Shown here in pieces: positions 1 to 64,000 of a stretch of DNA of 64,000 nucleotides. Source of the stretch: Bdellovibrionales bacterium (GTDB lineage Bacteria > Bdellovibrionota > Bdellovibrionia > Bdellovibrionales > JAGQZY01); NCBI GenBank assembly GCA_019750295.1, contig JAIEOS010000048.1, forward strand, positions 68,467 through 132,466, given 5' to 3'. Under the pieces are notes generated by a model, which saw only the letters and a list, made by a program, of their open reading frames with translations, was not told where the DNA came from and did not search any database. The translations under genes were made by a program, and so were the position numbers. Position 1 is the stretch's first letter. Each line of letters opens with the position of its first letter.

Positions 1-218
1 CTTTGGTTGACGAGTTGTGAAAGACTCTCGCGTGCATCTCCACTTTTAAGGAAGTGAAATACAGCTTTATTGACTTGATCACCTTCAGCGTTACCAAAAC
101 CACGGAGTGTTCCGGCTTCGTCTGTGAACACCACATCGATATTCCACCAGGTCGCTAAAATTTGTTTTAGTTTTTTGATGACATGGATGTGTTCGAATTC
201 GTCCCAATTAATTAACAT
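1..218 (-). CDS. hypothetical protein, N-terminal 72 codons; gene continues past the left edge
   Basis: Own reverse-strand translation from ATG at 218..216 gives MLINWDEFEHIHVIKKLKQILATWWNIDVVFTDEAGTLRGFGNAEGDQVNKAVFHFLKSGDARESLSQLVNQ, open to position 1. It is absent from the ORF track because it is truncated. It faintly resembles a PocR-type sensory N-terminus, but I cannot assign it. Confidence 0.45.
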   Translation of the reverse strand, partial: MLINWDEFEHIHVIKKLKQILATWWNIDVVFTDEAGTLRGFGNAEGDQVNKAVFHFLKSGDARESLSQLVNQ

Positions 219-379
219 TGCGTGACCCCTTTATGTAAAATAACTCAACAGCTTATCGTCAAAATTTTAAACAACTTGATTGGGACTTTGGTAGAGAACT
301 CTTCCGTTTCTCTCAGGGCTTTCGCGGAGAGAGATAACTGTACGAAGGTCTCCGTGCGGTGGGGGTGTGCAGGGAGGAC

Positions 380-429
380 GTTATCCTGAGCGAAGCGAAG
401 GATCTTTCGGGAGTCTTTGCTTTGCTCAG
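380..429 (+). repeat. copy 1 of the dispersed 27-nt element (GTTATCCTGAGCGAAGCGAAGGATCTT), extended into a hairpin
   Basis: The unit lies at 380..406. CTGAGCGAAGCGAAG (386..400) pairs with CTTTGCTTTGCTCAG (415..429) if two G-U pairs are allowed, so pairing works only in the + strand RNA. Confidence 0.7.
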
Positions 430-442
430 AACGCATGTGCTT

Positions 443-549
443 TTAGGGAGATTTGAATTTTCTGGGTGATCTTTGGGGGTTAGGGGAATTTGAATTCCGG
501 TGTGAAATTCAGGGGTTAGTGGGAACGATTTGTTGCTATTTAATGGGGG
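443..549. repeat. three tandem degenerate ~36-bp repeats directly upstream of the ABC exporter gene
   Basis: The units start at 443, 480 and 516. Units 1 and 2 start TTAGGGAGATTTGAATT and TTAGGGGAATTTGAATT; unit 3 is degenerate (TTAGTGGGAACGATTTG). Each ends in a G4-5 run: ...CTTTGGGGG, ...TTCAGGGG, ...TTAATGGGGG. Confidence 0.55.
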
Positions 550-567
550 ATTTTATATGTTGCCCGC

Positions 568-2373
568 ATGTGGAAATCAGCTCGAAAACTATGGCCTCTG
601 GTCTATCCTTATCGTATGGGGCTCCTTGTGGCTTTTCTGGCGGGATTGGCGATCGCGGTGTTTTCAACGATCTTGCCTTTCATGGTCCAGCTTTTAATTC
701 AAGCTTTAGAGAAGAAAGATATTTTAGGACTTAATCCAGAGCTGGAAAAAATTCTGCTCCATGTGTTTTCGCAGGAGACGCTTCGCAGTTTTTTTGAAAA
801 TCATTTTCTCGTGGTTAAGACGGTCGCACTAGGTTTACCGGTTTATTATCTGATTTTCGGTTTCTTTCGCTATTACAACACCTATAAGTTTCAATACATT
901 GCCGAGATGGTCACCAACGAAATGCGTTTTCGTCTCATGGATAAGTTCCTTACTTTAAATTCTAAATTTTATATGCACAATACTCACGGATCCGGTGGTC
1001 TACTGAGTCGCACGCTCAATGATACGATGATGATTCAGGGGGGGATGGGTTATTATACGGATCTCTTCCGCGAGCCGATCATTGCTATTGTGCTTACAAT
1101 TTATATGTTTGTCCTCAACTGGCAAATCAGTTTGTTTTGCGTTTTATTTTTGCCGTTTTTTTCTTATCTCATCCGTAAATTGACCAAAACATTACGTCGT
1201 CTCAGCACCGACAGCCAGGAAACATTAGAGCTCGTGACTAAGAATTTAAAAGAGGGCCTCGACGGAATGCGAGTGATTCAGTCATTTAACCTCGAAGATC
1301 ACATGCGTGCCAAATTTAGGAATTCAATTAATGATTACAACCGAATTCGTCGGAAAGTCATTAAGCGTATGCAGCTTGCAAGTCCGGTGAACGAGGTTTT
1401 AGCGTCTCTGTTGACTGCCGGAATTGTCGTTTGGATTGGCCATATGATTTTTGGAGGGCAAGCTGATGTCGGTGAATTCATAGCTTTCATCGTAGCGGCG
1501 GGATTTCTTGATAAACCGGTTAAGCGCATTCAACAGGCGATGGTCATGTTACACCCGACATCTGTTTCTCTAGATCGAATCTTCGAGATCATTGATAGCG
1601 AGCAGCTCGTTTCCGAAATTTCAAACCCGAGACCCTTTCCTAAAGATTGGAAAACCATCGAATTTAGAAACGTCAGTTTTAGTTACGGAACTGAAATTGC
1701 ATTGAAAAATGTAAATCTTAAAATTAATCGCGGCGAGATCGTGGCTCTTGTCGGAGAGAGCGGAAGTGGAAAGTCGACGATGATGAATCTGTTAGAGAGA
1801 TTCTTCGACCCGGATCAGGGCGGTATCTATGTCGATAACATTCCGTTGAAGGACTTTTCTCTTAAGGATCTGCGCGCCAATATTGCGTTAGTGACTCAAG
1901 ATGTTTTTCTCTTTAACGAAGATCTCGAAGAAAATATTCGCGCCGGAAATCATGTCAAAGACGTTTCAAAGGTCCATGAAGCCATTGATAAAGCCAACGC
2001 TCGAAAATTTATCGATCGTCTGCCCCAAAACATCAAATCCCTAGCCGGCGAGCGTGGATCTAATTTTTCAGGTGGAGAAAAGCAGCGAATTAGTATTGCG
2101 CGCGCTATTTTTAAAGATGCACCAATTCTTATCCTGGACGAAGCCACAAGCGCTCTCGACTCCGCCAGTGAGGTGGAAGTCCAAAAGGGGATCCAATCCC
2201 TCATGCAAGGTCGTACCGCGTTTGTGATCGCCCACAGGCTCTCAACGATCGCTAGTGCAGATCGTATCGTCGTTATGAGTAAGGGTGAAATCATGGAGGA
2301 AGGAACTCACAAGGAGCTCCTCGGAAAAGACGGAAGTCTTTATTCGTACTTCCACAAGCTGCAACTGCGATAA
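568..2373 (+). CDS. ABC transporter permease/ATP-binding protein, type I exporter (MsbA/ABCB-like)
   Basis: 601-aa ORF with a hydrophobic six-TM-like N-terminal half. Walker A is GESGSGKST, the ABC signature is FSGGEKQRISIARA and Walker B is ILILDEATSALD. Confidence 0.9.
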   Translation: MWKSARKLWPLVYPYRMGLLVAFLAGLAIAVFSTILPFMVQLLIQALEKKDILGLNPELEKILLHVFSQETLRSFFENHFLVVKTVALGLPVYYLIFGFFRYYNTYKFQYIAEMVTNEMRFRLMDKFLTLNSKFYMHNTHGSGGLLSRTLNDTMMIQGGMGYYTDLFREPIIAIVLTIYMFVLNWQISLFCVLFLPFFSYLIRKLTKTLRRLSTDSQETLELVTKNLKEGLDGMRVIQSFNLEDHMRAKFRNSINDYNRIRRKVIKRMQLASPVNEVLASLLTAGIVVWIGHMIFGGQADVGEFIAFIVAAGFLDKPVKRIQQAMVMLHPTSVSLDRIFEIIDSEQLVSEISNPRPFPKDWKTIEFRNVSFSYGTEIALKNVNLKINRGEIVALVGESGSGKSTMMNLLERFFDPDQGGIYVDNIPLKDFSLKDLRANIALVTQDVFLFNEDLEENIRAGNHVKDVSKVHEAIDKANARKFIDRLPQNIKSLAGERGSNFSGGEKQRISIARAIFKDAPILILDEATSALDSASEVEVQKGIQSLMQGRTAFVIAHRLSTIASADRIVVMSKGEIMEEGTHKELLGKDGSLYSYFHKLQLR

Positions 2374-2459
2374 TCTTATCTATCTTGAAACTCGTATCAT
2401 ATTGAGATGCGACTAAAGTTGAGGTCGTTTTATCCGATAAGTCTCGTAGAGGGGTACCT

Positions 2460-2777
2460 ATGAAATATATTTTTATCATTGCCACATCATTCATCATCTC
2501 TGTTCATGCGTCCGCGCAATGTAGCGGTAGCGATGATTATTCGGATTGTGTTATCGACAGTAGCGATTCAGAATTTCAGGCGACTCCAGCGGTCAGCCAT
2601 GGTGATGACGGGGCGCAACTCCAACAAGTGTCGAGTGATGTGGGGTGCCTCCAAAGCCCGACTGATAAAATTTATCGACATCCCATGGCCTCTATTAACG
2701 CTCATGTGAAGCATCTTAATAATGATTTTGGTCCGGCGGATAATGGCCGCCGTTGGCACATCATTAGTTGTGATTAA
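2460..2777 (+). CDS. small secreted protein, hypothetical
   Basis: 105-aa ORF. The N-terminal signal-like peptide is MKYIFIIATSFIISVHASAQ. GAGGGG lies 5-6 nt upstream of the ATG, and the protein has several Cys. No family recognised. Confidence 0.55.
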   Translation: MKYIFIIATSFIISVHASAQCSGSDDYSDCVIDSSDSEFQATPAVSHGDDGAQLQQVSSDVGCLQSPTDKIYRHPMASINAHVKHLNNDFGPADNGRRWHIISCD

Positions 2778-2805
2778 GTGATTAATTCGATGTCAGGTCT
2801 CATCA

Positions 2806-2830
2806 AACCGGCGCGCTCAAAGAATTCTCT
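2806..2830 (-). other. relic duplicate of the uvrA 3' coding end
   Basis: AACCGGCGCGCTCAAAGAATTCTCT matches 3281..3305 (GACCAGCGCGCTCAAAGAACTCTTT) at 21 of 25 positions. The reverse-strand translation REFFERAGLMRPDIELIT* parallels the UvrA C-terminus KEFFERAGLTRKMSVSP*. Confidence 0.6.
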
Positions 2831-2841
2831 ATTAAATATGA

Positions 2842-3171
2842 CTAGGCGTCGCCGGACCAACCGTCTTGGCTGAAATCTGGCTCCGCACCATCGCTGCTCG
2901 GCGGGGTCTGCGGCTCGTCGCCCTCAGAACTTTCAAAATTAACAGGTTTAATAGTTACTGCGCGATCTTCGCATTGCCAGCGCTCAGCGAAGGAACCATT
3001 GAGTCCCGGAGCGATCCAGCGAACTTGCCCCTCCGCTGTATTCGCGTAGCCGCGATTATCATACCCCTTTTGTGGAGAACACGCTCCATAAGCAAAAGCC
3101 GTCGACTGAGAAAATGTCGCTGCGAAAAAACTAACAGCCATAATTAATATTCCGAACACAGATTTTAACAT
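2842..3171 (-). CDS. small secreted protein, hypothetical
   Basis: 109-aa ORF with signal-like N-terminus MLKSVFGILIMAVSFFAATFSQSTAFA. GGAGG lies 4 nt upstream of the ATG. The C-terminal tail is acidic and Pro/Ser-rich. Confidence 0.65.
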   Translation of the reverse strand: MLKSVFGILIMAVSFFAATFSQSTAFAYGACSPQKGYDNRGYANTAEGQVRWIAPGLNGSFAERWQCEDRAVTIKPVNFESSEGDEPQTPPSSDGAEPDFSQDGWSGDA

Positions 3172-3245
3172 CGAGCCTCCAGTCGAACGATAAGGAGTCG
3201 CATCCCCACCAGGTCACTTATCGGTGATTATGGACTAATCTTAAG

Positions 3246-3266
3246 TAGTGTCTCAGGGTGAGACAC
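3246..3266 (-). terminator. 9-bp hairpin overlapping the uvrA stop codon (possible terminator or 3' stabiliser)
   Basis: AGTGTCTCA-GGG-TGAGACACT. No U-tract follows on the minus strand, so its function is uncertain. Confidence 0.3.
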
Positions 3267-6120
3267 TCATTTTGCGAGTGAGACCAGCGCGCTCAAAGAA
3301 CTCTTTTAAGAAGAGGCCGGTGTGTGTTTTTTTCTTTATAATCTCGAAGGGGGAGCCTTGCGCGACGATTTTACCGCCGCCTTCTCCGGCCTCGGGACCG
3401 ATGTCAATAATATAATCCGAACGGGCGATGACATCTTGGTTGTGTTCAATCAAAATTACACTACCGCCCATGTCGACAATTTTATTGAGAACGGTCATGA
3501 GCAAGTGAACTTCGCGAAAGTGTAAGCCCGTGGTGGGTTCGTCTAAGATATACAAAGTCTCTCGGTGAGAGGACTCGCTCAGCTCTCTGGCGATCTTAAT
3601 TCGCTGAATTTCTCCTCCGCTAAACGTGGAGGTATTTTGTCCCAGTTGCAGGTAATCTAAACCCACTTCTTTTAAAAACGATAGGGCTTTTCTAATTTGC
3701 GGATAGGCAATAAAGAATTCCATGGCTTCGAGAATCGTCATTTGCATGATGTCGTAAATATTTTTATTCTTATAACGAACATCGAGAATTTCTTCGCGAA
3801 ATTTTTTTCCTTTGCAAGCCTCGCAAGTGATCTTCACATTATCCATAAAAACCATATCGACGTCTTCGTAACCTAGACCGCGGCAAACGGGACAGCGTCC
3901 TCCATCCACGTTTAAACTGAAAGTTCCTGGAGTATAGCCCCGCTCCTTGGCCAGCATGGTGGACGACATCATTTCTCGAATGGCATCGTAAATTTTTAGA
4001 TAAGTCATTGGATTACTTCGCTCGGTACGTCCGACAGAGTGTTGATCGATGTAAAGAACATTTTTTAAATGCTCATAGCCCGAAATTTTTTTAAAGGGTT
4101 GGGCCTTTACATACTCTTCGGTTTCTAAAACCTGAGTGAGGGCTGGGAATAGAGTTTGCGTGATCAATGTGGATTTTCCCGAACCACTCACGCCAGTCAC
4201 CGTTACTAAACGATTAAGAGGAATGTGGAGATTCACGTTTTTTAAATTGTGCCCGGAGGCGCCCTGGAGATGCAGCTGATATTTGTACACATCCATATCC
4301 ACAGTTCGTGGAATGATGGGCACGATCGGTGCCGTTTTCGGCGCGAGATAGTTTGATGTGAGTGAATTGGGATCTTTGAGGAAGTCTTTGACGGTGCCCT
4401 CGAACATGACAGTTCCACCGAGAGAGCCTGAACCTGGGCCCATTTCGATAATGTGCGTACTGCTTCGGATCACGCTCTCATCATGTTCAACGACGACGAG
4501 AGTATTCCCGTAGCTATTGAGTCTTTTCAACTGATCAATCAAGCGATCGTTGTCGCGAGGGTGAAGTCCAATGGTCGGTTCGTCGAGCACATACAGTGTT
4601 TCCGAAAGCCCCATGCCCAATTGCTTCGCGAGCATGAGACGCTGGTACTCTCCACCGGATAAGGTTCGAGTGGGTCTGTCTAAAGTGAGATATTGAACTC
4701 CGATATTGACCAAAAACTCCAAGCGAGATTCCAACTGCGTGTAAACCTCTTTCACCGACTGCATCTGTGCTTCGGTGAGGGGGAGATTTTTGAGCCATGT
4801 CAGCGCCTCTAGCAAGGTCAGTTTACTCACATCCTGAACCGACTTGTCTGAGATCGTCAAATGACGGGTAAAGTTTTTGAGGCGCCCTCCATTGCAATCG
4901 GGGCACATGAACGAGCTTTTAAATCGCGATAAAAACACGCGGACATGCATCTTGTATTTTTTAGTTTCAAGATAATCAAAGAGCCCCAGCACGCCGTAGA
5001 AGGACGCGTCGCCCTTCCAGATAAGTCCCTTTTGCTTTGGCGGAAGATCTTTCCAGGGGAGGCGAGTGTCGATTTTCTTCGCCTTACAAAACTTGAGGAG
5101 TTCACGCTTATCATCTCGTGCGCTTGGCATTGTAAATGGGTGGAGAGCCCCCTGCTCGATGGAGAGATTGGGATTCGGCACCACTTTCTCTTCGTCGATG
5201 GTTAGAGTGTTACCAAAGCCATTACAAGTCGTGCAAGCTCCCATCGGCGAATTAAAACTAAAGAGCTGTGGAGAAAGTTGTGGAAACTGGTAGTGGCAAG
5301 TGTTGCACGATAAGGTCTCACTAAACGGGTAGGTATTCCCATCTGTGGACACTACTAACAGGCGACCTCCGCCCAAACTTCGGTTGAGATGAAGTGAGGC
5401 TTTGTAGGCTTGAGACATCGAATCCACCAGTCGACCCGAATCTTCTTTACTGACGGCGAATCGATCAATGACCACGTAGAAATCTTTTTTGGGAAGATCG
5501 CTGGTTTTACTTTTGGCGGTGAGTTCGGTAAAAGTTCCCAAATCTTCCAGAGAGGTCACTTTTTTCTTTTTCGCGTTCATTTGAAAAAGACGTGTGTAAC
5601 CTTCGCCGAGAAGTAGTTTTAAGAATTTGGGATCGGCCAGCACCTGCGACTCTTTGTAGACGGGAGCGAGCAAGTACATTCTTTCGCCGGAATGATTCTT
5701 GATGAGTAGGTCTGTAATCGATGCGGGGGCGTACTTTGTAATAGGGCCGTGTCCGTTAGGGCACATGGCGGTACTGACTTTGGCGTAAAGGAGTCGAAGA
5801 TAATCGAGAACGTCGGAGCTAGTTCCCACGGACGAGCGAGAGTTGCGAACAGAATTTTTCTGTTCTAAGGCAATCGCCGGCGGAATGTGATTGATGTATT
5901 CCACAAGAGGTTTGGGGGCTTTGTTTAAAAACTGGCGGGCGTAACTGTTGAGGCTTTCGATGTAACGCCGTTGGCCTTCGGCGTAGAGCGTTTCGAAAGC
6001 CAGAGAGCTCTTTCCTGAGCCGCTGGGCCCGCAAACCACAGTAAAAGATCCCAGAGGAATTTGGACATCCACTCCTTTGAGATTATTCTGCGTTACGTTT
6101 TTAAGTATGATGTGTTCCAT
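3253..6120 (-). CDS. uvrA: excinuclease ABC subunit A
   Basis: 955 aa. It has an N-terminal Walker A (GPSGSGKSSLAFETLYAEGQRRY), a second ABC module (GVSGSGKSTL), LSGGE signature motifs and zinc-finger Cys clusters (CNTCH..CTTCNGFG; CPVCRGLG..CEACKGKKF). Confidence 0.97.
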   Translation of the reverse strand: MEHIILKNVTQNNLKGVDVQIPLGSFTVVCGPSGSGKSSLAFETLYAEGQRRYIESLNSYARQFLNKAPKPLVEYINHIPPAIALEQKNSVRNSRSSVGTSSDVLDYLRLLYAKVSTAMCPNGHGPITKYAPASITDLLIKNHSGERMYLLAPVYKESQVLADPKFLKLLLGEGYTRLFQMNAKKKKVTSLEDLGTFTELTAKSKTSDLPKKDFYVVIDRFAVSKEDSGRLVDSMSQAYKASLHLNRSLGGGRLLVVSTDGNTYPFSETLSCNTCHYQFPQLSPQLFSFNSPMGACTTCNGFGNTLTIDEEKVVPNPNLSIEQGALHPFTMPSARDDKRELLKFCKAKKIDTRLPWKDLPPKQKGLIWKGDASFYGVLGLFDYLETKKYKMHVRVFLSRFKSSFMCPDCNGGRLKNFTRHLTISDKSVQDVSKLTLLEALTWLKNLPLTEAQMQSVKEVYTQLESRLEFLVNIGVQYLTLDRPTRTLSGGEYQRLMLAKQLGMGLSETLYVLDEPTIGLHPRDNDRLIDQLKRLNSYGNTLVVVEHDESVIRSSTHIIEMGPGSGSLGGTVMFEGTVKDFLKDPNSLTSNYLAPKTAPIVPIIPRTVDMDVYKYQLHLQGASGHNLKNVNLHIPLNRLVTVTGVSGSGKSTLITQTLFPALTQVLETEEYVKAQPFKKISGYEHLKNVLYIDQHSVGRTERSNPMTYLKIYDAIREMMSSTMLAKERGYTPGTFSLNVDGGRCPVCRGLGYEDVDMVFMDNVKITCEACKGKKFREEILDVRYKNKNIYDIMQMTILEAMEFFIAYPQIRKALSFLKEVGLDYLQLGQNTSTFSGGEIQRIKIARELSESSHRETLYILDEPTTGLHFREVHLLMTVLNKIVDMGGSVILIEHNQDVIARSDYIIDIGPEAGEGGGKIVAQGSPFEIIKKKTHTGLFLKEFFERAGLTRKMSVSP

Positions 6121-6163
6121 ACAGCGGATGAAGATACAGAAGTGATCCCCATTTTACAAGCGT

Positions 6164-6235
6164 AAGGTTCCAGCTCCCTACGTGCACTTTTCCCCACCGG
6201 CGTGGGGAAAAGTGCACGTAGGGAGCTGGAACCTT
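6164..6235. repeat. 72-bp perfect palindrome P1 (34-bp stem, CGGC loop)
   Basis: Arms 6164..6197 and 6202..6235 were verified base by base as exact reverse complements (AAGGTTCCAGCTCCCTACGTGCACTTTTCCCCAC / GTGGGGAAAAGTGCACGTAGGGAGCTGGAACCTT). The last base overlaps the mrcA stop codon. Confidence 0.9.
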
Positions 6236-8943
6236 TAGAAGTCTTCGCGGAGGAAGCTTTTGTCCTCGACGTCTTTTTCTTGATCGGTCTGTGGGTTAGC
6301 TCCAGGTTCGGTTCCAGCGCGAAATGGGACACGAAGAGCGTCGGCACCATTTGAAACTTTACCCGTCACTTTATCTACCGTCGCAAACGTAATGCCTTCG
6401 GGGGGTTCAAATGTCGCAATCGGTAAATCTTTATGCACGTGCTGCATGTAGGGAAGCCAAATGGGGAGAGCGGAATCGCCGCCAGTTTCGCCGCGTCCTA
6501 ATGTTTTCTCGGTATCTAATCCCACCCAAACACTCGTAGAGATTTGCGGTGTAAAACCGAGAAACCAAGCATCGTAATAACCATTCGTGGTTCCGGTTTT
6601 ACCCCCAGAGGCGCGACCGAGGGCGGCTGCGCGTCCTCCGGTGCCGTCGGGCTCCATGGTGACTCCTTGGAGCATACTCACCATTAAGTATGCCGTTTGG
6701 GGCGAAATCAATTGATCGTGATCTGGAAAATAAAAAGAATTCACCAACGGTTTTAATTTGGGATCTTGTTCCATCTTTTGCTGATGGGCTTGGACCAGCC
6801 GAGGATATTCCTCTCGTTTGGTGGCGAACTCTTGCTCGATCGCCGCAATTTTTTCTTTAAATCTCTCATCGAGGGAGACATTTTTAAGTAAAGTGTTTCC
6901 TGCGTGGTCCTTCACCTCGCGAATGATAATAGGAGTAAAACGCTTTCCTTTGTTTGCAAAGACGGAAAAAGCTTTGTTCATCTCGTAGACGGTCACACCA
7001 CTCGTACCTAGAGCCAAAGAGAGGTCCATGTTGAGCGGACTAAAAATTCCCAAGCGGCGAGCAAATTCCGCTGAAAAGGGCACGGTGGCTTTTTCCAACA
7101 CTCGAATGGTTGGCGTATTTAAAGAGCGCTTGAGTGCTGTTCTCATAAGAACGTCTCCGGTAAATTTCCCGTCATAGTTCTCAGGCTTCCAAGCCTCTTC
7201 CTCTTCTTTGTCTTTGCTCGAAGCGGCTGTGGTTTGTGTATTCTCGTCCCCTTGTAATTTTTGTCCCCCGTAGACAATGGGAGCTCCCATGATCGGAGTC
7301 GCAGGAGTGAGGCCTGCATCCAGCCCCGCCGCATAAACGATCGGCTTAAATCCTGAGCCGGTTTGGCGCAAGGCTTGAATCGCACGATTGAATTTAGATT
7401 TTTTGTAGAAGTCGTATCCACCGACCATCGCAATAATGTCCCCAGTTTCGAGATCAAAGGACAGAAGAGCGCTTTCGACCTCCGGCTCTTGCTCTAATGC
7501 GAGATGCGCAAAGTTTTTATAATTTGTTTTAGGAGCATTTTTGCCAACGGCCGGGGCGCTGTAGGATTTATTGAGAATCATAACGTCGATCACGTCGCCG
7601 GGAAGCAACGCCTGAGAGACTTTTTTGATGTGGAGATGTTCTCCGTAATGAAGATCGGGATTAAATTTTCTCGCCCACGCCATATCCTTGAGGGGAATTA
7701 CACCTTCGCCCTCGGCAAAGTTGACGTAAGCTACATTGGCCACATCATCAATTTTAACGACGAGGCCCTCGACGATTTCCCCAAGGGAGATGTAAGGAGG
7801 GATATTGTCCATTCCGTCGCCGACCGGTTGATGAAACGTCTTAAATTCTTTAAGCGTAGGAAATGATCCGTCGGCAGCGATCTCTAAATATTTTCTTTTA
7901 TCTTTAAATAGAAAATCTCGGGTGGAAGTTAAAAATTTTTGAACATCCTCGGTATTGGCGAGATCAATTTTTCGTTTAGGCCCCCGATATCCACGACGCT
8001 TGTCAATGCGGCGTAGACCTTCCTGAACAACCTCTTGCGCTTTCTTTTGCGCGCTCAGATCCATTCCCATATAAATTTTTAAACCTTGATTAAGAACGAC
8101 GTCCTCGCCTAAAGTTTCCACCAGAAGTTGGCGCACGATTTCGGTGTAGTACGGACCCACATCTTTATAAGATTTTTTAATCTGAACTTTGAGCACTTCC
8201 TCTACCGCTTTATCGGCTTCTTCTTGAGTGATACTCCCAACTTCGACCATTCGCCGAAGGACATGGCGCTGGCGATCTTTTGCGAGCTTAGGAGTCAGAA
8301 CGGGATTCATTCGGCTGGGCATGGGTGCAAGGCCCGCGATCATCGCCATCTCGGCGAGGGATAATTTATCTATCGGTTTCCGGAAATACGTTTCTGCAGC
8401 CGCGACAATGCCGTAGGCTCCCTGACCGAGATAAATCTGATTGAGGTAAAGATAAAGAATTTCCTCTTTGGAAAGATGCTGCTCCATTTTGTAGGTAAGG
8501 AGAGCTTCCTTAATTTTACGTGTGTAGTTCTTTTCGGGAGATAAAAAGAGTGAGCGAGCGGTTTGTTGCGAGATGGTCGATGCTCCCTGCCGTTTGGAAC
8601 CTGCCATGGTGTTGACCCAAATCGCTCGAGCAATGGCGATATAATTAAATCCGCCGTGAGTAAAAAATTCGTCATCCTCGACGGCAAGAAAGGCTTTCAC
8701 AAAAAGAGGAGGCATTTTGTCATAAGGAACTAGAACGCGCACCTGATTGTAGAGCTCATTGACCTTTTGTCCTTTACGATCAAACACTTCCGAGACCAGT
8801 AAGGGTTTGTAATCAGCAATACTAAAAAGCGGCGGAAGTTGCTTGTATTGGTAATATAAAATTCCACCGGCAGAGACCGCCGCAAGAACAATGATGATGA
8901 AATTAACCAGAAGAATATTTTTAATGATTCGGCGCAAACGCAA
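6235..8943 (-). CDS. mrcA: penicillin-binding protein 1A (bifunctional transglycosylase/transpeptidase)
   Basis: 902 aa with an N-terminal TM anchor. GT51 motifs are EDDEFFTHGG and GASTISQQ. Transpeptidase motifs are SGFK (SxxK), SLN (SxN) and KTGTTN. Confidence 0.95.
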   Translation of the reverse strand: MRLRRIIKNILLVNFIIIVLAAVSAGGILYYQYKQLPPLFSIADYKPLLVSEVFDRKGQKVNELYNQVRVLVPYDKMPPLFVKAFLAVEDDEFFTHGGFNYIAIARAIWVNTMAGSKRQGASTISQQTARSLFLSPEKNYTRKIKEALLTYKMEQHLSKEEILYLYLNQIYLGQGAYGIVAAAETYFRKPIDKLSLAEMAMIAGLAPMPSRMNPVLTPKLAKDRQRHVLRRMVEVGSITQEEADKAVEEVLKVQIKKSYKDVGPYYTEIVRQLLVETLGEDVVLNQGLKIYMGMDLSAQKKAQEVVQEGLRRIDKRRGYRGPKRKIDLANTEDVQKFLTSTRDFLFKDKRKYLEIAADGSFPTLKEFKTFHQPVGDGMDNIPPYISLGEIVEGLVVKIDDVANVAYVNFAEGEGVIPLKDMAWARKFNPDLHYGEHLHIKKVSQALLPGDVIDVMILNKSYSAPAVGKNAPKTNYKNFAHLALEQEPEVESALLSFDLETGDIIAMVGGYDFYKKSKFNRAIQALRQTGSGFKPIVYAAGLDAGLTPATPIMGAPIVYGGQKLQGDENTQTTAASSKDKEEEEAWKPENYDGKFTGDVLMRTALKRSLNTPTIRVLEKATVPFSAEFARRLGIFSPLNMDLSLALGTSGVTVYEMNKAFSVFANKGKRFTPIIIREVKDHAGNTLLKNVSLDERFKEKIAAIEQEFATKREEYPRLVQAHQQKMEQDPKLKPLVNSFYFPDHDQLISPQTAYLMVSMLQGVTMEPDGTGGRAAALGRASGGKTGTTNGYYDAWFLGFTPQISTSVWVGLDTEKTLGRGETGGDSALPIWLPYMQHVHKDLPIATFEPPEGITFATVDKVTGKVSNGADALRVPFRAGTEPGANPQTDQEKDVEDKSFLREDF

Positions 8944-9089
8944 AAGGGGGTCCTTTCCCTAAGATGTCGTATTCCTTATATTTTAAGGCTTAGGGAGAGT
9001 CGAGACAAGAGTGAGTTTTATTCTGCTAACGGACCTAGCAGTAGGTCCGTATAGATGGAAAGGTCATTTTGGAATTCGACCGACTGGTA

Positions 9090-10178
9090 CTATTGAATAC
9101 TTTGGCTACTTGTAGGTAGTCGTGTGGGCTCGGAGGCGGCTCCGTTCGAGGAGGCACAGCGAGTGGCGGGGCAGACCCGATTGGCTCTTTCAAAATGTTG
9201 AATGACGTCTCGTGGGACTTCGATTCCACGAGCCTGTAAATTGCTGTTCATACAGTGGTTACGAATTTGATCCATATTGTCCAAAGCCTGTTGAGCGGAG
9301 CTAAAGTTCGCCGCGCTTTCGTTTCGTTGGCCCTGAGAGGTCGCAATGGTGAGAGCTTGCATCATCATTGCCATCCTTTGCGTTTGCGCTTGCTGTTCAA
9401 GAGCTTCGCGTCTCATATCTGTGACTTTGTTCACGTGATCGCGCTGACTCTGCATTTGAGCTTCCAACTGTGGAATTTTATTTTCTGTATACTGAATATC
9501 GGCGGCAATCTCTTCGGCTTTTACTTTGTAAGACTGCATTTTTGTCGTCAGTGCATCGTCAGCTAATTTTTGTTTTTCGAGAGTCTCGGGATCGGACATA
9601 CACTCGCTGTAGAAAACATTGCGTTGCTGCTTCATGCGGAAGCGAGTGCCGCGGGCGGCTCCAGTGCTTTGTGTTTCGAAACGAGTGGCGCCAGCTCGAG
9701 TGCGGTTCACAGCTAACATGTCGTTATAACGTTTTCTCGACTGCTGCCGGCACTCGACACGAATGGCAGCATGGGCGGCGCGCCGCTCCTGTTCTGCCTT
9801 TACGATCTCCTGGCGACGATTATATTCGCCTCGGCGATACTCGTGAATTTTATCTTGAAGCTGCATTCTTTGATTGAACTCTTCATTTTTGATTTTATTC
9901 ATTTCCTCGAGATGTTTGACCTCTAAGTCCATCCGTTTGCCCTCAGTCTCCGCTTGCTTTTGCATGAGCTGGGCAATGGGGTTTGAGCTCGCAGACCCCG
10001 TAGAATTATTACTCGAAGTTCTTGTGGTGCCCCGGTCTCTCTGAACGATTTCTTTGAGTTTTTCTTCAGCCGCGCCCAGCGCGGTTTCACAGGCTTCTGG
10101 GCTTTTGGTTTCAGAATTCGCCCAAGCAAAAGAGCTGCCGAAAAGCAAAATGATAGGAAGAAATGCTTTTAAGTTCAT
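9090..10178 (-). CDS. secreted coiled-coil-like protein, hypothetical
   Basis: 362 aa with signal peptide MNLKAFLPIILLFGSSFAWA. GGGGGA lies upstream of the ATG. The body is long and rich in Gln, Arg and Glu. No family recognised. Confidence 0.65.
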   Translation of the reverse strand: MNLKAFLPIILLFGSSFAWANSETKSPEACETALGAAEEKLKEIVQRDRGTTRTSSNNSTGSASSNPIAQLMQKQAETEGKRMDLEVKHLEEMNKIKNEEFNQRMQLQDKIHEYRRGEYNRRQEIVKAEQERRAAHAAIRVECRQQSRKRYNDMLAVNRTRAGATRFETQSTGAARGTRFRMKQQRNVFYSECMSDPETLEKQKLADDALTTKMQSYKVKAEEIAADIQYTENKIPQLEAQMQSQRDHVNKVTDMRREALEQQAQTQRMAMMMQALTIATSQGQRNESAANFSSAQQALDNMDQIRNHCMNSNLQARGIEVPRDVIQHFERANRVCPATRCASSNGAASEPTRLPTSSQSIQ

Positions 10179-10223
10179 AGGTCCCCCATGACTCTTATGT
10201 ATCGGTAAAATACGGCCTAGACT

Positions 10224-10514
10224 TTAGCTTGCGAGGTAAAGATCTTGAAGAATCCAGACTGCGCCAAACCATAAACAAAACAAGGCGATAGGTTGATGGC
10301 GTCTCAAAATGAGAAACATCTCCGGGCGGGTTTTCTCAACCGCTTTGAGCCAAGGAACTTCAAGAACAAAGAACATCGTTAACCCATAAACAAAAGCGAG
10401 CCACATCGTCAGTTGATCTAAAAAGTCAATAGTCATAAAAACGTATCGGACTGAAACACCCATAAATTGAGGCCAAAAGTCATTTTTTTTGTGTCGCGAC
10501 CTAAGGCATAACAA
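10224..10514 (-). CDS. small membrane protein, hypothetical (start uncertain)
   Basis: 96-aa ORF with two hydrophobic segments (LTMWLAFVYGLTMFFVL, IALFCLWFGAVWIL). An internal Met at 10436 is an alternative start. No clear SD sequence. Confidence 0.4.
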   Translation of the reverse strand: MLCLRSRHKKNDFWPQFMGVSVRYVFMTIDFLDQLTMWLAFVYGLTMFFVLEVPWLKAVEKTRPEMFLILRRHQPIALFCLWFGAVWILQDLYLAS

Positions 10515-10746
10515 CTCTAATAATTATGACCGAGATCCGGAATTTTGCTATGATCAGAGGTGAGATTTCTGTGGCATATGCTAAGAATACAGAAATCCTA
10601 CAAGCAAATGTAAGGGGACTGTCCCTGACAATGGTGTGCAGGCCCAGTTTAAGCTGGGAAGCCTAAAGTTGTTATCATGGTCACCCACTTTAAGTCTTGG
10701 GATTTCCTTGTTTCTTCAGCGCCACAGATTTCTTTTTATTTTCTTT

Positions 10747-10774
10747 GTCATCCTGAGCAATTGCGAAGGATCTC
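10747..10774 (+). repeat. copy 2 of the dispersed 27-nt element
   Basis: GTCATCCTGAGCAATTGCGAAGGATCTC, with one extra nt relative to the other copies. It lies in the long leader upstream of xseA. Confidence 0.7.
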
Positions 10775-10931
10775 TCACATTGACGTGGCTCCCTGCATTT
10801 ATTACTCTTTCGGCGTGCAAAATTCCGATCCTCAAAAAAATAAAACGACAGTCAATAGCGCCTGGGCGTCTTTGTTAGAAAACAATGCTCCAGTGAAAAC
10901 GTCACTGTCGACCTCGGGGAATCCGACGGCG

Positions 10932-12311
10932 ATGCCCGCTGAGGTTGTGACGGCTCCATCAACAGTGGCGGAGCGTATCGGCCAGGAAACGGCAGAGCCC
11001 GCGGTGTTGACCGTGACGGGCTTAAACACGCTGATCAAAAAGAATATCGAAAACGAATTTCCAACCATTTGGCTCCAGGGGGAAATTTCGAATTTTAAAC
11101 CGCACACTTCCGGTCACTATTATTTTTCTCTCAAAGATAATAAATCGCAAATCAGCGCGGTGATGTTTAAAGGTTTTAACTCCAAGCTTAAGTTCCGTCC
11201 CGAATCAGGGATGGAAGTGATCGTGCGGGGTCGCGTGACGGTGTACGAACCGCGTGGCACCTATCAAATATTTTGCGAAAACATGGAGCCTGTAGGAGCT
11301 GGGGCCTTACAGCAGGCCTATGAACAGCTCAAAGCTCAACTTCAAAAAGAGGGCTTATTTAATCCCGAACTCAAAAAGAAGTGGCCCGCGTTTCCTCAGC
11401 ATATCGGAATCGTCACATCGCCAACGGGTGCAGCCATTCAAGATATGCTCAATGTTTTAACCCGACGTTATCGCGCAGCTCAGATCACCGTGATTCCGGC
11501 GCGTGTTCAGGGCGAGGGAGCGGCTGCAGAAATTGCTCGGGGAATTCAGTTAGCAAATCGAGTGAAAGACATTGATGTATTGATTGTGGGTCGAGGCGGC
11601 GGATCTATCGAAGATCTCTGGCCGTTTAATGAAGAGATCGTGGCTCGAGCGATCTTCGCATCGAAGATTCCGATTATTTCTGCGGTCGGGCACGAAATCG
11701 ATTTTACAATCGCCGACTTCGTTGCCGACCACCGAGCCCCAACGCCCTCCGCCGCCGCGGAGATTGTCGCTCAGAGCGTGACGGAAACCACCGAGCGCCT
11801 CCGTCGCCAACAGCGTCAGTTATCTCACCTGATGCGACAAAAGCTCAGCGAGGTTTCTAAGTACCTTATTAATATACAAGCGCGCTTGGTGGATCCGAAA
11901 CGCCGCCTCGAGGATTTAAGCCTGCGTTGTGACGAACTTTCCCATCGATTAAATTTAGCAATGCAACAAAAACTGCGAGAGCGCAAGATGCGAGTGCAAC
12001 TTTTACGGACTCGCATGCCATCACCTAAAGATATGGTCAGTGCGGCGAGAGACGTGCTTAAACGCTTGCAACATCAGTTGGTGCTCCAGCAAAAAGCCAT
12101 GCTCAGTCGAGCGCGCGAAAGCGTCGAACAGCAAATGACTTTATTGGATTCACTCAGTCCGCTGAAAGTCTTACAGCGGGGCTACTCGGTTGTTTTTAAA
12201 AATGAAAAAGTGATTCGAAGTTTTAAAGAAGTTCAGCCTCAAGATCGTTTGCGCGTTCAATTGGCTGATGGTGTTTTAGATGTCGAAGTTCAAAACGGGA
12301 GTAAACCATGA
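10932..12311 (+). CDS. xseA: exodeoxyribonuclease VII large subunit
   Basis: The OB-fold N-terminus is LTVTGLNTLIKKNIENEFPTIWLQGEISNFKPHTSGHYYFSLKD, and the C-terminus is coiled-coil. The ORF-track start at 10677 would add 85 residues that include the repeat element, so I place the start at ATG 10932. The start remains uncertain. Confidence 0.88.
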   Translation: MPAEVVTAPSTVAERIGQETAEPAVLTVTGLNTLIKKNIENEFPTIWLQGEISNFKPHTSGHYYFSLKDNKSQISAVMFKGFNSKLKFRPESGMEVIVRGRVTVYEPRGTYQIFCENMEPVGAGALQQAYEQLKAQLQKEGLFNPELKKKWPAFPQHIGIVTSPTGAAIQDMLNVLTRRYRAAQITVIPARVQGEGAAAEIARGIQLANRVKDIDVLIVGRGGGSIEDLWPFNEEIVARAIFASKIPIISAVGHEIDFTIADFVADHRAPTPSAAAEIVAQSVTETTERLRRQQRQLSHLMRQKLSEVSKYLINIQARLVDPKRRLEDLSLRCDELSHRLNLAMQQKLRERKMRVQLLRTRMPSPKDMVSAARDVLKRLQHQLVLQQKAMLSRARESVEQQMTLLDSLSPLKVLQRGYSVVFKNEKVIRSFKEVQPQDRLRVQLADGVLDVEVQNGSKP

Positions 12312-12526
12312 ATTTTGAAAAACGTATCGGTCGAATGGAAGAGATCGTAAGTAAGATGGAAAGTGGCGAGCTTTCGCTCGAGGATTCCTTAAAGCTTTTT
12401 GAAGAAGGTGTTTCACTTTCTCGAGAGTGTCACAAGGAGCTCGAAAGTGCAGAACTTAAGGTGCAAACATTATTGGGTGTCGACGACTCGGGGAAACCGG
12501 TTGTAGGAGAATTCAAAACTCCATGA
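12308..12526 (+). CDS. xseB: exodeoxyribonuclease VII small subunit
   Basis: 72 aa, with FEKRIGRMEEIVSKMESGELSLEDSLKLFEEGVSLSRECHKEL typical of XseB. It has an ATGA overlap with xseA. Confidence 0.9.
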   Translation: MNFEKRIGRMEEIVSKMESGELSLEDSLKLFEEGVSLSRECHKELESAELKVQTLLGVDDSGKPVVGEFKTP

Positions 12527-13371
12527 GTTTAGACTTCGCCACCACCCATCAGGACCTCATCAATGCTTTTCTTAAGGATTACTTTATTCATCTGCGCGAG
12601 GATTCGCGCGCGTATTCGACACCATTGATAGAAGCGATGGAGTATGGGGTTCTTAATGGCGGGAAGCGCTTTCGCCCGATGCTGTGCTTTTTGGCGGGTG
12701 AAGCTTTTGGCGCCACGACCTCTCAGTTGATGTCTTTTGCAGCGGCCGTCGAGATGATTCACGCCTTTTCACTCATTCACGATGACTTGCCTTGTATGGA
12801 TGACGATGATCTGCGCCGAGGTCAGCCAACGACCCATAAAAAGTTTGGCGAGGCGTTGGCTCTTCTTGCGGGGGATGCCCTTTTAGCCGAAGCATTTTCT
12901 TTAATTGCTCGAGATTATAAAAACGAGAGCGCCGGGATGTTGCTGGTACAGATTTTGGCTCGAGCGACCGGTGCGCGGGGAATGACCGGGGGCCAAGCGC
13001 TCGACATGGGATTTGGAGAACCCATCTCCACTTTGGATATGCTCAAGAAAGTTCACGAAGGAAAAACGGGAGCTCTCATCGCCTCCGCCGTCGAAGGTGC
13101 GGGTGTCATCGCTCGCTTATCAGGACCTCAACAGGCGAAAGCCGCTCAATTTGGCCAAATGGTGGGACTTTTGTTTCAGATTAAAGATGATCTGCTGGAT
13201 CAGCATGAAGACGCTCCTCAAAAAAATTATCCGCAAATGATGGGCGTGGAGCAGACATCTCAAGCGCTTCATTCTTTATCTAAAGATGCTGTTCGTCTTT
13301 TAAAAGATCTCACCCATCAGTGGCAAAATCTCGAAAAACTGCTCATCTATAATCTCGAACGAGACCACTAG
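12523..13371 (+). CDS. ispA: (2E,6E)-farnesyl diphosphate synthase / polyprenyl synthetase
   Basis: The first Asp-rich motif is LIHDDLPCMDDDDLRRG and the second is FQIKDDLLD. xseA-xseB-ispA is the conserved order. Confidence 0.9.
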   Translation: MSLDFATTHQDLINAFLKDYFIHLREDSRAYSTPLIEAMEYGVLNGGKRFRPMLCFLAGEAFGATTSQLMSFAAAVEMIHAFSLIHDDLPCMDDDDLRRGQPTTHKKFGEALALLAGDALLAEAFSLIARDYKNESAGMLLVQILARATGARGMTGGQALDMGFGEPISTLDMLKKVHEGKTGALIASAVEGAGVIARLSGPQQAKAAQFGQMVGLLFQIKDDLLDQHEDAPQKNYPQMMGVEQTSQALHSLSKDAVRLLKDLTHQWQNLEKLLIYNLERDH

Positions 13372-13422
13372 ACTCGTTGCGCGCGCGTTGCCGCGTTAAA
13401 CAGAGAGTGCTACTTTTGAGGT

Positions 13423-14355
13423 ATGAGAACACTTCACATTGCTTCTATTGCAGTTCTGGTCTTCACGCTCTTGGGATGTCAGCTCGTTAATAAAAGATCT
13501 TCACCTCAAAGTCCCAGCACTTCAGGAGTTGGCCCCAAGCCGTCGGTCACGACCGCCCCCCCAGCTCCTGTGCAATTGCCAGAGTTTGTCGGTCAGCGTG
13601 CGCCTCGCGTAGGGTTAATTTTGGGACCCGGCGGGGCGAAAGCCTTAGCTCACGTGGGAGTTCTTCAAGAGCTGGAGCGGAATAAAATTCCCGTGGTCGC
13701 CATTGCGGGGTTGGAGTGGGGAAGTCTTATTGCCAATTTGTACGCGACCAATGCTCAAAGCCACGAGGTCGACTGGAAAATTTCCCAAATCACTAAACCG
13801 AATATTGGGGCTAAAAAATTATTCTCCAAAAAATGGGACCCAGTTGCCGATCAAGAATACGATGCGTATTTGCAGAAGATATTTTTACAGAGCAAATTGG
13901 ATTCCAACAAAATTCCGTTCGCCTGTCCTTTTATCAATGGTCGCAAAGTGGGGCTTGCTAAAAAAGGTTCGGCGGTGACCATCGTAAAGTCTTGCATGCA
14001 GTTTCCGCCGATCTTTGAGCTTAAAGACAATATGGCCGCTCCGTTTGCTTTAGGAGAGGTCACAGAGTTCTTACGAGGAGAAGGAGCCGAGCTGATCATT
14101 CTGGTGAACGTGCTTCCACGAGTTGAAAAGTCTGATTTTGCAGCATGGGCTATGGAAGATTGGTCTTGGTTCGCGTGGCTCGCCACTCAGGAGTCTTTAA
14201 ATCAGGCGAAATTTTTTGGAGTTCACGAAGTGATTAAGGTCGATACAACCTCCTTCAGTATGGTTGAGGTCGATCAACGTCTACGTTTAATTCAGGTTGG
14301 CAAACAGGGATCTTCGGACGCCATCGACCGTATTGTAAAGAAGTATGATTTCTAA
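13423..14355 (+). CDS. patatin-like phospholipase family lipoprotein, catalytic motifs degenerate
   Basis: The lipobox is FTLLGC. The patatin-like block ILGPGGAKALAHVGVLQELERNKIPVVAIAGLEWGSLIANLYA has Glu at the position of the GxSxG nucleophile (GLEWG). Confidence 0.7.
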   Translation: MRTLHIASIAVLVFTLLGCQLVNKRSSPQSPSTSGVGPKPSVTTAPPAPVQLPEFVGQRAPRVGLILGPGGAKALAHVGVLQELERNKIPVVAIAGLEWGSLIANLYATNAQSHEVDWKISQITKPNIGAKKLFSKKWDPVADQEYDAYLQKIFLQSKLDSNKIPFACPFINGRKVGLAKKGSAVTIVKSCMQFPPIFELKDNMAAPFALGEVTEFLRGEGAELIILVNVLPRVEKSDFAAWAMEDWSWFAWLATQESLNQAKFFGVHEVIKVDTTSFSMVEVDQRLRLIQVGKQGSSDAIDRIVKKYDF

Positions 14356-14363
14356 AGGAAAAT

Positions 14364-15695
14364 ATGCAAAACCGAACTTACAAAGATTTATCTGAATTTA
14401 AAAAACGTCGTGAGCACATCGCGCAAAAATATGCGGGTTCGGCTATTATTTTATTTTCAGGAAACGAAGGTCATTGGGAGCGATTTCGCGCACAAAGTAA
14501 CTTTGTTTATCTGACGGGTTTCGAGGAGCCCGATTCGGTTTTGGTCTTCCTTCCCGGTCAAAAGAACCCGTATAAACTCTTCGTCAGACCTCGTGATCCT
14601 GCCAAGGAAATTTGGGATGGTTATCGTTACGGTTTAGAAGGGGCCAAATCGGTTTTTGGTGCCGATGAGTCTTTCGATGTGAACCATTTCTATCAAGAGC
14701 TCCCAAAACTCTTAGCTAACGTCGATCGTATTTATGTATCTCTCGAGGGTGGGGAGCGCGATCTTCAGATGATTCGGTCGCTGCAACAATACGTGATGAC
14801 CCTTGGGAGAACCGGTCGCGGCCACATTCCCATTCATGATCCTAAAGAGATTCTCGGTGAGATGCGGGTCATTAAAAGTGCACAGGAAATTGAATGGCTG
14901 AAGGAGTCCTGTAAAATTTCGGGCATCGCTCATCGCAACGTCATGGCTCAAACTCGACCGGGAATGAACGAGAGAGAACTTCAGGCTCTTTTATTTAAGG
15001 AGTTCTATAGTCAGCAGGCCATGCGCGAGGGTTATTTTTCGATCATCGCGGCCGGAGCTAACGCCACAATTCTTCATTATCGCGATAACAACTGCGACTC
15101 TAAAAACGGGGATCTGGTGCTGATCGATGCGGGAGCAGAGAAAAACTACTACACGGCCGACATCACTCGCGCCTACCCCATGAATGGAAAATTTTCTGCC
15201 GCTCAAAGAGACGTGTACTCTCGCGTTTTAAAGGTTCAGAAAAACATTTGCGCCATGGTTAAGCCGGGTCTCCCTTACGATTCACTCCAAGAAGAGGCGC
15301 GCAAACAGCTCACGCAAGAACTTATCGATATGAAACTATTAAAAGGCACCGTCGATGAAAACATTTCTTCCGGCGCCTACCGCAAATACTATCCTCATAA
15401 TATTGGACATTATTTAGGGATGGATGTTCACGACATCGGACTTTATCGCGTGAACAATCAGTCTCGCCCTCTCGTAGCGGGAATGACTCTCACCATCGAG
15501 CCCGGAATCTACATTCCTGCTGATGATGAAGTGGCGCCTAAGGACTATCGCGGAATTGGTGTTCGAATCGAGGACGATGTCCTGGTCACTCCTCATGGCC
15601 ACGAAGTGATGACGGCGCTGGCCCCCAAAGAGATCGAGGAGATTGAATCAGTGATGAGTCAAAAAGAACTTTATTCTTCTTCAGCGTCTTCGTAA
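14364..15695 (+). CDS. pepP: Xaa-Pro aminopeptidase (M24B)
   Basis: 443 aa. M24 metal-ligand blocks are present: DAGAEKNYYTADITR, HNIGHYLGMDVHD, TIEPGIY and GVRIEDDVLVT. Confidence 0.92.
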   Translation: MQNRTYKDLSEFKKRREHIAQKYAGSAIILFSGNEGHWERFRAQSNFVYLTGFEEPDSVLVFLPGQKNPYKLFVRPRDPAKEIWDGYRYGLEGAKSVFGADESFDVNHFYQELPKLLANVDRIYVSLEGGERDLQMIRSLQQYVMTLGRTGRGHIPIHDPKEILGEMRVIKSAQEIEWLKESCKISGIAHRNVMAQTRPGMNERELQALLFKEFYSQQAMREGYFSIIAAGANATILHYRDNNCDSKNGDLVLIDAGAEKNYYTADITRAYPMNGKFSAAQRDVYSRVLKVQKNICAMVKPGLPYDSLQEEARKQLTQELIDMKLLKGTVDENISSGAYRKYYPHNIGHYLGMDVHDIGLYRVNNQSRPLVAGMTLTIEPGIYIPADDEVAPKDYRGIGVRIEDDVLVTPHGHEVMTALAPKEIEEIESVMSQKELYSSSASS

Positions 15696-16288
15696 TTTTC
15701 TTGGCTATCTACGCCGCTAGACGGTGGTGGAGGCGGAGGAATCACCTTGAGGGCTGGTTTGTTGGCCTGAGATGCGGGGACGCGATCAAAGCGGACGACT
15801 TCGAGTTTATCGTTAAACTCTACAGCGTAACCCATGGCTTGAGCTTCGCGCTTAAAATCAGACACGTATTTTTGTCTTTGAAGTTGAGTGAGTTGTTCGT
15901 AGCGCTGCTTTTTAAGGAGAAAGTCGTTGATTTGAACTTGTAATGACTGAGGAGCTTCGCGAGACGAATCCTCTCCCGAGTCAAACGCCGCATGGCTTTG
16001 CGAAGACTGTAATCGTAGACCACTGTCTCCAACGCTCGAGTCCTTCACTTGGCGGTATCCAGTCGGGAGCGACGGCGCATTCTTAAAATTGTCGACCATG
16101 GCTTTATCTTGTTGAAGGCGCTTTTGCTGAAGCACATCTTTTTTTAATCGATCCACTTTTTTATAGGTCACCACACCGGGGCCCTCATTAGGATTCGTGG
16201 ATTGTGAAAGTTGCGAGAACGTGAAGTAGACTCCGATAAGGACTAAAACTCCACCAGCGATTAAATATGTGTTTCTATTGTCTTGCAT
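15671..16288 (-). CDS. membrane-anchored hypothetical protein with a Pro-rich C-terminus
   Basis: 205 aa with one N-terminal TM segment (YLIAGGVLVLIGVYFTF) and a PPPPPPSSG tract. It is the last gene of the mreB/kinase transcription unit. Its 3' end overlaps pepP convergently by 25 nt. Confidence 0.5.
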   Translation of the reverse strand: MQDNRNTYLIAGGVLVLIGVYFTFSQLSQSTNPNEGPGVVTYKKVDRLKKDVLQQKRLQQDKAMVDNFKNAPSLPTGYRQVKDSSVGDSGLRLQSSQSHAAFDSGEDSSREAPQSLQVQINDFLLKKQRYEQLTQLQRQKYVSDFKREAQAMGYAVEFNDKLEVVRFDRVPASQANKPALKVIPPPPPPSSGVDSQENYEDAEEE

Positions 16289-16320
16289 GATTGAAGTATC
16301 GGGTAACCGGCAAGATTTCT

Positions 16321-18237
16321 TTAGGATTCTGATTTTGAAGAGTCTTTAGATTTCGCCGGAAGCTGAATGGTAAATTCAGTCCCCTTCCCAACCTGAGAAT
16401 TCACTAGGATATCACCGCCATGGCTTTTGATGATTCCGTAGGAAATGCTGAGGCCTAAGCCGGTCCCTTGACCAACGTCCTTCGTCGTAAAGAACGGGTC
16501 AAAGATCTTGCCTAAGTTTTCCGGCGTGATGCCGCTGCCGTTGTCTTTTATTTTTACAATAATCTGATCTTTCTCGTCTATGTAAGACACCACAATCTGA
16601 ACTTTTCCATTGTCGCCCACAGCTTGGTACGCGTTGGAGAGAATATTCATAAACACTTGGCTGATTTGGTTGGGGTTACCTTCCATGAGTGGAACGAAAT
16701 CGGCGTAGGATTTATTCAGTTGCACCACGGATTTTTTTGAGGCCCCGACGAGGAGATCTAAAGTGGAATCTAAGCAATCTGTCACACTAAATTTTTTCTG
16801 ATCCTTATCACTGGAGCGAGAAAACGTTCTGAGTCCGTTGACGATATCCCGAGTGCGGCGAGCCCCCTCTTCACAGGAAGCAATTAATTTTGGAAGATCT
16901 TTAGATATAAAGTCATAGTCATATTTCTTTTTGATCTTATCACCGTCATTCGACTTTTTACTGAGATCCTCGATCACTCCGATGAGACTGGTCGTATACT
17001 CTCTTAAGTGTTGCATGTTGCTGTAGATAAAACCGATCGGGTTATTGAGCTCATGCGCCACTCCTGCCACGAGCTGACCAATACTGGCCAACTTTGCAGA
17101 CTGAATCAATTGGTTTTGCGCCTGCTGTACATCCACATTGGCTTTTTCGAGCGCGACCACTTGCTTCTGAAGATCGTTTTGGTAATCGTAGACCTTTTGC
17201 GAGAGATCATTAAAATTATCGGCGAGGAGTCCGATCTCTGTATTCGTTTTATGTTCGATGACGATGGGCTCATTGTACTCTTGCATGGCCTTCATGCTTT
17301 GTACGAGCTGACCTAAAGGTCGAATCACCTGATGAGTAAAGAGATAGCTAAAGAGCGCGAGGCACAACAGGAGTAGAACAATTGCCCCTAAAAAAATGTA
17401 CATCAGCTGACTCACCCCTCGCGTGAGATTTGTTTTCATAGCGCCAATGGCAATTAAGAAATCTCTGGAGCCCCAGCTCACCGCTGTCGAAATAAAGCCA
17501 AAGGTCGATCCTTGAACGTTGAGATCAAAAAAGTGATTGTTGCCCTTAAGAAAATCTTGAGAGGCCTGTCCTTGGAGCTCTTCTTCGGGGATACTTGATA
17601 GAAAAATCTCACCTTTAGGCCCAAAGAAAATAACATCTAAACCGAACCGGGTTTTTATCTGTTTAACAATCTCTTCATCCAAAAGAATAATTTTTTCGAT
17701 GTAACCTTGCCACTTTAAACTATCGTCCTTCAGTTTCTTAACCACGCTCAAGTTAAGATACATTTGTTTATTCACAGAAAAAAAGTAGGCGTAGGCTTGT
17801 CGATCTTTATCTTCCAAACGCTCGCGAAGAGCGGCCGATAAAGTTTTTGGACCCACCTTCGCTTTTTCGCTAGATGAGACACGCACGAGTTCGTTTCCGT
17901 TCTGGTCGTAGACGACATAGGCGGAAGGTAAGTCGGATTCGACAAATCGTTGGAGGCTCGACTGGAGTTGATCAATCGACTGCGTTTTTAGATAATAAAG
18001 AATTTCGTTATCCGAGACCACATCATTTAAGCGATCTGTGGCATAGGTTTCGTACTCAGAAAAAAGATCTTGGATTTGTTTAGTATAGACCAATAGACGT
18101 TCAAAAATCTCGTCCTGAACGGCGTTTTTAAATTGATAGGAAAAAATACCAGCGACAAAGATCAGCGGGATCACCGAGAACAAGAGGAGCCATCTTAAAA
18201 AGAGGGTTCTCAGAGAAGTATATTTCTTTGTCGCCAT
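16321..18237 (-). CDS. sensor histidine kinase (two TM segments, large periplasmic domain, HAMP, HisKA, HATPase)
   Basis: 638 aa. The H-box is VAGVAHELNNPIGF, the N-box is NILSNAYQA, and the G-boxes are DNGSGI and GTGLGLSISYGII. Confidence 0.9.
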   Translation of the reverse strand: MATKKYTSLRTLFLRWLLLFSVIPLIFVAGIFSYQFKNAVQDEIFERLLVYTKQIQDLFSEYETYATDRLNDVVSDNEILYYLKTQSIDQLQSSLQRFVESDLPSAYVVYDQNGNELVRVSSSEKAKVGPKTLSAALRERLEDKDRQAYAYFFSVNKQMYLNLSVVKKLKDDSLKWQGYIEKIILLDEEIVKQIKTRFGLDVIFFGPKGEIFLSSIPEEELQGQASQDFLKGNNHFFDLNVQGSTFGFISTAVSWGSRDFLIAIGAMKTNLTRGVSQLMYIFLGAIVLLLLCLALFSYLFTHQVIRPLGQLVQSMKAMQEYNEPIVIEHKTNTEIGLLADNFNDLSQKVYDYQNDLQKQVVALEKANVDVQQAQNQLIQSAKLASIGQLVAGVAHELNNPIGFIYSNMQHLREYTTSLIGVIEDLSKKSNDGDKIKKKYDYDFISKDLPKLIASCEEGARRTRDIVNGLRTFSRSSDKDQKKFSVTDCLDSTLDLLVGASKKSVVQLNKSYADFVPLMEGNPNQISQVFMNILSNAYQAVGDNGKVQIVVSYIDEKDQIIVKIKDNGSGITPENLGKIFDPFFTTKDVGQGTGLGLSISYGIIKSHGGDILVNSQVGKGTEFTIQLPAKSKDSSKSES

Positions 18238-18248
18238 CAGTGGCTCGA

Positions 18249-19307
<1,059 letters not shown>

Positions 19308-19410
19308 TCAAGTTCAAATTGATGAATCGTCTAAGATTAAAATTCTATAAAATGAGAGTCAATACAATAACTTGATTAACCTGAGCCCGGGGGAGAGTAA
19401 CGCAAAGCCT

Positions 19411-21039
19411 CTAGCGACGGATGGCTTTGAGCTCTTTGGAACTCAAAGCCAGAACCGCGTCGATCTGTTTTTGAGTTTCGTCGGCAGACCACTTGAGGTG
19501 GGTGGCGAATTCCTTGGCGATCGCCGGTAGAAAGCGCAAGCCATTGTCTTTATGAAATAAAAAGAGAGGGGTTCTTCTCCAGTAAAAATCGATCAAATTC
19601 AAACACATTTCTTCGCGAATACAGAACGGAGCTTCTGCCAGCCAATAGCGCTCCTCCATGGAGGGATTTTTAAGGCGCGTCATTTTTTGGAGGATCTCGT
19701 GCCCTTCTTCTCCGCGACGTAAGAACGCTTGTTTGACGAGCGGGAGGGGCAGATTCATTTCTTCAGATAAGCTTTCTGAATAGAGAAGACCACGTTCAAT
19801 CTTCTCGGCGGTGGCCGAAGAATTTAATATGTCTTCGGTTTGGCTGGTCTTGAGGGTCATTTTTTGCTCAAAGGGAAACTTTGCTAAAACCGTGTCGACA
19901 ATTTCCAGAGCCATCGATCGATACGTTGTATATTTCCCGCCGGCCACAAGGGTGACCTTGTCTGAGTATTCAAAAATATGATGTTCGCGACTGGTTTTGC
20001 CTTCGGTTTGTGCGCCATCATCGACCAGAGGTCGAATCCCGCTGTAGCAGGAAATAATATCCTTGTGGGACAAATTAACGTCCGGGAAATAGGAGTTCGT
20101 GGCTTTGAGGAGGTAATTGACATCGTCTTCGTCGACCAAGACATCGCTAGGGTCTTTGGCGTAATCCGTATCGGTTGTGCCCACGATGGTGACTTCGCCT
20201 CGAGGAATGACAAAGATAATGCGAGTTTCGACAGCCATAACCACGGCTTGTTTAACATCGAGTTTTTCTCGGGGAAAGATGATGTGCACACCCTTAGTGG
20301 GGCGCAGAGATTTCTTCCATCGAGGTAAGCTCTTCTCGGCAAAGAGATCAGTCCAGGGACCGACGCAGGAGACGACATGTGTGGCGGAGACATCGCATTC
20401 TTTTTTTCCAAGAACATCTCTCACTTTAATGGTAACGCCTTCGTTGGTTTCGGTGATTTTATTCACCTCGACGTAATTGACCACATCGGCCCCAAAGTTA
20501 CGGGCCGAGCGCAGAGTCTCGATCACTAAGCGATCGTCTTCCATAAAAGCGTCCGAGTAAATGAAGCCACCCTTGAGTTCCCCTTGATTGAGTAAAGGCT
20601 CCTTAAACTCAATCTCTTTGGAAGAGAGTCTTTCGTGGAGCTTGGGGGCCTCAAACGCTGAGAGAATATCATAAGCAATCATTCCCAGTCCCATCTTTAA
20701 GAAACCCACACGCGAGGATTTATAAATGGGAATAAGAAAGCGCAAGGGATGCACCATATGAGGCGCGATCTTGAGTAAAATCTTTCTCTCGGTGAGGGCT
20801 TCGTGAACTAAACCGAACTCTAAGTTTTCCAGATATCGAATGCCACCATGAACGAGTTTGCTTGAGCGAGAGCTTGTGCCCGAAGAGAAATCGTGGGCCT
20901 CAAAGAGAATCACTTTTAATCCTCGAGAGGCCGCATCGCGAGCTACGCCAGCCCCGGTAATTCCACCGCCGACAATGGCAAGATCGTAATGATTCTGCGA
21001 AGCTTTGTTTATGATGTTCTGCCGATAAATCGGATTCAA
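19411..21039 (-). CDS. glpD: FAD-dependent glycerol-3-phosphate dehydrogenase
   Basis: 542 aa. The dinucleotide-binding N-terminus is DLAIVGGGITGAGVARDAASRGLKVILFEAHDFSSGTSSRSSKLVHGGIRYLE. Confidence 0.92.
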   Translation of the reverse strand: MNPIYRQNIINKASQNHYDLAIVGGGITGAGVARDAASRGLKVILFEAHDFSSGTSSRSSKLVHGGIRYLENLEFGLVHEALTERKILLKIAPHMVHPLRFLIPIYKSSRVGFLKMGLGMIAYDILSAFEAPKLHERLSSKEIEFKEPLLNQGELKGGFIYSDAFMEDDRLVIETLRSARNFGADVVNYVEVNKITETNEGVTIKVRDVLGKKECDVSATHVVSCVGPWTDLFAEKSLPRWKKSLRPTKGVHIIFPREKLDVKQAVVMAVETRIIFVIPRGEVTIVGTTDTDYAKDPSDVLVDEDDVNYLLKATNSYFPDVNLSHKDIISCYSGIRPLVDDGAQTEGKTSREHHIFEYSDKVTLVAGGKYTTYRSMALEIVDTVLAKFPFEQKMTLKTSQTEDILNSSATAEKIERGLLYSESLSEEMNLPLPLVKQAFLRRGEEGHEILQKMTRLKNPSMEERYWLAEAPFCIREEMCLNLIDFYWRRTPLFLFHKDNGLRFLPAIAKEFATHLKWSADETQKQIDAVLALSSKELKAIRR

Positions 21040-21041
21040 AA

Positions 21042-21476
21042 TTACATCCGCGTTGTGTTCAGAAAAATTAAATTCTCATCTTCATTCACATTACAGAAAT
21101 TAATTGCGTTTGAAAACGGCAAATTTTTGCCAAAATATACTTTTTGCAAATGTTTGTCTTTGGCCCAGCGATACGCGATCATGATCATCTCGACACCAAT
21201 AGCCTCGGTCTCTGCATTGACATGTTCAATCCAAAGGACCTGAGTCCACGATTTGAAAAAAAGAAGAGGTTGGGCGATAACGTATCCAACAACTTTATTA
21301 TCCACACGTTTTACAAAAGACCAGCCTCGGGGGATATAGTGCTCGAGAGCTTCTTTCCGCCACGGAGCATGCCAAGACGAAATTTCTCGCTCGATGCCTT
21401 CGCCCGGTAGTCTTTCCATCTCGAAGTTGAGAATTTCATCTAGATTTTCTGCAGTGAGAATTTTAATTTCTTCCAT
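21042..21476 (-). CDS. hypothetical protein, possibly a GNAT-fold acetyltransferase
   Basis: 144 aa. Size and strand pattern (VVGYVIAQP...VLWIEHV) are GNAT-like, but the acetyl-CoA motif (Q/RxxGxG/A) is not evident. It lies 2 nt upstream of glpD. Confidence 0.4.
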   Translation of the reverse strand: MEEIKILTAENLDEILNFEMERLPGEGIEREISSWHAPWRKEALEHYIPRGWSFVKRVDNKVVGYVIAQPLLFFKSWTQVLWIEHVNAETEAIGVEMIMIAYRWAKDKHLQKVYFGKNLPFSNAINFCNVNEDENLIFLNTTRM

Positions 21477-21506
21477 AATGATGTCTCTTTTACTAACATA
21501 GCTTCC

Positions 21507-22265
21507 ATGATGTACAAGACATTTTCCAATGAGATGCTGAACGCCATTTTAGCGAAGGTCGATGACCTCAAAAAAAAATTTCCGCCCCCCTATTATGCGG
21601 CTTTTGATGCCGATGGAACTCTCTGGGACAGCGATGTCGGGGAGAATTTTTTCCAGTTTCAGATCGACCACTGTGATCTTGCCGCACTCAAGGGAATTGA
21701 TCCCTGGGAGCATTACTTGTCTCTCAAAAAGAAGCATCCACCGGAGGCCTATCTTTGGCTCGCCCAGATCTGTAGTGGGTTCTCGTTAGCACAAGTGCGG
21801 CTGTGGGCCCAAAAGGCCGTTGAACTTCGACCTCCCGAGGTCTTCGAATCACAAAAAATCCTTGTGGCCGAGCTAGTGAAAAGAAATGTACAGGTCTACG
21901 TGGTAAGTGCCTCAGTCCATTGGGCGGTCGAAGCCGCACTAAGTACAGTCGGTTTACCTCTCACTTCTGCGATGGGTGTAAAAACTAAAGTGGTTGGCGG
22001 AAACATTACGAAAACTCAGGATGGCCCGATCACTTGGAGGGCTGGCAAAGCGGAAGCTCTGATGCTGGCGACAAAAGGTATTCCACCGATTTTCTGTTCG
22101 GGAAACAGTTCCGGCGATGTTCAGCTTCTCCAGTGCTCCGTCGGGGATGCTCTTGCCATCCAGACACAATCTCGCTCCAGTCAGCATCAGTCTCTCTACG
22201 CTGATGAGCAGAGTCTTTTAACTATTGCTCAAGAACAGGGCTGGTGGGTTCACAGCTTTATCTGA
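21507..22265 (+). CDS. HAD-superfamily hydrolase (HAD-IB / phosphoserine-phosphatase-like)
   Basis: 252 aa. HAD motif I is AAFDADGTLWDSD. VVSAS and GNSSGD blocks lie downstream. Confidence 0.75.
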   Translation: MMYKTFSNEMLNAILAKVDDLKKKFPPPYYAAFDADGTLWDSDVGENFFQFQIDHCDLAALKGIDPWEHYLSLKKKHPPEAYLWLAQICSGFSLAQVRLWAQKAVELRPPEVFESQKILVAELVKRNVQVYVVSASVHWAVEAALSTVGLPLTSAMGVKTKVVGGNITKTQDGPITWRAGKAEALMLATKGIPPIFCSGNSSGDVQLLQCSVGDALAIQTQSRSSQHQSLYADEQSLLTIAQEQGWWVHSFI

Positions 22266-22363
22266 GGGCGTCATCAGTCCGGGCGGCATCCTCCACCAAA
22301 GCGCAGGACCTCGTGGACATCGTCTCGAAGTCTTTGATAGGATCATGTGATCGGAGGAAAGTT

Positions 22364-22966
22364 ATGCTTAAGAATAGTTTATTAGTTTTATTATTGGCCT
22401 TTGCGGCAGTGGCGATCCAAGGCTGCGGAGAAAAGCAGTTCACCAAAGGTTCGTACGATGATGTTGATCAGGAAAACCTGCTCAATGATAAGTGGTCCGA
22501 AACGGACATGCAAAAAGCGGTGAGTGAATTGGCGCAAAGCTTACTTTCTTCACGCGTTCTTGCCGAAGCGAAAAAGCCACCCGTTGTGATGGTCACGCGC
22601 CTTGAAAACAAAACCAGTGAAATTATCGAAACTAAAAGTATTACCAGCATGATGATGGTGGAGCTCACTCAATCGGGCAAAGCCCAGTTTGTGGATAAAG
22701 ATGCCCGTCAAGATCTCGCCGAAGAATATGAATATCAAAATTCAGGCATGGTCTCCAAAGAGTCTAAAAAAGGTCCTGGAGGTCAAATCGGCGCGGACTA
22801 CATTCTTAATGGCCGTATCGATTCGATCGTTCAAGAAGTGGGAAAAGATAAAACGGTTTATTACAAATTATCTTTTAGTCTTTCAAATATGAAAACCAGT
22901 CTGATCGAGTGGGCTGGACAAAAGCAAATTCGCAAAAAATTTAAAAAGAAACGCGTTAGCGGCTGA
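22364..22966 (+). CDS. LpoB-like lipoprotein (penicillin-binding protein activator family)
   Basis: I place the start at ATG 22364, with GGAGGA 5 nt upstream; the ORF-track start is 22244. The lipobox is AIQGC. The body pattern PVVMVTRLENKTSE...GKAQFVD...GADYILNGRI...SLIEWAG resembles LpoB/COG3417 proteins. Confidence 0.65.
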   Translation: MLKNSLLVLLLAFAAVAIQGCGEKQFTKGSYDDVDQENLLNDKWSETDMQKAVSELAQSLLSSRVLAEAKKPPVVMVTRLENKTSEIIETKSITSMMMVELTQSGKAQFVDKDARQDLAEEYEYQNSGMVSKESKKGPGGQIGADYILNGRIDSIVQEVGKDKTVYYKLSFSLSNMKTSLIEWAGQKQIRKKFKKKRVSG

Positions 22967-22977
22967 TAGGTCGCTCT

Positions 22978-24186
22978 GTGCGATATTTCGCATCCCTTCT
23001 TTTATTCCTAGCTGTCTCCTGCGCCACGTACCAGAAAGATGTATCTGGCGCTCGAGATCTTATGCAGTCAGGACAATACGATCAGGCTGAAGCGATACTT
23101 AAGGAGCAAGTGGATACCCGAAAGGGTGATCGATTGGCTTATCTCTTGGAGTACGCAACGGTTCTCTACCAGGCTCAAAAATTCGAGGAGAGTAGTAAAA
23201 AATTTAACGAGGCCGATCAGAGTGCTGAAGTGAATGATTACACCAGTTTGTCGCGCGAATTCGGATCCATCATGATGCGCGAAGATCTGGTGCAATTTAA
23301 AACGGAGTCGTTTGAATTTCTTTTGATTAACGTTTACCAAGCGCTCAACTATCTTATGCTGGATAATTTTGAGAACGCCATGGTCATGGCTCGAAGGATC
23401 AACGATAAAATCAACAAAATTGAATTAGATAGCGACACGAAAAAACGTCAGTTGTCATTTGCCGCCTACCTCGCTGGTTTATTATGGGATGCCGAGGGAG
23501 AAAAAGACTCCGCCTACATCATGTACAGTAAAGCCTTGGAGGGCTCCGACTTCCCCGCGATTCAGAGAGACACTCTGGTGGCTGCGAAAGTATCTCGTCG
23601 TGAGGAAACCTACGATCGTTTGAAAAAGAAATGGCCGGAAATCGATGGGAGCATTGATTGGAATGGGATCCGCAACAAGGGTGAACTGGTCGTGCTATTG
23701 CAACAAGGCTGGATCCCTCGTAAAAGTCCACGTCCTGACAATCATCGTATGCCGATGTTGGTTCCAGTTCCAAGTCAGATTCGTCATGTTCGTATCGAGA
23801 TTTCGGGAAAAGGGTCGGTGACGAGCCAGATCGTTTACGACTTGGAAAGCGTCGCCATTCAAACACTGAACGAGGACTACAAACGATTGGTTGCAAAAAA
23901 AGTGGCGGGCCTTGCCGGAAAACTGGTTCTTAGAGAGGCCGTGAATCGCAAGAATCAAGGACTAGGGGATTTGGCGTTTTTGGCTTTAGATGCTATGGAC
24001 CAAGCGGACGTCCGGCAATGGTCTACGCTGCCGGCGACTTTTCAGGTGGCGCGCAAATATCTTCCCGATGGCAAATACACCGTAAAGATGTTTCCGGCCG
24101 ACCAGCAATCCGGGGAGCCCATTTGGACCAAAGAGATCCAGATTAAGAAAAATAAAAAATTATTTATCCCCACTCGTGTCTTTTAA
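22978..24186 (+). CDS. lipoprotein with TPR-like N-terminal region, hypothetical
   Basis: 402 aa with a GTG start and lipobox LAVSC. It is co-oriented 12 nt after the LpoB-like gene. My impression is of the COG3014 family, unverified. Confidence 0.6.
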   Translation: MRYFASLLLFLAVSCATYQKDVSGARDLMQSGQYDQAEAILKEQVDTRKGDRLAYLLEYATVLYQAQKFEESSKKFNEADQSAEVNDYTSLSREFGSIMMREDLVQFKTESFEFLLINVYQALNYLMLDNFENAMVMARRINDKINKIELDSDTKKRQLSFAAYLAGLLWDAEGEKDSAYIMYSKALEGSDFPAIQRDTLVAAKVSRREETYDRLKKKWPEIDGSIDWNGIRNKGELVVLLQQGWIPRKSPRPDNHRMPMLVPVPSQIRHVRIEISGKGSVTSQIVYDLESVAIQTLNEDYKRLVAKKVAGLAGKLVLREAVNRKNQGLGDLAFLALDAMDQADVRQWSTLPATFQVARKYLPDGKYTVKMFPADQQSGEPIWTKEIQIKKNKKLFIPTRVF

Positions 24187-24259
24187 ATGATCTCAGCCCT
24201 TTTAATCGCTCGCGTCTTTGCGCGCAAAGGGTGCAATATTTTTTGTTTATCCCTATATT

Positions 24260-26221
24260 ATGAGGACCATGAACTCAGTGAATTCCTCTCCGAATACGTC
24301 TGAAAACTACTTTAAAAATTTAGTCGATTCATCGCCAGCGATGATTTGGATGACCGATGTGAATTCGCAATGCACTTATCTTAGTAAGCAATGGTACGAA
24401 TACACGGGGCGGACCCCTGAACAAGATTTAGGAACGGGGTGGCTCGAAAACATTCACCCTGATGATTTGCCCAACACCTCAAAAGTTTATACTCAGGCAG
24501 TTCAAAATAAAGGCCCACTGGAGGTGGATTATCGCCTCCGAAAGAAAGATGGTCAGTACCGCTGGGCCGTGGACGTGGGCTATCCTCGATTCGACAGCCA
24601 GGGACAGTTTGCTGGCTATATCGGAACGGTCACTGACATTCATGATCGCATCGCCGCCGAAAATGAATTGGGCCTCGCCAAAATTAGATTTGATCGTTCT
24701 GCGGCGGCGACGGATCTCGGGATTTGGTATTGCGATTTACCCTTTTCCGATCTGAACTGGAACAAAGAGGTTAAAAATCATTTCTTTTTAAAGCCCGATG
24801 CCCATGTGGATATCAATGTCTTCTATGAGAGGATCCACCCGATGGATCGCGAAATGACTCGATCTGCGATCCAGTACTCCATTGATAATCATGCTCCCTA
24901 TGACATCATCTATCGCACCACTCATCCGGAGGATCCCTCAAGGATAAAATCCATTCGAGCCATCGGGTGGACAGACTACGATCAAAAGGGAACACCGGTC
25001 CGTTTCGACGGAATCACTTTGGATGTAACTCAACAGGTAAAAACGCAAGAAGAACTCAGTCTCTCCAAGGAGCTCGCAGAAAAAGCGAATCTTGCAAAAT
25101 CGGCATTCTTGGCAAACATGAGCCACGAGATAAGAACACCGCTCGGCGCGATCATGGGTTTCGCCGATCTCGCTCGATCGCCAGGACTTTCTCGCGAAGA
25201 TATTTTGTCTCATCTTGCGGTGATCGAGAGAAACTCGGCTCAGGTGCTACGTATTATTGACGACATTCTCGATCTGGCGAAAGTAGAAGCCGATAAGATT
25301 ATTTTAGAATCCATCGAATTTTCGTTTTCGAGTTTTCTTGCAGATTTCAGTTCCTACGCAGGTTTTCAAGCGCGGGAAAAAGGAATTGGCTTTGTGATCG
25401 AACCGCATACGGAGTTGCCCGATATGATTTGTGGAGATCCCACAAGGCTTCGACAAATTCTTAATAATGCGATTAGTAATGCGATTAAGTTTACGACAAA
25501 AGGAAAAGTGACACTTCACCTTTCGTTTAAAAGTGGCGTTTTAGAGTTCGGAATTGAGGACACTGGAGTTGGTATTTCCAAAGAACAATCAGAAAATCTT
25601 TTCCAGGTTTTTGTACAAGCCGATCCGTCGACAACCCGTCGTTTCGGGGGCACAGGCTTAGGTTTGGTTTTAACAAAAAAGCTCTGTCAATTGATGAGCG
25701 GTGACTATAAGTTGGTTCGCAGTGAACTCGGAATCGGCTCACTTTTTTTAGCAACGATGAAAGTGATCACTCCGGCTCCAGTGACTCAAGATGTGAGTGG
25801 CGGCTCATTAACTCATCCTTCCGCTCCGAATGCAGGACGTTCTATGGAACAAAAATTAAAAGGCAGATCCATCCTTCTCGTGGAAGATTCTCCAGATAAT
25901 CAATATCTCATTAGTCGGATTCTCGAAATACAAGGTGCAAAGGTCGATGTCGCTGATGATGGTAATCAGGGAGTCGATAAAGCCCTTAACAATAATTACG
26001 ACCTCGTGATTATGGACATTCAGATGCCCCATATGGATGGGCACCAAGCGACCAAAAAGTTGCGCGGCATGGGATATTCTAAACCGATAGTCGCACTCAC
26101 TGCGCACGCGATGAAAGAAGAGGCCGAGCGAGCGATTGAATCAGGGTTCACAGAGTTTCTCACGAAACCCGTACAAAGAGATCTCGTCATTTCTACCGTT
26201 CAAAAGTTAACATCGAGATAA
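24260..26221 (+). CDS. hybrid sensor histidine kinase (two PAS/PAC, HisKA, HATPase, receiver)
   Basis: PAS/PAC blocks are present (WMTD...YRLRKKDGQYRW). The H-box is MSHEIRTPL and the G-boxes are DTGVGI and GTGLGLVL. The receiver has DLVIMDIQMPHMDG and ALTAHA. The start could be ATG 24260 or 24269; the ORF track gives TTG 24218. Confidence 0.9.
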   Translation: MRTMNSVNSSPNTSENYFKNLVDSSPAMIWMTDVNSQCTYLSKQWYEYTGRTPEQDLGTGWLENIHPDDLPNTSKVYTQAVQNKGPLEVDYRLRKKDGQYRWAVDVGYPRFDSQGQFAGYIGTVTDIHDRIAAENELGLAKIRFDRSAAATDLGIWYCDLPFSDLNWNKEVKNHFFLKPDAHVDINVFYERIHPMDREMTRSAIQYSIDNHAPYDIIYRTTHPEDPSRIKSIRAIGWTDYDQKGTPVRFDGITLDVTQQVKTQEELSLSKELAEKANLAKSAFLANMSHEIRTPLGAIMGFADLARSPGLSREDILSHLAVIERNSAQVLRIIDDILDLAKVEADKIILESIEFSFSSFLADFSSYAGFQAREKGIGFVIEPHTELPDMICGDPTRLRQILNNAISNAIKFTTKGKVTLHLSFKSGVLEFGIEDTGVGISKEQSENLFQVFVQADPSTTRRFGGTGLGLVLTKKLCQLMSGDYKLVRSELGIGSLFLATMKVITPAPVTQDVSGGSLTHPSAPNAGRSMEQKLKGRSILLVEDSPDNQYLISRILEIQGAKVDVADDGNQGVDKALNNNYDLVIMDIQMPHMDGHQATKKLRGMGYSKPIVALTAHAMKEEAERAIESGFTEFLTKPVQRDLVISTVQKLTSR

Positions 26222-26226
26222 ATTCG

Positions 26227-27213
26227 CTACTGCGAGCGGAAGTTACTGACCTGATCGATCATGCTTTTAATGGCTTTCATTTGGGCCCCGCTTTTCGTGG
26301 CGTAATTGGCTCCAGTGAACCCGAACCAGTCCCAACAACCATATGGATTTTTCTGAGCGATCTTATCCGACTGAGGATAGAGCACAACGATGTTATTGGA
26401 CTCGGCCCATTCGTTATATCCAGCGTGTTTTACAAATTGATCCTGAATGTCGGAAGGACTCATTTGGCAGCCATGGAGAGCGACATGAAGTCGACAGCTG
26501 GCACCGGCTCGACAGGCGGTGGGGACGTAAATCCACCCAGTACTATAAAGCGGAGTGGAAGAGTTTCCGAAGGCTGACTGAGAAAAAGGAATCAAGTTTT
26601 CTGCAACGAAACTTCCGCGGGGTAAGAGCTGAGCGTAAAGCTTTTCGAGCAATGTCCCAGCTGTGTCCATCTGACAATTGAGAAGCCACGGAGATCCGCC
26701 GGCACTGCAGCTGCTTCCGTAATTTAAAGTCGGGAAACCATGAGCCGTCGATTGAACGTAGTCTTTAATGATTTGCGAGCTCGGAATAAAGTTTTGCATA
26801 AACTGAATCAGACGGTCGCTATTGCTCGGATGAATAATATAGTCCTTCGTGCTCGCAAAAACATAAACGATATCATTGGATAAGTTTTCCAGAGCGTCGA
26901 TCTCATTTAAAGATTGATACGTTTTAGCTTGTTCGATCTGTTTGAGCGGAGCTTGCTGTTTTTTGATTCCCGCACAATCGATTTGTGCTTTGAGTGTTTC
27001 TCCCTGAGCGCACCAATAAACTCCTCCAGCGATACTGGCCGAGCCGGAAAACGTTTGCGAATAGGCGACGTGCAACTGCGTAGACATGTACGCGCCCGAG
27101 GAAATTCCAGAAACAGTAATTCCGTTTTGATCGATATTCAGCTGGGGCAGAGCTTGAGGGTAAGCCGTAGCGGGGAATGTGCAAAGAACTAAAATTAAAA
27201 GTTTAGACAGCAT
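26227..27213 (-). CDS. secreted esterase, PHB-depolymerase family
   Basis: 328 aa with a signal peptide. The nucleophile elbow is GISSGAY. The blocks HVALHGCQ, WAESNNIVVLYPQ and NPYGCWDWFG are typical of the PHB depolymerase esterase family. GGAGG lies upstream of the ATG. Confidence 0.78.
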   Translation of the reverse strand: MLSKLLILVLCTFPATAYPQALPQLNIDQNGITVSGISSGAYMSTQLHVAYSQTFSGSASIAGGVYWCAQGETLKAQIDCAGIKKQQAPLKQIEQAKTYQSLNEIDALENLSNDIVYVFASTKDYIIHPSNSDRLIQFMQNFIPSSQIIKDYVQSTAHGFPTLNYGSSCSAGGSPWLLNCQMDTAGTLLEKLYAQLLPRGSFVAENLIPFSQSAFGNSSTPLYSTGWIYVPTACRAGASCRLHVALHGCQMSPSDIQDQFVKHAGYNEWAESNNIVVLYPQSDKIAQKNPYGCWDWFGFTGANYATKSGAQMKAIKSMIDQVSNFRSQ

Positions 27214-27268
27214 ACAACCTCCGTGTTGGTGGGATTATGTTAAGCCGTGGGACTCCGAATCCGCAAAT

Positions 27269-27293
27269 AAAAAAGCCTCCGAGCGGAGGCTTT
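27269..27293 (-). terminator. rho-independent terminator after the 27371..27910 lipoprotein gene
   Basis: GCCTCCG-AGC-GGAGGC, flanked by A6 on the + strand, which reads as a T-run on the minus strand. Confidence 0.7.
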
Positions 27294-27338
27294 GTGTCGT
27301 CGTCTATCTGAGCGATCGCTAAGACTGTAGTGACGCGC

Positions 27339-27365
27339 GAGATCCTTTGCGGAGCAAAGGGTGAC
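27339..27365 (-). repeat. degenerate minus-orientation copy of the 27-nt element, containing a CCTTTGC/GCAAAGG hairpin
   Basis: The minus strand reads GTCACCCTTTGCTCCGCAAAGGATCTC, about 20 of 27 matches to the family consensus. It starts 6 nt after the stop codon at 27371..27373. The hairpin is 27344..27350 paired with 27354..27360. Confidence 0.55.
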
Positions 27366-27370
27366 CCGAT

Positions 27371-27910
27371 TTACTTCGCGGTCATCCTGATGGTTTTGTC
27401 AGCAAGAGCGGCTTCCACAGGAGAGAATTTTCCGTCTCCATTGACTAGGGACATTGAGGCGTTTCCAACTGTTCCGCAATAGTAAGAACTGATGTTTTTG
27501 CACGAAAAACCTTTAAACGAATGTTCTTCAGCGATTTCCATGCAGTCGGACTTACTGAGTGGTTCATTATCCTCATCTTTATCGGCAATCACGATATCGT
27601 GGACTGTGTTTGCGGGATCCATGATGGTCGCGACGTAAGCGAAGTTGTTGTAACCTTTGACTTGCTTACTGAGAGCTTTGGCTCTCGCTTCACAGTCTTT
27701 GGCCGTATGGTCGGGCTCAACGATGTTGGAAACAAGAAAGCGACCTTTGGCGCTCATACGATCTTGCATCACATGATAGATTTTTGCGTTTTTATCGGGA
27801 GGCGGAGGATTGGCCGAAGCGGGGAAGCGACCATTGTTGTCGGGCCTATCGTTACTGCTAGAGCAAGCGATGATAAAAGTTAGGCACGGTATGAGAAGTA
27901 AGAAGCGCAT
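27371..27910 (-). CDS. lipoprotein, hypothetical
   Basis: 179 aa with lipobox FIIAC. A strong AGGAGG lies 4-5 nt upstream of the ATG. No family recognised. Confidence 0.7.
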   Translation of the reverse strand: MRFLLLIPCLTFIIACSSSNDRPDNNGRFPASANPPPPDKNAKIYHVMQDRMSAKGRFLVSNIVEPDHTAKDCEARAKALSKQVKGYNNFAYVATIMDPANTVHDIVIADKDEDNEPLSKSDCMEIAEEHSFKGFSCKNISSYYCGTVGNASMSLVNGDGKFSPVEAALADKTIRMTAK

Positions 27911-27960
27911 TGAACCTCCTGTTTAAGCGCGGAAACTCGAATTTCTTGGAGTCTGCCTCT

Positions 27961-27990
27961 ATTATGTAGGACGTCGCTTTCGACGATCAA
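27961..27990 (-). promoter_or_regulatory. candidate sigma-70 promoter for the 27371..27910 gene
   Basis: The minus strand reads TTGATC, an 18-nt spacer, then CATAAT, about 50 nt upstream of the ATG. This is a pattern match only. Confidence 0.25.
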
Positions 27991-28055
27991 TTTATTGTGG
28001 AAAACCTGAAAGAATTTGCACCAAGGCCGAGAGCCTAAAGTCCAGCCCCCCAAAC

Positions 28056-28147
28056 TGTCCGGCAGGTACGCCGATACTTTTTGAGAACCGGTGCGTCTAG
28101 AGCTAGACGCACCGGTTCTCAAAAAGTATCGGCGTACCTGCCGGACA
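28056..28147. repeat. 92-bp perfect palindrome P2 (45-bp arms, 2-nt centre)
   Basis: Arms 28056..28100 and 28103..28147 were verified as exact reverse complements (TGTCCGGCAGGTACGCCGATACTTTTTGAGAACCGGTGCGTCTAG / CTAGACGCACCGGTTCTCAAAAAGTATCGGCGTACCTGCCGGACA). Confidence 0.9.
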
Positions 28148-28150
28148 AAT

Positions 28151-28179
28151 AAAAAAGCCCACGCTGGGGTGGGCTTTTT
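28151..28179 (-). terminator. rho-independent (bidirectional-looking) terminator after phaR
   Basis: AAAAAAGCCCAC-GCTGG-GTGGGCTTTTT. The stem is GC-rich with T-runs on both strands, and it lies 25 nt past the phaR stop. Confidence 0.75.
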
Positions 28180-28203
28180 GAAACATCTGTTCTAAATCTA
28201 AGA

Positions 28204-28728
28204 TTAGAACTTGTTGTTCGGATTTGGAAGACTTGGAGTTTCTTCAGGGACTGGTAAAGTCGTGTAGTCTGAACTCTCCTGAGTGGCTGCCTGGGCGATG
28301 CGGTTTTCGATAGATTGCTTTACAGTATCGTAAGACTGAGCGGCTTTATCGATCACAGATTCCTGCTGAGCTGACTTCGATGTTGATGGTTGAGCCGCTT
28401 TAACGATGTATTCTTTAGGAAAAGCACCGAGTTTCGCGAGGTAGCTCGAAATGCTGCCGTTGGCGTGCTGGATGATTTCTCTTAAAGTGAAAAGGGGCGC
28501 GTATTGAGAAGCCTTCTTTTCGGATTCAAAGATGATTTGTGTTAACGTGGCTGCCGTAATGTCATTCTTTGATTTGTTATCGATCACCATAACTTCTTCG
28601 TCAGAGCGGATCATTTTGGCGATATCATCGAGCGTAACATAACAGCTCTGTTGTGTGTCATAGAGCTTGCGGTTTTGGTAACGCTTAATAATTTTCACCT
28701 TTTTGTTGTCTTGGCTCGTGTTAATCAA
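28204..28728 (-). CDS. phaR: polyhydroxyalkanoate synthesis repressor PhaR
   Basis: 174 aa. The N-terminus IIKRYQNRKLYDTQQSCYVTLDDIAKMIRSDEEVMVIDNKSKNDITAATLTQIIFESEKK is characteristic of PhaR. TTG start with GGGAGG 6 nt upstream. Confidence 0.85.
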   Translation of the reverse strand: MINTSQDNKKVKIIKRYQNRKLYDTQQSCYVTLDDIAKMIRSDEEVMVIDNKSKNDITAATLTQIIFESEKKASQYAPLFTLREIIQHANGSISSYLAKLGAFPKEYIVKAAQPSTSKSAQQESVIDKAAQSYDTVKQSIENRIAQAATQESSDYTTLPVPEETPSLPNPNNKF

Positions 28729-29099
28729 AGGGTCCTCCCACTTGGTTTCTTTAGCTTAGCTTGTAGTGACTCGACTATTTATGCAGCAAGAAGCCGTTCA
28801 GAAAGAGCTTATATTCGCTGTTTCTTTAGGCTTTTTGCGCTCTGTAGCGTCGTCGGAACAGCGCGAACATAGAACTGGCGCCACATGTTGTCAAGCCTGG
28901 CCCGGAGCGTTTTAAATATTCTTTCGCCCGTCTTTTCATCAGGGATAAGCCCCAGGCCTCAGGACTACAAAGGATTTCTTATAGAATCATAAAGTATTGA
29001 AATAATTATATTTTGTTAGAATTGGACCTAGGGATAGTTCTCCGAATCAGCCTCAACTCCCAGGTGCGGATCACCGATACGGACTATATGGGAGACGTA

Positions 29100-30932
29100 A
29101 TGCGTCTAAATCAAAGTATCGGATTCGTGGGTCTAATTGCCTGTTTGAGCGGCTGCTCAAGCTTTCCTCTTTCGTCGCCGGGCGTGTACAAAAGCTCAGC
29201 TTATGATGTGAAGGGTGATGCGCCTCAAAGTATGGCGTTATTGCCTGAAGAAAAACTCAACGAAATACAATCGCAAAGCAAAGCGGATTACCATTTCACT
29301 CTTGCTGAAACGTATAGCATGCAAGGGGAATGGGCAAAAGCCATCGAGAATTACAAAATGAGTTTGGTGTACGATCCCAACTCTTATCGCAGTCACTTTC
29401 GTTTAGCGGGAGAGTATGTACGCGCGGGCCTCGTCAACCAAGCGGTTGAACATTGCGAATTCTCTCTCAAATCAAATCCGAAATTTTCAGAAGCTCAAGT
29501 CCTGCTCTCGAGCCTTCACTCCGTATTGGGTTTCCACGAAAAAGCACGTCAAGGATATCGTCAACTTTTACAGATCGACCCCGCCAATCAAGAAGCCTCT
29601 CTATTGTTAGGGGCCACTTATGTTGACGAAGGTAAAATGGATCAAGCCATTAAGTATTTTGAATCGCTCGTGAAGAACTCTCAGAGTCCCTATCTCGTAT
29701 GGTATTACATTGGTCGTACTTATCTTCAGAAAAAACCAGCAAGTATGGATAGCGCCGAAGTGGCTTTTAAAACTTCGGTCCGTTTGCAGCCTCAGTTTGT
29801 TCAGTCTGTTTTAGAGCTAGGATCTATTTACGAAAAGCGCGGACAGAACGAAAAAGCCCGCAATCTTTACGAAGGCTTCCAGAAAAACTATGGTCCCGAT
29901 GTTACGGTCGCCGAAAGCCTTGTGCAGATCTATCTCGGCGATTCCAATTATGCGAAAGCCTTCGAGCAGCTTAAAATCATCAATGATTTAGATCAAGGTA
30001 ACCTCAACGCCCAACTCAAAATGGCATTTATCCTTGTCGACCAAAAGAAGTACAAGGAGGCAATTCCTCTTCTCGAAGCGATTCTCCATCAGACACCTGA
30101 TTCGGATCGCGTGAGATTTTATCTTGGAGCCGTTTATGAAGAAGTCAAAGATTACTCCGCCGCGCTTCAAGCGTTTAAGGGTATTCCTAGAACCAGCAAA
30201 TATTATCCCGATGCGATCATGCACGCAGCCTATCTTTATAAATTAACCAATGATGTGGAGAGTGCCCTCGCATTGTTAGAGAAAAGTTTACCGATCCTCG
30301 ACGATAACCCTAAAATCTACGCACTTTATGGCTCTCTATTAGATACGCAAAAGAAATATGAAGAAGCGAAGAAAGTTCTAGAGGCCGGTGGAGAAAAGTT
30401 CCCGAAAGATACTCAGCTTCTTTATCAATTGGGCGCGGTCTATGATCAGCTCAATCAAGTCGAGAAAACTGTAATGGCGATGGAAAAACTCTTGGCCATT
30501 GATAGTAACCACATTGAGGGGCTCAATTATCTGGCCTACGTTTATGCGGAAAAGACTCAAAATCTCGAGACGGCAGAGAAGCTGGCCCGAAGAGCGTTGG
30601 CATTAAAACCGAATGATGGTTTTATATTGGATACTCTCGGTTGGGTTTTGTTTAAACAAAATAAAATTGCAGAAGCCATTCGGACTTTAGAAAGAGCCCA
30701 TCAGTACGAAGATGGAGAGAGCGTCATTGCCGAGCATTTAGGTGATGCTTATTTTAAGAATGAGTTGCCGAATAAAGCAAAAGACATGTACATTAAAGCG
30801 GTACAGAATGAAAAAAACGAAGCTAACGCTAGAAAAATAAGAGACAAAATTGATACTATTGAAGTCCGCATCCAGTCCGAGCAGAAAATCCGTAATCGCG
30901 TTCCCGCATCGGCTCCTTCTTCGGGTAAGTAG
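29100..30932 (+). CDS. tetratricopeptide-repeat lipoprotein
   Basis: I place the start at ATG 29100, with GGAGA 5 nt upstream. The lipobox is CLSGC. TPR-like repeats run throughout the 610 aa. Confidence 0.8.
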   Translation: MRLNQSIGFVGLIACLSGCSSFPLSSPGVYKSSAYDVKGDAPQSMALLPEEKLNEIQSQSKADYHFTLAETYSMQGEWAKAIENYKMSLVYDPNSYRSHFRLAGEYVRAGLVNQAVEHCEFSLKSNPKFSEAQVLLSSLHSVLGFHEKARQGYRQLLQIDPANQEASLLLGATYVDEGKMDQAIKYFESLVKNSQSPYLVWYYIGRTYLQKKPASMDSAEVAFKTSVRLQPQFVQSVLELGSIYEKRGQNEKARNLYEGFQKNYGPDVTVAESLVQIYLGDSNYAKAFEQLKIINDLDQGNLNAQLKMAFILVDQKKYKEAIPLLEAILHQTPDSDRVRFYLGAVYEEVKDYSAALQAFKGIPRTSKYYPDAIMHAAYLYKLTNDVESALALLEKSLPILDDNPKIYALYGSLLDTQKKYEEAKKVLEAGGEKFPKDTQLLYQLGAVYDQLNQVEKTVMAMEKLLAIDSNHIEGLNYLAYVYAEKTQNLETAEKLARRALALKPNDGFILDTLGWVLFKQNKIAEAIRTLERAHQYEDGESVIAEHLGDAYFKNELPNKAKDMYIKAVQNEKNEANARKIRDKIDTIEVRIQSEQKIRNRVPASAPSSGK

Positions 30933-31500
30933 TCTTCTTTCATTTGTGGTGCTGGCCAACTGTCAGCACAAAGTCCCAACTCCAGGTCCAATTCAGTTTT
31001 TTAAAGGCAAAGCCCAAATCTTTGATAAGCAAAAAAATAAAACGGATTATGTGAATTTCGAAGCCTCCGTGGAATACCCACTACGGTTGCGTTTAGACGT
31101 GAGCATGGTCACCATCGGACTTCCTCTCGCCGTGCTCGCGATTGACAACGAAAGAGCAACGATGCTCAGTCTTAACGATCGCAAGGCTTACCAAACGGAG
31201 CAAAGCAGTTTACTTTTAGAGCGTTTATTGAAAGCGCAGATTTCGGCCTATGACATTACCGGTGCTTTCGCAGAACGATTTCCTTTGAGTCGTGCGTGGT
31301 CCTGTAAAAAAGAGGGCGATGTTCACCAATGTAGAACGTCGGGGGTAAGTCTCGAGCATACGATGGCGCCAGAACAAAGTCGCCAAATGGTGATCGATAG
31401 CGAGCGCTCGAAGGTGACACTGATTTATCAACCGACAAGCTCTGGTTCGACTCAATTCAACGTGAAAGTTCCCAAAGAGTTTAAGTCCATCGAACTTTAA
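30850..31500 (+). CDS. lipoprotein, LolB-like / DUF4292-like (start uncertain)
   Basis: The lipobox is VVLANC. The only in-frame start upstream of it is TTG 30850, which overlaps the TPR gene by 83 nt. The fold assignment is an impression from the sequence pattern and the neighbouring TPR gene. Confidence 0.45.
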   Translation: MILLKSASSPSRKSVIAFPHRLLLRVSSLLSFVVLANCQHKVPTPGPIQFFKGKAQIFDKQKNKTDYVNFEASVEYPLRLRLDVSMVTIGLPLAVLAIDNERATMLSLNDRKAYQTEQSSLLLERLLKAQISAYDITGAFAERFPLSRAWSCKKEGDVHQCRTSGVSLEHTMAPEQSRQMVIDSERSKVTLIYQPTSSGSTQFNVKVPKEFKSIEL

Positions 31501-31638
31501 AAAAAGCTCGAGAATAAAAGTTAGTCATTTTCCAAAACTTTTCAAGCCACTTGCGTACCAATCTGATTCTTCCAGAGTTGAACACATCTCATTTTTACCG
31601 CACTTGGGTTAGTATATTTCTTAGCAAGGGGTATTTTA

Positions 31639-32037
31639 ATGAAGTACTGCACATTACTGATTTTGGCCTTATGTACCATCAACTGCAGTTCTCTCTCCAG
31701 AGGACCCGCCAGTGTGAGCGTATCGCGTGAAGTGACCGGCCGACCGGCGGAAGGTCTCTTTGCAAAGATGAAACAAAATCCGAACTCCGAAGTTGTTAAT
31801 CGTTTTCGCCATATCACCGGTGAGAGCCAAATCTTTACCGTCGAGCGAGTCGCTCTAGGGCAAGACGCCTGTGAAAAACGCGAACTGGGTGGTTCGATCA
31901 CCTATAAATGTGTGCAGAATGCTCAATATGATCAAGAGATTTTAGATCGCGAAGGTTATCAACCTCCTCCTCCAGACGAACCCTATAAAGTTCAGAAAGA
32001 AGAGTACCGTTCGGAGTACGTGGAGCTAAGGTACTAG
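31639..32037 (+). CDS. lipoprotein, hypothetical
   Basis: 132 aa with lipobox CTINC. AGGGG lies upstream of the ATG. Confidence 0.6.
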   Translation: MKYCTLLILALCTINCSSLSRGPASVSVSREVTGRPAEGLFAKMKQNPNSEVVNRFRHITGESQIFTVERVALGQDACEKRELGGSITYKCVQNAQYDQEILDREGYQPPPPDEPYKVQKEEYRSEYVELRY

Positions 32038-32063
32038 TCCACCTGAGCCCAGCGAAGGATCTC
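32037..32063 (+). repeat. copy 3 of the dispersed 27-nt element
   Basis: GTCCACCTGAGCCCAGCGAAGGATCTC, 24 of 27 matches to the consensus. Its first base is the last base of the preceding stop codon. Confidence 0.7.
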
Positions 32064-32315
32064 GGGCGCGAGTGTCTCACACAGGGACAGATAAGACCCT
32101 CGAATGAGACATATAAGCTACCTTTTTGAGACAAAAAATCTGTGTTAATTTTGATTATTTATTAAACTTTCCCACCTAGACTTGTGTCTAAACTTGGGGC
32201 TTAAATCCGCGCCTAAGGTATCGAAAATTGAGTAATAAACTGTACTAAGGCATAATAAATATACGTGGCGGCTGTCTTTTAGGCCCGTAACCCTCGCCCG
32301 TTTCAAGGAGAGAAA

Positions 32316-34397
32316 ATGGCATCGAACATCAGTCTCGCTAGCATTATCAATAACTGGAAAGATAAAGATGACTTCAAAGACCTGGCTTGGCACGGGACCT
32401 TCGATGATTATCTGGCGATGATTAAAGAGTCTCCTCGCATTACAAGGAACGCCTATCAGCGTATGTACGACATGATCATGGAACATGGTCAGGATGAATA
32501 CATCGACTGTAAAAAGAAAATCACTCGTTACAAATTTTTTGATGATGCTGTTAATGATGGTAAAGACGGAGTGTTTGGTCTCGATATTCCACTCATGAAG
32601 CTCGTCAATGTATTGAAGGCCGCATCTTTGGGTTACGGTACAGAAAAACGTGTTATTCTCCTTCACGGTCCCGTGGGAAGTGCAAAGTCGACCATTTGTC
32701 GTCGACTAAAAAAAGGCCTTGAGGCTTACTCAAAAACAGAATCGGGAGCACTCTATACTTTTGAGTGGGTCGATCATAATGGGGATTTGGGCGATATCCT
32801 CGGGAAAGATGTAAAATCCTTTACCAGTCCTATGCACGAGGAGCCTCTCCTCTTAATTCCAGTTCCTCTCCGACCTAAAGTTGAAGAAGAACTCAATCGC
32901 GGCATGCAGGGCGAGTTTAGAGTTAAAATCGACGGGGAACTTTCTCCTCCGAGTCGCTTTATTTTTAAAGCACTCATGGAAAAATATAATGGTGATCTTC
33001 AAAAAGTTCTTTCTCACGTTCGCGTCAAGAGATTGGTTTTAAGCGAAGCCGATCGTATCGGTATTGGAACCTTTCAACCTAAAGACGAGAAGAATCAAGA
33101 TAGCACAGAACTGACGGGTGATCTGAACTACCGTAAAATTGCTGAGTACGGGTCGGATTCTGATCCACGCGCTTTTAACTTTGATGGAGAATTTAACGTC
33201 GCTAACCGCGGAATGATAGAATTCGTCGAAGTCTTAAAGTTAGATGTAGCTTTCTTGTACGATCTCCTCGGGGCTTCGCAAGAGCACGTCGTAAAACCTA
33301 AAAAGTTCGCACAGACTCACATTGATGAAGTGATCATCGGGCACACCAACGAGCCGGAATATCGTAAACTTCAGAACAATGAGTTCATGGAAGCTCTTCG
33401 CGATCGTACCGTAAAGATCGATATTCCCTATATCACCAAATTAGGTGAAGAGATTAAAATTTACGAAAAAGATTTTAACAAGAGACGCATTAGAGGTTTA
33501 AGTATTGCTCCGCACACGATTCAGGTGGCAGCGATGTGGGCCGTATTAAGCCGTCTTGAGAAGCCGAAAAAGGCCAACCTCACTCGTCTTCAAAAAATGA
33601 AGTTATATGATGGTAAGACTTTACCGAATTACACAGAGGACAATATTAAAGAGCTTCGCAAAGACACCATTCGCGAAGGCCTCGAAGGTGTTTCTCCTCG
33701 GTATATTCAAGATAAGATCTCTAACGCCCTCATTCAAGCTCAGCAATCCAACCGTGGATCGGTCAATCCGTTTATGGTTCTTAACGAGCTCGAATCTGGT
33801 CTTAAAAACCACTCATTAATTTCTAACGAAGAACTTAAAAAAGAGTATCGTGAGTTGATCGATGTTGTAACCAAAGAGTACGAAGAGATTATTAAATCCG
33901 AAGTTCAAAGAGCGATCAGTGCGGATGAAAGCGCGTTGTCTCGACTTTGCGGCAACTATATCGATAACATTAAAGCTTACACGCAGAAGGAACGCGTAAA
34001 GAATACGTTTACGGGTCGTGATGAAGAGCCGAACGAAAGACTCATGCGTTCGATCGAAGAGAAGATTGATATTCCTGAGTCGAGAAAAGATGATTTCCGC
34101 CGTGAGATCATGAACTACATCGGCGCCCTTTCTCTTGAAGGTAAAAAGTTTGATTACAAGATGAACGAACGTCTCCATAAGGCCATCGAACTTAAGTTGT
34201 TCGAAGACCAAAAAGATAGCATTCGCTTATCTTCTCTCATCACGTCTTCGGAAGTGGATAAAGAGACGCAAGTAAAGATTGATATCGTTAAAGCACGTTT
34301 GATTAAAGATTTTGGTTACGACGAAATCTCCGCAACGGACGTCTTGCAATACGTCGCAAGTATTTTCGCTCGTGGGGATGTAAAGGATAATAAGTAA
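32316..34397 (+). CDS. prkA: PrkA family serine protein kinase (AAA-type N-terminal domain)
   Basis: 693 aa. Walker A is [12 protein letters not shown]. Overall length and sequence are typical of PrkA/YeaG. GGAGAG lies upstream of the ATG. Confidence 0.93.
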
Positions 34398-34423
34398 TTT
34401 TTTTACTTTACGTTAGGGAATGA

Positions 34424-35518
34424 ATGTCCATACGCAGGGATCAGAGTCGATTTAAGGATATCGTCCGCGGGAAAATACGCGAAAACTTTAAAAAGTATGT
34501 TACGCAGGACGAGCTCATCGGTAAACGGGAAAAGGAATTCGTTAAAATTCCGGTTCCCTATATCGATATCCCCCGTTTTAAATACGGCCCCAAACAGCAG
34601 GGCGGTGTGGGGCAAGGTGAAGGCCAACCCGGTGATTCCGTGGGTGGTGAACCTCAAGAGGGACAAGGGCAAGCGGGGAATGATCCGGGTGAGCATTCGC
34701 TGGAAGTCGAAGTGTCATTTGACGAGCTCGCCGATATTCTCGGTGAAGAATTGCAACTTCCACGCATTGAGCCTAAGGGTGGAAAAATTCAAGACGAAAA
34801 GACGAATTACACCGGAATGGCTCCCGTGGGTCCTGACTCCTTAAGACATTACAAGTCCTCCTATAAAAGAGCATTAAAAAGGTATATTTCGAGCGGCACT
34901 TACGATCCGAAAAATCCAGTGGTTATTCCCGTGCGAGCGGATATGCGCTACCGGTCGTTTAAAACGACGGAAACGCCTCAAGCGAATGCGGTCGTGATTT
35001 ACATCATGGACGTTTCGGGATCGATGGGTGATGAGCAAAAAGAAATCGTTCGACTGGAAAGTTTTTGGATCAATGCGTGGTTAAAGAAACATTACAAAGG
35101 CTTAGAGACGCGATTTATCGTGCATGATGCTGCGGCCAAAGAGGTCGACGAGGATACTTTTTTTAAAACCAGCGAATCTGGTGGAACTCTCATCAGTTCC
35201 GCTTACAAATTGTGTCGGGATATTATTAATGAACACTATCCTCCGAGCCAGTGGAACATTTACCCCTTCCACTTTAGCGATGGTGATAACTGGAGCAGCG
35301 ACGATACCAAACTCTGTATGAATGTTCTCAAGAACGAACTTCTGCCGTATGTTAATTTTTTTGGCTACGGCCAAGTCGAAAGTAAGTATGGCAGTGGGCA
35401 GTTCTTTAAAGATCTGGAAAAAGAATTTCCGACCGAACAAAAAATGATTTTAAGTAAGATTAAAAACAAAGAGGCCATCCTGGGCTCGATCAAAGACTTT
35501 TTAGGAAAGAAGCGATAA
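34424..35518 (+). CDS. DUF444 family protein (YeaH/YhbH-like, vWA-like)
   Basis: 364 aa. It has a Gly-rich acidic loop [13 protein letters not shown] and a vWA-like block [16 protein letters not shown]. Its position after prkA is the conserved one. Confidence 0.9.
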
Positions 35519-36990
35519 TGGCTCATCTTCCCCCCGATCTCGAAAAAGCGAGAGTAAAAATTCTAGAATTTGCAAAAAAATACGGCCTCGATTGCTATGA
35601 GACGATATTCGAGCTGATCACTTACGATCAAATGAGTCAGTTCGCCGCCTACGGGGGTTTTCCCGTGAGATATCCACACTGGCGTTTTGGAATGGAGTAC
35701 GAAAGACTTTCCAAGAGTTACGAGTACGGGCTCTCTAAAATCTACGAAATGGTAATTAACAACGATCCTTGCTATGCCTATCTTATGGAGGGGAACCGCC
35801 CGGTAGATCAAAAATTAGTGATGGCACACGTTTACGGTCACTGTGATTTCTTTAAGAATAATAAGTGGTTTGCTCCTACCGATCGAAAAATGATGGACAC
35901 AATGGCAAACCATGCCACGCGAATCCGTCGCTACATTGATCGGTACGGCTTGGATGAGGTCGAAACTTTTATCGATCAATGTCTTAGTTTAGAAAATTTA
36001 ATTGATCGTTATAGTCCGTACAATCCAACTCCGAATTCTAAAAAGGCCGAAACCGACGAAACTCGTCGTTCTTCTCTTTTATCGGGTGGAAAAGAATTTA
36101 TGGATGAGTACATCAACTCGACGGCCCGCTACCAACACGAAGAAGAGGTGGCGAAAGAAAAAGAAATTTCCGAGATGGCCAAGTTCCCCGAACGCCCCGA
36201 GCGCGATGTGCTCTTGTTTTTGATGAGCCACGCTCCGCTTAAGAACTGGCAGCAAGACGTATTATCCATCGTCCGCGCCGAAGCTTACTATTACGCACCC
36301 CAAGGAATGACAAAAATCATGAACGAAGGCTGGGCTTCTTACTGGCATTCAAAAATGATGACTGAAAAAATTTTAGATGATAGCGAAGTGATCGATTACG
36401 CTGATGCGTGTGCGGGGACCTTAGCGATGTCCCCCACAAGTTTTAACCCCTATAAAGTTGGGATTGAGCTTTTCCGCGATATCGAAGAGCGTTGGAATAA
36501 AGGACAATTCGGTCGAGAGTGGAACGAGTGTGCGGATGTGGAGATGAAGCGCCGCTGGAATCGAGAGACCAATCAGGGTCGAGAAAAGATTTTTCAGGTA
36601 CGACGCGATTACAATGACGTCACATTTATCGACGAATTCCTTACGGCTGAGTTTTGTATAAAAAATAAAATGTTCGTTTATAAGTTCAATCAAAGAACCG
36701 GTCAGTACGAGGTCGACACTCGCCAGTTCGAAACGGTCAAGAAGCAGCTTTTGTTTCAATTGACCAACTTCGGGCAGCCGATTATTCACGTGGAAAACGC
36801 GAACTATAAAAATCGCGGTGAACTGCTTCTCAAGCACCTTTTCGAAGGTGTAGAAATGCAGCAGAACTACATGGAAGAAACGCTTAAGAATTTACACAAG
36901 ATTTGGAAGCGTCCGGTGCATATCATGACTAATTCCGACGGGAAAGACCTCGTCGTCGGTTTCGATGGTAAAGAATTTTCTCAGACATAG
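35518..36990 (+). CDS. spoVR: SpoVR family protein
   Basis: 490 aa, with blocks YGGFPVRYPHWRFGMEYE and VMAHVYGHCDFFKNN. It is the third member of the prkA/DUF444/spoVR triad. TAATG junction with the preceding gene (1-nt overlap). Confidence 0.92.
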   Translation: MAHLPPDLEKARVKILEFAKKYGLDCYETIFELITYDQMSQFAAYGGFPVRYPHWRFGMEYERLSKSYEYGLSKIYEMVINNDPCYAYLMEGNRPVDQKLVMAHVYGHCDFFKNNKWFAPTDRKMMDTMANHATRIRRYIDRYGLDEVETFIDQCLSLENLIDRYSPYNPTPNSKKAETDETRRSSLLSGGKEFMDEYINSTARYQHEEEVAKEKEISEMAKFPERPERDVLLFLMSHAPLKNWQQDVLSIVRAEAYYYAPQGMTKIMNEGWASYWHSKMMTEKILDDSEVIDYADACAGTLAMSPTSFNPYKVGIELFRDIEERWNKGQFGREWNECADVEMKRRWNRETNQGREKIFQVRRDYNDVTFIDEFLTAEFCIKNKMFVYKFNQRTGQYEVDTRQFETVKKQLLFQLTNFGQPIIHVENANYKNRGELLLKHLFEGVEMQQNYMEETLKNLHKIWKRPVHIMTNSDGKDLVVGFDGKEFSQT

Positions 36991-37200
36991 AAAAAACAAT
37001 CGGTCACTTGGAGACCGTTCATAGAATCCATTAATTTTTGAACTTCCTCTTTAGACAATGCCTCCCGCGCCAGCGGCATTCGATGTAGGATTGGTAGCCC
37101 AAATTTGTATCAACGATGGATTCCTGTGCCCCCTTAGGTCTTATGATTAAAGTATTGCAAGGGAGCTGCCACAAGATGTGATTTCAAGAAATTTCCCGAA

Positions 37201-37833
37201 TTAACGGGGGCCGGTGGAGACTTCGCGTTCCGCTGCGTTTACACCTGCACCATAATATAGAATCTGTTGGAAAATTTGCGAGGCGTTGGATTTGACGCTA
37301 ATAATTGCCGGTTCGAAGGGAGCTTTAGGATCACTCATAAGAGCTTGAAATGCTTTACTATGACTGGTGAGCAGCGCTCGAGTGTTCTCCTTTGAATTCG
37401 TCCACTCACGGGAGTCGATAAGGTTCGAATCGCCAATCAACATAGAAATGATAGAGCGACGAATGGAACTCATCGCCGCATTAATCACGACGGCTGGGAT
37501 ACCATCCTTGTTAAGGATTAAACAGTTGGTTTTCTCAGAGCCATTGCACTCGATGATCGAATACTGATTTTCACAATCTAAAAGAAGAATACGACCAGCT
37601 TCGGTGCGTAAAGCTCCTCCGTTGGGTGAATTCTTGCCTCGGCACAAGGGGTTGGGGTGGGCTACCTTTCGGAAATAAACCGTTTTGAGGACTTCGTCCT
37701 TCTTTCCGTCGTCGGCATTTTGCATTGTTGTGACCAACAGGTCGTCGGAATAGATAGAGGTCATTTTGGAGGAGCTGGCTAAACTATAGACACTCCAAAC
37801 AATTAATGCGAAAAAGAGGGAACAAGGCTTCAT
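37201..37833 (-). CDS. secreted hypothetical protein
   Basis: 210 aa with signal peptide MKPCSLFFALIVWSVYSLASS and several Cys. No family recognised. Confidence 0.55.
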   Translation of the reverse strand: MKPCSLFFALIVWSVYSLASSSKMTSIYSDDLLVTTMQNADDGKKDEVLKTVYFRKVAHPNPLCRGKNSPNGGALRTEAGRILLLDCENQYSIIECNGSEKTNCLILNKDGIPAVVINAAMSSIRRSIISMLIGDSNLIDSREWTNSKENTRALLTSHSKAFQALMSDPKAPFEPAIISVKSNASQIFQQILYYGAGVNAAEREVSTGPR

Positions 37834-37954
37834 TAAGACATCCTTTATATTGTTAGAGTTTTAAAGAGCAAGAGCCGTGCCCGATGCGTTTTTCTTTGTA
37901 GATATTTTCTGAAGGAAGTCGCAACTTGTCGCTCCCCCAAAAATCTTTTATATC

Positions 37955-39133
37955 ATGGGCATGTCAGACAAATTTCAAGGTACAATTCGCGACATTTCGG
38001 CGCAGGGACTAGGGGTGGTCGATCACCCCGATGGTCGCGTATTCTTCGTGCGGGGAGGATGGCCGGGAGATCAGGGTGAATTTATGATTGAGTCGGTGGA
38101 GAAGCGCTATGGCTTCGCTCGTATCTCTCATCTTGAAAGAGCTTCCGCGGATCGCACGGATATTCCGTGTGTTCACTCAGGAACGGGTATGGGAGAATGT
38201 GGCGGTTGTCCCTGGATGGGGATTCAATACGACAAGCAGCTTGAACAAAAACAAAAAATGATCGCTTACTTGTTAAAGCGCATGGGCGCCGAGTCCGAAG
38301 GCGTCACGCAACTTAAGCCCATCTTGCCTTCGTCAAAGATATTTGGTTATCGCAATCGAGCCGAGTTTAAAACCGATAGCGAAAGAATAGGCTATGTTTC
38401 GCCGGGAACTAGGTCCTTAGCTCCCATCAACAACTGCATTATTGTTTCGGAAAAAAACCAACAGCTCTTTCGGCAAATCAAGGCACAGCTTCCGCGGAAA
38501 GATTGGTTGCCCAGCGAAGGCTACTTATGGAACTTTATTCAGATTGACGAATGGATGGTTATAGATGACGTTAAATTGAACAAACGACGTCCCTTTCGGC
38601 AAGCCAACTCTCAGCAAAACGAAATGATGAGGGAGTGGTTGCGCGAAAAATTAAAAAGCGAAAATCGTGAAACTTGCGTCGTTGAATTATTTTGTGGTTC
38701 TGGAAATTTTACGAAAGTGTTGGTCGAAGAGGGCTTTCGAAATATTCACGCCGTCGAGGGGGTAGAGGTATCGATCCAAAAATTACGGGAGAAAAACTGG
38801 ATCGGAGTTCGGGGATATGTTGCCAATCTTTTCTCTCCGAGTGATTGGAAAAAAGTGCTGCCCCACTGCCTGGATGCAGAAGTACTCATTTTAGACCCTC
38901 CTCGGGATGGCTTTAAACGTCTCCACGAGTTTATTAAAAAGTTTAAGCGACTCCGTCGGATCCTCTACATCTCTTGTGAGACGAGTCAAATGGCTTCTGA
39001 GATTCGCGAAATTAAAAAGTACGGATGGGTTCTCAAAGACATCCAGCCTGTGGATCAGTTTCCGCACACCCCCCACATCGAAACTTTGAGCGAAATTGTT
39101 CGCGAAAAGTGCCGAAACCCCGCCGTCGAATAG
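37955..39133 (+). CDS. 23S rRNA (uracil-5-)-methyltransferase, RumA/RlmD family
   Basis: It has a TRAM-like N-terminus and a Cys cluster, CVHSGTGMGECGGCPW plus a later Cys, consistent with a 4Fe-4S site. The SAM motif is LFCGSGNFT, followed by DPPRDG and YISCE. Confidence 0.82.
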   Translation: MGMSDKFQGTIRDISAQGLGVVDHPDGRVFFVRGGWPGDQGEFMIESVEKRYGFARISHLERASADRTDIPCVHSGTGMGECGGCPWMGIQYDKQLEQKQKMIAYLLKRMGAESEGVTQLKPILPSSKIFGYRNRAEFKTDSERIGYVSPGTRSLAPINNCIIVSEKNQQLFRQIKAQLPRKDWLPSEGYLWNFIQIDEWMVIDDVKLNKRRPFRQANSQQNEMMREWLREKLKSENRETCVVELFCGSGNFTKVLVEEGFRNIHAVEGVEVSIQKLREKNWIGVRGYVANLFSPSDWKKVLPHCLDAEVLILDPPRDGFKRLHEFIKKFKRLRRILYISCETSQMASEIREIKKYGWVLKDIQPVDQFPHTPHIETLSEIVREKCRNPAVE

Positions 39134-39172
39134 GCGTTGCCTTTTCGGTGAGAGATCGGTTAGACAGGGATC

Positions 39173-40333
39173 ATGTCCATTAAAAAAGAAGATACATTTC
39201 AGCTCATGGAGCAGGGGAGCACTCGACCTCTAAAAGCTATCGTGAGCGATCTTAAGACAAAAGGCCTTACACATCTTGATCTCTGCCACTATATCGCAGA
39301 ATTTATCACCCGGCGCCCATTGATCACCCAAGTTTACCGACTGAATCGCCAGTCTAAAATCCTGCAGTTTAAAAAAGAATATGGCCCAATGTCGGACACT
39401 TCGATTTTGACCGATCTTGTGAATACCGCTGAAAATGAAAATACCTTCGCCTATAAACTTATTTCTTTGTTCGAACAAGAGTACGGGGACATTCGAGATG
39501 TCTTTATATTTATCATCATGCAGAGAAACGAAAACCGCATTGGTTACTTTAAAAAGCTTGTAGAGTCGATGAGCCTTAGGTTTGATCGTCCCGAATGGCT
39601 CGATAAACCTAAAACCATGTTTGATGGTTCGTTTTTAGCGGCTCTCCAACAACTTAAAGCCCAGGGTATTCCATTGCAGGAGGTCGGCGGTCGAACGAAC
39701 ACACTCCTCAAACTTTATGACTGGTGTTTCGATGACGAGTTCAAAGCCGACACTGGATTTGGCGAAGTGATAGAATCAAAATATGACGTCTGTTACGATT
39801 TAGGAGGCGGATTTACAACGCCGTACCTCAACGAAAGATTTAAAAAGAATTTTATCTGTCTTGATATTTACGACCCAAGAACTTTTGAACAAGATCATCA
39901 ATATCTCGAAAAAATATATCGAGAGTCCGATATGGAGTATAAACCTAATGAGATTTCATTTGAGTATTTTGATGTTTTTAAAAATGATTATCCTCTCCAC
40001 TTTGAAAAATACTTAATAGCTTCCTTTGGTTTTTTAAGCTCAACCATCGCGAATCTAACTCCAGATGCCGGGGGTCCCAAAGTCTTCAGCACAACTTATG
40101 CCGCTATCGAAGGTATCTCTCGCCTTATTTTGGCGGGCAAGGAGCTGACACTTTGTAGTTATAGTCGACCCTCCTACGCCAAATTTTCGAGCCGTTGCTT
40201 TACGCTCAAGTTTAAAGAGGAGCGTTTAGTCATGGCCAAGAGTATGACTCAGGACTGTCATCGGGATATTGGCTTGAGTCGAACAGGTCACAAGCGCCTC
40301 AAGAAATTTTTGAGAGCCGTTGAATTTTCTTAG
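39173..40333 (+). CDS. hypothetical protein with a possible class-I methyltransferase-like C-terminal half
   Basis: 386 aa. VCYDLGGGFTTPYL resembles SAM motif I, and FICLDIYDP resembles motif II. AGGGA lies upstream of the ATG. It is co-oriented 40 nt after the RumA-like gene. Confidence 0.55.
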   Translation: MSIKKEDTFQLMEQGSTRPLKAIVSDLKTKGLTHLDLCHYIAEFITRRPLITQVYRLNRQSKILQFKKEYGPMSDTSILTDLVNTAENENTFAYKLISLFEQEYGDIRDVFIFIIMQRNENRIGYFKKLVESMSLRFDRPEWLDKPKTMFDGSFLAALQQLKAQGIPLQEVGGRTNTLLKLYDWCFDDEFKADTGFGEVIESKYDVCYDLGGGFTTPYLNERFKKNFICLDIYDPRTFEQDHQYLEKIYRESDMEYKPNEISFEYFDVFKNDYPLHFEKYLIASFGFLSSTIANLTPDAGGPKVFSTTYAAIEGISRLILAGKELTLCSYSRPSYAKFSSRCFTLKFKEERLVMAKSMTQDCHRDIGLSRTGHKRLKKFLRAVEFS

Positions 40334-40473
40334 GCCCACCAGTTCTCCTAAAATGTCACCACAAAGCACCATTCGGTGTGTGAGGCTTGCCATCCACTGG
40401 ATCCCCAGTGCAATAATATGCCGGTTGATTTAGAACGTTTAAAAGTTTAGCTCTTTGGAGCGACGGGAGTTTT

Positions 40474-40863
40474 ATGAATATTTCTAGTTTTTTAATAGCT
40501 TTGTTTATGCCAGCGGTTTTGATGGCGCAGACCGTGGACCTTAAAGACATAGGGAATAATACCGAAGAGCGCACTACCATCGACATCCGCAAAGGTAAGC
40601 CAGTTTCCGATGTTCCCAAGATCGTTTGGGAAACTCAAGACGGTACGGCTGACATCGAAGGCGATGATCAGACCTCGAGCAAGGAAGCCAAGGCCGAGTG
40701 GAAAAAAGCGTGCGACGCTTGGAAAAAAGAATTTCGCGCTGACAATAAAGATAACAAAATTATTAGCATGAATTGCGGTAAACAAGAGTGCGCCAATGAT
40801 TTGGGTAAGCACACATGTAAATCGACGGCCGCTTACAAGATCAAAGTGAAGTCCGAAGAGTAA
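40474..40863 (+). CDS. small secreted Lys-rich protein, hypothetical
   Basis: 129 aa with signal peptide MNISSFLIALFMPAVLMAQ. GGGAG lies upstream of the ATG, and there are four Cys. I prefer it to the mirror ORF on the opposite strand. Confidence 0.6.
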   Translation: MNISSFLIALFMPAVLMAQTVDLKDIGNNTEERTTIDIRKGKPVSDVPKIVWETQDGTADIEGDDQTSSKEAKAEWKKACDAWKKEFRADNKDNKIISMNCGKQECANDLGKHTCKSTAAYKIKVKSEE

Positions 40864-41071
40864 TTCGAAGAATTCTTTGTAACTCGTCACCCCTCCTTAT
40901 GGGGAGGGGGATGGCACACGTTTCAAAGCGAGACGTTACTAGACTCGATACACTCATATCACCGTGTCTATCTTGGAGACAGGCAAAAGAGCCTAGACGC
41001 TTTCTATTGCTTCCTATCCCCGAAATTTTGGCCTTTTTTTTGTATTCATAAGTTTGATACGGGGGTCTCGC

Positions 41072-41752
41072 ATGTTTAAACTTAAAGTTCAATTTTCTTC
41101 GACCATTTTTTCTATCGTATGTTTAAGTGCCTCTATGAGTTTTATAGTCGGTTGTAATAAGGCAGAGGTCTCTAACCACGAAATCTCTCGTTCTTATGAG
41201 GGCCAGTGGGTCGAAAAGGTAACGTATGACGCTCTCATCACCTCCAGAGCATCCGTGCCTTGGGAAACTGATTGTGCTCAGACTTCTCTCAAGGGGGCGC
41301 AGGCTCTCCGAATAGATATTATCAAGGTGAATGCGACCGGTCGAGTCGAGCGCGCCACGCAGATCACTCCGCAATCCAGTCTAGCATATAGTCACTTTGG
41401 AGATGTGGATGGCCAGGGAGTATTTATTTACACGACCGAAGCCAATCCGGCCAATCCCGCTTTTTTTTCAAGCGATATCGAAATTCAGAAACATGATGTT
41501 AGATTTTCTGTAAGCGAAAGCCAACTCACTGTGAGCAGCGACCTTCGAGTGAAAGCAAATGGGGCAGAAAAAACTTTCGAAGACGTCGATCAATTCACAA
41601 AAGTCTCTGATCAGGAATTTACAAAACTTCTTGAGCGCGTTCGTTCGTGCTTACGTTCCGGGCTTATCGAACAAGAAAATCAGCGGCAACAACCTCCCGA
41701 TCAGCAACAGCCCCAACAACGTCCGCAGGCCTCTGATTTGCGGGAAGCTTAG
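41072..41752 (+). CDS. lipoprotein with a Gln/Pro-rich C-terminal tail, hypothetical
   Basis: I place the start at ATG 41072, with GGGGG upstream. The lipobox is FIVGC. The tail is QRQQPPDQQQPQQRPQ. Confidence 0.6.
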   Translation: MFKLKVQFSSTIFSIVCLSASMSFIVGCNKAEVSNHEISRSYEGQWVEKVTYDALITSRASVPWETDCAQTSLKGAQALRIDIIKVNATGRVERATQITPQSSLAYSHFGDVDGQGVFIYTTEANPANPAFFSSDIEIQKHDVRFSVSESQLTVSSDLRVKANGAEKTFEDVDQFTKVSDQEFTKLLERVRSCLRSGLIEQENQRQQPPDQQQPQQRPQASDLREA

Positions 41753-41922
41753 TTTTAAAAATCATCCAGCTTTGGAGCAGAGTCTTTGCTCCTCTTACTC
41801 AATCGGACCAACATGAGCCCATGTTAAAGGATGTTCTCGGTCCTCATAGTGCTCGAAATCTAAAATATCTTTTTATTCATTTGGGAATAGTTTAATTAAG
41901 ACGGTGGCTTTTTTAAAAGCTG

Positions 41923-41992
41923 TCGTCATTCTGAAGTTCAGCGAGAGTACTTGTGGGATTCACAAGAATCTTCGCTGCGCTCAGAATGACGA
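41923..41992. repeat. inverted doublet of the dispersed 27-nt element (imperfect hairpin)
   Basis: The left arm is CGTCATTCTGAAGTTCAGCGAGAGTACTTGTG (41924..41955), the spacer is GGATT, and the right arm is CACAAGAATCTTCGCTGCGCTCAGAATGACG (41961..41991). It lies 20 nt beyond the glnA stop. Confidence 0.75.
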
Positions 41993-42012
41993 GTTCGGGC
42001 CAGTCTTTCATA

Positions 42013-43425
42013 CTACAGGTCGTAGTAAAGATTAAACTCGTAAGGAGTTGGGCGCTGTTGCATCGGTAAAACTTCTTTTTCCATTTTGTAATGGATCCAG
42101 TTCTGAATAAAGTCTTTACTGAAAACTTCGCCTCTCAAAAGGAAGTCGTGCTTTTGAGTTAAGTTACTTAAAGTTTGATCTAAAGTTCCTGGGATCGACG
42201 GAACTTTTGCGGCTTCCTGCGGAGGAAGCCCGTAGATGTCTTTATCGAGCGGATCTCCGGGATGAATTTTGTTTTGGATTCCATCGATACCTGCCATCAA
42301 CAAAGCTGCAAATGAGAGATAAGGATTCGATCCGGAGTCAGGAGTTCTAAACTCAACCCGCTTCGCTTTGGGATTGTCACCCGTATTCGGAATGCGGATC
42401 GCTGCGGAACGGTTTTTAAAGCTGTAAGCCAACTTGATGGGAGCTTCAAATCCCGGAACCAAGCGCTTGTACGAATTCGTGAGAGGATTTGTAAATGCGC
42501 AAAGAGAAGGTGCGTGTTTTAAAATTCCACCGATAAAGAAAAGAGCGGTTTCGGAGAGTCCCGCATACTGATTGCCGGCAAAAAGGTTTTTTCCACCCTT
42601 CCACAGCGACATATGAACGTGCTGTCCGGATCCATTATCACCAAACAAAGGCTTTGGCATAAATGTCGCCGTTTTATTGTGTCGGCGAGCGACGTTTTTC
42701 ACAATGTACTTAAACCACTGAAGTGTATCCGCGGATTTTACAAGTTCGTCGAACTGATAATTAATTTCGCCTTGAGACGCGGCGACTTCGTAATGGTGTC
42801 TCTCAACCACAACACCGATTTTATCAAGCTCTAAGCAAACTTCGGTGCGGATGTCGTGATGAGTATCAATCGGCATCGCTGCAAAGTAACCTTCTTTGTG
42901 GCGAGGTTTGTAGGCTAGATTACTTCCACCCTCGTCACGGCCGCTGTTCCAACCCGCCGCCGAAGAATCAATCTTATAGAATCCGCCGTGAGACGTTTGT
43001 TCAAAACGAACGTCGTCGAAAATAAAAAATTCCGCTTCGGGACCGAAGTAAGCCACATCGGCAATGCCGGTGGAGCTGAGATAAGCCAAGGCTTTTTTTG
43101 CGATCTGACGGGGATCACGGTCATAAGGAGTTAAAGTTTCGGGAAGGACGACATCACATAATAAAGAGACAGTAGGGACCTGTGCGAAGGCATCCATTTT
43201 TGCCGTTGAAGGATCTGGCATTAATACCATGTCCGATTCGTTGATCGCGCGCCATCCGCGGCAGGAGGATCCATCAAATCCCATTCCCTCTTCGAAGACA
43301 TCCGCCTTCAATTTATATAAGGGAATCGTTAAGTGTTGCCATGTGCCCAACATATCCGTGAACTTGAGGTCCACCATTTGAGCTCCATGTTTATAGGCAT
43401 AATCTATGGCTTCTTGTGCGTTCAT
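42013..43425 (-). CDS. glnA: glutamine synthetase, type I
   Basis: 470 aa. GS-I blocks are present (FDGSSCRGW, GSGQHVHMSLWK, NSYKRLVPGFEAP), with a Tyr in NLYYDL near the C-terminus. Confidence 0.97.
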   Translation of the reverse strand: MNAQEAIDYAYKHGAQMVDLKFTDMLGTWQHLTIPLYKLKADVFEEGMGFDGSSCRGWRAINESDMVLMPDPSTAKMDAFAQVPTVSLLCDVVLPETLTPYDRDPRQIAKKALAYLSSTGIADVAYFGPEAEFFIFDDVRFEQTSHGGFYKIDSSAAGWNSGRDEGGSNLAYKPRHKEGYFAAMPIDTHHDIRTEVCLELDKIGVVVERHHYEVAASQGEINYQFDELVKSADTLQWFKYIVKNVARRHNKTATFMPKPLFGDNGSGQHVHMSLWKGGKNLFAGNQYAGLSETALFFIGGILKHAPSLCAFTNPLTNSYKRLVPGFEAPIKLAYSFKNRSAAIRIPNTGDNPKAKRVEFRTPDSGSNPYLSFAALLMAGIDGIQNKIHPGDPLDKDIYGLPPQEAAKVPSIPGTLDQTLSNLTQKHDFLLRGEVFSKDFIQNWIHYKMEKEVLPMQQRPTPYEFNLYYDL

Positions 43426-43460
43426 GTCCCGTCTCCTCGTAAATGTTTTAACTTAAACGT

Positions 43461-43979
<519 letters not shown>

Positions 43980-44009
43980 TTAAAAAAACTGGTAACTTTA
44001 AGGGTGGGT

Positions 44010-44591
44010 ATGGGATTTAAATTCTTTCTCTATGGCGTTTATGATGAGGGACAGAAGTGTCACTCTCGTTTTCAGAATCTGATTTCTTCTCAACAAAAAG
44101 CACAGGTCCGCGGAACTCTTTATCAATTGTCGTGCGGCTTAACTCTTTTACAGCCTGAGGGTGATGCCCTCGTTTCTGGTCTCTTGGTCGATTTAAATAT
44201 TAACGAGTCTCATTGGCCCTATTTGGACGCAATGAATGGTTATAACGAATGCAGTCCTAAGAAAAGCTTCCTTTTGCGAAAAACCGTCGAAGTGATCTTG
44301 GCGGACGGGTCTTCGATTCAGGCTCAAACCTATTGTATTAACGACGATAAAAAAACTTCGGCGAAACCGGTGACAGAGCCGATGGCGGTCCCTCAAAAAG
44401 AGATTCTGATCGATCGTCTGACCGATCGCCAGCAGCTTTATATTCGAAAACTTTCGCAGGCGAAGGGACGTGAAATCGTTCCGGTGGATATGGCTCTTTA
44501 TCGAGAGCTGATGTCCCTAGAGTTGATCGTTGATAAAGGTCGTCGTCTGGCACTGACTTCCTTAGGCCAAGAAGTGAGCTTATTTTTATAA
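44010..44591 (+). CDS. gamma-glutamylcyclotransferase (AIG2/GGACT)-like protein with a C-terminal extension
   Basis: The N-terminal pattern FFLYGVYDEGQKCHSRF...VRGTLYQL...VSGLLVDL resembles the GGACT fold. The ~70-aa C-terminal tail is unassigned. Confidence 0.4.
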   Translation: MGFKFFLYGVYDEGQKCHSRFQNLISSQQKAQVRGTLYQLSCGLTLLQPEGDALVSGLLVDLNINESHWPYLDAMNGYNECSPKKSFLLRKTVEVILADGSSIQAQTYCINDDKKTSAKPVTEPMAVPQKEILIDRLTDRQQLYIRKLSQAKGREIVPVDMALYRELMSLELIVDKGRRLALTSLGQEVSLFL

Positions 44592-45071
44592 ATGCCGATC
44601 TCTCCGCAAGACGCTCTTTTTAATGTTGTTCTTGTGGAGCCGGAAATTCACCACAACACAGGTAACATCGGTCGTACATGTGTGGGTATGAATTGCCATT
44701 TACATCTTGTGCATCCCCTCGGCTTCTCAATGGATGACAAACATCTTCGTCGAGCGGGACTGGATTACTGGCCGCAACTCTTGATGACTCAGCACGATAA
44801 TTTTGCGCAATGGGAAAGCTCTCGCCCGAGTGGGGCAAGATGTTATTTTTTTTCGACCAAAGCGGAGAAAAGTTTTTTCGATGTGGAATATCGAAAGGGA
44901 GATTTTCTTGTCTTTGGACCTGAAACACGCGGCTTATCCGCGCCTGTTCTCGAAAAATACTCATCTCAGCTTGTCAAACTGCCCATGGTAGGTCCCACTC
45001 GAAGTTTAAACTTGTCGAATGCGGTTGCCGCCGCTGTCTATGAAGCCTTTCGGCAGATCCGGCCTTGCTAA
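44592..45071 (+). CDS. trmL: tRNA (cytidine/uridine-2'-O-)-methyltransferase TrmL (SpoU/TrmH family)
   Basis: 159 aa. VVLVEPEIHHNTGNIGRTC...LHLVHPLGF...LRRAGLDYW and SLNLSNAVAAAVYEA match the TrmL pattern. Confidence 0.88.
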   Translation: MPISPQDALFNVVLVEPEIHHNTGNIGRTCVGMNCHLHLVHPLGFSMDDKHLRRAGLDYWPQLLMTQHDNFAQWESSRPSGARCYFFSTKAEKSFFDVEYRKGDFLVFGPETRGLSAPVLEKYSSQLVKLPMVGPTRSLNLSNAVAAAVYEAFRQIRPC

Positions 45072-45148
45072 AAAATTAATACTCCTCAACTTGATCAAAA
45101 GGGTGAGCTCACCTACACTAAACCCTTGTCACTCAAAGGTGGATTTGC

Positions 45149-47797
45149 ATGCTTAATTTACTGACCAAGGTCTTCGGCACTCAGCATGAGCGCGAAATGA
45201 AGTCCATTCGCCCAATCATCGATCGTATTAATCAGCTTGAATCTAAAATGCAGGCGATGAGCGATGCGGAACTTCAAAATCAGACTCCGTTGTTCAAACA
45301 GCGCCTTGCCGCGGGGGAAACTCTCGACGATATTTTACCAGAGGCCTTCGCCGTATGCCGTGAAGCGGGTAAACGCGTCCTTAATATGCGCCACTACGAC
45401 ACCCAGTTGATCGGTGGATACATTCTCCATCGCGGATCCATCGCCGAGATGAGAACGGGTGAAGGTAAAACTTTAGTGGGAACATTACCCGTGTACCTGA
45501 ATGCCCTGAGTGGAAAAGGTGTGCACGTCGTAACTGTCAACGATTACCTCGCAAAGCGGGATGCGGAGTGGATGGGTCGTTTGTACAAATGGCTCGGACT
45601 TTCCATTGGAATCATTGTTCACGATTTGGATGATTCGGAGAGGCAAGCAGCTTACGCCGCGGATATTACCTATGCGACCAACAACGAATTAGGTTTTGAT
45701 TATCTCCGCGATAATATGAAGTTTAGACTTTCCGATTACGTCCAGAGAGATTTAAATTTTGCGATTGTCGATGAGTGTGATTCGATTTTGATCGACGAAG
45801 CGAGAACGCCATTGATCATCTCGGGGCCGGCAGAGGACAACACGGCCATTTATCAAGAAATACAAAATATAGTAAAGCATCTTAAGCCAGAAATTCACTT
45901 CACCATGGAAGAAAAATCTCGATCCGTGGCGGTGACCGAAGAGGGCAATGCGAAGTTAGAAGAGTTGATGGGTGTGGAAAACATTTACGATCCTCAACAC
46001 ATCGATAAGCTCCACAATATTTACCAAGCTCTTAAAGCCAACCATTTATTTAAGATCGACGTGGATTACATGGTCAAAGATAACGAGATCGTCATCGTGG
46101 ATGAGTTCACAGGTCGACTCATGGAGGGCCGACGCTGGAGTGATGGGCTACACCAAGCTGTTGAAGCTAAAGAAGGTGTAAAAATTAAAAACGAAAGCCA
46201 AACGCTAGCTTCAATCACGTTCCAAAACTACTTCCGAATGTACAAAAAACTTTCGGGCATGACGGGAACGGCGGACACCGAAGCCGCGGAATTTCGCAAA
46301 ATTTATAACTTAGGTGTTTCGGTCATCCCTACCAATCGCCCGATGATTCGTAAAGATTTAGAAGACGTAGTTTACAAAAGCGAAGCGGGAAAGTTCAACG
46401 CCATTATCAAAGACATCATCGAACGTCGAAACAAAGGTCAACCCTCTCTCGTCGGTACCGTCAGTATCGAAAAATCAGAAGCCCTGGGACGCGCGCTCAC
46501 GGCACAAAAAATTCCGCACACGGTTCTCAATGCCAAATATCACGAGAAGGAAGCAGAAATCGTCGCCCAAGCAGGACGAAAAGCCGCAGTGACGATTGCG
46601 ACCAACATGGCCGGTCGAGGAACTGATATTATCTTAGGTGGAAACGCCGAGTTCATGACCAAAGCCGCCACCAACGAACCTCCGGGTTCCCCGACCTACG
46701 AAAAACTGTATGCCGATTTTAAACGTCAGTGCGAAAACGAAAAGCAAGAAGTGCTGGCCGCGGGTGGATTGTACATCGTCGGTACAGAGAGGCACGAATC
46801 CCGTCGTATCGATAATCAGTTACGCGGTCGTTCGGGTCGTCAAGGGGATCCTGGTGCCACTCAGTTTTACCTTTCTTTGGAAGACGATCTCATGCGCAAA
46901 TTTAACGGCGAGCGCATTAAAAAAATCATGGATACGTTAAACGTTCCTGATGATGAACCTATCACCGCGAGAATGGTGACCCGTTCGATCGAAGGAGCTC
47001 AACGAAAGGTCGAGGGTCATAACTTTGATATTCGTAAGCATCTCTTGGAATTTGATGATGTGATGAATCTTCAGAGAACCAAGATCTACTCGATGCGACG
47101 CGAGCTTCTCGAGGAGGACGGCACGGACAACACGCGCATCGAGGCTAAAATTAAAGAAATGATGGCCGATATCGTCTCTGATATGTTGGATACCTATGCC
47201 AACGAGCAAGTGAAACGCAGTGATTGGGATCTTGCGGGCTTCAAAGTCGCTCTGGAGCAACAGTTTGGTGTGGAAATCGATTTTCCGGCAAACATTACGT
47301 CTGATGATCTTGTCCAAAAAGTTCAAGTGGCCGTGAGTGAAAAGTACGATTCTCAAAAGCGTGCGATGAACACGATCTTTAATGACGTGCAAAAGAGCTT
47401 AATCCTGGGAGCGATTGATCACTACTGGAAGGAACATCTTTATAGGGTCGACCGGATTCGCGAATTCGTAAATCTCAAGGCTTATGCCCAAAAAGATCCG
47501 TTGATGGAGTATCGCAAGGAAACTTTCCAGGCCTTTGCGGATATGGAACGCTATATTCGAAATGACGTCGTGGAGAAATTCTTAAAGCTTAAGGTTGTCC
47601 TCGAGAGACGAGAGCAAGACATCGAAGACACTCAAGAGGTGAATACCGAAATCCTCGATGCTCTTCGCCCGAAGCAGCCCCAAAAGATGACGATGTCCTC
47701 CGGTCCGTCTTTAGACGGGGGCGGAGATTCGCAGATGAGTCGCAACCAACGCCGAACAATCGAAAAAGATAAAAAGAAAAAGAAAAAACTTTTTTAA
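45149..47797 (+). CDS. secA: preprotein translocase ATPase SecA
   Basis: 882 aa with [10 protein letters not shown] and [21 protein letters not shown]. The C-terminus is Lys-rich and lacks the Cys/His zinc-binding tail. Confidence 0.97.
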
Positions 47798-47809
47798 GGA
47801 TCACCACTG

Positions 47810-48562
47810 ATGGTTATCTGTCCCATTTGTCACGCTGAAATTCTTGTAAGCCCGGGGGCTCTGTTTGCACAGTGCCCCAACGAAAGCTGTGGCACATCTT
47901 TCGAACTGGATGAAAATGGAAACATCGATCCGTCTTCACTCGGCTCGGTGGACGAGGATGTTTCTCCGCAGGACATTGCCGGCGCTTCCGAGAATTACGA
48001 AAATCCCGAAGTGATCGAGCAATATGATATTAGCACGATCAATTCATCGGTCGAAGAGGTCGAAGATTCGTTTATGGCGGGGTACGATGCCGAGGCCGCC
48101 GGAGGCGAAGTCGTACAAGATGCTGTGGCTGGCGATTCGGTCTCCGAAGAAATTCCTGAACAAGCTCCGATCGACGAGGATTATCGTGAAGACTGGAATG
48201 AAGTCGCGCAGGCGCAAGAGGACGCGGAGAATGCTCCGGATCCCATCGGAGTCGTGGCTTACGACAAAACTGATAACTCGCAATCTATTCAAGGAATTTT
48301 TTACGACATCATTTTAGAAAATCTCGATACTATCGATATTAAAACTGCACTTTTCAAAATTTTAGAACAGGCCCGCTTTGGAATTAATGTGGAAGCCGCT
48401 CGACGCTCGCTTAAGGGAGGGGAGTTGGTCCTCACGGATCTCAACCCTGTGGTTGCATCTGTTTTGATCGGACAACTTCGTGATCTCGATATTAAAATCA
48501 GCTGGCGCCAAAGTTTAGCGATCATGGATAATTCTGAAAGTCCCCCAGAGGAGGAAGCATGA
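47810..48562 (+). CDS. zinc-ribbon protein with an acidic linker, hypothetical
   Basis: 250 aa. The N-terminal zinc ribbon is CPICHAEILVSPGALFAQCPNESC, the middle is D/E-rich, and the ~70-aa C-terminal domain looks folded. Confidence 0.6.
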   Translation: MVICPICHAEILVSPGALFAQCPNESCGTSFELDENGNIDPSSLGSVDEDVSPQDIAGASENYENPEVIEQYDISTINSSVEEVEDSFMAGYDAEAAGGEVVQDAVAGDSVSEEIPEQAPIDEDYREDWNEVAQAQEDAENAPDPIGVVAYDKTDNSQSIQGIFYDIILENLDTIDIKTALFKILEQARFGINVEAARRSLKGGELVLTDLNPVVASVLIGQLRDLDIKISWRQSLAIMDNSESPPEEEA

Positions 48563-49194
48563 TGCTTTTAGTTTCTCTAGTCATACAGATCTTTGTTTAC
48601 GCGGGCCCTCTGGCCCAGCACGAAACTCAATTGGAGTCGATCGACAAGCGAATTCGTGTTGAGGAAGAGACCCTTAAAGATTTAGAGATCAATAAAACGA
48701 ATGCCCGAGAGGGAAAAGAGCTCGAAGAAATTCTTGATGGAATTGCCACAATCCACATGAAGCTTTTAAAAATTCGCAGAGAACGGGCCGAGCTTAAACG
48801 GCATTTACGAAACGAACATCCCGATGATGATCTGATCTTTGATGCTCGTCTTCACAAAGATAATCGTGAGAAAAAAAACGAAACTTCCAATGATCCGGTG
48901 GACAAGAAGTTGGATGATCTTCTTAAGTTAATGCAAAAGCAATACGCGCGCTTCGTACAGCAGAAGAAAACTGTATCGCCGAATTCACCAGCGCCGCCGC
49001 CTTTAGAAGTCGAGAGCGCAGTGGAAACCAATAAAGAGCGGTACTTAAATAAAGCGATCCAAACCCAAATGCGAGTCAAAAACAACGGCCCCGCTCCTAA
49101 GCAAGATGCGCACGCCATTCCCGCTCCAGCTAAGACCGACAAAGCACATCCACCCACAGAACCCAAAGACCCCCACGGGAAATCCCACCACTGA
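48559..49194 (+). CDS. hypothetical protein with hydrophobic N-terminus, coiled coil and Pro/His-rich tail
   Basis: 211 aa. ATGA overlap with the preceding gene, and GAGGAGG lies upstream. No family recognised. Confidence 0.55.
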   Translation: MMLLVSLVIQIFVYAGPLAQHETQLESIDKRIRVEEETLKDLEINKTNAREGKELEEILDGIATIHMKLLKIRRERAELKRHLRNEHPDDDLIFDARLHKDNREKKNETSNDPVDKKLDDLLKLMQKQYARFVQQKKTVSPNSPAPPPLEVESAVETNKERYLNKAIQTQMRVKNNGPAPKQDAHAIPAPAKTDKAHPPTEPKDPHGKSHH

Positions 49195-49204
49195 AGAGCA
49201 CGCG

Positions 49205-49231
49205 GTCATTCTGAGCGCAGCGAAGAATCTC
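49205..49231 (+). repeat. copy 5 of the dispersed 27-nt element
   Basis: GTCATTCTGAGCGCAGCGAAGAATCTC, 10 nt after the stop codon at 49192..49194. Confidence 0.7.
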
Positions 49232-49277
49232 GTCTGAAAGATCCACACTTTTTTATCTTTTCTTGGGACATTTAAGA

Positions 49278-49622
49278 CTAAATAGGCTCGTAGTCTGATC
49301 GTTGAGGTCCAATGTCTCGACGTTCAGACTTAGGCTCGCCGCCTTTATCTTTGTAGACGACTTTTCCGTTCTCGAACCAAATTTCCTTTTCGTACACGGC
49401 GGGCCTGTTTGTGGAGTCTTCACTGCGGAAGTAGTAAACCCAGCGGTCGACGCTGCTCTTGCGATAGGTGCGGTCTGGATTACCTAAGAGGTGTAACACG
49501 TAACCTTTGTCGCTACCGATTGGAATTTTTTCGTAGTCCTTTTGGGGCGAGCTGGCGCAGCCCGGGATCAAAATAATACATAGGAATAGATATGCTAGGC
49601 TTTTCACGTCTATTATTATCAC
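49278..49622 (-). CDS. lipoprotein with SmpA/OmlA (BamE-like) domain
   Basis: The lipobox is LIPGC. The pattern GSDKGYVLHLLGNPDRTY...DRWVYYF...IWFENGKVVY is BamE-like. The start is GTG 49622, or GTG 49607 giving MKSLAYLF. Confidence 0.5.
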   Translation of the reverse strand: MIIIDVKSLAYLFLCIILIPGCASSPQKDYEKIPIGSDKGYVLHLLGNPDRTYRKSSVDRWVYYFRSEDSTNRPAVYEKEIWFENGKVVYKDKGGEPKSERRDIGPQRSDYEPI

Positions 49623-49644
49623 TGAGTTGATATGGGAAATCCAC

Positions 49645-49659
49645 TTGATTTAAGATCAA
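49645..49659. promoter_or_regulatory. inverted repeat TTGAT-N5-ATCAA upstream of the cytochrome oxidase cluster
   Basis: TTGATTTAAGATCAA lies 35 nt upstream of ATG 49694. It resembles FNR/CRP-family half-sites, but the canonical FNR box has a 4-nt spacer. Confidence 0.25.
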
Positions 49660-49693
49660 TGAAGTGAGAAAAAGTACGCACTAGGAGATCACA

Positions 49694-49885
49694 ATGTCAG
49701 ACTACAAAATAGACGATTACAACCGTGGCGGAATGATTGCTTTCATGTTTTCGATGGTCGTGACGACACTATTTTTCGTTTACATTGCCTTTGTTCATCC
49801 TGGTGTTGACCTTAAAGAGATTCAGGCACCCGAAAAGAAAGAAGCTCCAGTTGCGAATCCTAACCCCGAGCCGGCGTCTAACTAA
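49694..49885 (+). CDS. small single-TM membrane protein, hypothetical
   Basis: 63 aa. A strong AGGAG lies 7 nt upstream of the ATG. The TM segment is MIAFMFSMVVTTLFFVYIAFV. It is the first gene of the oxidase cluster. Confidence 0.5.
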   Translation: MSDYKIDDYNRGGMIAFMFSMVVTTLFFVYIAFVHPGVDLKEIQAPEKKEAPVANPNPEPASN

Positions 49886-49907
49886 TAGAGGACTCCGCTC
49901 CTATATA

Positions 49908-50711
49908 TTGGGAGTGATTTTCATTTTCTTCACTCCGCCAGCGTTTTCCTACGATCCCACTCAAACTGAGCGAGAGCAGAACGAAATTCCCAAAGAGCTG
50001 CGAAATATCGGGATTGATGAAAAATTAGGACATAATTTAAAAGATCTTTCCATCCAACTCGTAGATGATGATGGAACTCCCAGGAAGTTCGGTGATCTTC
50101 TAACGCCGCGCCGCCCAATCATTTTGAGTCTCGTCTATTTTAACTGCCCGAGCCTTTGTAATTTGCATCTCAACGGGGTTTTGGACTCTCTTCAGCAGAT
50201 TTCTCTTAAGCCTGGCGAGGATTACGAAATTCTGGCGGTCAGCTTTGATCCTAAAGAGAATTCTGATCTGGCCGCCGCTAAAAAATTGACCTACCTTGCA
50301 AAGTACGAATTTCTGAAAAAAGGTGAGGGGATTCATTTTCTTACGGGCGATGAAAACTCTTTGAAAACGCTTGCTGATACCATAGGATTTAAATATAAAT
50401 GGGACGAAACAAGTAAAGAATGGGCGCATGCTTCTGCAGCAGTCATTATTACTCCTGAGGGAACGATATCTAGATATCTCCATGGGGTGTACTTCGAGCC
50501 AAAGACGTTTCGACTCAGCATTGTCGAAGCATCTAAGGGACTAATTGGTTCGGTCATTGATTCTGTGATGCTTTTTTGTTTCCGCTACGACCCGAAAGCG
50601 AACAAGTACGCTTGGTACGCTTTCAATGTAATGAGAGGCGGAGCAGCATTTGCCTTGCTAGTTTTGTTAATCTGGCTAGTTCCGTTTTGGATGAGACAAC
50701 AGAGGAGTTAA
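49908..50711 (+). CDS. SCO1/SenC family copper chaperone (start uncertain)
   Basis: The thioredoxin-like CxxxC motif is YFNCPSLC, with a conserved His further on. The protein has an N-terminal and a C-terminal TM segment. TTG 49908 and GTG 49914 are the candidate starts. The ORF-track ATG 49785 would overlap the small ORF almost completely. Confidence 0.75.
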   Translation: MGVIFIFFTPPAFSYDPTQTEREQNEIPKELRNIGIDEKLGHNLKDLSIQLVDDDGTPRKFGDLLTPRRPIILSLVYFNCPSLCNLHLNGVLDSLQQISLKPGEDYEILAVSFDPKENSDLAAAKKLTYLAKYEFLKKGEGIHFLTGDENSLKTLADTIGFKYKWDETSKEWAHASAAVIITPEGTISRYLHGVYFEPKTFRLSIVEASKGLIGSVIDSVMLFCFRYDPKANKYAWYAFNVMRGGAAFALLVLLIWLVPFWMRQQRS

Positions 50712-50716
50712 TAATC

Positions 50717-51733
50717 ATGTTCTGGTGGGTACCAACCGCGTCTGCAAATACCTTCATGCCACCGGCTGCAACAAAGATCGCCGCAGAGGTTAACCATCTC
50801 TACGGGTTCATGCTGATTGCCAGTGTAATTTCATTCATCATCCTTATGGGTGCATTCATTTTCTTCGTTGTTAAATACAAACGTAGGTCTGCGAAGGACT
50901 CCACCCCCTACATCACGCACAACCATACCCTCGAGTTTGTGTGGAGTTTTATTCCTTTTGTGATTTTTATGGTTTGCTTCGCATGGGGTGCACACATTTA
51001 CTTAAAAATGCGCACCTTCGACGAAGGGGCCATGGAAGTTCACGTTTTTGGAAAGAAATGGGCTTGGGAATTTGAATATAAAAACGGTCGACGCGTGACT
51101 GCGGAAGTGAATGCCGAAGGCCAACAGGTTCCTGCGACGATGGTCGTTCCATTAGGTGTGCCTGTGAAGCTCATCATGACTTCAGTCAAGCTCAGCCCGC
51201 AAGACAAAGCGGTACTCCATAGCTTTTTCATTCCTGCCTTCCGCGTAAAGCAAGATGTGGTCCCCGGAAGATATTCGGCGCTCAGTTTTACAGCCGAACA
51301 AAAAGGGATGTTCCAGATTTTCTGTACTGAGTATTGTGGTACGGGCCACTCGACAATGTTGGCGCGCGTTCATGTCGTTTCTCAAGAAGAGTTTGATGCA
51401 TGGATTATGGGCGACGGCGCGGCCGGTAGTGGTGAGCTTTCTATGGCGGACAAGGGTCGCCAAGCCTACGCCAAGTACGCTTGTATCGGTTGTCACAGCT
51501 TAGGCGGGCAAGTGATGACAGGCCCAACATGGAAAGGTCTGTGGGGCTCCAAACGCGAATTTAATGACGGTGGATCTGCGGTGGCTGACGAAAACTATCT
51601 CCGTGAATCGATCTGGGAACCTAACAAGCATATCGTTAAAGGCTACGAGCCGAACAAAATGCCGACGTTTAAAGGTTTGATCAATGACGAAGAGTTAACC
51701 GCACTTATTGAATATATTAAGACTATTAAATAG
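50717..51733 (+). CDS. ctaC: cytochrome c oxidase subunit II with fused C-terminal cytochrome c domain (caa3-type)
   Basis: AGAGGAG lies upstream of ATG 50717. The protein has two TM helices, the CuA site CTEYCGTGHSTM and the heme c motif CIGCHS. Confidence 0.93.
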   Translation: MFWWVPTASANTFMPPAATKIAAEVNHLYGFMLIASVISFIILMGAFIFFVVKYKRRSAKDSTPYITHNHTLEFVWSFIPFVIFMVCFAWGAHIYLKMRTFDEGAMEVHVFGKKWAWEFEYKNGRRVTAEVNAEGQQVPATMVVPLGVPVKLIMTSVKLSPQDKAVLHSFFIPAFRVKQDVVPGRYSALSFTAEQKGMFQIFCTEYCGTGHSTMLARVHVVSQEEFDAWIMGDGAAGSGELSMADKGRQAYAKYACIGCHSLGGQVMTGPTWKGLWGSKREFNDGGSAVADENYLRESIWEPNKHIVKGYEPNKMPTFKGLINDEELTALIEYIKTIK

Positions 51734-51745
51734 AGGAGACGACAA

Positions 51746-53320
51746 ATGGCTGGAGTCGATTACTTACATTACGGGAAACGCGGTTTGATGTCGTGGCTTG
51801 GATCTTTAGATCACAAGCGCATTGCGATTTTGTACTTCTTTTCAGTCGCGTTCTTTTTCTTATTGGGCGGAATATTTGCTTTGCTGGTCAGGTTGGAACT
51901 GTTCAACCACGGCGCGCTTTTCTCTCAAGACCAATACAATAGATTTATGACGTATCACGGGGCCATCATGGTCTTCTTCGTGATCATTCCGGGTATTCCG
52001 GCCATTCTAGGGAACTTCTTTTTACCGTTGCTGATCGGTGCGAAAGACGTGGCGTTCCCGAGAGTGAATCTAATGAGTTGGTACTGCTTGATGGCAGGAT
52101 TTATCATCGCTGCTGCGACGTTGTTCCTCGGCGGAGTGGACACCGGTTGGACGTTCTACACTCCTTATAGCATTAGCTACAAACCGGCGACTGTTCTCAT
52201 GGCCTTTGCGGTTTTTGTGGCTGGTTTTTCCTCGATCCTGACCGGGGTGAACTTCGTGGCGACGGTGCATCGCTTAAGAGCGCCCGGAATGACAATGATG
52301 CGAATGCCTCTGTTTGTGTGGGCCATTTACTCAACAGCGATCCTTCAAGTTCTAGCGACTCCGATCATTGGTATCACTGTATTGTTACTAGCCATGGAGA
52401 ATATTTTTGGTATCGGAATCTTCGATCCTGAGTTGGGCGGCGATCCGGTGCTTTTCCAGCATTTTTTCTGGTTCTACTCACATCCTGCAGTTTACATCAT
52501 GGTTTTACCAGCCATGGGTGTGATCAGCGAGTTGCTCTGTACGTTTTCTCGTAAGACGATTTTTGGATATACGGCGATTGCGTATTCATCGATTGCCATT
52601 GCGGCAATCAGTTTCCTCGTATGGGGTCACCACATGTTTACGAGTGGTCAGTCGGAATTGACCGGAATCACTTTTTCAGTTTTGACCATGTTCGTGGGTG
52701 TGCCGACGGCGATTAAGTTATTCAATTGGCTGGCCACTTTGTATCGTGGTTCTATACAAATGGTGACGCCAATGTTGTACGCATTAGGCTTCATGTTCAT
52801 TTTCACTATTGGCGGTATGACGGGGATTTACCTTGCAACACTCGCGACAGATATTCACTTCCACGATACGTATTTCGTCGTCGCTCACTTCCATTACGTG
52901 ATGGTCGGCGGAACATTGATGGCCATCATGGGTGGAGCCTATTATTGGCTCCCGAAGATGGTGGGTCGCATGTACAACGAAGCGTGGGCTCGGATTTCTT
53001 TTGTGATCATTTTCGTTGGATTTAATGTTACATTTTTCCCTCAGTTTATTCTCGGAAACATGGGTATGCCTCGCCGCTATCATGATTATCTTCCGGCCTA
53101 TCAATCTCTCAATAAGATTTCGACCATGGGCTCTTGGATGATTGCGGTGGGCTTTATCATCGCTCTTTATACAATTATTCATGCCATCGTTAAAGGAGCT
53201 AAAGCGCCCGCAAATCCTTGGGGTGGTTTGACTCTGGAGTGGACGGCACCGTCTCCTCCTCCTCACGAAAACTTCGAAAAAACACCAGTTGTTACGGCAG
53301 GTCCATATGAGTACAGATAG
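51746..53320 (+). CDS. ctaD: cytochrome c oxidase subunit I
   Basis: 524 aa and highly hydrophobic. Heme-copper oxidase blocks are present ([30 protein letters not shown]). Confidence 0.97.
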
Positions 53321-53975
53321 CAAAAGCATGGCTCACGCAGAGCACGAACACCACTATGCTCATCACTTTGATAGTGCAGAGCATGAGTATCTCTCCAGTA
53401 AAGAGGGAGTTTGGCTCTTTCTATGTTCAGAGATTTTAATGTTTGGCGGTTTGTTCGCCGCTTATTTTATTTATCACAACATGTACCCCGCAGTTTTCCA
53501 CGCGGGGTCTCATCACTTGGATTGGAAGCTGGGCGCGCTGAACACGGTAGTACTTTTGACAAGTTCACTTACAATGGCTTTAGGCGTTCACTATTGTCAG
53601 ACGAACAATCGCAAAATGGCGGTGATGAATTTATCCGCGACGATCGTTTGCGGCGCTTTGTTTATGATCGTGAAATACATGGAGTACAGCCATAAGATTC
53701 ATGAAGGTCTCCTTCCGGGGCTTTGGTTTAGAGGCGATAACGAAGGGATCAGCAATATTGGTCTTTACTTCTCCTTCTACTTTATGATGACCGGTCTCCA
53801 CGGAATTCACGTGGTCGCAGGAATGGCACTGATCGGTTGGGTGCTCGTCCGCACCATGAAAGATGAATTTAGCGATAAGTACTATACTCCAGTCGAAGGC
53901 GTTGGATTATTCTGGCACTTAGTGGATTTAATTTGGATTTTCTTATTCCCGTTACTTTATTTGGTGGGAGGCTAA
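53307..53975 (+). CDS. ctaE: cytochrome c oxidase subunit III
   Basis: The protein is polytopic, with a His-rich N-terminus and the block [16 protein letters not shown]. Starting at ATG 53307 overlaps ctaD by 14 nt; ATG 53328 is an alternative. Confidence 0.88.
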
Positions 53976-53976
53976 A

Positions 53977-54303
53977 ATGGCAGCAGCAAAAAACGGACAC
54001 GGCGATCATCATGTCATGTCATTGAAAGTCTACTTTACGATTTTCGCGATACTGATTTTCTTTACGGCTCTTACGGTCATTACGGCAAAGCTCATTGATT
54101 TTGGTGGCACAGCGAACGCAATTATAGCTTTCGCGATTGCATTGACCAAAGCATTGCTTGTTATGGGTTACTTTATGCATTTGAAATACGACGAGAAGAT
54201 CTACCGGTACATTATCGGGAGTAGCTTTTTGTTCGTCATACTCTTATTCCTTATCTGTGTGTTAGATTTAGCGACGAGAACACTCCAGCAAAGCACACTG
54301 TAG
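53977..54303 (+). CDS. ctaF: cytochrome c oxidase subunit IV (bacterial caa3-type)
   Basis: 108 aa with three TM segments. GGGAGG lies upstream of the ATG. Its position after subunit III fits the assignment. Confidence 0.8.
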   Translation: MAAAKNGHGDHHVMSLKVYFTIFAILIFFTALTVITAKLIDFGGTANAIIAFAIALTKALLVMGYFMHLKYDEKIYRYIIGSSFLFVILLFLICVLDLATRTLQQSTL

Positions 54304-54311
54304 ATACGGCA

Positions 54312-54376
54312 TCAGTGGGTACCCGGTACCTTTTGCGGATGCGCTGCATCCGCAAAAGGTACCGGGTACCCACTGA
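54312..54376. repeat. 65-bp perfect palindrome P3 (31-bp arms, GCT loop)
   Basis: Arms 54312..54342 and 54346..54376 were verified as exact reverse complements (TCAGTGGGTACCCGGTACCTTTTGCGGATGC / GCATCCGCAAAAGGTACCGGGTACCCACTGA). It fills the 78-nt gap between ctaF and the heme O synthase gene. Confidence 0.9.
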
Positions 54377-54381
54377 AGGAA

Positions 54382-55260
54382 GTGACTGTGCGGAATTTTT
54401 TTGATCTCACGAAATTTGGAATTGTTTGCTTTGTGATTTTCACGGGGACGGCCGCCTATTTTCTATCTCTGCCGCCCATTCAACCTTTGGATTCTACACA
54501 CTTCTTATTTTTCATTCTGAGTTTATACTTTGTAAGCTCTGCCATATTTGCGCTCAATCAATTGCAGGAAGCCGATATCGATGCGCTGATGCCGAGGACG
54601 ATGAATAGACCTCTTCCCTCAGGGCAGTGGTCGAAAATGCCCGTCGCGGTCCTTTGCCTTTCGTTTTTGATGATCGGCTTTTTCTTTGCCTACATGGTGA
54701 GCCTTTGGACTCTCATTTTTCTATTTGCCACTTTAGTCATGTACAACGGGCTCTATACCATGTTTTGGAAGCGACGCTGGGCTTTTGGGGCCGTTCCCGG
54801 AGCTATTCCAGGTTCGATGTCGATCTTGGTGGGGTACGGAGCTAATGGCCAACAGTGGTCGATGGGCTGCTTTTATCTTTTTGTTCTCATGTTCCTGTGG
54901 CAGATGCCTCACTTCTGGGCCCTGGCTCTTCGCTATCAAAAAGATTACGAAGCGGCGAAAATTCCTGTGCTTCCCACCGTCGTCGGCGAGGAACGAACTT
55001 TATACCACATGGGTTTATATGTTTTTGCCTACGCGGCTTGGGCCGTGGCCGCCCCCTGGTTTATTTCGGTATGGATTGGTTATCTCGTAGTGATTTTGCC
55101 ATTCGTTTGCAAAGTGGTTTATGAGTTTTTCACGTATCAAAAAGATCCGAGCAGCCGAAATTGGTTGTCTTTCTTTTTATGGACAACCTTCAGCGTGCTT
55201 GTATTTGTCATTATCCCTGTTTTTGATAAATGGGGGGAATTGGTGTTTTACAGATTATGA
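54382..55260 (+). CDS. ctaB: protoheme IX farnesyltransferase (heme O synthase)
   Basis: 292 aa with a GTG start. It is a polytopic UbiA-family protein (NQLQEADIDALMPRTMNRPLPSG). Confidence 0.88.
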   Translation: MTVRNFFDLTKFGIVCFVIFTGTAAYFLSLPPIQPLDSTHFLFFILSLYFVSSAIFALNQLQEADIDALMPRTMNRPLPSGQWSKMPVAVLCLSFLMIGFFFAYMVSLWTLIFLFATLVMYNGLYTMFWKRRWAFGAVPGAIPGSMSILVGYGANGQQWSMGCFYLFVLMFLWQMPHFWALALRYQKDYEAAKIPVLPTVVGEERTLYHMGLYVFAYAAWAVAAPWFISVWIGYLVVILPFVCKVVYEFFTYQKDPSSRNWLSFFLWTTFSVLVFVIIPVFDKWGELVFYRL

Positions 55261-56144
55261 AAACAAAAACTTTTTCCTATATTCTTTCGTTCCTCATATT
55301 TTTGACATTTGATCTAATGGTTTTGGGAGCCGGTGTTAGGGCTATGGATGCGGGCCTGACATGTCCCGACTGGCCCTTGTGCTTCGGCCGAGTAGTTCCG
55401 ACGTATCACCTCGGCGTTTACCTCGAATTCATTCACAGAGCGATTGCTGGGCTGGTGGCACTGATATTTATTTTTTGTTTTATCATCGCCCACATCAAGT
55501 CGGAATATAAACATTTACGTTTTACATTCTGGATCTCGGCGATGCTTTTGTTCTCTCAGATCATCATGGGCGGGCTCACGGTCCTTAAACTTTTGCAGCC
55601 GGGGATTGTGACGCTCCATCTATCTTTAGCGGGTGTATTTTTGGCTTCTCTCGTGATTCTTAAAAGTAAACTCACAGAGGATTCGGCTTCAGAGTCTGTG
55701 GTTCCTTTAAGTTATAAAATCTTTTCGACAGTGGCCTTAGTTTCGGTCTCCCTTCAAATCATTCTTGGAGGAAAAGTGGCGACCACTTACTCTGGATCCG
55801 TGTGTCTGGATTTTCCGACCTGTATGGGCCAATGGTTTCCAACATTCTATGGCCCTATTGGACTCCAAGTCATGCATCGTCTCGGAGCCTACGCGGTCTC
55901 TTTAATTGTTTTGATTCTTTTCGTGTGGACGCTGAAGTTACTCGCTCAAGAAAAGTTAGATCGTGTATTTAAGATTCTATCTTCGCGGGCAATTCTTTTT
56001 GTGCTGTCGCAAGTGGCCATTGGCGTGATGAATCTTAAGATGCAGATACCACCATGGCTGACGGTCATTCATCTAGCGATGGCGCTGATGATTTTTCTGA
56101 CCCTTCTGCGAATGAATATTCGCGCCTGGTCGGCGAATCATTGA
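55257..56144 (+). CDS. ctaA: heme A synthase (COX15/CtaA family)
   Basis: The start is ATG 55257, in an ATGA overlap with ctaB. The motifs are GAGVRAMDAGLTCPDWPLCFG and conserved His-containing helices (FIHRAIAG, VMHRLGAY). Confidence 0.85.
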   Translation: MKTKTFSYILSFLIFLTFDLMVLGAGVRAMDAGLTCPDWPLCFGRVVPTYHLGVYLEFIHRAIAGLVALIFIFCFIIAHIKSEYKHLRFTFWISAMLLFSQIIMGGLTVLKLLQPGIVTLHLSLAGVFLASLVILKSKLTEDSASESVVPLSYKIFSTVALVSVSLQIILGGKVATTYSGSVCLDFPTCMGQWFPTFYGPIGLQVMHRLGAYAVSLIVLILFVWTLKLLAQEKLDRVFKILSSRAILFVLSQVAIGVMNLKMQIPPWLTVIHLAMALMIFLTLLRMNIRAWSANH

Positions 56145-56148
56145 CTCC

Positions 56149-56790
56149 CTAAGCTTCGAAATCGGGCTGTTGGGCCGGACTTGCTTTGAAAAATGCGTCC
56201 TGCTTGAGGCAATGATCATAAATTTTTTGGCTCAGCGGGAACGGTCGAGTGTCCACCTTAAAACGTTCAGCTCCAAAAAACTGAGGCACGAGAAAGCAAT
56301 CGGCCATCGTCACCTGATCCCCGAAGCAGTAAGTCCCAGAGTATTTTTTGAGAATCGCTTCGAAAGACTCTAATCCCTTGCTGATCCAATGATTCAGCCA
56401 CTGGGCTTTTTGATCTGGAGATGCTTTCAACTCGCGATCGAGATATTGCGTCACGGCCAGGCCTTGAAGAGGTTGAATCCCACTGTTGATGATCTCGTAC
56501 ATTTGGCGAATGATGGCCCGCTCTTCCAGGTCCTTGGGGAGAAGGGGTGTTTGTGGAAACTTTTCTTCGAGATATTCGATAATAGCGACAGACTGACTGA
56601 GTGTGAGCGAGTCGAGCTCCAGCGATGGGACTTGCGCCATCGGGTTTACTTTTTTAAATCCATCGCTGTTTTGTTCTCCCCCGTTCTTTAAGAGGTGAAC
56701 GGGAATCATCGTGTACGGCAGCTTTTTGAGGTTGAGAGCGATACGGACGCGGTAGGCGCAGGAACTTCGAAAATAGGTGTATAACTTCAT
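56149..56790 (-). CDS. maiA: maleylacetoacetate isomerase (zeta-class GST)
   Basis: 213 aa. The N-terminus MKLYTYFRSSCAYRVRIALNLKKL...VNPMAQVPSLE is typical of zeta GSTs (SSC motif). Confidence 0.85.
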   Translation of the reverse strand: MKLYTYFRSSCAYRVRIALNLKKLPYTMIPVHLLKNGGEQNSDGFKKVNPMAQVPSLELDSLTLSQSVAIIEYLEEKFPQTPLLPKDLEERAIIRQMYEIINSGIQPLQGLAVTQYLDRELKASPDQKAQWLNHWISKGLESFEAILKKYSGTYCFGDQVTMADCFLVPQFFGAERFKVDTRPFPLSQKIYDHCLKQDAFFKASPAQQPDFEA

Positions 56791-56926
56791 AGAGAGGAAG
56801 TATTACATAATTGGCAGTGTCGATCATTTGTTTTTAGGAGCGGACTTTTGGCGCTGCAACATGGGGGATATGCGTCTGGAATAGTAAGCCTCAACACACT
56901 ATTATGGCGCCAATAACGGAGGATTT

Positions 56927-57913
56927 ATGAAATTAGGGACTCTTAGACTTCAAGGCTGGAATGATGGGGAACTGGTCGTGGTGAGTCGCGATAATAAAAC
57001 CTATGTGAGTGCGAAAGCCGTCGCTCCGACTTTGCAAAAAGCTTTAGAGAATTGGTCCGCGCTTCAACCGCAGCTCGAACAACTTTATAAAGATCTCAAT
57101 AACGGTCAGGCCAAAGAGGCTCAGCCCGTCGACGAACATCAATTTCATTCACCGTTACCGCGGGCTTATCAATGGGCTGATGGCTCCGCTTTTCTCCACC
57201 ACGTCAAATTGGTTCGACAGGCTCGCAACGCTCCTATGCCCGAGAGCTTTTACGAAGTCCCTCTCATTTATCAAGGCGGCAGCGACAGTTTTCTCGCGCC
57301 AAGAGAAGATATTCCTCAAATTGATTTTTCTCACGGAACAGATTTCGAAGGCGAAGTTGGCGTCATTACCGATTTCATTCCGATGGGTTCCACACCCGAG
57401 CAAGCTTTAGAGAAGGTCCGTTTGATTGTAATTATCAATGATGTTTCTCTCCGTGGACTTATTCCCGAAGAGATCGCTGCGGGTTTTGGATTCTTTCAGG
57501 GTAAGCCGTCGTCAGCCTTTGCTCCTTTTGCCGTCACTCCTGACGAGTTGGGGACAGCATGGAAGGACGGCCGAGTTCATTTACCACTCCATGTGGAGTA
57601 CAACGACAAGTTTTTCGGAAAAGCCAATGGCGGCGCCATGCACTTTAGTTTTGGACAACTTCTGGCGCACGCGGCGAGAACGCGTCATCTCATGCCTGGG
57701 ACTTTGATCGGAAGTGGAACGGTTTCTAATGATGATCCTCAGGCGGGTTCAAGTTGCATCGTCGAAAAACGCATGATCGAAAAAATTAACGAAGGGGCTT
57801 TTAAGACACCATTTATGAAAGTCGGTGATTCGATCAAGATCGAAATGCTTAATGATAAAGGCGAGAATATTTTTGGGACCATTTATCAGAAGGTGATTCA
57901 ATACAACCGGTAA
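56927..57913 (+). CDS. fumarylacetoacetate hydrolase family protein
   Basis: 328 aa. It has FAH-fold blocks (DFEGEVGVI, the GxxxxTGTP-like GTLIGSGTVSN). It is divergent from maiA. GGAGG lies upstream of the ATG. Confidence 0.82.
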   Translation: MKLGTLRLQGWNDGELVVVSRDNKTYVSAKAVAPTLQKALENWSALQPQLEQLYKDLNNGQAKEAQPVDEHQFHSPLPRAYQWADGSAFLHHVKLVRQARNAPMPESFYEVPLIYQGGSDSFLAPREDIPQIDFSHGTDFEGEVGVITDFIPMGSTPEQALEKVRLIVIINDVSLRGLIPEEIAAGFGFFQGKPSSAFAPFAVTPDELGTAWKDGRVHLPLHVEYNDKFFGKANGGAMHFSFGQLLAHAARTRHLMPGTLIGSGTVSNDDPQAGSSCIVEKRMIEKINEGAFKTPFMKVGDSIKIEMLNDKGENIFGTIYQKVIQYNR

Positions 57914-57930
57914 AATTTTATCAGTTCCCT

Positions 57931-58794
57931 GTGGATGCGGGGAACCTTTCACAACCGATCGTTAACGAACTTGAAAGACTCAAATCCTTTTTTAGAAAGC
58001 CACCGGCGGAGCTGCTTTCGGAGACAAAGGTCTATCTTAAAGATATATATGTTCAGAATCTCTCATTTCGGTCCAAGGGAAGATCTCAAACAACTCTACT
58101 GATTCCCACGACGCTTGTGGTGCCTGAGGTTTTTGTTTTAAAGCCAGAACATATCGCTTTTGAGGATCAGGACATTGTGGTCTTTGACAAGCCCGCGGGC
58201 TTATCCACACAACCAACACTTAAAAGCTTCGAGGACCATCTCTACGGGGCCGCGATTGCTCATTATACACTTCTTAAGCCTCAAAAATTGGCCTATGTGG
58301 GCTTACATCATCGATTGGATCGCGACACCGCAGGATTAGTTCTCATGACGAAAAAATCCTCGGCCAATAAATCCATTGCCGACCAGTTTAAGGATCGAAA
58401 GATTCGGAAGACGTATTTAGCCATCGCCGAAGGTCAAAAGCCCGAGCGAGAGATGTGGTCCGTTGATGGACCCATTGCTCGTATCAATGCTCCACGCGGG
58501 TTATTCAAATTTGGGATTGATTTTAAGAAGGGCGACAAGGCTTTAACTCACTTTAAATATTTAAAATCTTTCGCTCCTGATCGTCATCTGATCGAATGTT
58601 CGCCGGTGACGGGAAGGACTCATCAAATTCGAATTCATCTCAGCCACTCAAAGCTTCCCATTTTAGGAGATCATGTTTACGGAAAGAAGGCCGTAGTGCG
58701 ATTGCAGCTTTTGGCCTCTCAGTTAGAGTTTATCCATCCCAGGACGGGGCAAACCATGACGGTCTCCTCGAAGCAGAATTTACAAGGAGTTTAA
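57931..58794 (+). CDS. RluA-family pseudouridine synthase
   Basis: 287 aa with a GTG start. The motifs are VVFDKPAGLSTQP, the catalytic HRLDRDTAGLVLMTK, and TGRTHQIRIHL. Confidence 0.87.
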   Translation: MDAGNLSQPIVNELERLKSFFRKPPAELLSETKVYLKDIYVQNLSFRSKGRSQTTLLIPTTLVVPEVFVLKPEHIAFEDQDIVVFDKPAGLSTQPTLKSFEDHLYGAAIAHYTLLKPQKLAYVGLHHRLDRDTAGLVLMTKKSSANKSIADQFKDRKIRKTYLAIAEGQKPEREMWSVDGPIARINAPRGLFKFGIDFKKGDKALTHFKYLKSFAPDRHLIECSPVTGRTHQIRIHLSHSKLPILGDHVYGKKAVVRLQLLASQLEFIHPRTGQTMTVSSKQNLQGV

Positions 58795-58795
58795 A

Positions 58796-59128
58796 ATGTC
58801 GCTCGCATTGTCACTTTTATTTTTGTCGAATATTTTTATGACTTTTGCTTGGTACGGACATCTCAAACATCTTAAAGAGTCTCCGCTGTTTATCGTTATC
58901 CTGGTGAGTTGGGGAATTGCATTTTTTGAGTATAGTTTGCAAGTTCCCGCGAATCGGATCGGTTCACAGTATTACACGCTCCCACAGCTTAAAATTCTAC
59001 AAGAAGTGATCACGATGATTGTTTTTGCAGGATTCACTTATTTTTATATGAAGATGCCACTCAAGCTAGATTACTTATGGGCCAGTCTCTGTTTGGTCGG
59101 TGCAGTTTATTTTATCTTTAGAAACTAA
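58796..59128 (+). CDS. DMT-superfamily small membrane protein (DUF486-like)
   Basis: 110 aa with four TM segments (FMTFAWYGHLK...FEYSLQVPANRIG). AGGAG lies upstream of the ATG. Confidence 0.8.
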   Translation: MSLALSLLFLSNIFMTFAWYGHLKHLKESPLFIVILVSWGIAFFEYSLQVPANRIGSQYYTLPQLKILQEVITMIVFAGFTYFYMKMPLKLDYLWASLCLVGAVYFIFRN

Positions 59129-59155
59129 AAAGCCGACGCGAGGTCGGCTTTTTTT
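59127..59155. terminator. bidirectional rho-independent terminator between convergent genes
   Basis: AAAAAGCCGAC-GCGAG-GTCGGCTTTTTTT. Confidence 0.8.
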
Positions 59156-59178
59156 GTCGAAGTTCAATTTAGAGAGGG

Positions 59179-61839
59179 TTACTCCCCATGGCCCTCAAAG
59201 CCGCCTTCGGTGCTGACGTTGATAAGATAAAGGATAGAATCGAGTTCTTCCTCCATAGGCGTTCCTAGGCGATCCCAGGCTTTTTCGCTATCGGCAAGGC
59301 CGCTGATACCGAAGGAGGTTTCATCCAGCCACATGGTATCGAAGTCCAGAGGTTCACCCTTAAGAATACGTGCGGGGTTGTACCAATTTTGTGGCTTAAT
59401 ACGGAAAATAAACATCCAACGCTTGAGACCATCCGGAGGACACTGCACGGTGATCCCGCAAGATGTAAATCCGTCGGAAGCACTCATATCGTAGCTGCTC
59501 GCAACGAAGGGAGAGTAAGCCTGATCTTTGATCGTTCCGTTTTTGTCGTTATAACCCGAAGAGTACCAATCGGTGTGACGATCGACCGCATCGCGGAGAC
59601 GCTCGTAGGCCATTTGTAAATCTGCATTGGCCGTTCCCATTCCGGTGTATTCATTCATTCCAATATCAGATCGGTTCCAAGCCCCTGGAATACTTAACCA
59701 CTTTTGATCAAATGCAAAGAGATCGTCGAGAGATTTATTATCAAAACTAAAGCTGAATGGTGCGAGATCTGGAGAAGTATGGGGATAAATCGCCACCATA
59801 GATCCTTGCGAAGAGAACGTATCGCGATATTGATCGTCACGGAAAAGCCATGCGGAAAGACCCGCACGAGCCGCGTTGTAACGATAATAGAAAGGTCGTT
59901 TAAAATAGTTTTCGCAGTCTTCGTTGGTGTAAGTCGTAACCCCGTTTTTTACGGTCGTCGATGTACGGCAAGCTTTACCAATGGTTGTTGCGTACCAAAT
60001 CATTCCGTTGGACTCGGGGGAGTAGTGTTTAAAATTAGAGTCCCCACGGAAGTCATAATAGTCCTCGGTATCTGCCTGGGAGCATTTCGCAGAGTAAGAC
60101 GCTAACCCTTTAACATACGAGTCGTAGTCGCTGAACTCTTTGTTCTTCCCGATGTATTCAGAAAATATGTATTTCGTTTCACAAACGGTAAATCCAGGGA
60201 CCGGATTGTCGATTTCGTTATATTCACCAATCGTGATGTAGCGAGGTTGGGCTTCGCGTTTCGCTTCCCAAATCGCACTACTTATTCTGGTATACGGATA
60301 GTAGGCCGATGCGGGTATCTGAGACCAAACATTTTTCGTCGGATCAATTGTAAATGCTTCGGAATTGCCCTTTAAAATAAAAAGATTTTTAACCCAATTT
60401 AGTTTGGCCTCGATCATCGTCGCGCGATCTCGGAACTCTCCGCACAGTTGAGTGAGGAAAAGGTGGGCTTCTGGAACCGTACCTTTCGGAGCTTGATCTG
60501 AGACTGAGGACTTCGTGAGTTCATAAAGTCTTCGGATATCTCCGTAGAAGTAAAAATGCTCGGCATCGACTTTGTCAGGACTTTGCTTCACCATCACGTT
60601 GAGATTGGTGTAGCTATCGAGAACGCTCGCCGACGCCACGTAGTTTTCTGCTACGGCCTTAAGAGAGGCCGGTAAATTAAGCTCTTCTTGAAAGTAGTAA
60701 GAAGCACCGGTGAGACTATAGAGAAGTTCGTCGTTAATTTCTCCATCGATCTCTTGGCTTACCTTATAAGCTTCGGCCATCGTCGTGAGAATCTCCTGAG
60801 TCTGAGATTTGGTCATCTCAAGTTTGATTTCTTCGATCAGCGTTTGAGTTACGGCGTTCACTTGGGGGATGATGAACTGAAAGCTGTAGTTAAGAGAACC
60901 GGCGTAATCGATGATGTCGCTTTTGTTTTGCTGAGTGATGGCTTCAGCAATTAAATCTAAAGAGCTTTTCGTGTCTTCGTTTCTATACTTGTCGAGTTCT
61001 GCTTTTAGCACTTGCAGAAACATTTTCGCCTGGGGATCGAGTTTGGCTTCGAGGTTCGTTCCGGCGCTGACAAAGTCAGCGAGAGTGTACCGGATTTGAT
61101 CGAGTTTATCGGCGTCTGAGGCACTCATGGCGACAACTTTGAGGACCTCTTTGATGCTCTCGATTAAAGTTAAGTAGCTGGAGTTGGCGGACTCGGATTT
61201 AAGAATACCTATGGCTTGTTGTAACTTGGGACTGATGACTCCATTGGTTTCTGAGACATAGATTTCAACAAAGTAAACGATGTCGGAAACTGCATTAGTG
61301 ATGAGCCATTCATTTTCGGTCCCTACATTTTGATCGAAATTGGCGAGCACGCTTTGAGCCTGATTGAGAGCATCTTTAAGACTGACTTCGGTGGTGTTCG
61401 ACGATTCACTGACCACGATTTCGGCTTGCAGTCTGATCAGATTATAATTTGGAGGGACGAGCAATTTAATGAGAATGGGTCCGAGTCCTTCAGCGGCGAG
61501 GCGAATTTTAGAAATCTCGGGAGCTTTGAGTTGAGCTCTTAGAAGTGGATCCAGATTTTTCAACGACTGAATGAGCTTGGGGAGATCTATACCCTTGAGG
61601 GTTTTAGGGAGTTCCGTATTAAGAACAGCGATAGATTTTATAAGATCGGCAAGAGCAACGGCTTTGATCTGTTGGGTGAGTGTGAGAGTTCCCGCGGTAA
61701 AACCTTCCGTCGTGGACTTCGTCACTTCGGCGAGGAGTTGTTTTCCGAGATTTGAGATTTGCTGGTTTTTAGACTGAGAAAGTGTGGTGGCGATTTCTTT
61801 AGATTGAAGAAGATGATCTTCCATTTGCGCAAGACCCAA
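59179..61839 (-). CDS. large hypothetical protein (886 codons as tracked), lacking its own signal peptide and SD; probably the distal part of an interrupted gene
   Basis: The tracked start is TTG 61839 with no SD. The frame stays open upstream to the TAA at 61912..61914. The N-terminal half is helical, and the C-terminal half is rich in Trp, Tyr and Cys. No family recognised. Confidence 0.7.
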   Translation of the reverse strand: MGLAQMEDHLLQSKEIATTLSQSKNQQISNLGKQLLAEVTKSTTEGFTAGTLTLTQQIKAVALADLIKSIAVLNTELPKTLKGIDLPKLIQSLKNLDPLLRAQLKAPEISKIRLAAEGLGPILIKLLVPPNYNLIRLQAEIVVSESSNTTEVSLKDALNQAQSVLANFDQNVGTENEWLITNAVSDIVYFVEIYVSETNGVISPKLQQAIGILKSESANSSYLTLIESIKEVLKVVAMSASDADKLDQIRYTLADFVSAGTNLEAKLDPQAKMFLQVLKAELDKYRNEDTKSSLDLIAEAITQQNKSDIIDYAGSLNYSFQFIIPQVNAVTQTLIEEIKLEMTKSQTQEILTTMAEAYKVSQEIDGEINDELLYSLTGASYYFQEELNLPASLKAVAENYVASASVLDSYTNLNVMVKQSPDKVDAEHFYFYGDIRRLYELTKSSVSDQAPKGTVPEAHLFLTQLCGEFRDRATMIEAKLNWVKNLFILKGNSEAFTIDPTKNVWSQIPASAYYPYTRISSAIWEAKREAQPRYITIGEYNEIDNPVPGFTVCETKYIFSEYIGKNKEFSDYDSYVKGLASYSAKCSQADTEDYYDFRGDSNFKHYSPESNGMIWYATTIGKACRTSTTVKNGVTTYTNEDCENYFKRPFYYRYNAARAGLSAWLFRDDQYRDTFSSQGSMVAIYPHTSPDLAPFSFSFDNKSLDDLFAFDQKWLSIPGAWNRSDIGMNEYTGMGTANADLQMAYERLRDAVDRHTDWYSSGYNDKNGTIKDQAYSPFVASSYDMSASDGFTSCGITVQCPPDGLKRWMFIFRIKPQNWYNPARILKGEPLDFDTMWLDETSFGISGLADSEKAWDRLGTPMEEELDSILYLINVSTEGGFEGHGE

Positions 61840-61911
61840 CTTTTTAAGAGCCAGATTTGCTTGAACTTTGGTTTCACTAATACGAGCGGCGGCGATCTTA
61901 ACAAGTTCATC

Positions 61912-62109
61912 TTAATAGTTAGGCTGAGGCACTTCAGCGGTGTCCGGATTTCCGATGCAATAACGATTAAAAATTTCGTTATTATTTTTCGGCTTACCTC
62001 CTGCGGGCTGATAAGGCTGGGACTTCAGCGCATCAATGGTCGTTTGAAGATCAGCTTGTGCTGAGGCCATCGAAAGCAAAGTGGCGAAGAGAATGATAGA
62101 CTTGATCAT
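61912..62109 (-). CDS. 65-aa signal-peptide-bearing ORF, in the same frame as the 886-codon ORF downstream
   Basis: AAGGAG lies 5 nt upstream of the ATG. The signal peptide is MIKSIILFATLLSMASAQA. The ORF ends at TAA 61912..61914. Confidence 0.6.
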   Translation of the reverse strand: MIKSIILFATLLSMASAQADLQTTIDALKSQPYQPAGGKPKNNNEIFNRYCIGNPDTAEVPQPNY

Positions 62110-62380
62110 AAAGCTCCTTTTATTAAGATGGTTGCTTTATAAGACAAGTTCTCTCGTGATGAATGGCTTTCGAGGGTTTGTGTAAAAATGATAAAGAGTA
62201 AAACTCGCTTTCCGGAGGACGGACTGCGTCTCAATTTTCCGTCAAAAAATTTCTTCAGGGCTCTTTGATCCTGTTTGTATAAATTTTTTATGTTTAAGTG
62301 AAAACATCGTCGTGGTCGGCATCGACACCGTTAGAAAATTCATGAATATCACGAAAGTGGTTGTTGATATTTTGATTTGA

Positions 62381-62409
62381 ATGTGTGAAAGATAAGAAAC
62401 TTTACACAT
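62381..62409. promoter_or_regulatory. candidate TetR operator (inverted repeat)
   Basis: ATGTGTGAAAG-N8-CTTTACACAT lies 30 nt upstream of the tetR-family ATG. One position is unmatched. Confidence 0.3.
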
Positions 62410-62438
62410 AGTACGTTTGTACTTATTTCGGATTAAGT

Positions 62439-63023
62439 ATGGGTAATACCGAGTTAACAAAAGCAAGTGTCGTAACGGCCGCCTACAGATTGGCGTGTCA
62501 GGTAGGGCTACTACAGATCTCGGTGAGGACGGTCGCCTCTGAGGCAGGCTTTTCTAAAACTGGAACTATCACTCATTTTAAAAATCTTGAGACGTTAAAG
62601 TTGGCCGTTCTCGATCATGCGGCATTGATTTTCTCGCAAGAAGTGTTTACCCCCGCTTTGAGTACGACTCGAGGTCTACCGCGTTTAAGAGAAATTGTGA
62701 GACGTTGGGTCACTCATAATTCCGAAAAAGAGACCTGTCTTTTTATCAGCGCTTCATTCGAAGTCGATAGCCGACCGGGTCCCATCCGCGAACACATCGA
62801 GCGATGGATGACGGAATTGCGAAAGCAGATCTGTAAAGCCATCGAGATGGCGGTCGAAGAGGGGCACTTGTCACAAAACACTCCTCCTGACGAGCTGGCT
62901 TTTGCGATCTTCTCCTTGGCGACCGGAGCTCACCACGACGCGCACATGTTACAGAGCAAACAAAGCTCTCAATTTGCGCTCAACCTTTTTGAATCCCTAA
63001 TTAAGATTTACCAAATTCAATAG
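62439..63023 (+). CDS. TetR/AcrR family transcriptional regulator
   Basis: 194 aa. The N-terminal HTH is VRTVASEAGFSKTGTITHFKNLETLKLAVLD. Confidence 0.8.
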   Translation: MGNTELTKASVVTAAYRLACQVGLLQISVRTVASEAGFSKTGTITHFKNLETLKLAVLDHAALIFSQEVFTPALSTTRGLPRLREIVRRWVTHNSEKETCLFISASFEVDSRPGPIREHIERWMTELRKQICKAIEMAVEEGHLSQNTPPDELAFAIFSLATGAHHDAHMLQSKQSSQFALNLFESLIKIYQIQ

Positions 63024-63040
63024 CTATTCCCGAGGTGTTT

Positions 63041-63618
63041 ATGAAGTTCATTTTCTTTACATTTATTATTTTTTCTTTCAATGCATTCTCTGCAGAGAAA
63101 ACGAAAACTTCGAATTCTGCGACGAAAAGTTCAGTGACGACAACCCCTGCCTCTTCCGAAGAGATGAGCCACGCTTCCAACGCCATGTACTTACATGTGA
63201 TTCCTTACCATTCGGACGTTGGATTGGGCGCTATGTTCGAGCACATGACGTCCGAGAATGTTGGGGGGTCGGTGGAGGGCTGATGTATCTTCCAAAGGAG
63301 AGATCCGAAGGTGTGCCCGGTCTCACGAGTTTTATCTTTAATGTTCGTGGACACATTACGTATCAAAGAGTCGACTTTCACATAGCACCGGGCCTGTCTG
63401 TTCAAATGCACGACGGAACTGTGGGGGCCGCTGACACTAAAACACGAACCACTCTTGGCTCCAGCGTGGCCCTCGGAGGTTCGTTTCGTCTCGATAAAAA
63501 TGCAAGTTTCGGTGTCGAGCACTCATGGAACTATGCTTGGTTTGATAAAAAGGCCCAATTGAATTCTCGACTTTTTAACGGGAACAACTCTTCTCTTTTT
63601 CTTCGGCTCATGTTTTGA
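63041..63618 (+). pseudogene. small outer-membrane beta-barrel protein, split into two ORFs at a G6 tract (frameshift, phase variation or sequencing error)
   Basis: ORF1 (63041..63283) carries signal peptide MKFIFFTFIIFSFNAFSA. ORF2 (63283..63618) ends in the OMP-type C-terminus SLFLRLMF. Adding one G to the G6 run at 63263..63268 joins the two frames. Confidence 0.5.
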
Positions 63619-63622
63619 AACT

Positions 63623-63647
63623 AAGCTCGTCTTTTAAAGACGAGCTT
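63623..63647. terminator. hairpin between convergent genes (possible terminator)
   Basis: AAGCTCGTCTTT-T-AAAGACGAGCTT, a 12-bp palindromic stem. There is no clear U-tract on either strand. Confidence 0.4.
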
Positions 63648-63680
63648 GGGTATTAGATTATTTTGAGAGATTTACTTTTA

Positions 63681-64000
63681 TTAAGGCAGATCAAAAAAAA
63701 TAAACTCAGACTGAGCGGCCCAATTCAGCGCAAGAATGTTTTCTTTTGTAATTGCGGCTCCGTCGCCAGGACCTAATTGTTTGTCATTAATCTTCACACT
63801 CCCGTTTACAACCTGAACCCAGGCGTTCCGTCCTGATTGGAGTTCATAGGTTTTTTGACCGGCGGTCGGAGACTTCACAACATACATATCCACATCCTGG
63901 TTGAGGCTAATGGAGCCGTCCCGACCTGTGCGAGAGGCGGTGAGAACAAAATCACCGAGACTTAAACGGTCCGCAAAAGATGTTTGTCCGTACTTGGGCT
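63681..64000 (-). CDS. pirin-like protein (quercetin 2,3-dioxygenase family), C-terminal part; gene continues past the right edge
   Basis: My own translation shows the frame is open from position 64000 (PKYGQTSFADRLSLGDFVLTASRTGRDGSISLNQDVDMYVVK...) through the tracked 70-aa ORF. The pattern RDGSI.L.QD...Y......GR.AWVQVV.GS is typical of a pirin C-domain. Confidence 0.8.
   Translation of the reverse strand, partial: PKYGQTSFADRLSLGDFVLTASRTGRDGSISLNQDVDMYVVKSPTAGQKTYELQSGRNAWVQVVNGSVKINDKQLGPGDGAAITKENILALNWAAQSEFIFFDLP

Follow-up and report, generated by a model that had tools for sequence, protein, structure and literature searches.

The 92 bp perfect palindrome P2, at positions 28,056–28,147 of the 64,000-nucleotide stretch of Bdellovibrionales DNA analysed here (the window), is very probably a REPIN-type element of a GTAC-tagged REP family served by a RAYT enzyme, an old passive resident kept symmetric by arm-to-arm copying. 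The analysis shows its membership in the family by architecture, the association of the same units with RAYT genes in relatives, the persistence of the elements at orthologous sites, compensated changes between arms and the flip of an orthologous element; the chemistry of transposition, the mechanism of copying and the absence of a function are inferences. P2 is thus a variant within a known kind of selfish DNA and not a new mechanism. A perfect palindrome of this size is expected to be unstable, and its presence is accounted for by elements known as partners of a domesticated transposase.

The arms of P2 (28,056–28,100 and 28,103–28,147) are 45 nt long and 100% complementary around a 2 nt centre, AG, so that the exact reverse complementarity reported in a preliminary description of this DNA was confirmed base for base. 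Folded as single-stranded DNA, P2 reached −60.2 kcal/mol (z = −21 against shuffled sequences). The layout is that of two inverted units around a 40 nt centre, the whole folding as one 45 bp stem. The left REP unit, GGTACGCCGATACTTTT, occupies positions 28,065–28,081 on the plus strand and matches the family pattern exactly; the right unit, its inverted copy at 28,122–28,138, is an exact match on the minus strand. The left unit is identical at 16 of 17 positions to GGTACGCCGTTACTTTT, the unit flanking the RAYT gene of locus L102, and its first 9 nt are those of the unit bracketing the RAYT in B. bacteriovorus and in two MAGs. The variable self-complementary centre, or spacer (28,082–28,121), forms a 19 bp stem with the 2 nt centre. 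Beyond the units, a 9 nt outer extension, TGTCCGGCA (28,056–28,064, plus strand), pairs with its complement TGCCGGACA (28,139–28,147, plus strand). The left copy of this extension matches the flank in a sister species and the right copy, GCCGGACA, is absent from it, falling within a 13 nt gap of the alignment. The P2 unit GGTACGCCGATAC was unable to fold alone, unlike the family consensus GGTACC-N-GGTACC, and given this degraded sequence it may no longer be a RAYT substrate.

The intrinsic-terminator-like hairpin of phaR (minus strand, 28,179–28,152; 11 bp stem, 6 nt loop and T tail) is located 4 nt from P2. On the other side, the promoter-like site of a lipoprotein gene (minus strand, 27,961–27,990) reads TTGATC, 18 nt, CATAAT, with 9 of 12 matches, and its −35 begins at 27,990, 65 nt from P2. 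Both sites are consensus matches only; the distances agree with those given previously. P2 itself has no T-run after the full stem on either strand, its polarity being T-run, stem, A-run, and a terminator scan around P2 reported the neighbouring site at 28,179–28,152 and no other. The earlier view that P2 is not a terminator thus holds, a proper terminator adjoining it. Because P2 lies between this terminator and the promoter-like site of the next gene, it is most likely a passive passenger without a role in phaR termination.

Two other perfect palindromes were present in the window. P1 (6164–6235), with arms of 34 nt (6164–6197 and 6202–6235) and a 4 nt loop, overlaps the stop codon of the PBP1A gene, 44 nt before uvrA. 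P3 (54,312–54,376), with arms of 31 nt (54,312–54,342 and 54,346–54,376) and a 3 nt loop, is a REPIN-type palindrome inside the cox operon, between cox subunit IV and ctaB and 5 nt before the ctaB start; its centre reads GCGGATGC gct GCATCCGC. P1 and P3 gave the other two single-stranded DNA folds after P2, with −45.7 and −41.3 kcal/mol (z = −16 and −15, respectively). The architecture GGTAC-N7-CTTTT / AAAAG-N7-GTACC is exact in P2 (28,065–28,138) and in P3 (54,318–54,370, with REP units at 54,318–54,334 and 54,354–54,370). P1 fits it only loosely, with GGTTCCAGCTC...CTTTT; the variant GGTTCC of GGTACC is found in L147 and L120. P1 also carries CTAC...GTAG, in which, on either strand, GTAG follows the inner hairpin on its 3' side. 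From the family of three elements suggested initially, the three perfect palindromes and the unit common to P2 and P3 stand, while P1 is a loose member and the tag is GTAC rather than the canonical GTAG. The next-longest perfect hairpins in the window were five with arms of 10–12 nt, including two terminator-type stems with an A-run and a T-run (28,152–28,179 and 59,127–59,153). No perfect hairpin with arms of 12 nt or more was seen in five shuffles of the window, and an ungapped, mismatch-tolerant search of the window found no long hairpin, perfect or imperfect, beyond P1, P2 and P3. The sole gathering-level match in an Rfam 15 scan of the window was 6S RNA at 10,563–10,734. A permissive Rfam scan of P3 returned sub-threshold matches only, nearly all of them to microRNA-precursor models, which are generic hairpins.

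When metagenomes were scanned for the inverted pair GGTAC-N7-CTTTT ... AAAAG-N7-GTACC, at least 120 stretches with this architecture were found, belonging, among the matches listed, to more than 100 independent contigs. In the 103 distinct elements among these listed matches, the unconstrained N7 positions paired in 678 of 721 cases, and 27 elements were perfect down to a centre of at most 5 nt. The family is multi-copy within an organism, as 22 near-identical copies were located at separate loci of one contig set. The 19 nt unit of P2, GGTACGCCGATACTTTTTG, was present in L156 and L179 in unrelated flanks, identical cores being framed by CAAGA/TCTTG versus CATTA/TAATG. More generally, flank complementarity was in excess out to approximately 10 nt, and some high-GC members had a conserved non-palindromic 29 nt core in either orientation. 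The family unit comprises two hexamers, GGTACC-N-GGTACC, with an A-run on one side and a T-run on the other, and its invariant word, GGTAC (GTAC), is part of the stem. Placement was mostly extragenic and near gene 3' ends: the median distance was 9.5 nt to 3' ends compared to 93.5 nt to 5' ends, and 42 of 80 element distances were of 10 nt or less from a gene 3' end. The window holds two or three family copies per 64 kb.

The distribution of the family is patchy. In a viral collection the GGTAC pattern gave only three chance hits, none palindromic, and the PhaR loci of 80 other Pseudobdellovibrionaceae/Bdellovibrionales genomes (1.31 Mb) showed no long palindrome and no match to the unit. In the closest relatives among these loci another gene lies downstream of phaR, and there is thus no empty P2 site to compare. 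L197 was the only metagenome contig placed by protein similarity to the window or to Bdellovibrionales loci (cox operon, CoxI 73% identical). Strings such as GGTACCAGGTACC were not found in the literature, and none of the papers listed on RAYT or REP mentions Bdellovibrio.

GGTAC units bracketed a RAYT gene in all nine loci examined. The units flank Y1_Tnp genes on both sides in L120, L180, L102, L126 and L174; the Pfam E-values were 7.7e-14 for L180 and 1.6e-13 for L120, the only two proteins tested. The best NCBIfam model for all five proteins was NF047646 (REP_Tyr_transpos), with 65.6–79.3 bits for an equivalog cut-off of 80; the IS200 model gave 16–25 bits. Expressed as E-values, the Y1 proteins matched the RAYT model at approximately 1e-18 to 1e-22 versus 1e-5 or worse for the IS200 model. 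The RAYTs contain the HUH motif NNHFH and the motif Y-V-Y-R-N-P-V, and their only PDB match was E. coli TnpArep, 4ER8 (E of approximately 1e-5 to 1e-6). The named proteins most similar to them come from Bdellovibrio bacteriovorus, Pseudobdellovibrio exovorus and an Oligoflexia MAG. Units GGTACGCCGTACCTTTT or GGTACGGCCTACCTTTT bracket the RAYT genes in B. bacteriovorus (CP169237.1), in P. exovorus JSS (CP003537.1; protein of 212 aa), in GCA_037968775.1 and in GCA_048222835.1. B. bacteriovorus also has a solo unit, located after its thiolase gene. The RAYT proteins of named complete genomes were found on only one or two contigs each, and the gene has the same neighbourhood in two Bdellovibrio genomes, as expected of a domesticated single-copy gene. 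No RAYT gene was found in the 64 kb window or in the sister-species contigs. Judging from the model scores, the enzyme of the family is a RAYT rather than an IS200-type Y1 transposase. The REPIN-like mobilised hairpin family considered in the preliminary description is therefore supported by the more than 100 metagenome contigs, the multi-copy organisms and the nine RAYT loci.

The history of the three palindromes was read from a sister species with a nucleotide identity of about 88–92%, in MEGAHIT and Logan short-read assemblies of several samples. Its contigs were reached through members of the 90%-identity protein clusters; an exact-protein look-up of four window proteins near P1 and P3 gave no match, and that of the window lipoprotein gave only two short contigs, both ending before P2. 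All three sites are occupied by palindromes in the sister species. The P2 orthologue, for which a comparison of the spacer had been called for, is present and matches GGTAC-N7-CTTTT ... AAAAG-N7-GTACC; it has a different centre, CGACGAC gaagcct GTCGTCG, on the same REP units, and few differences were seen in the stretch from P2 to the lipoprotein start. At the P1 site the sister palindrome is shorter than P1, and its outer stem is orthologous. The P3 orthologue is identical at 64 of 65 positions, compared to 92.1% in the surroundings, and in one sister sample it is flipped, being the exact reverse complement of the other sample between identical flanks. Over the three sites, four base-pair changes affected both arms and all were transversions, including G.C to C.G and A.T to C.G; two changes were limited to one arm and both were transitions. 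No gain or loss of an element was observed in the approximately 47 kb shared, and P1, P2 and P3 have strongly divergent sequences, which would not be expected of a population amplified recently. P2 was already present before the split from the sister species and is thus an old resident. What could be taken for a “relic arm” left by a special rearrangement at the P2 site of the sister species is more plausibly a third tandem unit that has degenerated; REP trimers have been described (PMC3733652).

The symmetric changes, the replaced centre and the flip point to arm-to-arm copying at the DNA level. The intra-palindrome homogenisation suggested earlier gains support from the compensated transversions and from the in situ inversion of the P3 orthologue. 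Such sister comparisons are rare datable natural cases of these events, down to a still-uncorrected A.C mismatch.

We propose that P2 is made of two inverted 17 nt REP units, each consisting of GGTACGCCGATAC and a T-run. The units would surround a self-complementary centre, with 9 bp of flank, also complementary, outside them. By analogy with the studied RAYT and IS200/IS605 systems, the cognate RAYT would be a single-strand-specific HUH/Y1 tyrosine transposase, cutting beside the tag and moving or copying the doublet, preferably to a position just 3' of a stop codon. Template switching or inter-arm recombination would then keep P2 perfectly symmetric, and the same arm-to-arm copying may remodel the centre and flip such elements in place.

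It is highly unlikely that the palindromes have a purely local origin, in which template switching during replication would have enlarged an ordinary short hairpin at each site and neither a mobile family nor a transposase would be involved. The compensated transversions and the flipped orthologue do show clearly that arms are copied from one another. The right-hand copy of the P2 outer extension is missing from the sister species, the palindrome at the sister P1 site shares its outer stem with P1 but is shorter, and the three elements differ in sequence with no turnover since the species split. However, the same 17–19 nt unit occurs at unrelated loci and in other organisms, the units bracket RAYT genes in nine of nine loci, and local growth cannot account for a GGTAC-N7-CTTTT module that more than 100 metagenome contigs have in common with P2 and P3. 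The recurrence of the units and the RAYT bracketing largely refute it as a complete explanation. It is unlikely that the element has been exapted as a structured signal in RNA or DNA, such as a site for RNase III, a hairpin stabilising mRNA 3' ends or modulating translation close to start or stop codons, or a cruciform or protein-binding site. Family members do adjoin stop codons, P1 overlaps that of PBP1A 44 nt before uvrA, P3 sits in the cox operon 5 nt from the ctaB start with one difference in 65 nt in surroundings 92.1% identical, and E. coli REPs are reported as 3'UTR regulators (bioRxiv 10.64898/2026.03.23.713779). But P2, which follows a terminator and precedes a promoter-like site, may hardly be transcribed, its centre is not conserved between sister species and no U-tract follows its stem. 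No Rfam family matched beyond generic hairpin models. The compensated transversions also fit DNA-level copying better than RNA-level selection, because transversions cannot pass through G.U intermediates.

The terminal inverted repeats with a variable core, the 29 nt non-palindromic core of some high-GC members in either orientation, and the insertion-sequence-like arrangement of a Y1 gene between inward-facing units (L174, L213, L223 and L224) could suggest that the element is not a RAYT-dependent REPIN but a MITE belonging to a classical DDE transposon, or else that it derives by deletion from an autonomous IS200/IS605 element. We regard this as very improbable. There is no direct target-site duplication at P2 (CAAAC / AATAA), P3 (CGGCA / AGGAA) or P1 (AGCGT / TAGAA), the flanks of the elements tend to complementarity and not to direct repeats, and no DDE transposase was seen beside the units. 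Furthermore, the RAYT model fits the Y1 proteins far better than the IS200 model does, the proteins of named complete genomes lie on only one or two contigs each, and the RAYT neighbourhood is the same in two Bdellovibrio genomes. A foldback chimera from sequencing or assembly has a negligible probability: short-read contigs of related strains often end in or near palindromes, but MEGAHIT and Logan assemblies of several sister samples have palindromes at all three orthologous sites, and complete genomes as well as more than 100 unrelated metagenome contigs have the same architecture. Integron attC sites were discarded because the end motifs of attC are lacking and the elements are found in core operons instead of cassette arrays. 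The context does not suit telomere-resolution sites or CRISPR repeats, which were rejected as well.

The described REP classes have a GTAG or GTGG tetranucleotide 0–2 nt 5' of the hairpin (PMC8266576, PMC6006769); the present family differs from canonical GTAG-tagged REPs in that the tag is GTAC and lies within the stem. It is possible, although we hold this only tentatively, that GTAC marks a third REP superfamily, so far undescribed, in addition to those of GTAG and CGTC. GTAC being self-complementary and in the stem, both DNA strands would be the same substrate for the RAYT. The flank duplications in which the elements would land, or which they would create, might then be inverted rather than direct, for example with one arm being inserted and the other completed by fold-back synthesis, or with entry taking place at the apex of an existing hairpin. 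Inverted flank duplication, if true, would account for the perfect arms, for the complementary flanks specific to each copy and for the nesting of P1 relative to its sister-species orthologue. This family extends the REPIN-RAYT class to predatory Bdellovibrionota and to many uncultured lineages, with a different, self-complementary tag. As the tag is thought to guide the choice of the cleavage site, a GTAC family occurring in nature offers a convenient way to test the guide model. The elements also sit inside operons such as cox, right beside stop and start codons, and short-read assemblies break at GGTAC palindromes.

The closest known system is the REPIN-RAYT system of Pseudomonas fluorescens SBW25 (GI–GIII; Bertels and Rainey 2011, PMC3116915, PMC3337134). 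REPIN doublets have conserved ends and a variable yet pairing spacer, with compensatory changes (PMC3116915). In both systems an inverted REP pair with a spacer forms one long extragenic hairpin, conserved ends frame a variable pairing spacer, compensatory changes are common, the same units flank the cognate RAYT gene, here in the genomes of relatives, and elements persist for long at orthologous sites. In contrast to SBW25, the tag here is GTAC, self-complementary and inside the stem, the unit is a GGTACC-N-GGTACC double hexamer between an A-run and a T-run, about one-quarter of the elements are perfect right to the centre, and the copies in this genome differ strongly from one another. The E. 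coli REP/BIME elements with TnpArep (REPtron; 4ER8; PMC3479197, PMC8266576) are similar in lying just downstream of stop codons and in having a Y1/HUH enzyme, the only PDB relative found for the present RAYTs. However, the hairpins of the E. coli REPs are imperfect, have an essential bulge and carry GTAG on their 5' side, which is lacking here, and TnpArep has low sequence identity to the RAYTs of this family (E of approximately 1e-5 to 1e-6). Perfect palindromic hairpin units are shared with the group 3 REPtrons of Stenotrophomonas maltophilia and Marinomonas (PMC8266576), whose REPs are palindromes of 10–16 nt preceded by GTAG, whereas the stem here runs through the tag and doublet arms reach 31–45 bp. 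Changing GTAG to GTAC redirected cleavage by the Marinomonas enzyme to GA/GT sites (PMC8266576), which makes a GTAC guide chemically plausible. TIRtrons, with their TIRYT genes (Di Nocera et al. 2013, PMC3733652), also consist of a RAYT-like gene bracketed by non-GTAG inverted repeats, which are found elsewhere in the genome as singles, dimers and clusters and are in some cases self-complementary. Their repeats share a GGGGWSAS motif or are mutually unrelated, unlike those described here, and the main text of PMC3733652 mentions no GGTAC type and no Bdellovibrionota. Finally, short-range template switching, which corrects quasipalindromes and inverts spacers (PMC8794818, PMC8604942), produces changes that resemble those seen at P1, P2 and P3: arms are homogenised, the interior is inverted and the stem grows outward into the flank. 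It is a general mutational process and not an element family; here it would act atop a transposase-associated repeat.

The window contained three long palindromes, all of them perfect. In the 92 bp element P2 (28056–28147), positions 28056–28100 were the exact reverse complement of 28103–28147 around a 2-nt centre, as the preliminary description had claimed, and the two other elements it named, P1 (6164–6235, 34-nt arms) and P3 (54312–54376, 31-nt arms), were equally free of mismatches. The five remaining perfect hairpins of the window had arms of only 10–12 nt, and two of them were terminator-type stems with an A-run and a T-run. Shuffled window sequence contained no perfect hairpin with arms of at least 12 nt, and a mismatch-tolerant search of the window found no further long hairpin. 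The folding energies of the three palindromes as single-stranded DNA (−60.2, −45.7, and −41.3 kcal/mol) were 15 to 21 standard deviations below those of shuffles. Their polarity, from T-run through GC-rich stem to A-run, was the opposite of that of a terminator. No Rfam family corresponded to P1, P2, or P3; the sole Rfam match at gathering score within the window was a 6S/SsrS RNA at 10563–10734 (+) (75.6 bits).

All three palindromes were located in short spacers separating same-strand genes. P1 overlapped the stop codon of the PBP1A gene by one base and ended 44 nt before uvrA. P3 lay within an operon, starting 8 nt past the stop codon of cytochrome oxidase subunit IV and ending 5 nt before the start of ctaB. 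P1 and P3 are placed within transcripts, near stop and start codons, so that effects on the mRNA there are possible. P2 came after the terminator-like hairpin of phaR (28179–28152, minus strand), and a promoter-like site for the lipoprotein gene lay 65 nt downstream of the palindrome; the position after this hairpin and the reversed polarity agree with the earlier opinion that P2 is not a terminator.

A sister species, represented by freshwater-metagenome contigs (PRJNA261364 and Logan assemblies) of 88–92% nucleotide identity, possessed palindromes at all three sites, and no gain or loss of an element since the split was seen across the approximately 47 kb shared. In the phaR–lipoprotein spacer, where a comparison with relatives had been suggested, the sister palindrome also contained the 17-nt P2 unit (GGTAC-N7-CTTTT, in the window at 28065–28081 (+) and 28122–28138 (−)), with one change on both arms (GATAC/GTATC versus GATCC/GGATC), a wholly different centre, perfect 26-nt arms, and an additional degenerate unit in tandem. 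The outer right-hand 8 nt of the window P2 were missing there. At the P3 site, 64 of 65 positions were identical, with one uncorrected A·C mismatch; the surrounding 3 kb were 92.1% identical, and about five differences would be expected in the element versus the one observed. The P3 orthologue occurred in both orientations within the sister species (L214, 10336–10400, compared with contigs L216 and L217): the element of sample SRR2568014 was exactly reverse-complementary to that of three further samples, with identical flanks and the same result from two assemblers. A single flip explains five differences. At the P1 site the sister palindrome was shorter and shared the outer 15 bp with the window. 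Within this outer stem, three base pairs had changed from G·C to C·G, each on both arms, whereas a C to T change affected one arm alone; the window P1 centre had 35 more palindromic bases.

Several short-read metagenome contigs stopped within the P3 orthologue (3′ ends of L215, L216, L217, and L218), and L086 and L087 broke off at their 5′ ends before reaching P2, at distances of 83 and 132 nt; the palindromes therefore fragment assemblies. The segment from P2 to the lipoprotein start (27911–28046) showed few differences from positions 10714–10849 of the sister contig L001, the surrounding genome being about 88–89% identical, and this low divergence suggests a constrained promoter or leader. 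Approximately 40 extra bases, absent at window 28180–28203, separated the phaR stop from its terminator in L001 (10528–10590). They formed an imperfect inverted repeat, GTCATTCTGAGGCGAGCCGAAGAATCTC...GAGATCCTTCGCTCCGCTCAC, and a similar string, likewise after phaR, was present in comparison locus L018; the insert is probably another small repeat family.

GGTAC-N7-CTTTT on one arm, with its complement on the other, was common to P2, P3, and the sister P2 orthologue. When JGI metagenome contigs were scanned for this motif followed by 12–42 nt and AAAAG-N7-GTACC, at least 120 stretches matched; the identical pattern gave only three chance matches in a viral collection, none palindromic. In 103 distinct metagenome elements among the matches listed, the seven unconstrained N7 positions were paired 678 times out of 721 (chance expectation 25%), and 27 elements showed perfect pairing up to a centre of at most 5 nt. 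The arm-end consensus (n = 246, among the matches listed) was (GC)AAAA-GGTAC[C/G]-N-G-[G/C]-T-[T/A]-[C/A]-C-TTTT, a double GGTACC-like hexamer flanked by A-run and T-run and often itself a small palindrome. The centres were variable, frequently a GC-rich hairpin with an ...ATGC nnn GCAT... end, as in P3. Carrier contigs spanned a GC content of 0.34 to 0.69 among the matches listed, and several lineages therefore carry the GTAC family. One contig set held 22 near-identical copies at separate loci, and the P2 unit GGTACGCCGATACTTTTTG recurred on unrelated flanks in metagenome loci L156 and L179. A high-GC subfamily (L108, L109, L112, L119, L138, L152, L183, L185, and L190; GC 0.60–0.69) had GGTACCAGGWACCTTTT ends and a conserved, non-palindromic 29-nt core, CCCTGAAGGGCCCGGAGGGTGCTACGCAG, in both orientations. 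Head-to-tail arrays in which the units, AAAAGGTACCGTGTACC-AAAACGNN, recurred roughly every 25 nt were found in L126 (888–950 and 2050–2210), L094 (8652–8714 and 10304–10366), and L101 (1510–1615), and one palindrome had 52-nt arms made of tandem units.

Among the metagenome matches listed, the median distance from the element core was 9.5 nt to a gene 3′ end and 93.5 nt to a 5′ end, and 42 of 80 lay within 10 nt of a 3′ end. Flanking genes were same-strand in 42 cases, convergent in 20, and divergent in 7, the others being at contig edges or inside long open frames. Stop codons commonly merged into the element (TAG-GTACC, TAA-GGTACC, TGA-GGTACC), as in P1.

The symmetry of the arms could be kept by selection on an RNA stem or by copying at the DNA level. 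Changes on both arms concerned four base pairs, all transversions, and the two single-arm changes were both transitions. Transversions have no route via a G·U intermediate, and the evidence points away from RNA-stem selection; the P3 flip and the outward extension of P2 fit DNA-level copying instead. Taken together, these observations point to arm copying, by template switching or inter-arm recombination, which would keep the arms perfect. The homogenisation within the palindrome put forward in the preliminary description is favoured to this extent, its mechanism being what we infer from a small sample. Correction is not instant, since the P3 mismatch occurs in several samples. Flanks beyond the conserved unit were complementary above a shuffled-partner control to about 10 nt, a comparison that subfamily structure may inflate; L156 and L179 had identical cores and different 5-nt flanks, each flank pair self-complementary. 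Genes for the large and small subunits of Exonuclease VII were present in the window (10677–12311 (+) and the following small gene) and in sister contig L220 (6349–8198, Pfam annotation). In E. coli, ExoVII limits template-switch mutation at quasipalindromes; if this role applies, loss of the enzyme does not explain the palindromes.

A Y1 transposase gene bracketed by units occurred at five of the 120 metagenome loci listed (L120, L180, L102, L126, and L174). Both proteins run against Pfam (L180 and L120) matched PF01797, and for all five the top NCBIfam model was "REP-associated tyrosine transposase" (RAYT; 65.6–79.3 bits, cut-off 80), the IS200 model scoring far lower. The sole relative with a solved structure was E. 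coli TnpArep (4ER8). The L102 enzyme flank GGTACGCCGTTACTTTT was identical to the P2 unit at 16 of 17 positions, and the nearest named homologues of the L102 enzyme were in Bdellovibrio bacteriovorus (71% and 64%), Bdellovibrio sp. KM01, Pseudobdellovibrio exovorus (57%), and an Oligoflexia MAG; many homologues bore the JGI label "REP element-mobilizing transposase RayT". Inverted GGTACGCCGTACCTTTT or GGTACGGCCTACCTTTT units bracketed all four homologue genes fetched with flanks (P. exovorus JSS CP003537.1, B. bacteriovorus CP169237.1, GCA_037968775.1, and GCA_048222835.1), and units were present at all nine RAYT loci examined, five metagenomic and four fetched. Neither the window nor the sister-species contigs contained a RAYT gene. 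The proteins carried the HUH motif (NNHFH) and the tyrosine motif Y-V-Y-R-N-P-V. Two of the four fetched genes shared a neighbourhood (thiolase, short-chain dehydrogenase, HD protein, RAYT, flagellins), which fits a vertically inherited single-copy gene. In B. bacteriovorus CP169237.1 (L213, 7692), a solo unit, GGTACGCCGTACCTTTTT, lay at a distance of 2.3 kb from the RAYT gene, immediately after the stop codon of the thiolase gene.

From its sequence context, P2 is unlikely to help terminate phaR transcription or to function as a conserved RNA, because a terminator-like hairpin precedes it, a promoter-like site follows, and the centre differs between species. We take P2 to be a passive copy that has long been resident; its units may have ceased to serve as RAYT substrates, because GGTACGCCGATAC cannot fold alone and the consensus can.

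Our literature search found no publication mentioning these repeat sequences, and no mention of Bdellovibrio in the papers listed on RAYT or REP, although absence from the searched literature is not proof of novelty. REPs are defined as palindromes of 20–50 nt with a conserved tetranucleotide in front of them, in most cases GTAG, and a tnpA-REP gene with REPs on its flanks is a REPtron (PMC8266576). REPINs consist of two inverted REPs and a spacer, and form hairpins; the spacers are variable yet paired, with common compensatory changes (PMC3116915). Di Nocera et al. described GTAG and CGTC superfamilies, REP dimers with variable spacers, trimers, dimers within palindromic sequences, and RAYT-like genes bracketed by inverted repeats that are not of the GTAG type (PMC3733652). 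When GTAG was replaced by GTAC in a Marinomonas REP, cleavage in vitro shifted to GA/GT sites (PMC8266576), which makes GTAC plausible as a guide. The REPIN-like reading first offered for P2 gains support from the shared module, the multi-copy family, and the RAYT genes bracketed by units in relatives. These sequence data support P2 as a GTAC-tagged REPIN-type variant, of a family in Bdellovibrionota and other lineages. Canonical REPs carry the GTAG tag, whereas the P2/P3 family lacks it and carries GTAC instead; on the testable criteria, the GTAC family corresponds to a REPIN–RAYT system.
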